64,000 nt of DNA, from positions 156,259 to 220,258 of the forward strand of contig NW_005434593.1 of assembly GCF_000315625.1 (NCBI RefSeq), given 5' to 3'. The first letter of the stretch is position 1; every line of letters begins with the position of its first letter. Under the pieces are notes generated by a model, which saw only the letters and a list, made by a program, of their open reading frames with translations, made no database searches and was not told the DNA's origin. Origin of the DNA: Guillardia theta CCMP2712 (taxonomy: Eukaryota; Protista; Cryptophyta). This document shows, in pieces, positions 1 to 64,000 of the stretch. Position numbers and translations under genes: made by a program.

Positions 1-335
1 CGAGTAACAGAGGAAAGCGCACGGGCATTCCGAATCAATCTCCGCAGTATGAGGCTGCTGGAAAGCCGCTGTCCATGAAGCCTTCTGGTGGACAAGGACC
101 CCCATGGGCGGCCACCGATGCTGACTCTTGGGCCCCCCCATCAAACGCTTATGGTGCTGGTGTTTTGATGCCGCCGAAGGGCGCCGAACTCCACGTTCCA
201 TATGATCATGCGCCATACTATGCGCAGCCTCTGCCAGATGAGGTAGACTACCCGGAGATCGACTACCATGAGCCAGCTCCAAGACCGATGGATGCTTACA
301 AGTACCGAGGAGCTGCCCCCTGGGCACAGGTCTGA
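1..335 (+). CDS. 3' end of a Pro/Tyr-rich hypothetical protein (gene starts left of window)
   Basis: Open frame ending ...YKYRGAAPWAQV-TGA at 335, coding-like composition, no recognisable domain. Confidence 0.4.
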   Translation, partial: SNRGKRTGIPNQSPQYEAAGKPLSMKPSGGQGPPWAATDADSWAPPSNAYGAGVLMPPKGAELHVPYDHAPYYAQPLPDEVDYPEIDYHEPAPRPMDAYKYRGAAPWAQV

Positions 336-979
336 AATTCAATCTTGATGATAGCGCGACGGTTGGGAATCTTATTGCCTTCTCTCGCAGGACGAGGAGG
401 AGCCCATGGTCTCTGTGTCCAAATCTTCCTTCGCTGCCCCCAAGTCTGTGAATCAGCCTTCTCAGATTCACCAGTCCTCCAACCACATAGACAACGCGAC
501 TGCTCAGCGAGTTACTGCCGAAACGAGACTTGCTGCAAAAGCCATCCGAGCTAGGATGCAGGTACTTGCTTGTGTGCCTTGTGTGGAAAATAGTTCTGAT
601 TCTGTTGGCAGGGCGCAGGCAACGTTCTTACTTGGGCCCAGTAAGAACAGGAGTTTGAATTTTGCATTTCACGCCGATGTCGTGTTTTGACCTCTGTACA
701 TCTACTCCTTGACACATCGATTTGCTGTAATTGTAGAGTTGCCACTATAGAACTCCAGGATCACTTGTAGTTTTATTTTATCAATTCGAAATGATTAAAT
801 TGACTGACGCTTTAAGATGACATCCTCCACTTCATGTGCGCCACGATGTGACAACACTAGCTTTCACCTTGATGCCAACTTCTACTGCAGCCTCCATCTC
901 TCCCATCGTCGACGATGATCACTATTGCGGACAACAACATAATCAAATGACCTGAATCTGTGAGGGCAACTTGAAAGCG

Positions 980-2116
980 TCAGCCAAAGATCCTTTCCAA
1001 GCTTCGATTCCTTTCCCTTTCAATCTGTAGTTCACTCTTCGCATGCTCGAGTCTGCGATGCAAGTCTGCTCTTCCAAGTTCAGAGCGAGCAATCTTTGCT
1101 TGCAGAGCCTCTATCGATTCTTGAGCGATTCTCAGCTGTTCGCACTTCTCCGCTATCAGGTCCATCTCTTTCAGCGACCATAGCCCGGGGCTGGGGTCCT
1201 TGAAGGAATCATCGCAGTCGCTATGAGACAACTCGCTCAAAGAGTCTGGATCTACCATGCTCAAAGACTTGTTAGCCGTGCCTGCCGACGACCTGGTTGC
1301 CGTCATGTGTCCTGATGCCCTGCTCGAGCTGTCTGTGCTCAATTCCTCCTGGATCTGTGCAATCAACCCCAAGACTTCTCGTTCACGATTCTCGTCTGCT
1401 CGTTCCTTTGAGAGAAGGATCGGTGACATCGTGACTCCTTGGAGAGTTTGTTTCCTGCTCTCAAGAGCTTTCCTGCTCAGAGATTTCTGAGCAGTAGGAT
1501 GGAGCTGAGAGTGATCAACATGCAAGTCTTCTAAGGTTTGTTCGATCTTCGTTACTTGTGATACATCGATCCCATGAATGTGTCTTGACGTGATGTACGT
1601 CATTCGAAGGGTTGATTCATCATTCTTCTTTGCATCGATGCTTCTGTCACCAAAGTTCGATTCTGACAAGATAATATCATACTGTGATTGATCCAGAGCA
1701 TTTAGAAATCCAACGTATTTCTTCAAAGTGTCGCGGAGGATTTTGACTTCATCTTCCACGACGTAGAGATTTTCGCTCATCTCTGTCAAATATGCCTCTA
1801 GTTCCTTGTTTCTCTCTTTCAGCCTCAGATTTTCTGTCTTCACATCATCGTGAGAATGTTCAGGCGAATTTGAATGAAAATTTTCGTCGAGGTCCATCTT
1901 CCTGCCTTTTTGAGATGGAAACAACCTATCTTGATATGTTCTGCTCTCAAAATGTAGCTCCAACCATCGAGTGAAGCAAGACTGCATCAGCTCCACCCGC
2001 TCGACTCTTGGCAGCATCGACCATCGTCGCATGCACCTTTTCTTGATGGAAACAGCTTCGCATGCCGAAGACTCCTCGGCGATCCTTGATCGCAGGGGCT
2101 CAGCCATTCCCCTCAT
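980..2116 (-). CDS. Coiled-coil hypothetical protein
   Basis: 378-aa ORF with heptad-rich segments (ENLRLKERNKELEAYL..., EQLRIAQESIEALQAKI...); termini uncertain. Confidence 0.6.
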   Translation of the reverse strand: MRGMAEPLRSRIAEESSACEAVSIKKRCMRRWSMLPRVERVELMQSCFTRWLELHFESRTYQDRLFPSQKGRKMDLDENFHSNSPEHSHDDVKTENLRLKERNKELEAYLTEMSENLYVVEDEVKILRDTLKKYVGFLNALDQSQYDIILSESNFGDRSIDAKKNDESTLRMTYITSRHIHGIDVSQVTKIEQTLEDLHVDHSQLHPTAQKSLSRKALESRKQTLQGVTMSPILLSKERADENREREVLGLIAQIQEELSTDSSSRASGHMTATRSSAGTANKSLSMVDPDSLSELSHSDCDDSFKDPSPGLWSLKEMDLIAEKCEQLRIAQESIEALQAKIARSELGRADLHRRLEHAKSELQIERERNRSLERIFG

Positions 2117-2661
2117 CTGCAGAAGATCTAGGAGGAGATCCTAACTTTCTCCCTCCCTCTCTCGCGTCTGCTCAGCTTCTGCCGCCATCGCCATCGCCCG
2201 CGTGCCGCTCCCGCCCCTCCATGTTCACCGCCACCGGTAGTCTCAATTGAATCTTCACTCAACTTTTTGTTGTACGGAATTATCCGGATGCTACAGTGTG
2301 GTAGAAGCCGCACATGTCGGCAGACCAGAGGATCAACGGCCAAACTTCTGGCCAAACTTGATCGCCCGGTGATCATCGGATGAGCGGATCGCCCGATCGT
2401 CACAAGCACAAGAGCAGACGAAACTTGTCAATATCAGTGAGGCTATTAGACTAGGTTCAAGTAGCTATGTATTTCAATACCGCACGTAATGATATTCTAA
2501 TATTCACCAGGCTATTCCTTCATGTTTACAACCAGACGGGAGAAACGTTTCAATCTGGTCAACCCTCGTTCGAAGGCTTCACATTCTCTGGCGATAAGGA
2601 CCGGACGCACCAGAGAGGCTTACCGCTTCCCCTTGTGAAACACCTGCAGGATCATCCCGAA

Positions 2662-2819
2662 GAATACTTTCTCCTCGTAGGAAGACCGTACAGTTCAGGC
2701 TGGCGACCCACGGTCCATCGCGGTAGAAGTATCTGATCGAGTGTGCTCACGTCTGCACATCCGACTCATGTCACTGAAGTTGTGATGCATCGGAGGAGCA
2801 GGAGGAGGAGGAGGCGAAG

Positions 2820-2851
<32 letters not shown>

Positions 2852-3090
2852 AGGGGGAGAGGAAGAGGGGGAGGGGTAGGGGGGAGAGGGAGAGGGAGAG
2901 GAGGAGGGGGAGGAGGAGGAGGAGGTCACTTCAACTTGCGACAAGTAATCTCCTGTCTCGAGCAATACCGTGATTGTTCCATTCATCCGGGAAGTCAGCA
3001 ATTGAGGGAGGACGTGGATAGAGCGTCGATCCCATTCATTATCAGACTGCAACTGAGCAGAGCTTCTTGCTCCTCTGCCTCTGCCCCTGT

Positions 3091-3123
<33 letters not shown>

Positions 3124-6100
3124 ATCGTCATCGTCATCGTCATCGTCTTCGTCTTCTTCTGAAGCCTCGACTGCCCTGCGCTCCTGCCTTCAAAGATCCA
3201 TCCCTTCTCCGGTCCAAAGCAAGGCAAAGGTAACCTGCTGTCCTGCCTCCAGCTCTCTCCGAGGACGCGCGCTGGCAAAGGGCATATCCAGCTCGATGCC
3301 AACGATACTGATCACTCGGTAGACGTCGACGAGGCAAGGGAAGGTCCTGTCCATGCTGGTAGTCGAACTGATGCTGGATCGGGAGCAGCCATGGCTAGCA
3401 GAGGAAGAATCCATGAGTAGATACTCCTACGCACCTTCCGTGGAGGGAGAGCCGTCGAGGTCTCAGCCAGGGCTCAGGACACTGGCCGGCAGGAGAGATC
3501 TCCATCACTGTGGTACCCCTCCGTCAAGACAGAGTTCAGCAGAAATTTAAACATCAACATTTGATCTCTTGACTTTCTTGTGCCAAATCCTCTCTATTGC
3601 GGAAGATGCTTTTTGAGACGGGATCCACAACACAACACAAAGTCCAGTCGCTCATTGTTTTGCCTGCCTGATGATATTCATCTCTCTAGGGCTGCAAACT
3701 CTCCAAGGATCTGATCCAAACAGATGGCTCCTGGAATCTGTCTGCATATCAACAACAAAACCATCTCCACTCCGCTTCACCTCGTCTTTAATTGGATTTA
3801 GCTGAAGTTTGTTTTCCTCTACCTCTTGTGAACTTGCCACAACTCCAATCAAAGGAGCTTTGTCCCGTGTTTGCTCTTGTAACCCGGAGTCCGGCAATGA
3901 AGCCATTCTTCTTCTGGCTTGACTCCTGTTTCTGTTGTACTTGCTGCTGCAAACTGCTTTCCATCTGATTCTGTAATCGCCACGGTTACCCATGCTGTTG
4001 TAACAACAGGACATGCAAGAGTGCTTGCCTCAATTCGTAGTTGTAAGCCTGAGACCTGTTGATATTGTAATAGGGGTCGACTTCCTCATCTTCATGCTGA
4101 GCTGTATCTGTCTCATTCCATTCAAACATGCAAGAACCTGCTTCGGATTCGATCTCATTTGCTCTTGCATCTTTTCCATATTTATCCGTGATGCTGTTGT
4201 TGCTCCTCCAAGTTAGGGTCAAGAGAGATTCTTGCGATGTCTTCGCCTTTGTCTTTTCACTCTTGAAAGATTCAGGAGCTGATCTGAAGTCTTGGATGGA
4301 TCTCTCAGAGGAAGTTTGTTACCATGTATGTGAACGCGTGTACCAAACCTTTCATCTGCCAAGACTGAGTGAATCTGCCTTGGGATCGAAGACATTTCAT
4401 GGTCTTCCCAACATGACTTGTGGCTCCCCATGCTCGCATCACTGAAATCATGGCTCGCAGACAGCAAGAGCGTTGTCTGCAGAAGTGAGTTGCAAAGTCG
4501 ATGTGATAACAGAACAGTGATGCTCCTGCGACAAGAGCACAAGAGACTTGGAGGGCAAAAGAGACTTGGAGGAATCGGCTATGTTCTGATCTTTTACAGT
4601 TTATTGCACAAAACCATCGCAACACAACAGCAAACAAAGATGGAGATGTCATAAACACAAACACAACTCTACACATCTCTTCCAGCCCCGCCCCCCCCCC
4701 GGCCCCCCCGGTTTCCACCCTCAGCGGACGCTCTCTTTCCTCGACAGCTGGGACCCACCCGAAGGCTTCATGGCTTACCGCTTCCCCTTGTGAAACACCT
4801 GCAGGATCATCCCGAAGATCAGCTGCAGCCCCAGCGCGTACCCCGCGAGGATGCTCAGGTCCTTGTACACCGGCTTGTCGCTCATGTCGTAGAAGTCCAA
4901 GACCGCCTTCCCGTCACTGTACTGCAGGCTGTTGAAATGCTTGATGGGCTCGAACTCGTTCACCATGAACACCCGGAACGAGTAGGTGTGGAACGCGATG
5001 TAGTAGCCCCAGATGAAGTAGTCCGGGATGTCGGACTTGATCTTCATGAAGCCCTCGCACAGCATGAAGAAGCCGTACACCGCCGCCCCCAGCGCGATGC
5101 CGATGATGTAGTGCGGCACCACCGACGCCACCACGCACATGAAGGCCTCGGCGGCGACGAGGGAGAGGAAGAGGTCGGCCAGGAAGATGCCGAAGCCGTT
5201 GAGGCCCGACGGGAGCACGACCAGGGCCGTGCTGATGAGCGAGATGATGAAGAGCCCCGGCAGCGACATGAGGAACGTCGCCAGCACGTAGGAGGGGACC
5301 ATGTACCAGCCGTTGGCTCGCTCTCGCAGAAACACCGCTCGCTCCAGGATGAAGAAGGGCAGCACGGCAACCGACATGAAGACCAGGAACGCAGCCACGT
5401 AGAAGAGCATGGTGATGCGGCTGTTGATGTCCGAGGCCTCGATGCCCAGCTTCCAGAACATGAACCCGATCATCGCGCACAGCATGACGTACATGATGAG
5501 GCGGACGAGGAAGATGCCGGGGTTGCGAGCGTTGTTGAAGAAGGCGCGATGAGACAAGGTGAGCAGCTGCGACCAGAAGCCGTTGGCCGTGCCTGCCACC
5601 AGCACCTCGTGCTCGATCGGCTGGCCGATGGCGGCGATGAGCGACATGCCCTCGGGCTGGCTGGTGAAGGCGGAGGCGAGCGCGCGGACGTCGGCATGGC
5701 CTTCGAAGTCGGTGTTGGCGAGGCGGAGGAAGAAGTCAGCGGGGTTGGAGAGGGAGGGACAAGGGTGCCCCAGCCTGCCGAAGTACTCCACCGAGTCTCT
5801 GGCGGATCCGAAGTAGAGGCACTTGCCCTCGGACAGGAGGCAGAACTTGTCGAAGCTCGCCCAGACCTCCGAGGGCGGCTGGTGGATGGTGCAGACGACG
5901 GTGGTGCCGAGCTTGGCGAGGTAGGAGAGGTGCTTCATGATGTTCTCTGCAGCCGCCGAGTCGAGGCCTGACGTGGGCTCGTCGAGGAGGAGGATGGAGG
6001 GGCTCCGCACGAGCTCGACCGCGATGGAGAGGCGGCGGAGCTGACCGCCGCTGAGGCCCTTCCTGAAGACATCGCCGACGATGGTGTTGCTGCACGAGTC

Positions 6101-6580
6101 GAGGCCGAGGACGTGGATGACGCTGTCGGCGTAAGCCCGGCGCTCGTGCTGGGAGCACTGGGAGTGAGGGATGAGGAGGTCGGCGGCGTAGTACATGGTC
6201 TCGCGGACGGTGAAGGGGGTCTGGAGGGCGTACTCCTGCTGGACGTAGGAGGCGATGGAGCTGAAGGCCTGGTTGCGACGATCTCCGTTGACCAAGACTT
6301 CGCCCTTGAGCGTGCGGCCCTTCTTGGAGCCGTCGATCCTGCCGGCGATGGCGTCGAGGAGGGTGGTCTTGCCTCCGCCGGAGGGGCCGCAGATGGCGAG
6401 CATCTCGCCGGGCCGGACGATGCCGGAGATGTTGTCGAGGATGCGCTTGGTGACGAGCTCGGACTTGTTGGAGGAAGGGCTGGTGCGGCGGACGCGGACG
6501 TCGTAGGTGATGCCGGTCCATGCGATGGTGGCAGGGCGGACCTTGAGGGAGAGCTTTCCGGAGGAGGAGGAGGGGGAGGA
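2662..6580. repeat. Left arm of a ~3.9 kb inverted segmental duplication
   Basis: GAATACTTTCTCCTCGTAGG... at 2662 is the reverse complement of ...CCTACGAGGAGAAAGTATTC ending at 12429; ORF-track entries are mirrored throughout. Confidence 0.97.
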
Positions 6581-6778
6581 CTCTGCTTCACTGAAAGAGG
6601 GAATCGGTCAACATCGAAGTAGATCCATGGAACGTCATGAGAAGAGGGAAAGAGCTTACGTTGGGCTCGACCACGTGTCTTGTGAAGTTATTGCAGCAGG
6701 GGGCACCTGAACATTGCTGTCCGTGCCAAAGACGAGATCCGCGGGCTCCATGGGAACAACGTACTGCGTTCTTTGCAT
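4775..6778 (-). CDS. ABCG (White-family) half transporter, copy A; exons 6778-6660 and 6590-4775
   Basis: Walker A GPSGGGKT, signature LSGGQ, Walker B LLLDEPTSGLD, CTIHQP, NBD-then-TMD order. Exon 1 (MQRTQYVVPMEPADL...) splices in frame through a 69-bp GT-AG intron. Confidence 0.95.
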
Positions 6779-8225
6779 ATTTTTTCAAGATGTCTGGTGC
6801 CGTTGTCAGTTTGTTGTGTATGTGCTGGCTTCACCAACAGATGAATGGTCGAGATGTGAGGGGAGCGGAGGAGGACGTGAAGAAAGAGAGATGTAGAGGA
6901 CTGAGCGTAAGGAAGCAGGTCTTCCGACTCCTCTTATATAGTGGCAAGCCTTCTCATTTCCGTACCCGTCGCTTGACTTGCTCGCATTTCAGCAGGGGTA
7001 GGGTGACTACCCAACCAAGGAGTTCCAGGTGAACAGTAGGGGTCCGCAGAGCCACACGTATCATTGAGGTAGGGGAGGGTGGCAGGGGTCCAACGAATAA
7101 CTGTCTGAGACCCAAAAGTTGACTTTTTTTTTAGTGCCGGGACCCCTCCCCCGCAGTCACTTACTGGCAACGTCCGCTCCTGTCAAGTGACTCGACTTTG
7201 ATGAGTAAATCTTGCCGGTACAGAAGAGCTGGGCGGAGAACCCGGGAGATCTCGCGACCATCCACCCCTTTGAGTGCCGCAGTGTCCCTGAGGGGGGGGA
7301 AGGGGGGGGTGGTTGTGGGGGGATCGGTGGGTACTTCAGATTGAGGGTCTGCTGCCGTTTGACTGGTGCCGTACTCGATGCCACGGCAAAGTGAAACGAC
7401 CCCGGACCCCCGGAATGACTACCCACCGTCACCATATCAACAACCCTGTCCACAAGGCTCAGATGTACCCCTTCCATAGTGTTTTCGACCTGTACTTACC
7501 CCCCCCCTCCCCTCACCCCCGATTCACCCCTTACGCCTATGATTCAAGTCAGCTACTGTCACAGACCGCATCGGTAACCCCTACCCCCCACGTACACCCC
7601 CACCACCCCCTCTTACTGCCAACTTTTGCACCTCGAGATGGCATCGAGCACGCCAAGTTTACCCAAGGACCCCCTGGGGTCAGACCACCCTGTCATTTTC
7701 TTAGCCCTACCCCTACATACTACCTAGAATCACCCCCATACTATCACCACGTAACAGACCCCCCCCACCCCCAGTGAGGAATTACTGTGGAGCTAACTTA
7801 CAACCATGAAAGTCACCTATAGATAATGTGCCTACAGCAACCCCCACCCCCTGGGAGGAAATTATACATATCCCTTCACCGGTACATTTACCTAGAATGG
7901 GACCGGTGTTGTACAGGTTTTGTGGGACCCCTACCCTTTTACCTGTAAAGGGCGAGATGAGTCCGGTCAATAAATCCCCTACCGCCTCCTCTTGTTTATC
8001 GACGTCCCTTCCCTTCCCCTCCCTTCCCCTCCCCTCCCCTCCCCTCCCCTCCCTTCCCTTCCCTTCCTTTCCTTTCCCTTCCCTTCCCTTTCCTTCCCCC
8101 TCCTTCTCAACGATACTCTTCCACACTCCCTCCTCCTGCCCCAACAGCGTTGCCCTAAAAGAAGCGACCAAGATCGAGCAGCAGCAATAGCACCTGCTAC
8201 CTGAACGCTGGACCCAACTCTCAGG

Positions 8226-10319
8226 ATGTCTGGAGAGCAAGACAAACAATATGTCATTCCCATGCAGCCCGCGGATCTCGTCTATGAAACGGACAGCAAT
8301 GTTCAGGTGCCCCCTGCAGGAATGATTTCACAAGACACGTGGTCGAGCCCAACGTAAGCTTCTTAACCATCTCCTTCTCAACGCTACTCCCACATATCAT
8401 ATGACAACCCTTCTGAGATTCCCCATGCCTGATCCCCCTATATACCTTCCTGATTTCCTGAATTTTCTTTGAAGTATTCGACCTGACGCTTACGTTGGTA
8501 TAGTAGGACGGACTCCTTCCCCTCCTCCTCCTCCGGAAAGCTCTCCCTCAAGGTCCGCCCTGCCACCATCGCATGGACCGGCATCACCTACGACGTCCGC
8601 GTCCGCCGCACCAGCCCCTCCTCCAACAAGTCCGAGCTCGTCACCAAGCGCATCCTCGATAACATCTCCGGCATCGTCCGGCCCGGCGAGATGCTCGCCA
8701 TCTGCGGCCCCTCCGGCGGAGGCAAGACCACCCTCCTCGACGCCATCGCCGGCAGGATCGACGGCTCCAAGAAGGGCCGCACGCTCAAGGGCGAAGTCTT
8801 GGTCAACGGAGATCGTCGCAACCAGGCCTTCAGCTCCATCGCCTCCTACGTCCAGCAGGAGTACGCCCTCCAGACCCCCTTCACCGTCCGCGAGACCATG
8901 TACTACGCCGCCGACCTCCTCATCCCTCACTCCCAGTGCTCCCAGCACGAGCGCCGGGCTTACGCCGACAGCGTCATCCACGTCCTCGGCCTCGACTCGT
9001 GCAGCAACACCATCGTCGGCGATGTCTTCAGGAAGGGCCTCAGCGGCGGTCAGCTCCGCCGCCTCTCCATCGCGGTCGAGCTCGTGCGGAGCCCCTCCAT
9101 CCTCCTCCTCGACGAGCCCACGTCAGGCCTCGACTCGGCGGCTGCAGAGAACATCATGAAGCACCTCTCCTACCTCGCCAAGCTCGGCACCACCGTCGTC
9201 TGCACCATCCACCAGCCGCCCTCGGAGGTCTGGGCGAGCTTCGACAAGTTCTGCCTCCTGTCCGAGGGCAAGTGCCTCTACTTCGGATCCGCCAGAGACT
9301 CGGTGGAGTACTTCGGCAGGCTGGGGCACCCTTGCCCCTCCCTCTCCAACCCCGCTGACTTCTTCCTCCGCCTCGCCAACACCGACTTCGAAGGCCATGC
9401 CGACGTCAGCGCGCTCGCCTCCGCCTTCACCAGCCAGCCCGAGGGCATGTCGCTCATCGCCGCCATCGGCCAGCCGATCGAGCACGAGGTGCTGGTGGCA
9501 GGCACGGCCAACGGCTTCTGGTCGCAGCTGCTCACCTTGTCTCATCGCGCCTTCTTCAACAACGCTCGCAACCCCGGCATCTTCCTCGTCCGCCTCATCA
9601 TGTACGTCATGCTGTGCGCGATGATCGGGTTCATGTTCTGGAAGCTGGGCATCGAGGCCTCGGACATCAACAGCCGCATCACCATGCTCTTCTACGTGGC
9701 TGCGTTCCTGGTCTTCATGTCGGTTGCCGTGCTGCCCTTCTTCATCCTGGAGCGAGCGGTGTTTCTGCGAGAGCGAGCCAACGGCTGGTACATGGTCCCC
9801 TCCTACGTGCTGGCGACGTTCCTCATGTCGCTGCCGGGGCTCTTCATCATCTCGCTCATCAGCACGGCCCTGGTCGTGCTCCCGTCGGGCCTCAACGGCT
9901 TCGGCATCTTCCTGGCCGACCTCTTCCTCTCCCTCGTCGCCGCCGAGGCCTTCATGTGCGTGGTGGCGTCGGTGGTGCCGCACTACATCATCGGCATCGC
10001 GCTGGGGGCGGCGGTGTACGGCTTCTTCATGCTGTGCGAGGGCTTCATGAAGATCAAGTCCGACATCCCGGACTACTTCATCTGGGGCTACTACATCGCG
10101 TTCCACACCTACTCGTTCCGGGTGTTCATGGTGAACGAGTTCGAGCCCATCAAGCATTTCAACAGCCTGCAGTACAGTGACGGGAAGGCGGTCTTGGACT
10201 TCTACGACATGAGCGACAAGCCGGTGTACAAGGACCTGAGCATCCTCGCGGGGTACGCGCTGGGGCTGCAGCTGATCTTCGGGATGATCCTGCAGGTGTT
10301 TCACAAGGGGAAGCGGTAA
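8226..10319 (+). CDS. ABCG (White-family) half transporter, copy B; exons 8226-8353 and 8507-10319
   Basis: Same motifs as copy A. Exon 1 (MSGEQDKQYVIPMQPADL...) splices in frame through a 153-bp GT-AG intron with a CTGAC branch site. Confidence 0.95.
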
Positions 10320-11969
10320 GCCATGAAGCCTTCGGGAGGGACCTGTCAGCTGTCGAGGAAAGAGAGCGTCCGCTGAGGATGGAAACCGGGGGGGCCGGGG
10401 GGGGGGGGGGGGGGGAAGAGATGTGTAGAGTTGTGTTTGTGTTTATGACATCTCCATCTTTGTTTGCTGTTGTGTTGCGATGGTTTTGTGCAATAAACTG
10501 TAAAAGATCAGAACATAGCCGATGCCTCCAAGTCTCTTGTGCCCTCCAAGTCTCTTGTGCTCTTGTCGCAGGAGGCTCACTCTTCTGTTATCACATCGAC
10601 TTTGCAACTCACTTCTGCAGACAACGCTCTTGCTGTCTGCGAGCCATGATTTCAGTGATGCGAGCATGGGGAGCCATAGGTCACGTAGGGAAGTCCATGA
10701 AATGTCTTCGATTCCAAGGCAGATTCACTTAGTCTTTGTAGATGAAAGGTTTGGTACACGCGTTCACATACATGGTAACAAACTTCCTCTGAGAGATCCA
10801 TCCAAGACTTCAGATCCTGAATCTTTCAAGAGTGAAAAGACAAAGGCGAAGACATCGCAAGTATCTCTCTTGACCCTAAATTGGAGGAGCAACAACGGCA
10901 TCAGGGATAAATATGGAAAAGATGCAAGAGCAAATGAGTTCGAATCCGAAGCAGGTTCTTGCATATCTGAATGGAATGAGACAGATACAGCCCATCATGA
11001 AGATGAGGAAGTCGACCCCTATTACAATATCAACAGGTCTCAGGCTTACAACTACGAATTGAGGCAAACACTCTTGCATGTCCTGTTGTTACAACAGCAT
11101 GGGTAACCGTGGCGATTACAGAATCAGATGGAAAGCAGTTTGCAGCAGCAAGTACAACAGAAACAGGAGTGAAGCCAGAAGAAGAATGGCTTCATTGCCG
11201 GACTCCGGGTTACAAGAGCAAACACGGCACCAAGCTCCTTTGATTGAAGTTGTGGCAAGTTCACAAGAGGTAGAGGAGAACAAACTGCAGCTAAATCCAA
11301 TTCAAGACGAGGTGAAGCGGAGTGGAGATGGTTTTGTTGTTGATATGCAGACAGATTCCAGGAGCCATCTGTTTGGATCAGATCCTTGGAGAGTTTGCAG
11401 CCCTAGAGAGATGAATATCATCAGGCAGGCAAAACAATGAGCGACTGGACTTTGTGTTGTGTTGTGGATCCCGTCTCAAAAAGCATCTTCCGCAATAGAG
11501 AGGATTTGGCACAAGAAAGTCAAGAGATCAGATGTTGATGTATAAAGTTTCTGCTGAACTCTGTCTTGACGGAGGGGTACCACAGTGATGGAGATCTCTC
11601 CTGCCGGCCAGTGCCCTGAGCCCTGGCTGAGACCTCGACGGCTCTCTCTCCACAGAAGGTGCGTAGGAGTATCTAATCATGGATTCTTCTTCTGCTAGCC
11701 ATGGCTGCTCCCGACCCAGCATCAGTTCGACTACCAGCATGGACAGGACCTTCCCTTGCCTCGTCGACGTCTACCGAGTGATCAGTATCGTTGGCATCGA
11801 GCTGGATATGCCCGTTGCCAGCGCGCGTCCTCGGAGAGAGCTGGAGGCAGGACAGCAGGTTACCTTTGCCTTGCTTTGGACCGGAGAAGGGATGGATCTT
11901 TGAAGGCAGGAGCGCAGGGCAGTCGAGGCTTCAGAAGAAGACGAAGACGATGACGATGACGATGACGAT

Positions 11970-12002
<33 letters not shown>

Positions 12003-12239
12003 ACAGGGGCAGAGGCAGAGGAGCAAGAAGCTCTGCTCAGTTGCAGTCTGATAATGAATGGGATCGACGCTCTATCCACGTCCTCCCTCAATTGCTGACT
12101 TCCCGGATGAATGGAACAATCACGGTATTGCTCGAGACAGGAGATTACTTGTCGCAAGTTGAAGTGACCTCCTCCTCCCTCTCCCCCCTACCCCTCCCCC
12201 TCTTCCTCTCCCCCTTCCTCCTCCTCTTCCTCCTCCTCT

Positions 12240-12271
<32 letters not shown>

Positions 12272-12429
12272 CTTCGCCTCCTCCTCCTCCTGCTCCTCCG
12301 ATGCATCACAACTTCAGTGACATGAGTCGGATGTGCAGACGTGAGCACACTCGATCAGATACTTCTACCGCGATGGACCGTGGGTCGCCAGCCTGAACTG
12401 TACGGTCTTCCTACGAGGAGAAAGTATTC
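8514..12429. repeat. Right arm of the inverted segmental duplication
   Basis: Reverse complement of 2662-6580 with scattered SNPs and small indels. Confidence 0.97.
11560..12160 (+). pseudogene. Degenerate coding remnant with an acidic tract (mirrored at ~2936-3540 on the - strand)
   Basis: Frame ...GEGMDL*RQERRAVEASEEDEDDDD...SLNC*LPG* has in-frame stops in both arm copies. Confidence 0.3.
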
Positions 12430-13334
12430 ACAGGTGATCATCTTTTCACAACAAGAGTCCGTGTACACAGATCTTCAGACCAGATTCCTATGTTAACTTC
12501 TCTACCGACTAATAACATACACAGAAACGACGGTGGAATCGTTCCACACGTCGATGGCAGTGATGTTCTGAAACTACCCTTGATACAAGTGAGCCAATTT
12601 TCGAATGCCGAACATCCATGCATGTTCTTCTAACAATTCTGTCAAGGGCCTTTTCACAAATTCCTTATACCTCAATTTCAAAATTCCAAAGTGTTCTTCA
12701 TGGTTACTTTCTGACTCAAGACGATCTACGAAAAGTTGTCTAACAGCGTCCAGTCTTTGATGGAGCTATCAGTGTTGGACCGACTCAATCAGTTCTCTGC
12801 TTTCCTCACCTGATTCTAATCCTCCTCATCGTCCTCGTTCCACAAGGCTTTTCTTTTTGCGTCCTCCCCGTCCTCACCCGCCCCTTCCTTTTCCTGTGTC
12901 TCTACCATAGTCTCTCCCACATGTCATGTCGTGGTCTTCCACCGTCATCGCAGCCTGTGCCTGCAGCTCGGCCAAGATTGTCGTTTTGCATTACAATCTG
13001 TTAGTTACATACTGCAAAGTAGATCCTCCATACGTCCTTCAGACATCCATGGATCAGCTCTTCTGGCCTTGTTTGTTGTATCACCAACTTTCGGCAGCTG
13101 AACTCGAGCAACCGCAAAACTCCACCCTCTATTCAGTTAACTAGCACGATCATCGTCAACCTCGAAACTCATCTCCTTCAGAAGTAGATCCCTCCGTCGT
13201 TCCCTTGGTGCATTCAAACAGAAGACGGACTCTCCCAGTGACGATGAACCTACAGGTACATCATTGCTTTCAGCATTTTGCGTCGTACTCACTACTACTA
13301 CTGACTCTCCTGATTGTCCTAGTACTACCATGCT

Positions 13335-13590
13335 ACCGCCGGCCTACTCAGACGGTCACTGAGTGACTCAGGCTGCAATGCCGAACTTAACTTCTCCGAC
13401 AGTGCCCGGCAGGTCTGGCCGAGACTCAGTCAGACCCGGTGACCGTCACAGTACTCGGACGACTCGGGGTCACGGCGCCGGGAGTCACCGCTGGCGGGCC
13501 CCGGCTAGCGGCTAGTACCGTCGGCCCGGCACCCGGTGGCACAATACTATTAGTGACCATACTGAATACCTTTACTCAAAGTTAAGTTAA
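13335..13590. repeat. GC/CpG-rich island with recurrent GTGACTC/AGTCAC/CCGG words, ending in TTTACTCAAAGTTAAGT
   Basis: 17-mer at 13571-13587 is identical to 54421-54437; word usage shared with the other islands. Confidence 0.5.
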
Positions 13591-14740
13591 AGAACACCAG
13601 TGACTTCACTGTGCGAGCCACCCTCAGGATGTGAGGCTAGAAAAACTTGCAGGCAGCTGGGAGGTCGTGATTGGACTTTTAAGCGATCGTCTACAACACC
13701 AAATGAGTTTTAAAACCGTGGGTCAAAGGACGGGGGGTGAATTGGAGGGGTAGGGTTTCTGAATGCAGGGTAGTCCCTTGGCCATTCCTACCTGATAAAT
13801 AGGACAAATATAGGGTAGTACCATTAATGTATTCAATTGGGTAGGGTGGTATCCTAAAAGCTCATTTTTTAAGTTCAATTTTTGAAGTCACCAATCCAAT
13901 AGTAGGGTAAATCCTCTTTAGTACACATTTAAATACAAATTTTATCTCATATATATTTATGAGGTGCAACTCGTAGTAGGTGTCTTTTTATAACTTTATA
14001 CTTCACAGGACTGCTGGTAATCTTTAAAACTTTATTTTATAGTATTATTAAATCATTGAATCCGTACCCAACCGTAATTCATACGCTACGGGAGACTTAT
14101 AAATTATTTTAGAGTTATACTTTACATTGTTGTAGAAACTCTTCTTTGGTCCAGCATGGCTAGGTGGGTCAGCGGCGAACAGCATGGCCATGTATGTTGA
14201 AAACTTTGTCGCTTCCCGCTCTTTCCCGCTCTTTCCCGCTCCTCATCCTCACCTCATCCTGTGAGCAGTCTCCTCTTCATGATTGATGCTTGCGAGTGGC
14301 CTCCACGAGTTATCCTCTGCTCTCCTTACTACTACTTTCTGCTATCCATCACTCAGCACTCGATTCCTCCTTCTCGTTCTCCAGCTATCTTAGTGTATTC
14401 CACCTATGTTTTTCAACTTTCCTGCAAGATGCCCTCACACTGAAACTTTTCTGTCTCCAAATACGCCTCGCATGCATGTAGAACACAACTTTCACAACAG
14501 GAACTTTCACAACTCTCTGTGTAAAGAGATGGATTATGCTGACATCTCCTCCTCTGATTCAATTCACTTCATTAGAGGCACTTCTGCCATCACCTACCGA
14601 GTGCCTGATTCATGCTGAGATTCAATCCTGCTTTCCCTCCCTCCCTTGCGCTGTCGCCGGTTGGGATGTTGGAGCTGATGTTTTCATGGCAGCCTTGCGA
14701 TTCCTGAAGAGTCTTCTTGCTGAAGAAAGTCGCTCCAACC

Positions 14741-17700
14741 ATGGGGCGCGGTGGGGGCGGTTGCTACACGGGGAAAGATGAGAAGACGGGGAAACTGACA
14801 GCAAGGAGAAGGGAATTCGATCCTATCCCAGAGCCACCCTACAGGATGTCGACGGTTACGGAATGCCGGAAGGATTTTGAGGTGAATGGGATCTCTTGCT
14901 GTTGTCCAGAGATGTTCTGAAGCGTTATCAGAACTCTGTGTTGCTTCGGCCTTTCCACAGAGAAGCATGGTTCACTTACGTGCCTGGTTAGTACTGTCAC
15001 CCTTGGTTCCTGCCCGCTGAACTTTTGTTACAGAGATGCTCCTCCTCTGTAACGAGGCTGCGAAGAGAAATGTCAGGAAGAGCATATCGGTGCCAAAGGA
15101 GAATGCAGACGGGCTTCTTTCGAAACCACTAGGGCTGGAGTACATAGCAGACCGTGTTGATACGGACGATCCTATCCAAGGGTATCTTGTAAGGACGAGG
15201 GATGAGGGCTGGCTGCAAGGGTTCATCACTGTGACGACATTCACAACGTGGCATCGTGAGTTCGAATGGAACTCACTCGTGCAAGAGGCGGGGATAAGCG
15301 ACGAAGACAAGCAGAACCATCGTTGGGATTTCGATGGATCGCTAGCCAAGGAGTTGCAGAAGCAGAAGCGAGTGGGAGATCCGCATAGGGAAGGGATCGT
15401 ATGGAAGAGGTACGATGCTTCTTGTCTTGCATGCAATCCTGACGCCAAGTGGTCAGGTTGGCTGAGGTCTCGTTGCTTGGCGCCTTGGGCTGCGGATCGC
15501 AGCTGTTGCAACTTGTGATGGAAGACCTGGAGCAAGGGGATGAGTACGACTACATCATTCTACAAGCCACAGACAACGCCATCAGTTTCTATGAGAGGAT
15601 GGGCTTTGTGAGAGTCGGGGCTATCGCGCGACCAGATCAAAATTTTCTGAATCGCAAAGGGAAAGTTTCCACAGGGGAGAAGCCGGGAGTTGGCAACAAG
15701 AACAAGGAGGAGGCTGTCACGATCAAGAGAGAGAAGATGAAATTTCGGCGAGAGAAAGTCACTGCCTCTTATGACTGGCGTCCTTTTTGTGTCAAAGTTC
15801 TCAAGCATCTTCTCACACTTCCCGAGGCGAAGGTAATCAAGGACTCAAGGCCGAGTGCCTTCAAGTTTGAGCAACAGCGATGCCTAGACTTGCAGTCGCT
15901 GGTCGACGCGCTGAGAGACAAGGAGTCTGAGGAGCAGAAGAAGATGATGCAAGAGCACCACGAGTTTGATCCGACCTCCTGGATGAAAACCGCATGGATC
16001 TCGAACTTCACTAATGCTGAAGATGTCTCGTTTGAAGTGCAGCTGCTGCTGAACTCCTTTAAGAAGGACCCAAATCTCAACGAAACAGTGAAGTCCGCTG
16101 CTCAAAGTCTTCTTGACTCGTTTTGCAAAGCTTGGAATAGCTTTGGAGATGATCTCGTCACCGATGGAAGCCAGGGCGAGAAGTACACTCCCAAGAAGGC
16201 CGGAACAAATCACACGCCCACCAAGAGCGCAAGGTTGAGGGAGAGTGCAACGAAAGAGGAAGAAGCTTCGAAGATGGGTAAAGACAACCAATTCTATGTG
16301 TACGTCGACATCGAGTGGAGGGAACAGCGAGGGTTTCGACTTTATGAGATCGTTGGCAAGCTCAACGGATCAGGTTCGGGCAAGTTCACCCTTGACCTTT
16401 CTCAACTTCTCCACCCTCTCCTCTACATCGGACTCTAGTAACATTTTCTTCACAGCAAATAAGCAGTCGGGAAGCAAGGGATTGCTCAACGTGAGGGAAT
16501 GGTATTCGGCCAAGGAGCTGGAGCCAGCGGAAGGAGCAGATCGAGACAACCTCCCCTTCCTCCCCAGGTCGGCGAAGGCCAAGAAGATGCAGTGGTCTCA
16601 GCGTCGCTGTGTAGATGGGATCTTGCAGACAGCTTCGCTACCTGTGGCTGTCAGAAGCTGCCACAAGCAGCTCGACGGGAAGAGAGTGGACTATATCGAA
16701 GTGGAAGATCAGTGCCTGAGAGTCACCATGGCGTACGCGAAGCTGATGGCCATCCGCGGGATCGAGAGGTTCGAGCGCTACGGCGACGGAGGATATGGTG
16801 ATGACTGCTGCTGTGTGAGATTGACCCGGGTTGACCGCTTGCTCCCTTGCAGACTCGCGATGGGATGGGGAAGGATCGGGGTCGCCGGATGACACGAAGC
16901 TGAGCGAGTACGAGTTCAAACGTCTCCAGAGGATGCAGGAGAACGAGCGACTGATGAAGGCGACGGGGATACTTGACCATGAGCAGAGCGTCACTCAGGG
17001 GTCGAGCTCTGAGAACGAGGATGCAGCTGATGCTCATGACGACACTTGCTCCAATCGCAAGCAGGATGCGATGCTGGGAGATTTGAACGACGTGCGGCCA
17101 AGGAGTCAGTCACAGTCGATGAACGGGGAGGAGTCCGTGGACTCGGATGGAACGACAGACAGCGCGCAGAAGCCCCACAGGCCCCAGAAGAAGCGGTTCT
17201 TGCCCTTGGATTCTCATGGGAGCCCAAAAGTTTTTCGCTCACTGGACATGGACAGCGTTAGTAGCCAGAGCAAGAAGAAGTTTGTTGCAGAGGAGGAGAC
17301 GAGTATCAAAAAGATTGCGGAAGAATGCCACGTCAAGCTTGATCGACTGCTGCAGATCAACAGGGTGAGGAGGAATGGGAGGAGGAGGAATGGAGGAGGG
17401 GGAGGAGGAGGAGGAGGAGAGGTAGCTCACTGTATGACAGGGCAACTTTCCCGATCTTCATCAGTACTCGATCATTCCCGCTGGGACAGTTTTGCAACTT
17501 CCTCGACCTGGGGAGGTCTGTGAATTCATTCCGAAGAAGAAACTCCCCCGGGCTCCGACGGGATGGTCAGGTTACTGTCACTGGACGTACCCCGACCAGT
17601 CCATCGACGAGCTTTTTCCAAGCTACATGATGGTAGGGAATCGTTTGTGTGTGCCTAGAACGACGTTAGGGTACTGGGTTGATGTGGTTAGTGTGGAGTA

Positions 17701-18298
17701 CCGGGTACTCGTAAGTTGTTGATGGGGTACTGGGTCAGTGGGGTGTGACCATGACTCTGCTTTCATGTTGTCTCTGATGTGATTCGCCGTTGTAAGTCTT
17801 TTTCTCACCTTGTCCGATCAGGCCAAGAAGATCATCAGAGAGAAAGACGGCGTCGTGAAGCAAGCTCCTTCGACGCTGAGAAAGATGTTGGTTGACTGTC
17901 CTCCTCCGATCGTCTCCACCAAGGAAATCCAGCAGGTCCGGAAGATCTCAAAGCTCAACAGTGAGTTCTGGCAGGAGCAGCACTCCTCCATGCAGGATGG
18001 GGAGGAGCAGGAAGCTGCAGCCTGCTCGTGGCCAGTGAACGGAATTTACTGCTGCCTCCAGAACGAGAGAGCGGAGGATGTGGCCAAGAAGTTTCGGGTG
18101 GATGCGGATCGCTTGATCTTCGTGAACAAGCTCTTGAACCCTCAGCTTGAGCAGAGGAGGGCGTTCAAGGCCGGAAGCAGCGTTGTGCTCCCCCTCCACC
18201 CGTCCTTGGTGGAGCAGCAAAATTGGATCAAGGACTGTGTGGAAATTCTCGACCTCCTGCGCCAGTCCCAGTGAGTCATCCAAAACTCAGCCCTCCTG

Positions 18299-18335
<37 letters not shown>

Positions 18336-19036
18336 GGCTCCGGTCCCGGTTCCGGCTCCGGCTCCGGCTCCGGCTCCTGCTCCGGCTCCGGCTCCGGCTC
18401 CTGTTCTGCTCCGGCTCCGGCTCTTAGTTCACCATTCGCCATAGCCTCGCCCCCTTCTGCTTGCCGACCATCAACCCCCCCCCCCCCCTCCTCCTCCGCC
18501 GCTCTCCAATGTGCACATCTCCTCTGTCTGCTTTCCCGCTCAACCCGCAGCTGTTCGTCGCTCCTCCTCACTGGACCTCAGGCATGCGCTGCACTTCGAG
18601 GCACCCGTAGAGTGGAGGAGAATGAAGCTGTTCGAGTACCCCTTCATCGTCACTCAGCCCACAGACCTCGGGACTGTGCAGATGCGCCTCCTGGCCGGTC
18701 ATTACGCAACTCCGGAGGATTTTGCGGAGGCGACGATGAAGATTTTCTTCAATGCGATCGTGTTCAACAACACCCCCAACGATACCTTCCGCAAGATGGC
18801 GAACAAGCTGATGAGCAACTTCGAGCACCGCTGGTCGAAGATCTATCCTCCCCTCTCTCCTGCCATCCTGGGCGATCGATCCAAGAAGGTTAAGTTCTTC
18901 AACAAGGTGACAACTCGATTCCCGTCTCTCATCCCTCCCTTGTTGTAGCCCGCTTTCTGATAGTGGCTCCTGCCTCTGATATACTCTCCTGCTCCTGCTC
19001 CTGCTCCTGCTGCTCCTGCTGCTCCTGCTGCTCCTG

Positions 19037-19086
<50 letters not shown>

Positions 19087-20913
19087 CCTCCCTGCTCGTC
19101 ATGTTCCTGACATCCCATCGAAGGTCGTGAAGCTAGAGGATGAGTCGGCGCTTTTCTACTTCGTGCTCCACTACGTCCCCGACCTTCACTGGTGTCACCT
19201 TGCTCCGATGCAGCGCGATGGGCTCGTCCCATACCAGAACAAGCAGGGGAAGCCCAACGCGTACGCGGGTCACACCAAGTGGAAGCTCGTGCCTGAAGGA
19301 GAGGCCGAGGAGATCGATGTCAGCGGCTTCCGCTGCATCCCCGTCAGGTGGGTGAAGGGGCATGATAGCAGGAGGCTGGCAGCTTGGCGAGGGAGGTGCT
19401 GACAGGGGCTAGGGAGTAGTAGAAAATGAATTGGGAAAGGATGAGGGGAAGATAAAGGGAGGGGGAGGAGGAGGAATGTAAAGCGAGGGAGGTTGGGCGA
19501 GGTAGAGGAAGGGAGGCAGGTGTAGACAGGGGACCGAGGAAGGGAAGGGGATACAGCAGGAGTCTCTGACAACGTATTGGCAGGAGCGTGACGGTGAACA
19601 AGACAAAGAACGCTGACCTGGAGGCCTGGGTGATCCTCGGGGAAGGAGGAGGAGAGGGACAGGAGATGGACGTGCAGAGCAACACGCAGGAGTCAGCGGA
19701 CTGCGAGAGCGAGGAGGGCAGGCGTTGCAGGAAGATCGAGAGAGTCCCGGCGAGACTGCAAGAGGAAGGGGGGCGAGCGGAGTGTGCAAGAGCGCTGAGA
19801 AGGATGCTGGCAGATGCAGCTTACAAGTTGAAGACACAAAGGGGAAGGAGGTCGGTGGAGCAAGAGGGTCTGCGCTTGCGCCTCAAGGGCTTGGCGGAGC
19901 AGGAGGACGAATTCGAGGACGCGAGCAGTTTCGTGCAGGCAGTTCTCGATGCGATGACGACAACAGTAGCAGGACTGAGGAGAAACAAGGAGAAAGAGAA
20001 GAGGAAAGCCATGCTGACGTATCAAGCTTTCCATAGCGCCTGTGAACGGCTCTCTTGCTTCGACGAGATCTCGTGCCTGTTTGATCCCAAGCTGGTAAAG
20101 GACGGGCACGGGGACGAGGAGGACCAGGAGGAGGTGGTGGATGCTGATGAAGACGAGAGCGATGACGGCAGCTTCGGTGAGGACAGTGGAGGAGACGAGA
20201 GCGAGGATGGAGCTCGGGAGGGGGGAGGCGAGGGGGACGAGGACATGGAAGATGGCGCAAGGGCTGGGTCATCGGAGGGAGAGGAAGGCGAGAAAGGGAA
20301 TCCAGATGGAGTGGGAGAAGAGCGGGAGAGAAGGAAATCCAGTGCTGAGGATTCGGAGCATGGCAAGGGGAAAAGGCAGCGGGGCTACAACGAGGACAAG
20401 GACGAGGACGATCGAGTCCTGGGTGACATCGAAGAGGAGGCAGAGAATGACATTGAGGAGGGGGGGTGCGGAGACGAGGAGGAGGAGGAGGAGGAGGAGG
20501 AGGAGGGTGGGGGCAAGGGAAACTCAAAGGCAGCAGGGAAGACGAAGGTGAAGGTGAAGGTGGAGGAGGGCGCACCCGAGGACAGTGAGGACAGGGAGGA
20601 GGAGGGCGAGGTGGAGTACACCACCAGGGAGAATGAAACTCCAAGGATCATCGCTGCAATGCTGAGGGTCAACTTAGACCGCGTCCTGGAGCTGAATCGC
20701 AGCAAATACCCCCAGCTGGTCCCTTGCTCGCGTTTCCGCCGAGGGACGAAACTGTTGCTCCCCATGTCAGCGACGGAATCGCCCAAGGGGAAGGAGCTGC
20801 TTGCGAGGAAGCGGCTGGTGAAGATCTCGAAGCGCGGCAGGAAGCACAGGGGAGATGGAGAGAGGAGGAGAGGGGGCAGGAGGGAGGAGTCAGGTGGGAA
20901 GTTGAAGGTCTGA
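14741..20913 (+). CDS. Multi-exon chromatin protein: GNAT acetyltransferase + bromodomain(s) + three LysM-like repeats + acidic tract
   Basis: GNAT ([17 protein letters not shown]...[16 protein letters not shown]); bromodomain (HFEAPV...[15 protein letters not shown]...FFNAIVFN); LysM-like repeats at ~17280, ~18045, ~20615; [15 protein letters not shown] motif; GT-AG introns join the frames. Confidence 0.85.
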
Positions 20914-21014
20914 GCTAGAGGAGGCGCGTTAAGCAAGTGAATATACTGAATTGAATGATGAAAGAAGAATAGTCGACGCCTTCTATGCTCCTGCTCCTCG
21001 TTCGCCCTGTTCGT

Positions 21015-21114
21015 NNNNNNNNNNNNNNNNNNNNNNNNNNNNNNNNNNNNNNNNNNNNNNNNNNNNNNNNNNNNNNNNNNNNNNNNNNNNNNNNNNNNNN
21101 NNNNNNNNNNNNNN
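21015..21114. other. Assembly gap (100 N); others at 32248-32347, 36352-36451, 39217-39316, 41878-41977
   Basis: N runs, mostly next to low-complexity DNA. Confidence 1.
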
Positions 21115-21564
21115 GCCGCCCCCGTTTACCCTCCTTCGCCCCCTTCCTTTCCCCTTCCACCCTCCCCCCCCCCCCCCTCCCCCCCTCCCTCCCTCCCTCC
21201 TCTCCTGTCCTCTGCACCCTTCTGTCCAACCCACCCAAGTTCTTTCAAAGTTGCCGTTTATCCGTATGTTTGTTGCCCACAACATCTCATTTACTTGTGA
21301 CACCCGATGTTTCAACGAATACAAGTGGAGAGGTGTGGGGGTAAGGAGCGGGGAAGAGTGTTCGAGGAAGAGGGAGAGTTGATGGGGAGGAGGAAGGGAT
21401 GATGGAGGGGAGGAAACAGGGGAGGAGGAAGGGGAGGAAACAGGGGAGGAGGAAGGGGATGAAACAGGGGAGGAGGAAGGGGAGGAAACAGGGGAGGAGG
21501 AAGGGGAGGAGGAAGGGATGATGGAGGGGATGATGGAAGGGAGGAGGAAGGGGAGGAGGAATGC

Positions 21565-22618
21565 TCACATCGTATGATGGTTGCGGTTCAAGTAGTTGAG
21601 GACAGGCACTTCCTTTCCCTCCTCGCAGAACACGATGGGGAGGAAGACTTCGGTCAAGCTACAGTTGTCGACTTTGAAGACGAACTTCTTGGAGGTGTCG
21701 GAGACGCTGAAAAGAGCCTTGAGGAGGAGGTCAAGGAAGTCAGAGTGCGTCACGACGATGAGAGGAGAGCCCCTCTCCTCTGCTGGTGTCTCCACCACCC
21801 TCCTCTTGATCCACGACGCGAACTTCTCCGCCCTCTCCCGGTTCTGCTCCGCCGTCTCCTTCCCGACCAGCTCGTTCCATGAGCCCTCCTGCTCACCGCG
21901 TCATCCCCTCACTGCTACTTCCTCCTCCACCTGCTTCAGCAGTTCCGTGCGGCAGAAAGGAAAGCGCTCCCTGATTGCTGCAGCCGACAGCCCAGCGGCA
22001 GGGAGGTACTTGCCATCCTTCCACTCGTACATCCCCCCGACCTCGCACGCAAGAGGCGACACCCTGCACGGGATGCCGAGCGCCATGGCGATGGGCGCAG
22101 CCGTCTCGATGGCTCGGAGCATCGGGCTCGACATCAGCTCGCCTCCCTCCCCCAGTATCCGCTTGATGTGCTGCCCGGTCCTTATCGCTTCTTCCTTCCC
22201 TTGCGGGGACAGGCCAGGGTCTACAGATCTGGACGCAAGCCAGGTTGATGTTGCCTTGTGAGGAGGGAGGCTCGTCAGTGAGAGCGCACATGCTGGTGGA
22301 TCGAACCTGTTCCGCAGTCAACCTCCCTTTGCGCATCTCTTCTTCCACCTGCCCCGGATACTTAAAGGTTGCAAGACAGTTCACGGGAGAGGACAAGCTG
22401 TGGTCATGACAACAAGGCATCTGTTTCTAAATGTCCCTCCCTCTTAATTTCCTTCTCCTCCTCCTCCTCCTCCTCCTCCTCCTCCTCCTCCTACCAACAA
22501 CTCTCTTACTCTGACTCAGTCCGACAAGAACGTTGCAGTCCGCAAGCATTACCTGCAGTTGGATGCAGTTGTTCATGGACTGTGCATGCCTGATGAGAAT
22601 CAGCGATCTGCCTGCCAT
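21565..22618 (-). CDS. Histidine phosphatase / phosphoglycerate mutase family protein (multi-exon)
   Basis: LILIRHAQS (RHG-type motif), SSPMLRAIETA, LIVVTHSDFL, DNCSLT; a 42-bp intron removes the stop at ~21901. Confidence 0.85.
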
Positions 22619-23319
22619 GCTCGCCGCTGCCTCTAGGCGGAAATGACGCCGCCATCCCGCTCCTGCTCGAAATCGCTGCAGCACCATGCTGGATTCTTTG
22701 ATTTAGCGTTGATTGCGATGTTTTCACATTAAATTTAGCCATTTGCATTAAACATAAGAAACAATTCTCTATTTAGTGCTAATGTGTAACCCCACTTTGT
22801 TGCAGTACACCCCCTGAACATTTTTGTACCGGTACTTTTCTCTTTCACTACCCCACATTTTCATACCCAGTTCTCATTATTTCACATGACCACCCCTTCA
22901 AAGTCCTCACCCACCGGTGTGATTCCATAGAACTCATCGAAGCAAACCTGCTTCCCAGGGGGGTCCTAGGTCTTCAGATAATGGGGTGATGGGTATGACC
23001 GGTTATACTGATGTGCTATTTGACCCGAAATTTTCATTATAAACAAAGGGGTGAACAGAGGACCTGGGATATTTAGTGGGTGGGGGTACTGTTAAAGGGG
23101 GTAGCTGGAAGGTGAAACTTGCCAGAGCATGCCGGAGGAGATTTTTATCACAATGAAACGAGGGGAGGAGAGAGGGAAGGGAAGGAGGAGGAGGGGCAGG
23201 AGGAGGAGAGAGGAGAAGGATCAGGGTCAGTATCAAGAGCAGGAGCAGGAGAAGCAGGAGCAGCATGGAGGAGGAGGAGGAGGAGGAGGAGCATCAGCTT
23301 CAGCAGCAGCAGCAGCAGC

Positions 23320-23362
<43 letters not shown>

Positions 23363-23838
23363 TCAGGAGCAGGAGCAGGAGCAGGAGCAGGATCAGGATC
23401 AGGATCAGCAGGAGAATTTCCAGGATCAGCATCAGATGGTTTCCAGGCTATGGCATAACTAGAACATCAAGACTGTACTTTTCCACCAGCATCAGCCTTG
23501 ACTATGAGGAATACGGTGCCGATTATGTTAGAAGTGGCGGAGGCTGTAAGACCGAGCGAATCGATGACACGATTAATACCATGAAGTGCAAGATGGCGTC
23601 AAGGGAGAGTTTGAAAATGCCACAGGAGATCTTGCGAGAGGGAGATGAAGTGATCGATGAGGAATGGTGGGGTTTGTTGCCATGAACTAGAGGACGAGGT
23701 CGAGGACGTGGGAGGGTGGGATAGAGACATTGTTGTTGGATCCGGAGATTCTTGATGGCGAAGAATGTTCGAGGTTGTGCGGACTTGGTGATAGATGCAT
23801 GGCAGGTTCACTGTCGGCCTGCCGAAGGGTCAGGGAAG

Positions 23839-24652
23839 ATGAAGGTGATGAAGAGGAGGTGTTTCTGATGTTCTTGTTGTGATCTCCGACGAGCAGGCGG
23901 TTTGCATCGCCTCCCTGGCTCTGCTGCTGGCAACGAGTGGAGTGCTGGCGGAGAAAAATGCAAGCTGTCGCGAGCTAGGATTCACTGAAACCCTGGTGTG
24001 CTCCAAATGCACAAGGTGAGACTGCTGCTGGAGGAGAACAGCAGGAGGGGCAACATGGCAGAGGAGGAGGAGGAGCAGAGGATTCAGGGAGCCTGACGCG
24101 TTGGGCAGGCTGGAGGAAAGCATCAAAGACACAGATCTAGTCTCCGAGTGTCGATCGTGCTGTAGCGAGGACGTGGACGACGCGTCTGGTCTCACAAAGG
24201 CCGCCTCCATGTACCTGATATGATGTTGATCCCCTGACATGACGTAGATTGCAGTGTGCTTGAGATCTGTGAATGAAAGAAAGCCGCCTTCCCTGATGTC
24301 GTAACATTCATCGATGAGAAGGTCTGGGAACTCTGAAATGCATCCAGCTAGGGAAGAATATTGACACTGTTGACAGGCGAAACAATTTCCTAAAGTTAGC
24401 GTCAGATACCAGCGTGGAGCTCCTCCAACTCTGGTAGGGAGGAGGAGCGGGAAGGAAGTGAGAAGCACATTCAGTGTTGAACGGTGGTTGCAGTACCTCA
24501 AGGATGAGAAGGGAGGAGAGATCGACAAGATTCGAATCGACAGTTGGAACACTGACACGATCGTTGAGTTCATGAAGGTGAGCCGAGATGAAACTTGTTC
24601 TCGTTTCCTTGCTCCTGTTCTGAGTTGTTCTTTCAAGGAACGCTTGGCGTAG
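23839..24652 (+). CDS. SELENOF: Selenoprotein F (Sep15); exons 23839-23844, 23897-24015, 24109-24210, 24255-24321, 24377-24433, 24494-24577, 24638-24652; Sec UGA at 24274-24276
   Basis: Spliced product: signal peptide-CRELGFTETLVCSKC...CRSCC...VLEICE(U)KKAAFP...VRYQRGAPPTL...IDSWNTDTIVEFMKERLA*; CxU motif; all six introns GT-AG and phase-compatible. Confidence 0.93.
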
Positions 24653-24770
24653 ATGCTGCTTTCTTTGCAACCTTTGATTTTCCATCTTGTAAGTGCTGCA
24701 ATCCGATCTGCTTTCACACTCGATGATACTAGGGCATCTTGTGATGTTGCTGACTTGACATGTCCCATAG

Positions 24771-24826
24771 AGTCTTACGTGATGAGGCAAGCACAAAGGG
24801 AAACCCAGTTTGTCTCGGAGAAGGAA
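24771..24826 (+). promoter_or_regulatory. Eukaryotic SECIS element (type II) in the SELENOF 3' UTR
   Basis: GTGAT (24779-83) / helix GAGGCAAGC:GTTTGTCTC / unpaired AAA 11 nt after the core / GGG-AAA-CCC minihelix / GGAG (24817-20). Confidence 0.9.
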
Positions 24827-24939
24827 CAAGGTGGAAGATCAGTCCTAATCGTATCGCCCTTCAATTAACACTGATGAGGCGGTGATCATTGAAAGTTTTT
24901 TTACTTTCCATTTGTTCCAGTGGCAAAACTTTATTGTAC

Positions 24940-25320
24940 TGACCCGGCCCTGCCCGGCCGCCGGGGCCTCAGTGCCCGGCGCGGTGAAACTACTAAGCGG
25001 CACCGCCGGCCGGGCCCGGCGCGGCAGTCGGGGGCCGGGCCGTCACATTGTCGCGGCCTAATCTCAGTGAACGGTGCTTTGAGTAAAGAACGGTGCCGGG
25101 CGACCGCCCGGCCGCGGCGCCCGGTCCGATCCGAGTGAGCCTCCGAGCGGAGGCCGGCGCCGGGCCGTGACGGTTGTGGCCCACTGGCGGGCGGCACCGG
25201 AGCCTCCGATGGCCTTGGGAACCGTGCCAGGACGGTGACCGTCGCCAGCCAGGCCGCGGTCTTTGAATGACAATCCGATCTGATCACGCGACCAAAGCAG
25301 ACCCTCGTGACCGGCCCCCT
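24940..25320. repeat. GC/CpG-rich island of the same type
   Basis: CCGG/GGCC-rich; CTTTGAGTAAA at 25077-25087 is the reverse complement of the shared core. Confidence 0.45.
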
Positions 25321-27056
25321 TCCCACCGTACCCTCAAGCCCTCCTATGTGGTGCCAGTGACCCGTGGGCACTCCCCCGCTACTTGACCGTCATGCCTCGG
25401 TCTTTTTTACTCCCGGTCAGCACTGGATTTTACCCCATTGACCCACCCCTCTTTGTATCCCCAGGGGTTCTCAAGAACCCCTTCTTGATAGTCTTTTTCA
25501 AGGTGTAATTAGTGGGTAGGGGTAGCTGGTCTTTGCAATCGTAGAGGAAAGCACCACCCCACCTCACTTTCCCCCTGTCAAAGCACCCCACCACGAGGCC
25601 TAAAAAACAAGTCTACTTGCAGTGGTCTTACGACTCTTTCTTGGTAAACTCAACTTCCATCCCCCGATCTGCGTACCCCTGCGTATTGGACCCCCTAGCT
25701 CATCATGCCGCGAATCACCCGTCCATTTCCCCTTGTTGACATTAGAAAATCGGAACAAATAACACTACCCCTGGGGATATTACCCCACAGAGACATCCCC
25801 CATCGTTAAAATGCATTTCGACCCCTTTTTTCTTTTTTTCTGTCAGCGACAGGATGAAAATACCTGTTTTGAAATCATGCACGAGCCATCCTAACTGATT
25901 CTGAGAGGGGTGTAAAAGTTGGATTCGCTGGCATAGCAGGGGTGGGGGATCCAATTAAGTTACCCGCACAAGAGAAAACCTCTTTAGGACAGGGGTAGGG
26001 TAGTATGACGTGTCCACGTCAAAAATTTGGAGGCAGTTTGCTGACTAAAATTTGATGATTTTTGGGAAAGAGGCCCCGAAACGTTGCAGTTCAGGTACTT
26101 GTTAAAAACTATTTTAGCGCTCCCATTCCAGTACGTCGTAACTGACACCATGAGGGGTTAGATTGGGGGATCCAACTAACAGGGGTGGGTATTTTGAGTG
26201 ATTTTGGTGGTAGGGGTAGTATTGTACTTGGGGTGGGGTGATCAGGACTTGTCTTTATACTGGCAGACAGTTGATCAAGATGGTGATGGGTGGGTACGTT
26301 TTGGTATATTTGGGGGTAGTCCTTACAAGAGGCCATTCAAAGGTTCGTTGAAACCTAATTGGGGTAGGGTGATCATCCTAGATGGAATTTCGACTTGTTT
26401 CTTCTGGAAAACAACCCGGTGGTCATGGATTGTGATGGGGTATAACACGTGGAGTGCATGAAAAACAGGGGTGCTAATTTTTCACTACCGGTGTGGGCTC
26501 GACTATGTTGTGGGGGGTGGGTGGGTGGATAAGTGGGGGAGACTTGCAAGGAGTTTTTTTATGAGAGGTTTCTAGAGACCGCAGAATGATGGGGTGGGTG
26601 TAGGAGAAAGGTCATTGTGAACGGAGGTGGGGTACACTAACATTAATTTCAAGTTAACTTGAAAGTCTGAAATGTACACCAAGTACCGTGTGTTGAACCA
26701 TATAAAGTGGGTGGGGTGCATTAAAATGTTTCAATAATTTACTAAAATTTGTCAGTGGTGGGGTGGTCAGAGCATTGGGGGTGGGGCGATTGCCCAGGGG
26801 TGGGTGTGGAGGCAAGGCGTCGAGCGGCGATGCAAGGCGCGCGTTCTAGGTGCAATGTGCGGTCGGATCAAGATGGAGGAGAGGAGGAGAGGAGGAGAAG
26901 CTGAGTAAAACTTCAAGATCACAGAGGAGAGAGAACTTAAGTGCTGCTAGTTGGCAAGGTTTGTGAGCGTGAGATAGCTTGCTCGAGGAACTTGCTGATT
27001 CTAGAAACTTGCTTTGCTTGTACAGGGAGCTTCGACGGTAACTTGGAGCCGCTTCG

Positions 27057-30000
27057 ATGAGTTTGATACACTGCGCCTGTGAGAAAAGTCATTGTATACC
27101 GAACTTTTCTGCCAAGGATGAGCTGATCGTTTCGCCAAACTCTGTCTGTTTGGATGCGATGGATCAGCATGTCGACTTCCCCTATTTGGATGAGGCCAAC
27201 AGCCTCGAGGAGATGTCGAAGTCGGAGACCTGCGACAAGCACTTCGAGTACAATCACGACATCCTCCGCTTCATCCCGCACTTCCTGAGGAAACCTCGCA
27301 TCTTCAACAAGCACCCCATTGAGGATGGTCCCTGGTGTGAGAAGCGCAAATGCGCCATCATGTTTGCCGACATTTTGGGATTCACTGCACTTACCGAGGG
27401 CCTTGCCAAGAGGGGAGCGGAAGGAGTGGAGAAGATCACGCAGATTCTCAACACGTATTTCAGCCTGCTCATTGACATAGTTCACAGCAATGGAGGGGAT
27501 GTGATCAAGTTTGCGGGGGATGCTCTGCTGGCCCTGTGGGATGCCTCAGACGACGATCTTCTCCTGTCGACCTGCAAGGCGGCCAGCTGCGCTCTTCGCA
27601 TCCAGGAGGAGCTGTCGAGCATGACGAGCCAGGATGGAGTGAAGCTTTCTTTGCGCATCAGTGTCACCTGCGGCGACCTGCACATCGGGATTATGGGGGG
27701 TAACAATGGAAGATGGGAGAGTTTTCTTACTGGGAAGCCGCTCAGAGAAGCTGGAGTTGCGTGTGAGAACTCTTTGCCTGGAGATGTCATGATATCATCG
27801 GACGCGCAATCTTTGCTCGAGTCGATTTCTGTGTCTGTCCTGTCCTCGGGAGGGTTCTTTCACCTCAAGTCGATTTCAGCTCGCCCTGAATCAATGCAAG
27901 ATCTCGACGATTACATGTTTGAGGACGTGCCAGCGAAGCTAAAGAACTTCATTCCTGTCGAGTGTCAGGCTCGGATCGACGCAGGGCAGCTGGGATGGCT
28001 GAACGAGCTTCGCCGTGTCACGGTCGTGTTCGTGAATCTCCCCAACATGAATGAGAACGTGTCCATGGTGGAGGCGCAGCAGATCTTCATTGATCTGCAG
28101 GACATCCTCCACAAGTATGGCGGAAGTTTGAACAAGCTCAGCGTTGACGACAAGGGCATCAGCCTCCTGGCGGGGTTCGGCATGCCGTCCATGACGCACG
28201 GTAACGATGCAGCCAGGGCGGTCTTGGCAGCTCTTCAGATGCACCGGCACGTAAGCATGGCGCAGTGGAGATGTAGCATCGGCATCGCGACGGGGAAAGT
28301 GTTCATCGGGATCATAGGGAGCGAGCAAAGATGCGAGTACACGATGATAGGGGATGCTGTTAATTTCTCGGCCCGGTTGATGCACCGGGCCCGGGGAAAG
28401 ATCCTGTGCGATACCAGCACTAAGAAGGTCTGCAAGGAGGCGGTCATCTTCGGAGAGCCGCTGGTAGAGACGATCAAGGGGAAGGTGAGAAGGGAAGCTT
28501 GTCATGCTGTGCTCGTCACTGACTGGCGATCAGGCCGGGCTGTGTGAGCTGTGGCCCGTGATTCGGCAGCAGAAGGTGACCACAGGCTCCAAGGTGAATT
28601 GCTCAGGGAGCATGATTGGAAGAAAGGAGGAGAGGGAAGTCTTGGCTCAGATGGCCTCCGACATTGCGATGGTGAGCAGATTTACAAGTTTCTCCTCCTC
28701 CTGCATCTTTGATCAGTCTTCAAAGCATTTTCTCTTCTCTCCCTCTCCCTCTCCCTCTCCTTGGTCTCTGATGAGGATTGCTTGCAGCAAAAGGAGAATG
28801 TCAACAAGATCATCTTCGTGGGGGAAGCCGGCCTCGGGAAGACCAGGTTGGCGACTGAGTTCCTCAAGATCGGCAAGGAACGCGGACTCAACTGCTTCCT
28901 TGCTTCTGCGGATGAAGTTCAGATCTCGACACCGTTCCATGTAAGCTTGCCCATGTGCTCGCTTGATGTCTCCTGACCGTCGCCTCCAGCCATGGCGAAG
29001 TATCTTCCAGCACATCCTCGGTGTCGACGAGTTCGGCATGGCGGGGAACGAGTTCAACCGAAGATACAGCGACTCTGGCTTCAAGGCCGATCATCAGGCG
29101 ATGCTCAAGGAGAAGCTGACGGTGATGGGGCTTTCGGAAGCATTTGTCAAGCTCACCCCCCTGCTGGACTCTGTCCTGTCCATCGGGCTCGAGGACAACC
29201 AGAGGACGAGGAAGATGAGGGGGGAGATCAGAGCAAAGAACACTCAGAAGTTCCTGTGTGAGATCCTCCGCCTCTACTGCATGTCCACGTCCTTCGTCCT
29301 GGTCGTCGATGATGGGCAGTGGTTTGACTCCATGTCTTGGGCGCTCATCTCCCTTGTCTCCAAGATCGTCCCGACGTTCCACGTGGTGCTGTTCACGAGG
29401 CCGATGCCGTCCCCTCAGCCGACAGAGTTCAAGAACTTCGAGATGACGTGCACGAGGTACGTCCTTCAGTCCATGACCGACGAGGACTGTGTGCAGCTCG
29501 TCGTTCAGATCCTCGGAGTCGACAAGCTCCCCTTGGCGATCGAGGACCTGATCCGGGACAGAGCTCAGGGCAGCCCTCTCTTCAGCTCCGAGCTGGCGCT
29601 CTCCCTGAGGGAGTCGCTCAACGCCAGCGGGGAGAATCTGAGCAGTCAGCTGGACGAGTTGGACCTGTCAAACTTCACCGTCTCCGACACGATCGAGGGG
29701 CTGATCACTAGCAGGATCGACAGGCTGACGGCGTCGCAGCAGCTGACGCTCAAGGTGGCCAGCGTGATAGGAAGGGAGTTCGACTTCCTGCTGCTGATTC
29801 AGATCCATCCAACGGAGAACGAGTCCTCGATCGAGAGTGACCTAGACGTGCTGAGGTACCACGAGCTCATCACTCCCTGCCGGAATGGAAGAGAGACTAG
29901 TTACATCTTCAAGCACGCTGCCATCCAGGAGATCAGCTACTCCCTCCTACCCGAGTCCCGCAAGATCGAGCTCCACTCCAGGGTACGCTTCCTCCTCCTC

Positions 30001-31466
30001 CTCCTCCTCCTCCTCCTCCTCCTCCTCCTCCTCCCCTTCCCTTCCTCTTCTCCTCAACCCCCCACCCTCCTCTCCTTGTCGTCAGTCCTTGCTGACCTCT
30101 TGCTCCCCAGGTCGTAGAAGTCCTCGAGTTGCAGCACGGCAACGTTCACATCACGCTGCATCCCATCCTCGCTCAGCACTGCGAGAAGGCGAAGATCTGG
30201 GACAAAGCCCTCCGCTACCTCTCGAGCTCAGGAGGAGAGGCGCTAAGGAACCGTGCTCACATCGAGGCCATCGACTGGTTCAAGAGGGCGCTGCATGCTC
30301 AGACGCTGAGCAGTGCCATGACCACTGAGGAGAGGGCGAGTCTTTACCAGAAGCTGGGAGAGGCCCAGTTCCTGACGGGCGACTTCCACTCGTGCCAACT
30401 GAGCTTCAAGCAAGCACTTGAGCTCGTCGGCCGCGCCATCCCTTCCTCCCGCCACGGCTACTGGCTGGGCTGCGTCAAGGCTGCTGTGGAGTTTGTGCTG
30501 ATATGGCTGTTCCCTCGGCTGTGGAGGAGGGGGACGAAGGAGGGTTACCTACACCTGATCCAGATCTACGAGCGGCTGTTCCACTTCTACTACTACCTGG
30601 GGAACCCTCTGAAGGCGCTCTACTTCACCCTTCAGATGTTGAAGGTCTCCGTGCTCAAGGAAGCGACTACCTGCCGTCGCCTCTCTTTCACCTCCATGCT
30701 CGGCCTCGCCCTGCAGGTGTTCGGCATGCGCTCGATTTCTAGCTGGGTGATCAAACAGAGCCTGGAGGGGATCAACGCGCAATCTGACGTGTCGTCACAA
30801 GCGAAGATCCTGCTGTGGGGAGGCGTTCACAAGTTCTCGCTGGGGAGGACGGACGAGAGCGCCGTGCTCTTCAAGCAGTCGCTGGAGTTCGGAAGGAGGA
30901 TAGGGGATCAGAGGACGGTGGACGAGGTGTCGTTCAACTACGGGCTGCAGAAGTACATGCTGAACCAGTACGAGTGCGCCAAGTTATGGGCGCAGAAGAT
31001 AAGGACGTCGACGGAGAAGAGAAACAACTGGCAGGGGGAGCTGTGGGGCCTCTGCCTTGAGATTGCATGTGAAGTTCGACTGGAGAGGCTGAGCAGAGAC
31101 GCTCTCCTGTCTCTCCTGTCCCGCCTCGCGGACCACCTCAGGTTCTCCAACAGGGCCATCCCCTCGGATACCCTCCTGGGAATGTCGGTAATGGCCATGG
31201 GATGGCTCAAGGTCGGGGAGAGGACAAAGGCGCTTGCTTGCTGCTCGACCGTTGGCGCGATCCTCAGGGACTACAGACCTGTGTCGATCCATACGTCTTG
31301 GGCTCTCATGACGCTTTCGGGGGTGGTGAAGCGGCTGCAGGAGGGAGAGGAGGGGAGCAGGGAGGAACTGCAGGAGCTGAAGAGAAGCATCGAGCTCGTG
31401 CTTCGGCGATCGTTGAGGAACTTTCAGATCCTTACGATGAGGAAGGAGGCGGTAGAGAAGTGCTGA
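27057..31466 (+). CDS. Soluble adenylyl cyclase (ADCY10-like): two cyclase domains + STAND P-loop NTPase + TPR-like helical region; about 4 introns
   Basis: IMFADILGFT, VIKFAGDAL, NKLSVDDKG, EYTMIGDAVNFSARL; Walker A GEAGLGKT; VLVVDDGQWFD; QGSPLF; LKVASVIGREF; FKHAAIQE. Confidence 0.92.
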
Positions 31467-31691
31467 GAGGAGGGAGAGGGACGAGGAGAGAGCGAGTGTA
31501 TGATAGCAGAGATGTAGCATACGGAGGGGATGATGTAGATTTACAATGAACGCTTGAGAGCGATCTGGAACCTGAGGATTATGGTACAGGGGGAAAGGAA
31601 GGACCAAGGGAGTTGGGGAAGGGGAGGGGAGTGGAGGATTGGGAAGGAACCGGAAGAAGAGGAGGGGGAACCGGGGAGGAGGAGGAGAGCT

Positions 31692-47292
<15,601 letters not shown>

Positions 47293-47577
47293 AAGGTCCG
47301 CGCTCCATAATCAAGACTTCTTTTTCGTGTTCATCATCGTCATCGCCTGTGTGGTTCATAAAACCTCCCTTCGTCACTTTTGAACATGTATAAAATCCTC
47401 CTCGTCCTCGTCCTCCTCGTCCTCGTCCTCCTCGTCCTCGTCCTCCTCGTCCTCGTCCTGGGTGGCGTCAAGTTGTCAACAATCTCATGCTGATATATTC
47501 CTCTCGCTCTCCCACCGCCATCCCCCACCGCAACTGCCTAGTCAAATCAAGAAAAAAACAATCACACCCTACAATTA

Positions 47578-47660
47578 TTTTACTTACCCTTACCTTTACA
47601 GTACAATACTTTACTTACCCTTACTTTCACAGTACAATACTTTACTTACCTTTACTTTCA
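47578..47660. repeat. ~31-bp tandem repeat x2.5 (TACTTACCCTTACYTTYACAGTACAATACTT) near the left end of the Crypton
   Basis: Directly visible units starting at ~47581, ~47612, ~47643. Confidence 0.85.
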
Positions 47661-47778
47661 ACCCACCCGTCACACTAGTACCCCTAGTTTGAACCCCATT
47701 TGGGGGTAGGGGTGCAACATCCTTTCAGCGGCACCTGTGGGGTTGGCAGGTTGCGGCGCGAACAACGGAAGCATAGCT

Positions 47779-50746
47779 ATGCCTGGCGCGGAGGGGATCA
47801 TCTCACGTAGTACGGAAGAAGTTGAAGTGACGGCAGAAGAGGATCGGGGGGGCTCCGGGGATGAGGTGATGGAAGAGGTTCATCCTTCAACGGGGTCAGT
47901 GGTAGCAGGGGAACAGGCCATTCCAGCTGTCTCTGTCGAAGAGGACGGAGATGTCTTGCAACGTGAAGATCCATTCGCCGATCCATCGCCGGAGCAGCCT
48001 ATGGCGCAGCGAGGTAGCAAGCGTCCTCAATACAGCCGTGCTGTTTTGTGTGTGCAACGGCAGGATCGGGACTCTGAAGAATTCAACCGTGCACGTACAC
48101 GTGCACGCATTCAGCACAACAGTGTGTCGGAGAATACTAGAGAGGTGTATATGAATTACATGATACGCTTCATAGAATGGTTGTACGCGAATGACGAGTA
48201 TTATGCTCTCATAACAGATGAATTCAAAACGAACATGCGTGAAAAACATGAAAAATTCTTGAACGGATCTGATGAGGTGACAGAGCCGGCGATGACTGAG
48301 GAGAGTATGCCAACTACAACTTACATCAAGAGCGTAATATTACAGAATACAATTCATCCCATCTATTTTGAAAAATTCACGCCAGTCATGTTTCTTGACT
48401 GGGTGACCCATAAAGTTCAACAAAACCCAGATTAACAATCCAAACATGCTCGTCGTACAAGTCAGGATTGATGCACATGCTCAAGAATTACGGGGTTACA
48501 CTGAGCACGGAGGCGGTGAAAACATTGAGCAGTGACTTCAGAGGATTGAAGCGAACATTGAATCTTTCTGAATCTTGCAACCAAAACGCAGCAGTGACAA
48601 CCGGCAAGGTTCCGTTGTCATACGATTTGTACTCAGTATTGGCAAAGGTTATGCTACAGAAACCAGAAAGAGAATATGTTTGGGCCAGAACCTTTCTGAT
48701 TCTGGCATGGAATTTGATGTCCAGATCCAGAAACGTATGCACACTGTTGTACGATGACATGGAATTTTTCGGGGATGCCTTGCGATTCTACGTAATTAAC
48801 TCGAAAAATGATCAGGCTGGTCAGAAATCGCGGAATCCAAAGCATGTCTATAGCAACGTGTGTTCACCTGAAGTATGTCCTCTGCTAGCACTGGGTGAGT
48901 AGCGGTTGGGGGGGGGGGAACATTGGCATGACATATCACAGGCGTCTACTTCTGCTGTTACGGATTTAATCATACTGCAAGCGGTGGGCGTCTGTTCCCA
49001 GGTGAGGTTGCCTTGTGGTCATCATGTGTTGTTGATCACGAGCATCAGGTACAAACCAGAATGACAGATTTCGAAAGCTATTCTGCAACAGACTTCTCCT
49101 TGAGGATGAGGAAGTAGCTGCTGCAATTCACGGGAAGGGTTTGAATGCAAACGAGATCGGTAACACGCTTCATCCCAAAAGACATGATGAATCGAGTTGA
49201 CGTTTGTGCAGGGAGTCACTCTATTCGGAAAGGAGCGTCGACCTTCTGTGCCAGTGGGAGCACTTCTTGCCCGAGCCTAGCAGCGATAAGCATTCGAGCA
49301 GAGTGGAAGCTTGGGACAATTTACGACACGCACCTGAAGTATGAAGCAGCGTCTGACTGCTACGTTGGACGGACAGTGTGCGGTCTCCCCATGAATCATG
49401 CAGACTTCGGCATCTTGCCACCATTCTTCAAATGTGAAAGCAGGGAAAGCAGAATGCAAGTAGACAGAGTCATAGATCAACTTTTCCCCAACCTGGATGC
49501 GAAGAAGAAGTATGTTGCAGAGCAGGCTATTGCGGCGGTGGTTTACCACCAGGATTGGTTGAGAAGGAACATGCCAGGAAATCATCCTCTATTCGATACA
49601 GAGCTCTTTTCATATCATGAATTTCTACCATTGTTGAGCCGATACATTTCAATGGACGTGAACGGCAGAAAACCCACTGGTTTGCCTCCTCATGTCATGA
49701 CAATCCGATCAATGGAGGAAATGAAAGGGGCCGTAGACGGCATGAACCTGAACATTGCCGAGATGAGAGGGTCTATCAATCACTTGACAAAAACAAATGC
49801 AACAATAGAGGAGAAACTTGCAACCTGCTTCCGCACTTCAGCTGATTCAATCTTTCGATCGATTGAAGAGAATCCTCCGCTAGCCGATTTGTTGGAGCAT
49901 GGAGGAACAGATACGGATGCAGGCGTGAAGGCAGCAGCGGAGGATACCCTGAAGCATTTGATTGAGGTAGTATGGAGAATGTATGATTTCGTGACGAAAA
50001 CAAGGGAAAGAGATGGCGAATGGAGAGAGGAAATGAATGCGAAGATGCAAGGAATGCAGCAGTGCCTGGTAGGGATACAGAATACAATTGAAGAGGTGAA
50101 ATGCTCTATGAAGAAGTTGGAAGAAGGCATGAAACATATTCAGAGAGCGGTAAGTCTTTCACAGGAGAGTATGGGTGTGCGCAGGAGATCAGGCGTAAGG
50201 AATAGAACTTCGACACGGGAAGGGGCTCGGTGCAGAGTGACGGAGGATCGGGAGATGGAGGATGGGATGGAAGATGCTGAAGACAGCGATGGCGGCGAGG
50301 TTGATGACGGAAACAGGCAAACAGTGAATGACAACACAGTGCAAGGGGACGAGAGCAGCTTAATTCCCACCAGTTTCGAATGGGTGAAGGCGAATACAAG
50401 AGCGATTTTCACACAATGGCATTTCGGAAACAGGGAGAAAGGATATCCTGCTTACAAAACCTTGAAGCCTCGCCATTTCTACACCAAAGATCAAAAGAAG
50501 AGATTCAGTGACTTGCGGTACCTTGTGAGGGAAATAGAAATAGAAGCCAGAGCACTGGGGGTGTATGTGGAGCAACCGGACGGGGTAGACGAAGCAGGGT
50601 TTATGTATGATCAGTGTGAAAACTTTCTGATGGACGTGTACAAGGACGCAAGAGGAGAATCGGACGCGACGTCAAGGTTTAGCCATTTGTCGTGGATGAC
50701 GGTGGTGGACTTGCTTAGGAAGAGCGGGCGAGGACGAAAAGTGTAG
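47779..50746 (+). pseudogene. Crypton tyrosine recombinase, three short introns, probably inactive
   Basis: Frameshift/stop at ~48430-48435; CAC (His) at 49331-49333 at the presumed catalytic Tyr position; GT-AG introns at ~48895, ~49002, ~49160. Confidence 0.75.
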
Positions 50747-51175
50747 AGATGTTTTGGTGTAGTTGCTAGTGTAATACATGAATGTGCGTTGCAGAAGAGC
50801 TCAGTGTGTGTAGGCGATGTCCACTGTAATGTCAATACATGCAAGTGAAATACCAAAGAATTGGGGTGAAGAAAGGCCATGTTCATCTGTACAAATGAAA
50901 GGTTATCTATTGTGATTACAAGTGAAAGATGTGTAGAAGTATTGTACAACTATGCCTAGAATGATTCTAAGACATGATGTGATGTAGCACACACCATCAT
51001 CCTTCCTGTAAGGCGGCGTCGTTGCTGCATTATCGTGCTTCCTGCATTCGAACGTATACTTAACTGAGCAAGGTAGGAAGGAGATCGGCATTTTCTTTCG
51101 TGTTCATTTACATCATACTGTACAAAATGATCGCAACAGATGGAAAAGCAAAGGAGGAAAAGGAGCAATCGGGTT

Positions 51176-53524
51176 TCACTCCGGTGGGGTCCATGGGTTC
51201 CAATTCTCTTCCACGATGCTGCTCTGCCTGCGCTTCGGCTCCCTCTCGATTTCTTCCAGCTCCTCATTTCGCTCCGCCTCTCCCTCCACCTCCACCTCCT
51301 GCACCTCCTCGTCCTCCTCGTCGGCTACCTGAGCACTGGAGCAGCATGGAAAGCATGATCTCTTCCCAGCAGACTTGCGAGCCTTCTTCCTGTGCTGCTT
51401 CGAAGCGCTCTTCCTGAACTCCTTCAACTCCGCATTCCTCCTCTCGATCAGCTCACGGACCTTGTCCAGCACAGTCTGTGTCCTCAGCGTCGCCTCGTCG
51501 GAGGACACGACATTCAGAGCCTCAATCATGAACGCTACCGTGACGTTGAAGAAGGTTGAGGTGCTCATGAAGATCCAGATCATGGTGAAGGCGATGCCTG
51601 CGTCCCCAATCTCCTCCTGCAGCTTGATGAAGTCCAGATGGCCGTACATGCCAAGGATCAAGGATTGACAAGATCGGGTGATGGAAGAAAATTGCTCCGA
51701 GGTCTCGCCGAAGAGCATGTATCCCATGATCCCATAGCCAAACCAGAGGGGGCAGAAGATGGCGCCGAGGGAAACAAACTCGAAGAAGCCGTGCTCTAGA
51801 GCCTTGGTGTACAGGAGCAGGTTCTTGTGGATGCAGATGTACTTTAGCAGCTTGAACCAGAGCAAGAATGCAATCAGCCCAGCAACCTGGTCTTCGATGA
51901 AATAACTCTTCGCAAGAGATCGCAACCTCGATAGCAACGAGTTGTAGTCTGACTTCTGGTAGATCATGATTTGATAGGAGATGTAATTCGCCAGCTTCAA
52001 GAACCCAAAGAGCACGAACAGCAAGATATTGGTAAGCTCGACGTAACCCCATCCTGGTGTTCGATATTTCTTCAGCCCATTTCTCCTGCAGCTATCGAGC
52101 TCTTCAAATGCGTAATAGATCACCATCAAGAATACAAGGGCGAGCATGGCAATCCTTATCAGCCCGCTGAAAGATCCCATGTCGTACCGACTGGGTACTA
52201 TGGTGTCTGAGGACTGATGTATGATGGTTGCTCCGTTGGAAAGCAGCTCAAACGCCACATCTGACAAGACGAAGAATTGCATCTCAAGATTGTAGACTGC
52301 AAACGCCACAAGGACGAATCTTGTCTTGGCGTCGACCCACTGGTTTGCGATGAGGGACTCGATAGTGGCGGCAGCGTCGGCTGAAGTGAAACTCGCCACG
52401 AACCCACTCGCTGGATATGTGCCGCTGACGCCTGTGAAGCCAGCAAGAGCAGAAGACCGGTACTTGAAGAAGGGAAGGGATCCAGCCTGGGTCGGCGCGA
52501 CGTCGTTGGCTATCGTAAAAGTCTGAGCTTCTGCCTCCGGGTTCCAAGGAGGATAGCATGCTCCATCTGCGATGAGGCCCTGCTTGACCAAGTTTGCATG
52601 GATCTTGGAGCATTTTCCTTCAGAGATGCGGTTTTGAATGATTTCAATTCTTCCTGTCAAGGCATTTCCAAGGATCATTCCATCAGTCCCCGGCATTGTG
52701 TAATTCGTCCAGAAAGCCATGCATGAGGGACATGCTGTCTGACTGCCAAAGTTTCGTAGAAACTTGGTGATGTCGTCTGACGAGCTGAGAACAAACATAT
52801 CATGTCAAAGGAAGGACACACAGAATATGGCAAAGAGTCAAGACACCTGACGTTTTGCAAGGACCTCTGAACAAAATCGACGAAGATGCTTTTCATTTCG
52901 ATCTTTTCGCGATTGTTCCTCCCAGAGTACAGCGAGTACGTGAAGGCAAAAACAAGCACAAGGTATATGGCTACTTCTTTCAACCAGTCTTTCAACACAA
53001 GGCCGTCCCCCATTTCCCTCAAGGCCAAGTTTGATACCCAATTCTGGTCAATCCACTGGCCACCAGCCATGGAGGCTTCTTGCTCTTTGACCTCCTCTAG
53101 CTTCTTGCTCGCTTCATATCTTGCTGCAATCTTTCGCTTCTTTGCTTCAAACCTGCATTGTCACTATGAGCACTCCACCAGCAAGCCTCTCTCACAGCTC
53201 AAGATAGAGAGGATGTTCCAACCATCTAGCTCACCTGGATCTGTCTATCTTGCCAAACGTGTGAACGTCGGAAGCACCTTTATAGTGATTCTTGTCCGCC
53301 TTTCCCAACATCTCCAACTCCGCAAACTCTCTTAACCGCTGTACAACATCGTGTGTTTCCTCCTCCATGTGCTCTACCTCATCACTCCCGCCGTCTCGCT
53401 CTTCTTCCGCTGTCTTCTCATGCTCTCCGCCACCGTCTGCTCTCATGATCAGCATCGCGCGTCCCTTGCCCTGCAGCGTCGCCTCCGCCTGCGCCCTCAG
53501 GCGCTGCATGCCAAGTCGCTCCAT
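51176..53524 (-). CDS. Polycystin-2 / TRPP-like cation channel (about 3 exons)
   Basis: S1 (EVAIYLVLVFAFT), polycystin domain (GTYPASGF...WVDAKTRFVLVAFAVYN...FELLSNG), S2-S6 (WGYVEL, WFKLLKY, GYMLFG..SEQFSS). Confidence 0.9.
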
Positions 53525-53549
53525 AGCGCAGCCTTGTAGGAGGCGGCCC

Positions 53550-54440
53550 GTTGACGCCGGACGGTCCGACTGCCAACCTCAACAAGTTCGGCCCGGGCCG
53601 CCGGGCCGACAGCAGTGCGGCGGCAGTAACTTCGGGACTCCCGGAGCCTCTCACTGTCACTGAGACTCAGGCCGCGCACTGGTGACTCCGGAATCCGCCG
53701 ATGCAAAATCAGTTGACGGACGTTCAGCGGCGTCATATGATGAGGCAATGGGCTGACCGGCGGCCCGCGGTCCCGGTCCGATCACAACGGACCGTGCTAA
53801 CCGTAACCGTTGAACTGAGTTCCGAGCCTGGCAGGCGGCCGTCTCTGCCAGGATAATCTTCTTGCTGACGATTGTTTCGCTCCAACTGTTCATGAAACCG
53901 GGTTCTAAATTTGGATGCCGGTCAGTTCTACTTCCGGTACCGTACTATTCCTTGATCATTTCGGAACACGGTTTTGTAAGGGCGGCCGCTGGGAAGACCG
54001 ACGGTGGCCCGCCGGGCCCGGTGAACTTGCCCCGGCAGAGCCTCGGAGCCTGCCATGGATGATCGGCGGAGGGCCGGGTCCTCCTGGCGGCCCCGGCCGG
54101 GGATGGCTCAGGCCGGGCACTAAGCCTCGGAGTGCTGAGCGGCCGGGCCGCCGTGACTCAGCGGCCAGTCACCGTACAGCCGGCGGCGCCCGCGGCCGCG
54201 GACCGACCGCCCCGCCGGCCGCCCCGGCCGGGCCGGGCCGCGTTTCCGCCGTCACTGACCAGTCTCCTCGGAGTCAGCGGCCGCAGGCTGCGGCGGATCA
54301 GGAATCGGAGGATTCAACGAATCCGAGCCGGCGTAACGAGACGGTGACCGGAAGTTTCAATCACCACACACTACTGACTCGAGTAGTAAAGAGCCAGAGA
54401 CTCGACTTCCCGGCCTGATTTTTACTCAAAGTTAAGTGAA
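53550..54440. repeat. GC/CpG-rich island upstream of the PKD2-like gene
   Basis: Same vocabulary; ends in TTTACTCAAAGTTAAGT. Confidence 0.5.
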
Positions 54441-55549
54441 AAATCAGTAGGAGGAAAATTTTCTGTGCCTGCCAGTGCCCGGTTGCTACTGAAAGCGATC
54501 CGAATCGGCTTTGCTGACACTACCCCTACCCCACCTTTTGACCGTTACAACACCCGGCCACCCTCCAACCAGATGACAAGATAAAAATCTGTTTCCCTGG
54601 TCGTATTCTCCCCTCCTTACCTTAAAAGCCCGTTCTCCACAGTCAGCGTCTCCAATTCCCCTCTCCTTCTCAGTCCCCTGCAATCGAAATCAACGATCGC
54701 CATCCAACTTACAGTTAGCTGTCCACCTCTACAAGACCGCATCACACTTCTTCTTTAGATTTTTGTTGTTCACTTCTACAAGACTGCATTGAGCTTCAGC
54801 AAGCAACAATAATGGCCAAGGACGGCTCCTGCACTCTTCTTCCTCGTATGTACTTCAAGTCTAATGTTGATAAAGGCAGTAGCCCCAAGAAACACTTTGG
54901 AAAGAGGCTTCTTCAGTCATCTCTAGAGGCAGACGGAAGCTGGACAGAGACCTACTCGAGCGGGTATGAGTCAACGGCGAGGAGGCTGTACAACAGAAGC
55001 ATCTCGTGGGGCATGATGAGCTGAGCTCCTGCTACAGAGCTCTCAAACTCGTGGAACACAGGGCTGAACAGAATTGCTGCAGTCAAAAGCGAAGGACAAG
55101 GAGGATGAAAATACGGAGGAAGGAAGCCGGACTGTTGTACTTTGATGTACATTACCCTTGAAACGACAACGATGAAGAAGTATAATTTCAAACTTGATGT
55201 ATATGAAAAGAGAGATATCATGAGCAAAAGAAGCGATTGCTGGGAACCTCCCAGGCTGATCACGTGCCGATGTACTACCGTATGCAAGCAAGGCACCTCC
55301 GCTGGATCCGACGATCACACACAAGGGTGTAGTGCAGTGATATCTAGTTTACTAGCGATGCTAGATCACTCGTGGCATGTAGCATGAGGACACAACAGAC
55401 CCATCTCACTGAACAACAGGCTGATCCTCTTAGGCTGAGCCTCGGAGGGAACTTCGGAAGGACTCCAGGGCTAGACAGCGGCGGGAGTCCGGAGTCCTTG
55501 TCTCGCAAGCTTGTGCTCTTCTTCATTCTTAACAGCCTCCAGTGAGAAC

Positions 55550-55980
55550 CACCGGGTGACCCGTACTCAGTACTTAGTAATGAGGAGGCTCTCTCGGGCA
55601 CCACTGGGTCATCCGAACGAGTCACTGGACTACTCAGTCAGCGCTCTAGCCTTCGGAGCAGTGACCGTACGTGAGTAGTACAGTGTTTTTGCAGTCAGTG
55701 CAGTCGGACGGTCCCGGCTCAGTTACCGGCGTGTCACTGTGCGGCCACGGGTCCGGGCATGACGGTCGGACTCAGCTGCAGGCCGCCGCGTTGGCCAGGC
55801 GGGCAGCGGCAGGACTCGGCGGCTGTGAGACTCTGCCGGCCGGGTGGCCCGGCCCGGGCGCCCGGGCCCAACGGTTGGTCGGACTGAGGCAGGCACGGCC
55901 TGGCACGGCCTTATACCGACTCACTGAGAGTAGTGTGTACCGGGCGGCCTGGATGACCGTCACGGCCGTTCAAGCCCAAG
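55550..55980. repeat. GC/CpG-rich island of the same type
   Basis: ACTCAG/CAGTGAC/CCGG-rich block. Confidence 0.4.
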
Positions 55981-58079
55981 GAGCATGTGGCTTTATCACC
56001 CCCCTAGAACAGAAACCAGCCAAAAGGACCCGTACAGGAAGATTTTTTGGGGGTTTGGGAATTTCAAGCCTGAGTCAACCTAAATTGCATTACTTCTTGA
56101 AATTGTTGTGGAATATTTGAAGTATTGAGAAGTTGAGTATTTCGTTTTTATTTGAAATATGAATATTCCCGCTTTTTTTTCCCCTCGTAGGCCACGGCTC
56201 TTGGAGAAAGTTTTCAATTTACTACTGGCATGGAAGGGGGTGGGTCCTCCAAACGGGGCTACTATTATTGTACAAAAGGACCGACACTACTGGTGGGTGG
56301 GGTCATGGAGTACTGGACATATGGAATGTGAAGGGTATCCTGTACCAGGCGGAAGAGAGCGTTGGGGTTTCAGTGTCAGTACCAGGGGGTAGGGTGGTAC
56401 GGTTAAGGGAAAAGGGTCGGTCAGTAGTGAGAGAAAGGGTAGGGTCTCACACGAATTGGAGCAAACGGGAGCACTCTTTGTAATAATTTGATAATAAAGA
56501 ATCGGTACAATTTAAAATTCAAAAATGTTTTAGAGTGTTTTTGATTCATCAGCGGCGTTTGGGATTGGAATGGTAGTCATGAACATCATGACGAAAGAAA
56601 TTGGTCACATCATTTGAATTTGGAGAAAGATGGTTGAAATCGTCTTGAAAAATATTTTCCGAAAATGTTTCCTTTAATACAATCCTTTCAAGAACAACTA
56701 AAAACATTTATTAATAAATATTTTGTTGTAGTCATCCAGTAATGCGACGAACAAAAAAATATTTCTTAGTTTTAAGTTGCCTACTGAACTAGAAAGCTCT
56801 CGATGGCATCTCAAACAACCCCCCACCCCCCAATACACTACGGGTACCCCGGGATTTTCAATGGTTCACTCTAATAGACCCGGTAGCATTACAACACCCC
56901 ACTTGGACCTCTACCCACCCAATCCACCTACCCCTGACAAAATAAGATAAAACTCCTTTTTAAACTTTGTGTTTAAAACACCGAGGGGGCTATCCACCTA
57001 CAGCTCGACCGTATCTGATACCAACTACCTATAATATTTATTTTAATCATTTCAATTGTAAGAATAAAACTCTTGAGCTTCCACCATAAAAAATGCTGGC
57101 AGGGACTTTGGCGCCGATCGCGGCTGGGATGGAAGAGGCTAAAGAGGATGTGGGGGTGTTGATGAAGAGATGGGAGCGGGAGCAGTCAGATTTTCCAGAG
57201 GAAACAGACATGTTGCATGAATTGAACAAGACAAGAAGTTTGATAGAGGCAATCTGAGCAAGTTTTACGAGCGAAGAGGAAAAGTTGCGGCTAGATGCGG
57301 GATGGGACAACAAGAGCGGGGACCCGCATCAGCTCCACGAAATGAATAATTTATTGAGTTGATATTCTAGCTTGACCGAGAACAATATAGTGACATGAGG
57401 ATCATTGCTCAGTTCGCATGTAGTAGCCGCGCTTCGGTTGTGACAGTCACCGATGGTTCTAGAGGTGTATGAGCAGCTTGCAGACCGCAGCACGGCCCTG
57501 TGGATGAGAGAACGATGAGCAGATGATGACATGTTGTATCTCGATTTTTGGTTGAGTAAGTTGCTGTGAGATGCGTATTTGGAGGCATGGTTGACTTACC
57601 TTGAAGCTGAGGGAGCGACAGGAGTGAGCGATGTTAGTCAAGGACGGCCAGGAAAAGGAGAGATGATAGTGGTACATGAGGCTACAGTAGGTAGCATACC
57701 GACATAGGTAGCATAACGACATAGGGTAGTGATGCAATAGATTCCATTGCACAAACCTCATGTCAGGCATGCTCCAGTCATGTTTGTGAGACTTGTTCAC
57801 AGTGAGTTTGATTTTGAGTCAGGAGGCGAAAAACTGTATATTTACTATGTTCTTATTCTTGTGCACGTGCCATGGCATGGATGCTTGCTTTGATCTTTCA
57901 TACGCGCACAGAAAGAGATGTTTCGACAGTGTTGTGGGGAAATCTGTCAGTGATTGTTTCCTTGTTTAGAAACCGGGAGCCAGCGGACAATGTGCTGTGA
58001 ATAGACAAGGAAACAGGTGCCAGAGAAATGTTACCACTTCAAGAAGCTCCAAGCCCCCCCACTTCTGGTCCGAAACAGG

Positions 58080-58830
58080 TTGGATCCGATGGATCAGTTG
58101 TTTGACGAGCTGATTCACTTTATCAGTGTGGGATAGGATGCAATATCAATACAAATGAACACGGTGAGCTATTCGTCACCAAGGTATCAAGGTATTAGCA
58201 AGTGTGCTCTCAATTTACCGTTGATCAGGTTATCCCCGGTGGCCCAGCAGCGTTCTCTTGCAACGTAGCAGTCGAGGACGTTATCCTATGCGTTGATGGA
58301 GTCAGGTCTTGAAATGGCAGCCTGTTGTAACATGAGTTCACTCGTGTCGAGCAGTGTGGTTGGTGAGACCGTGGATGATGTGAAGCGGCGAATCGTTGGG
58401 CCTGAAGGGATACCGATTGAAGTTACTTTGAGACACAAGAGACATGTGATTCACCCGATTGTCTGGGGTGACTGGATCTTACTTGATAGCAGTCCGGCGA
58501 GGTGAAAGAGCATGTCGTCCGACTTCTTCGTCAACCCCCCGTGCCATTTCCGGTCTGGCAGCTCGAGTCGCAGATGTTTTGTTCTGATGTCCGAGCAGGA
58601 ACGGCTGAGCGAGGGGCCAATCGGACTTGGACTGGACCTTGAGAGGATGGATGATGGCTCGCTGGTGGTTCGCAAACTTCAGAATGGGGGAGCGGCGTCG
58701 CTGTCAAATCAAATCAGAGTTGGTGACAAGGTGAGCTGAAGTGAGATCCTGTCGGATAGAAGTGACACCAGTGAAAGATTGTACTTGTTGACGGGATCCG
58801 CATGAATGATGTGGGACAACCGGTAAATGG
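58080..58830 (+). CDS. Exons encoding two PDZ domains (part of an intron-rich gene at ~57.1-60.5 kb)
   Basis: VIPGGPAAFSCNVAVEDVILCVDG; VKRRIVGPEGIPIEVTL; IGLGLDLER...VVRKLQNGGAASLSNQIRVGDK|IVLVDG. Confidence 0.7.
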
Positions 58831-59840
58831 TCACTTGGGTTTCAAAATGGTTTGAGTGTTTGATTTCTTCAGAGGGATTTCTCGTCGATCCTAAAGGGAA
58901 GGCCTTTTTCAAGGGTTTCGTTGGGCATTGTTAGCAATGGAATATTGAGAAATGTGATTGGAATAGGGAGCTATTTTCAATCTCACTAGTTTGCAGGTTG
59001 AAATTGTGAGGACTGTAGTACTCATGGGGGAATTTCTGATCAAGTTTAATTCGTATCAAGTATCACTGTCTCTTGTTTTGTAGCACATGTAACGGCTCTG
59101 CAGAGTGCGCTGAACCACGCCATCGTCGAGCCACCTCCGCCAAGGAGAGGTAACTTTCTCTGCAGAGGCAGGAGGGTAGATGACTGGATTCACAGATCCT
59201 GCCGTCTTCATTCCGGAGCTGTTTCAAAAGCATGAGAAGTCTCCTGCAAACTCTTCGAGCTATGGGTTGGATGTGAGTATCGGCATTGTCGGGTCCCTTC
59301 AATGATGATGATGCTGAATGATTGTTCACTTTCTTACTTTCTGACTAGGAGTACTCGCGGCAAAATCTACAGCCTGGCATGGGAGTTCGCCGATACAGAG
59401 CACGTGCGTTGACATATTAGACACCTTCATCTCTGAATTATTTTTCCATTAGCCGCGAGACAAGATCTGTCTGCCATCCAAGGTGATGATATTAGATCGG
59501 AAACGAGACATGGAGCTGCTATCTGCCACGAGGAGTACCGTGGTACTTGGAGCTTGTCAGCATTTCAGAACTTATTCGGTGATAGGTGAACATGTGCACA
59601 CAGCATTCAGACCGTTGATAGCACGTGGGGGCATCCAAGAAACCTCGCCCGGGTGACTTCACCATGTGCGATGGTGTGCAGTGGTTGACTTGGTTTGCAG
59701 CGTGGCTGATATTCTCACGCCTCATGTTTCCTTCTCGTCGAGAGACAGCATAGCATCCATTGTCAGACAGGTCTGAGCCGATTGAGAGCTAGCAGGGTGT
59801 TTGATGCTGAGAACAGCAATTCGGGGACCAAGTGGACGGG

Positions 59841-60213
59841 ATTCGTACAGTCGAGGGGCGTGAAAACTCATTCTTGTATTCTTGGCCGCATTCGCACGTG
59901 CCGAAGTGAGTTTTTCCTTGAGTCTGTGGAGACGCAGGGTTGGGTGACGTTGGATCAGGTTGTCGAAGAGTGCGATGGCACAGGCTGGTTTCGTGTTCGC
60001 TCCTGACTCCGAGTGCCCTGACAAGGTCAGGACGCCATTTCGCCGCCTGCTCCTGACCTTTCTGGCAGGTGCTCTGCGTCTTTTGTGGGCTGGAGTTGGC
60101 ATACTGGGAAGAAGGCGACGACCCTTGGGGTACATGCTTGAATAGAGGGAAGACCTCATTTGACAAGTAGACAGTTGCGCATCATGACGCGTCGCCCGGC
60201 TGTTCGTTCTGGA
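59841..60213 (+). CDS. BIR (IAP/survivin-type zinc finger) domain split over 4 exons (..59905, 59959-60025, 60069-60129, 60175..)
   Basis: Spliced: EGRENSFLYSWPH...MAQAGFVFAPDSECPDKVLCVFCGLELAYWEEGDDPWVAHHDASPGCSF, an exact C-x2-C-x16-H-x6-C match. Confidence 0.85.
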
Positions 60214-60612
60214 GGAAGAGCAGGTCCAGCTGCGACCCAGCCGGTTGTAAAGTCACCTGATGATTTTCCTTGTGCGCAGCTCGGCGGGGGAGCGCTTGAG
60301 CAAGGAGATGTTTACTGGGTGAGCTGCAGCTGGATGAAGTAGACAATCCTGACAGGCGGCAGGTACGGGTCGCCGTATCACTCCATATTCTTTTCACCTG
60401 GGGTAGAGAGATCGTTGGGCAACTTCAACTTCAGAGGTAAAGTGCTGTCCTTGCAGCCAGTCGGAGCTGATGGATGTTGCAGGTACAGACAGGCTCATTG
60501 TGACATAGGGAGGAAGAGAGAAGAGGCTGGAGGGAAAGGAGGAAGTGAAGGGAGGAGGCTGAATGTGGATTTGTTGGATCTGATATTATACTTACAACCT
60601 GAGTCACTGCGG

Positions 60613-62295
60613 TCAGCTCGCAAGGCCCACCAGCACATGAGCAACAGCCACAAGCATGGTGTCTACCCTTCTCTGACCTACTTCTCCTCGAATCCCGCTG
60701 GCAAAGTATCCTCCTCCTCCCTTGACCTGCACTTCAACTCTGCCGTGAGGGAAAGACTGCTTGATTGCCTCGACGTCAACCTCCTCCAGCAGACGCTCTG
60801 GGACGGCGACCGTGACACGTACTAGCATCCGATCATAGCCGAATTCTCGTATGCACGGCACCGAGTTGAACTCTATCGCGTTTCGACAAGCTCTCAGTGC
60901 CGCCTTGGTAACATCGACTCCCTTCTGATCTGCTCCGAAGCCGGTCTCCACAAACAGCACACGCTCCATGCCGACAACGGCCGTCACCTCAGTCGCGGCC
61001 GCCTTGTCGCTCCGCTGTGTGAGAAGGCGAGGAGAAACGAGCTTCAGCTCTGCTCGGTCCCGGCAGCCCTGCACCAGCTGGGCATTGACCATATCGTTGG
61101 AGTCGACCCGAGCAGCCGTCCTGTCCTCATCCCAGCCCCAGGCGCGCGCGTTCCTCTGCACCACCCTCGCTCTCAGCTCCTCGTCCTCGCACTCCATGAA
61201 CCAAGTGTCATCGAAGAGGCTTCTCAGCTCCCGCCAGGGCTCCTGCTCCAGCAGGAGGTAGTTCCCCTCCACCAGCACCACCCTGTCCGTCTGCTTCACC
61301 TCCAGCTGGTCCTCAACTGGGTCTCCTACGGCATGATCGAACCCCGGCACCTTCCCCTCCCGTTCCTCCCGGATCCTCCGCAAGTCACGGCAGAGCCTAT
61401 CGGCATCAAAGGTGAAGGGAGCCCCTCGTCTGGGGGCTGCCGCAGGGTCAAGCATGGCCTTGGGGATGTGATAGCCGTCCATGGGGATCAGAGCGCAGGA
61501 GACGTTCCTCTCCTTGAACCGTTGGGTCAGGGCGCTGGACAGTGAGCTTTTCCCGCTCCCCGGGGGGCCGGCGATGGCGACCCACGTCTGCCGAGAGGAG
61601 TTCATCCTCTCCCGCACGCGATCTACCAGCATATCGTAGGCGTCTCGGCTCGCGAGCTTGTAGGAGATGACGTCTCGCTCCTCCAGAGTCGCTGCGTCTA
61701 CTCCTCCTGCTCCTGCAGCAGCAGCTGCTGCTCCCTCGCCTACAACAACGTGCGCGATGACGATGATCATGTCGTCGTTCAGGTCGCCAAGGGCAGAGAG
61801 CGCAATCCCGCTGCTGAACGCTGCTCCTCCCTCCACCACCGAGAAGTGGCAGGTGCCGTAGGGGAAGACCGTTCGAACCTTGTCGAGGTCCAACGTCAGC
61901 GCATACCCAAGAGGAACTGCCAGGGTAACACGCAGGACCATGTCGGCGTACCCTCCCGGGATCAGCCCAGCAATGCTTGGGATCGAGTTGAACTCGATGG
62001 CGTTGCGGCATGCCCTCTGAGCCGCCTTGGTCGCGTTCTGACCATGCTGGTCCGCTCCGAACCCTGTCTCGATGAAGAGCACGCGTCCCACCCCCGGCAG
62101 CTTCGTCGTCTCCTCAGCGCTGCCTCGCAGCCCCAATGGATGCAGGGAGATTAAGCGGCGAGTTCGAGGTCGAGGAGCTGGGTTTTTGACGGCAAGGGAC
62201 CGCCGAGGGGAAGGGAGGAGGGAGGGAGGACAGAAGGAGTCTGCGGGAAGCACGCTTCCCAAGAGGATGAGTGAGAGGAGAAGCCTTGAGGGCAT
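60613..62295 (-). CDS. Putatively plastid-targeted fusion: Lin0512-family domain + P-loop kinase (pantothenate/uridine kinase, YggC-like) + second Lin0512 domain
   Basis: Signal peptide ...LPADS|F and R/P/S-rich transit peptide; 2x VLF.ETGFGAD..G...TKAA.RACRNAIEFNS.P; GPPGSGKS, PMDGYH, RRGAPFTFD, FDHAVGDP, VEGNYLLL. Confidence 0.88.
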   Translation of the reverse strand: MPSRLLLSLILLGSVLPADSFCPPSLLPSPRRSLAVKNPAPRPRTRRLISLHPLGLRGSAEETTKLPGVGRVLFIETGFGADQHGQNATKAAQRACRNAIEFNSIPSIAGLIPGGYADMVLRVTLAVPLGYALTLDLDKVRTVFPYGTCHFSVVEGGAAFSSGIALSALGDLNDDMIIVIAHVVVGEGAAAAAAGAGGVDAATLEERDVISYKLASRDAYDMLVDRVRERMNSSRQTWVAIAGPPGSGKSSLSSALTQRFKERNVSCALIPMDGYHIPKAMLDPAAAPRRGAPFTFDADRLCRDLRRIREEREGKVPGFDHAVGDPVEDQLEVKQTDRVVLVEGNYLLLEQEPWRELRSLFDDTWFMECEDEELRARVVQRNARAWGWDEDRTAARVDSNDMVNAQLVQGCRDRAELKLVSPRLLTQRSDKAAATEVTAVVGMERVLFVETGFGADQKGVDVTKAALRACRNAIEFNSVPCIREFGYDRMLVRVTVAVPERLLEEVDVEAIKQSFPHGRVEVQVKGGGGYFASGIRGEVGQRRVDTMLVAVAHVLVGLAS

Positions 62296-62710
62296 CTGTG
62301 CTTACGTGGGGACCTTCCCTGATACAAGAGGCGATTAGAGAGCAATAAAGAAAGAAGGATTGAAGGAAAGAATGGAGAGCAAAGAGATCAAGGCAGGAAG
62401 GTAGGGCTTGCATAAAACCTTGCCTATGTATGACATTCCTCCTGTATCCTCTTCTCCACTACATCAAATCGCTTCCAGTGACTCCTCCTCTCCTCCTCTC
62501 CTCTCCTCCTCTCCTCCTCTCCTCCTCTCCTCCTCTCCTCCTGCCCTCCTGCCCTCCTGCCCTCCTGCCCTCCTGCCCTCCTGCCCTCCCGCTCCCGTGC
62601 CATCGTCCTCTCGTATCCTCTGCTTGACCGACGCTCCCTCCTGTCTCTCCCCGCTAACTCCTGCCTCTCCCCCGCATTCTCCAGTCGGGGAAATATTTAC
62701 TCAATACCTC

Positions 62711-62738
62711 CTTTATATGTCACGTGATATCACGTGAC
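62711..62738 (-). promoter_or_regulatory. Perfect 20-bp palindrome of two G-box/E-box (TCACGTGA) sites abutting a TATA-like ATATAAAG
   Basis: GTCACGTGATATCACGTGAC at 62719-62738; ATATAAAG on the - strand at 62718-62711. Confidence 0.45.
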
Positions 62739-62838
62739 CTCGTCCCACCATGCAGGCCTCCTGTCTCGACGAGCTCCGCTCGTCCTCCGCCCCTGCAGGT
62801 TGGTAGAGATCATGCTCCTGCTCCTGCTCCTGCTCCTG

Positions 62839-62922
<84 letters not shown>

Positions 62923-64000
62923 TTGCTCCTGCTCTTGCTCTTGCTCTTGCTCTTGCTCCCGCTCCTGCTGCTGCTCCTGCTCCTGCTGCTGCTCCCGCTC
63001 CCGCTCCCGCTCCTGCTGCTGCTCCTGCTGCTCTCCTTGTCTTCTCTTTTCATCTCCTCGCGCATGACGAGTCTTCTGGCTCATCCAGGCCTTCTCTTGG
63101 GCTTTTGTCTGTCAGAAGAAGACATTGTGACGGTGAGTGAGACTTTTTACCTCCATGTCCTCCCTCCCTCTCCTTCCCTCTCTCCCTCACTTCCTCTCCT
63201 CCTTCCCTCTTACTTTCCCTCTCCCTCCCTCTCTCCCTCTCCCTTCCTCTCCTTCCCTCTCTCTCTTCTCCCTGCCTCCCTTCCTCTGCTTCCCTTCCCT
63301 TCCTCCCTCCCTCCCCCTCCCTCCCTTGCTCTCCAGCCCTCTTCTCACCTTCTCTCAAGGGCTTTGCTATCCCGGAAGATGGAGCATTTTCGGAGCAGTG
63401 GATCGAGAAGGTTTCCGAGTGTGCTGAGAATTTTCCCTGCTGACTCCAGCTGGGGCTGAGCAGGAGGCTGAGCATGTCAAGCAGCTGCTTCCAGCGGGAA
63501 TGGACGTGCTGGGATGCTTCTTCTTGCAAGGTGAGGAGAGAGAGGGAGGAGGAGAGGAAGGGGGAGAGGGAGAGGGAGAGGGAGAGGAGAGGAGAGGGAG
63601 ATGGAGAGGGAGAGGTGGAGGAGGTTGAGGAGGAGGAGGAGGTGGTGGTGGTGGTGGAGAAGGGATTACAGTGAGGAAGAGAGGGAGGGAGAGGAGGATG
63701 GGAAGGGGAAGCAAGGAGGAATGGATGGAGAGAGAGGGGAGGACAAGATCGCAGGACAGTAACAGGCAGTGAGAGTGAGAAACGTTGTGTCAGGAGGGGA
63801 GGACCAGTCGAGGATCCACAAAACCCTCCGAGCTCTCCGCGCAACCTTGGTGAGGAGGATAAGGAGGAAGAGTGGGGAGGGAGGAGGGAGGAAGTTGACT
63901 CGTGCTGCAGACTCCAGGAGGTCGCAAATTTTATGGATATGCGATAGGAGAAGATACAAAGGTAAAATTATGACATCGCTAAAGCTGTGGTCACTACAAA

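Follow-up and report, generated by a model that had tools for sequence, protein, structure and literature searches.

LysM is taught as an extracellular domain that binds peptidoglycan and chitin, and it is classically joined to enzymes acting on GlcNAc polymers. In its canonical form it has a β-α-α-β fold of approximately 45–50 residues and grips the N-acetyl groups of GlcNAc through backbone hydrogen bonds and a methyl pocket. LysM is also found inside cells, where OXR1/NCOA7 are LysM-GRAM-TLDc proteins. LYSMD proteins and Rab32 GEFs are described as intracellular LysM acting through protein partners (PMC11289520). The canonical LysM groove is made up of the β1-α1 and α2-β2 loops (PMC4083421).

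The window, the whole 64,000-nucleotide stretch of Guillardia theta CCMP2712 DNA that was analysed, contains a gene at positions 14741–20913 of the forward strand (+), on which all features described below also lie. The best explanation of this locus, which we consider probable, is a single spliced gene encoding a family GNAT of approximately 1,621 residues that would act as a nuclear chromatin acetyltransferase, with a bromodomain as reader and LysM as docking module. The LysM domains share the β-α-α-β fold, the buried Asn, the hydrophobic core and the occurrence in tandem copies with the LysM/CBM50 domains of bacterial wall hydrolases, the fungal effector Ecp6 and the plant receptors CERK1 and CEBiP. 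In contrast to these, the window protein is predicted to be intracellular, lacking a signal peptide, and the partners of its LysM domains are chromatin domains rather than hydrolases or kinases. LYSMD1–4 and OXR1/NCOA7 likewise carry LysM in an intracellular setting, in which GlcNAc polymers are not expected, but they lack catalytic and chromatin domains; the LYSMD-type LysM of humans (PDB entry 2djp) is a weak structural match (Z 3.4) and is not matched by our LysM subfamily profile, A1. The window protein and the GCN5/PCAF-type enzymes both hold a GNAT domain and an acetyl-lysine-reading bromodomain in one polypeptide, and the predicted architecture therefore follows the writer-reader logic of GCN5/PCAF. 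However, the window GNAT is not GCN5-like by sequence, approximately 800 residues separate it from the bromodomain, and the protein additionally has three LysM domains, an SH3-like barrel and a long acidic region.

The three LysM repeats were scored with a profile built from repeats at other loci only, the window repeats being left out. LysM 1 (17281–17364 and 17441–17503) is split by a 76-nt GT-AG intron (17365–17440) between the end of exon 6 and the start of exon 7, and its halves, scoring 13.3 and 9.2 bits, adjoin at profile position 31. LysM 2 (18044–18193) scores 47.8 bits (E 4e-15), and also matches elsewhere in its own genome, and LysM 3 (20614–20766) scores 66.2 bits (E 7e-21). The Pfam model PF01476 gave no match to the window repeats at E ≤ 10, either in the exons or in the excised repeats, and none in a six-frame scan of the genome; sister repeats at other loci exceed the Pfam LysM cut-off (22.2 bits for L001, 33.1 for P0004 and 31.4 for P0005). 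Searched against known structures, profile A1 returned only LysM chains at the top, with best matches to 4uz2 (E 2.4e-9), Ecp6 (4b8v; 6.6e-7) and MltD (1e0g; 1.7e-4).

The AF2 model of LysM 3 (window 20608–20772) has a pLDDT of 93.9 and the β-α-α-β (E-H-H-E) order of secondary structure. The top matches of this model in Foldseek, approximately 30 in number, are all LysM (TM 0.65–0.75), and VIA-align places 24 chains at Z ≥ 5, nearly all of them LysM, with the best match again 4uz2 (Z 7.2, r.m.s.d. 1.7 Å, 48 residues aligned). LysM clusters likewise make up 26 of the 30 Atlas neighbours of LysM 3. The Asn at the end of helix 2, which has a buried, structural role in LysM (PMC4083421), is invariant in all 11 aligned repeats. 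As judged from the profile and the model, the three repeats are genuine but divergent LysM domains; an earlier reading of this DNA from its letters alone (the sequence-only reading) had called them LysM-like, and the structural comparison it had proposed as a check gives a LysM fold for LysM 3.

The α2-β2 loop of this subtype exceeds that of the Pfam model or of 4uz2 by approximately 6 residues, and bears a conserved aromatic-Pro motif of its own. The G-D-T loop is altered to (D/N)-E-T-P, with G-D giving way to an acidic residue or Asn and the Thr of the β1-α1 loop kept; both features set the window subtype apart from LysM/CBM50. They bear on an alternative in which the LysM domains are nuclear glycan readers, recognizing O-GlcNAc on histones or the polymerase tail, or a nuclear GlcNAc oligomer, and coupling sugar marks to acetylation. 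We know of no nuclear GlcNAc polymer. The fold and family are those of LysM, the helix-2-end Asn and the β1-α1 Thr are retained, and a protein with three copies could gain avidity, as bacterial LysM arrays do; yet half of the groove is the lengthened loop, the G-D pair is changed, and canonical LysM needs GlcNAc-X-GlcNAc, with approximately four sugars in contact rather than one (PMC4083421). We regard such glycan reading as unlikely. The sequence-only reading had suggested that the LysM domains may read O-GlcNAc, which is unsupported because the loop of the sugar groove is so much longer than in canonical LysM.

A docking function, the reading that we prefer, draws on the other settings of the same LysM subtype in the Guillardia theta genome (87 Mb, 669 contigs), surveyed for partner domains in open reading frames that, except for P0145, are not verified gene models. 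In these frames the subtype accompanies two bromodomains (L003), two bromodomains and a WW domain (L013), a ubiquitin-like domain and AWS (L004), RING (L005), Agenet (L006), Pre-SET and SET (L007), and MBD (L012, E 4e-4). The transcript-derived P0145, of 760 amino acids, combines LysM with Pre-SET and SET. Together with the HMG box or bromodomain of the orthologs, these frames agree with the chromatin-like context that the sequence-only reading had proposed. No paper describing a chromatin LysM was found in a literature search, and the recurrence of the subtype in chromatin-type genes and in an algal enzyme family points to an undescribed nuclear use.

In the docking model, the enzyme would work in the nucleus and acetylate lysines of histones or other chromatin proteins, and the bromodomain would tie it to chromatin that is already acetylated, closing a writer-reader loop of the kind seen in GCN5. 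The LysM domains, keeping their fold with a remodelled groove, would form a common docking module through which the window enzyme and further chromatin enzymes reach a single nuclear partner common to them all, either a protein or an N-acetylated ligand of some kind, and not cell-wall glycans. Nuclear targeting of the window protein is suggested by the partner domains and by the C-terminal tail (20780–20913, including the stop codon), which by eye is basic and NLS-like. The N-terminus, also read by eye from the translation, has no hydrophobic leader; both observations match the absence of a signal peptide and the basic tail noted in the sequence-only reading.

The window gene encodes a predicted GNAT acetyltransferase. 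Pfam Acetyltransf_10 matches the GNAT core at E 2.3e-5, a marginal pass at 24.8 bits against a cut-off of 23.6, which bears out the sequence-only assignment of a GNAT core. Its N-terminal half forms exon 3 (15034–15409; 41–60% identity to P0001–P0033) and its C-terminal half (15457–15640), with the acetyl-CoA loop G-x-G-C-G and motif B, opens exon 4 (15457–16373); homolog residue numbering is continuous across the junction of the two exons. Neither the G-x-G-C-G loop nor the motif-B aromatic-Y-E...G-F varies in the alignment of the GNAT-LysM family (A2). Against all PDB sequences, the closest match of the GNAT family profile is the polyamine acetyltransferase PaiA (1tiq, E 0.0019), and no GCN5/PCAF chains appear at E ≤ 1.

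The bromodomain (18215–18906) draws its first helix from the final part of exon 8 (17822–18270), which also holds LysM 2, and the remainder from exon 9 (18582–18906). It matches PF00439 at E 1.3e-9 (38.3 bits against a cut-off of 21.7), and the motif N-A-x-x-(Y/F)-N is kept as N-A-I-V-F-N; the acetyl-lysine Asn is therefore present, as the sequence-only reading had it. In the paralog L009 a complete bromodomain lies within one open frame (PF00439 E 1.3e-13). The same reading had spoken of bromodomains in the plural, with two further degenerate units, but only this one canonical domain is established. The helical unit at 15755–16153, with K-D in place of Y-N, has moderate support as a possible degenerate bromodomain-like unit (hhalign probability 57%, E 1e-4 over 103 columns; no Pfam match and no Atlas lead), and the second, at 19741–20106, has none as a bromodomain (hhalign probability 0.06%). 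The latter belongs to a helical stretch followed by a long acidic low-complexity region (19741–20600; composition from the translation).

By sequence, the window gene is a member of a widespread and uncharacterized algal GNAT-LysM-(HMG/bromo)-barrel family, whose members carry automatic names. A search found 286 family proteins; the family occurs in diatoms, a bolidophyte, a pelagophyte, haptophytes and cryptophytes, and its members include Cyclotella cryptica HJC23_002426, Triparma retinervis TrRE_jg4644, Chrysophaeum taylorii CTAYLR_003159, Prymnesium parvum AB1Y20_023024, a Chrysotila carterae 'LysM domain-containing protein' and a Hanusia phi transcript. The order of parts is conserved, beginning with the GNAT and continuing with one to three LysM, a short conserved motif, either an HMG box or a bromodomain, and finally an SH3-like barrel; blastp of each window exon against P0001–P0033 gave an identical domain order in every full-length homolog. 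The HMG box is found in the orthologs of diatoms and Triparma, whereas the window protein has a bromodomain there, as do Chrysophaeum and P0105 (GNAT, two LysM and bromodomain). The sequence-only reading knew of no characterized protein with this architecture; the family is indeed uncharacterized, but the architecture is not a one-off.

The window gene shares with this family the GNAT subfamily, the LysM subtype, the post-LysM motif, the barrel and the order of these parts. It differs in having three LysM domains where the others have one or two, in its cryptophyte-specific helical and β-rich inserts and in the long acidic region. The post-LysM motif, C-H-W-x-Y-P-D ... P-S-Y-M-M (17534–17635), is 45–60% identical in diatom, pelagophyte and other orthologs and was present in 64 of the 148 family proteins searched with a regular expression. 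The β-rich region (16292–16797), composed of the end of exon 4 and exon 5 (16456–16797), is shared only with L009 and P0001 (tblastn/blastp matches).

The β barrel is encoded by exon 10 and the start of exon 11 (19124–19347 and 19584–~19640), is split by the intron 19348–19583, and is 40–44% identical to the diatom orthologs. The AF2 model of the copy in the paralog is an SH3-like small barrel (pLDDT 87.9), matching Spt5/NusG KOW (Z 7.6/7.5), the MRG15 chromo-barrel (6.6), the SGF29 Tudor domain (6.3) and PWWP (6.3), all below the level that separates true relatives. This model places the unit among SH3-like barrels of the Tudor/KOW class, as a fold class only. For the possible BAH/Tudor-like unit of the sequence-only reading, the assignment is limited to that fold class, and BAH is rejected.

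The family also bears on the alternative that the protein is no chromatin writer, its GNAT taking as substrate an amino sugar, a polyamine or some other molecule that is small or not a histone, and its LysM delivering a glycan as in bacterial wall enzymes. PaiA is the sole solved sequence relative of the GNAT (E 0.002), the classical association of LysM is with GlcNAc-polymer enzymes, and conservation in the family is highest for the pairing of GNAT with LysM, with one or two LysM in 100 of the 148 retrieved proteins. Nevertheless, an HMG box or bromodomain takes the place of the third conserved partner, the window protein by eye has neither signal peptide nor membrane segment, and elsewhere in the genome the same LysM subtype stands beside paired bromodomains and beside SET, Agenet and MBD domains, so that we consider a non-chromatin role quite improbable.

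A bolder form of the docking idea, which we rate as a long shot, treats the LysM subtype as chromatin readers of a new class, whose remodelled groove would bind a nuclear N-acetyl group. This group may belong to acetyl-lysine itself, to an N-acetylated sugar carried by a chromatin protein, or to a modified base; the GNAT would write the mark read by the bromodomain and LysM, and the SET, Agenet, MBD and paired-bromodomain LysM proteins of these algae would be recruited to the same mark.

A distinct LysM subtype thus recurs as a partner of chromatin writers and readers (GNAT, SET, bromodomain, Agenet, MBD) in one alga, and is a fixed part of an acetyltransferase family common to cryptophytes, haptophytes and diatoms. 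Should it serve to dock enzymes to a single nuclear ligand, it would represent a lineage-specific chromatin-targeting layer in ecologically major algae and make the function of intracellular LysM concretely testable; for diatoms, orthologs occur in transformable species. Were LysM a mere protein-protein adaptor, the result would still be a useful annotation of a widespread 'hypothetical' protein family.

The gene model comprises 11 exons and ten GT-AG introns, with 0 internal stops in 4,866 nt (1,621 codons), and its span coincides exactly with that proposed in the sequence-only reading. Exon 1 (14741–14913) contains the start Met and a conserved N-terminal motif and matches paralog and ortholog N-termini; its junction is the least certain of the model because the donor, GTTCTG, is weak. 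Exon 2 is a 26-nt mini-exon (14961–14986) with AG/GT flanks, and its translation aligns to contiguous sequence in L009. This paralog is collinear with window 14756–19680, and holds GNAT-C, LysM and the conserved motif in one open frame of 553 amino acids, and LysM, bromodomain and β barrel in another of 448. That the locus is instead two or more genes or an assembly chimera, with no combined architecture, is highly improbable: the model derives from genomic sequence, the donor site of exon 1 is weak, some introns are long and of low complexity and an N gap lies just downstream, but 10 of 10 junctions are GT-AG and frame-consistent, the L009 frames are unbroken, predicted orthologs of other lineages carry every part on one polypeptide in an unchanged order, and P0105 joins GNAT and LysM to a bromodomain. 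The frame-consistent model, the L009 frames and the ortholog order accordingly bear out the earlier proposal of one protein joining GNAT, bromodomain and LysM. The GT-AG intron inside the bromodomain (18271–18581) contains a (GCTCCK)n microsatellite.

The gene predicted to combine a GNAT domain, a bromodomain and three LysM repeats is described by one frame-consistent model of 11 exons on the plus strand, spanning window positions 14741–20913 (the window is G000:C81:156259-220258; the genome searched comprises 87.1 Mb in 669 contigs, with spliced genes). The exons lie at 14741–14913, 14961–14986, 15034–15409, 15457–16373, 16456–16797, 16853–17364, 17441–17632, 17822–18270, 18582–18906, 19124–19347 and 19584–20913. 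All ten introns have GT-AG boundaries, no internal stops occur, and the coding sequence totals 4,866 nt, or 1,621 codons plus the stop. The frame check took every exon in its own phase, with translation of the junction codons only, and searches were made per exon. Confidence in the model is lowest at the 5′ end, because the exon 1 donor site is weak and the 26-nt exon 2 rests on alignment with the paralog. Exact-DNA matching against metagenome and transcriptome contigs gave 0 hits to a transcript of the gene; as records of this genome may have been withheld, the result carries no information on expression. The product has no leader peptide and carries a basic tail.

The three repeats are genuine LysM domains of a divergent subtype, in agreement with the sequence-only reading. 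Pfam LysM gave no match on whole exons or on the repeats cut out of them (E ≤ 10), and a six-frame genome scan with PF01476 gave no match inside the gene; subfamily profiles were therefore used instead. With repeats 3 and 2 as queries, the genome yielded a paralogous repeat set (best E values of 1.6e-10 and 5.3e-6, respectively), in which the repeats at C287:9509-9655 and C4:524705-524848 exceed the Pfam LysM cut-off. An 11-sequence alignment of the repeat subfamily (A1) shows the LysM pattern with an invariant Asn after helix 2, and the highest-ranking PDB chains for its profile are all LysM (4uz2, E 2.4e-9; Ecp6, 6.6e-7; MltD, 1.7e-4), followed by further LysM receptors and transpeptidases. 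With the window rows removed from the profile, repeat 3 scored 66.2 bits and repeat 2 scored 47.8 bits, while the two halves of repeat 1 scored 13.3 and 9.2 bits and join exactly at profile position 31, where a 76-nt intron falls.

The AlphaFold2 model of repeat 3 (pLDDT of 93.9) has the beta-alpha-alpha-beta layout, and the first ~30 Foldseek matches to it are all LysM. Comparison with 48,161 representative chains using VIA-align likewise ranked LysM first (4uz2, Z-score of 7.2 and r.m.s.d. of 1.7 Å over 48 residues), with CEBiP (6.9), SleL (6.8), the Volvox chitinase (6.4), Ecp6 (6.2) and AtlA (6.1) among the further LysM matches. LysM clusters also make up 26 of the 30 language-model neighbours of the repeat. 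Profile, fold and language-model evidence together thus identify all three repeats as real LysM domains. SAP and LEM were considered as identities and excluded, since profile and fold both indicate LysM. Directly after a LysM repeat, at 17534–17635, a C-H-W-x-Y-P-D ... P-S-Y-M-M motif is conserved at 45–60% identity from cryptophytes to diatoms; no Pfam family covers it, and it may extend the LysM unit.

The GNAT and bromodomain assignments were both borne out. The GNAT domain matches Pfam Acetyltransf_10 (E 2.3e-5; 24.8 bits, cut-off 23.6), and the family is invariant in the acetyl-CoA loop and in motif B. None of its relatives of known structure is close: the best in the PDB search is PaiA (E 0.002), no GCN5/PCAF chain came up at E ≤ 1, and NCBIfam returned no match. 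The bromodomain matches PF00439 (E 1.3e-9; 38.3 bits against 21.7) and retains the N-A-x-x-(aromatic)-N motif, including the acetyl-lysine Asn. Exon 8 supplies helix 1 at its 3′ end and exon 9 the remainder; in the paralog (L009) the entire bromodomain falls within a single open frame.

Of the two further bromodomain-like helical units proposed earlier, only the first retains support. The unit at 15755–16153, aligned with its ortholog P0001, matched a bromodomain profile with a probability of 57% (hhalign; E 1e-4, 103 columns), a value reached only with P0001 added, as the unit alone gave 9% against the three-sequence bromodomain profile. A K-D pair stands in place of the bromodomain Y-N pair, and an Atlas search with this unit returned nothing above 0.82. 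On this sequence comparison, a degenerate bromodomain-like unit is plausible. The region at 19741–20106 shows no bromodomain similarity (hhalign probability of 0.06% against the same three-sequence profile).

The beta unit, read earlier as BAH- or Tudor-like, is encoded by 19124–19347 and 19584–~19640 and is modelled as an SH3-like small barrel, a fold that rules out BAH. The prediction used the uninterrupted copy in the paralog and 12 sequences (pLDDT of 87.9). Its closest folds are the Spt5/NusG KOW domains (Z-scores of 7.6 and 7.5), ahead of the MRG15 chromo-barrel (6.6), the SGF29 Tudor domain (6.3) and PWWP (6.3). Z-scores at this level cannot tell true relatives from mere sharing of the fold, and the fold class alone is therefore established. 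Foldseek returned only weak KOW/L24 matches for the barrel. A second beta-rich region, at 16292–16797, has counterparts only in the paralog and P0001.

L009, the paralog on contig C14, aligns collinearly with window positions 14756–19680 and has fewer introns. One 553-aa open frame holds the C-terminal part of the GNAT domain, the helical unit, the beta region, LysM and the conserved motif together, and a 448-aa frame holds LysM, the bromodomain, the barrel and the helical region. Relatives of the 553-aa frame numbered 33 proteins by word search and 286 by a six-sequence profile search. Named members come from diatoms (Epithemia, Amphora, Cyclotella, Mayamaea and Odontella), the bolidophyte Triparma, the pelagophyte Chrysophaeum, the haptophytes Chrysotila and Prymnesium, and the cryptophyte Hanusia. 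Pfam architectures comprise GNAT, LysM and an HMG box in diatoms and Triparma, GNAT and a bromodomain in Chrysophaeum, GNAT and LysM in haptophytes, and GNAT, two LysM and a bromodomain in the environmental protein P0105. By exon-wise blastp, the order is the same throughout: GNAT, LysM, the C-H-W...S-Y-M-M motif, an HMG box or bromodomain, and the beta barrel. Homolog residue numbers in the GNAT domain are continuous over the 15409/15457 junction. One or two LysM domains of the subtype are present in 100 of the 148 retrieved family proteins, all of which are named automatically, as 'hypothetical', 'LysM domain-containing' or, in one case, 'Histone acetyltransferase'. The gene thus belongs to a family that already exists, though unannotated, and is not unique.

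The closest ortholog, P0001 (environmental, 925 aa), shares the GNAT, helical and beta regions and lacks LysM, so that the number of LysM domains varies in the cryptophyte-like branch. After the common regions it has a short Cys/His motif, C-G-x-C-...-G-H-x-C-P-G-Y, and then a long low-complexity tail. In the paralog locus, a block of ~1.5 kb 3′ of the paralog (L009:6200-9000, G000:C14:460200-463000) is present twice, with identical open frames at 6322–6984 and 7822–8484 and at 6984–7361 and 8484–8861, and includes a second bromodomain at 7389–7967; it is either a true tandem duplication or an assembly artefact.

The A1 profile has 24 matches in the genome, and Pfam searches of the open frames around them reveal recurrent partner domains. 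LysM occurs with two bromodomains on C26 (L003), two bromodomains and WW on C34 (L013), Pre-SET and SET on C83 (L007), Agenet on C4 (L006), RING on C287 (L005), and MBD on C43 (L012; E 4e-4, slightly below the cut-off), in addition to the GNAT paralog on C14; no partner domain was found on C94, C5 or C19. At C83, P0145 (760 aa), which derives from a JGI transcript-type contig, has the same sequence as the genomic frame and holds LysM (69 bits), Pre-SET and SET within one ORF; the other combinations are read from open frames rather than from confirmed gene models. A homolog search with the C83 frame yielded nothing beyond this transcript-derived protein and SET proteins of the G9a type, and so no evidence that LysM with SET is conserved outside this genome. 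On C35 (L004; G000:C35:27000-36000, minus strand), LysM adjoins a ubiquitin-like domain (E 8e-14) in a 1,041-aa open frame that ends in AWS, the lead-in of the SET domain, and the start of SET; this combination of LysM, ubiquitin-like and SET2-type domains is unusual. Long open frames at L005 (G000:C287:5000-14000) and L012 (G000:C43:500000-509999) each carry an MBD-like segment, seen by eye in L005, and a C-terminal LysM of the subtype.

Everything beyond domain identity is inference. With intact GNAT cofactor motifs, the bromodomain Asn, three LysM folds and a small barrel, the product would be a nuclear lysine acetyltransferase that the bromodomain holds on acetylated chromatin and that the LysM units and barrel may direct. 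In canonical LysM, the beta1-alpha1 and alpha2-beta2 loops form a groove that takes GlcNAc-X-GlcNAc edge-on; binding relies chiefly on backbone hydrogen bonding with the N-acetyl groups, and about four sugars are in contact (PMC4083421). The subtype keeps the fold and the structural Asn, whereas both groove loops are altered: (D/N)-E-T-P replaces G-D-T-L before helix 1, and the alpha2-beta2 loop is ~6 residues longer and bears a conserved aromatic-Pro-x-Leu. These changes, the expectation that a single O-GlcNAc would be a poor ligand even for canonical LysM, and the ability of intracellular LysM to act via protein partners, as described for animal LYSMD proteins (PMC11289520), favour LysM as a docking module for a nuclear partner, common to chromatin proteins, and we consider this reading as a whole probable. 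The same loop changes and poor ligand speak against LysM units as glycan readers, which we regard as unlikely. Action of the acetyltransferase on a non-chromatin substrate is likewise judged unlikely, and a less probable reading is that the altered groove recognizes a different N-acetyl group, for example acetyl-lysine. The component domains are all known, and the pairing of GNAT with a bromodomain follows GCN5 logic. In the open-access full-text literature, no description was found of LysM recurring as a module in chromatin proteins, a scope that does not prove its absence.

In the gene, three introns (14914–14960, 14987–15033 and 15410–15456) are exactly 47 nt long, and mini-exons such as exon 2 are easily missed by gene callers. 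The introns on both sides of the bromodomain exon (18271–18581 and 18907–19123) are filled with (GCTCCT/GCTCCG)n microsatellites with a GC content of 0.61–0.67; several of their frames lack stops, so that they resemble coding sequence rich in Ala-Pro or Ser-Cys. Downstream, a gap of Ns at 21015–21114 lies before the next gene (21565–22690, minus strand), which resembles a histidine phosphatase of the phosphoglycerate-mutase-like type, with an R-H-A-Q-S motif recognized by eye in its first exon.
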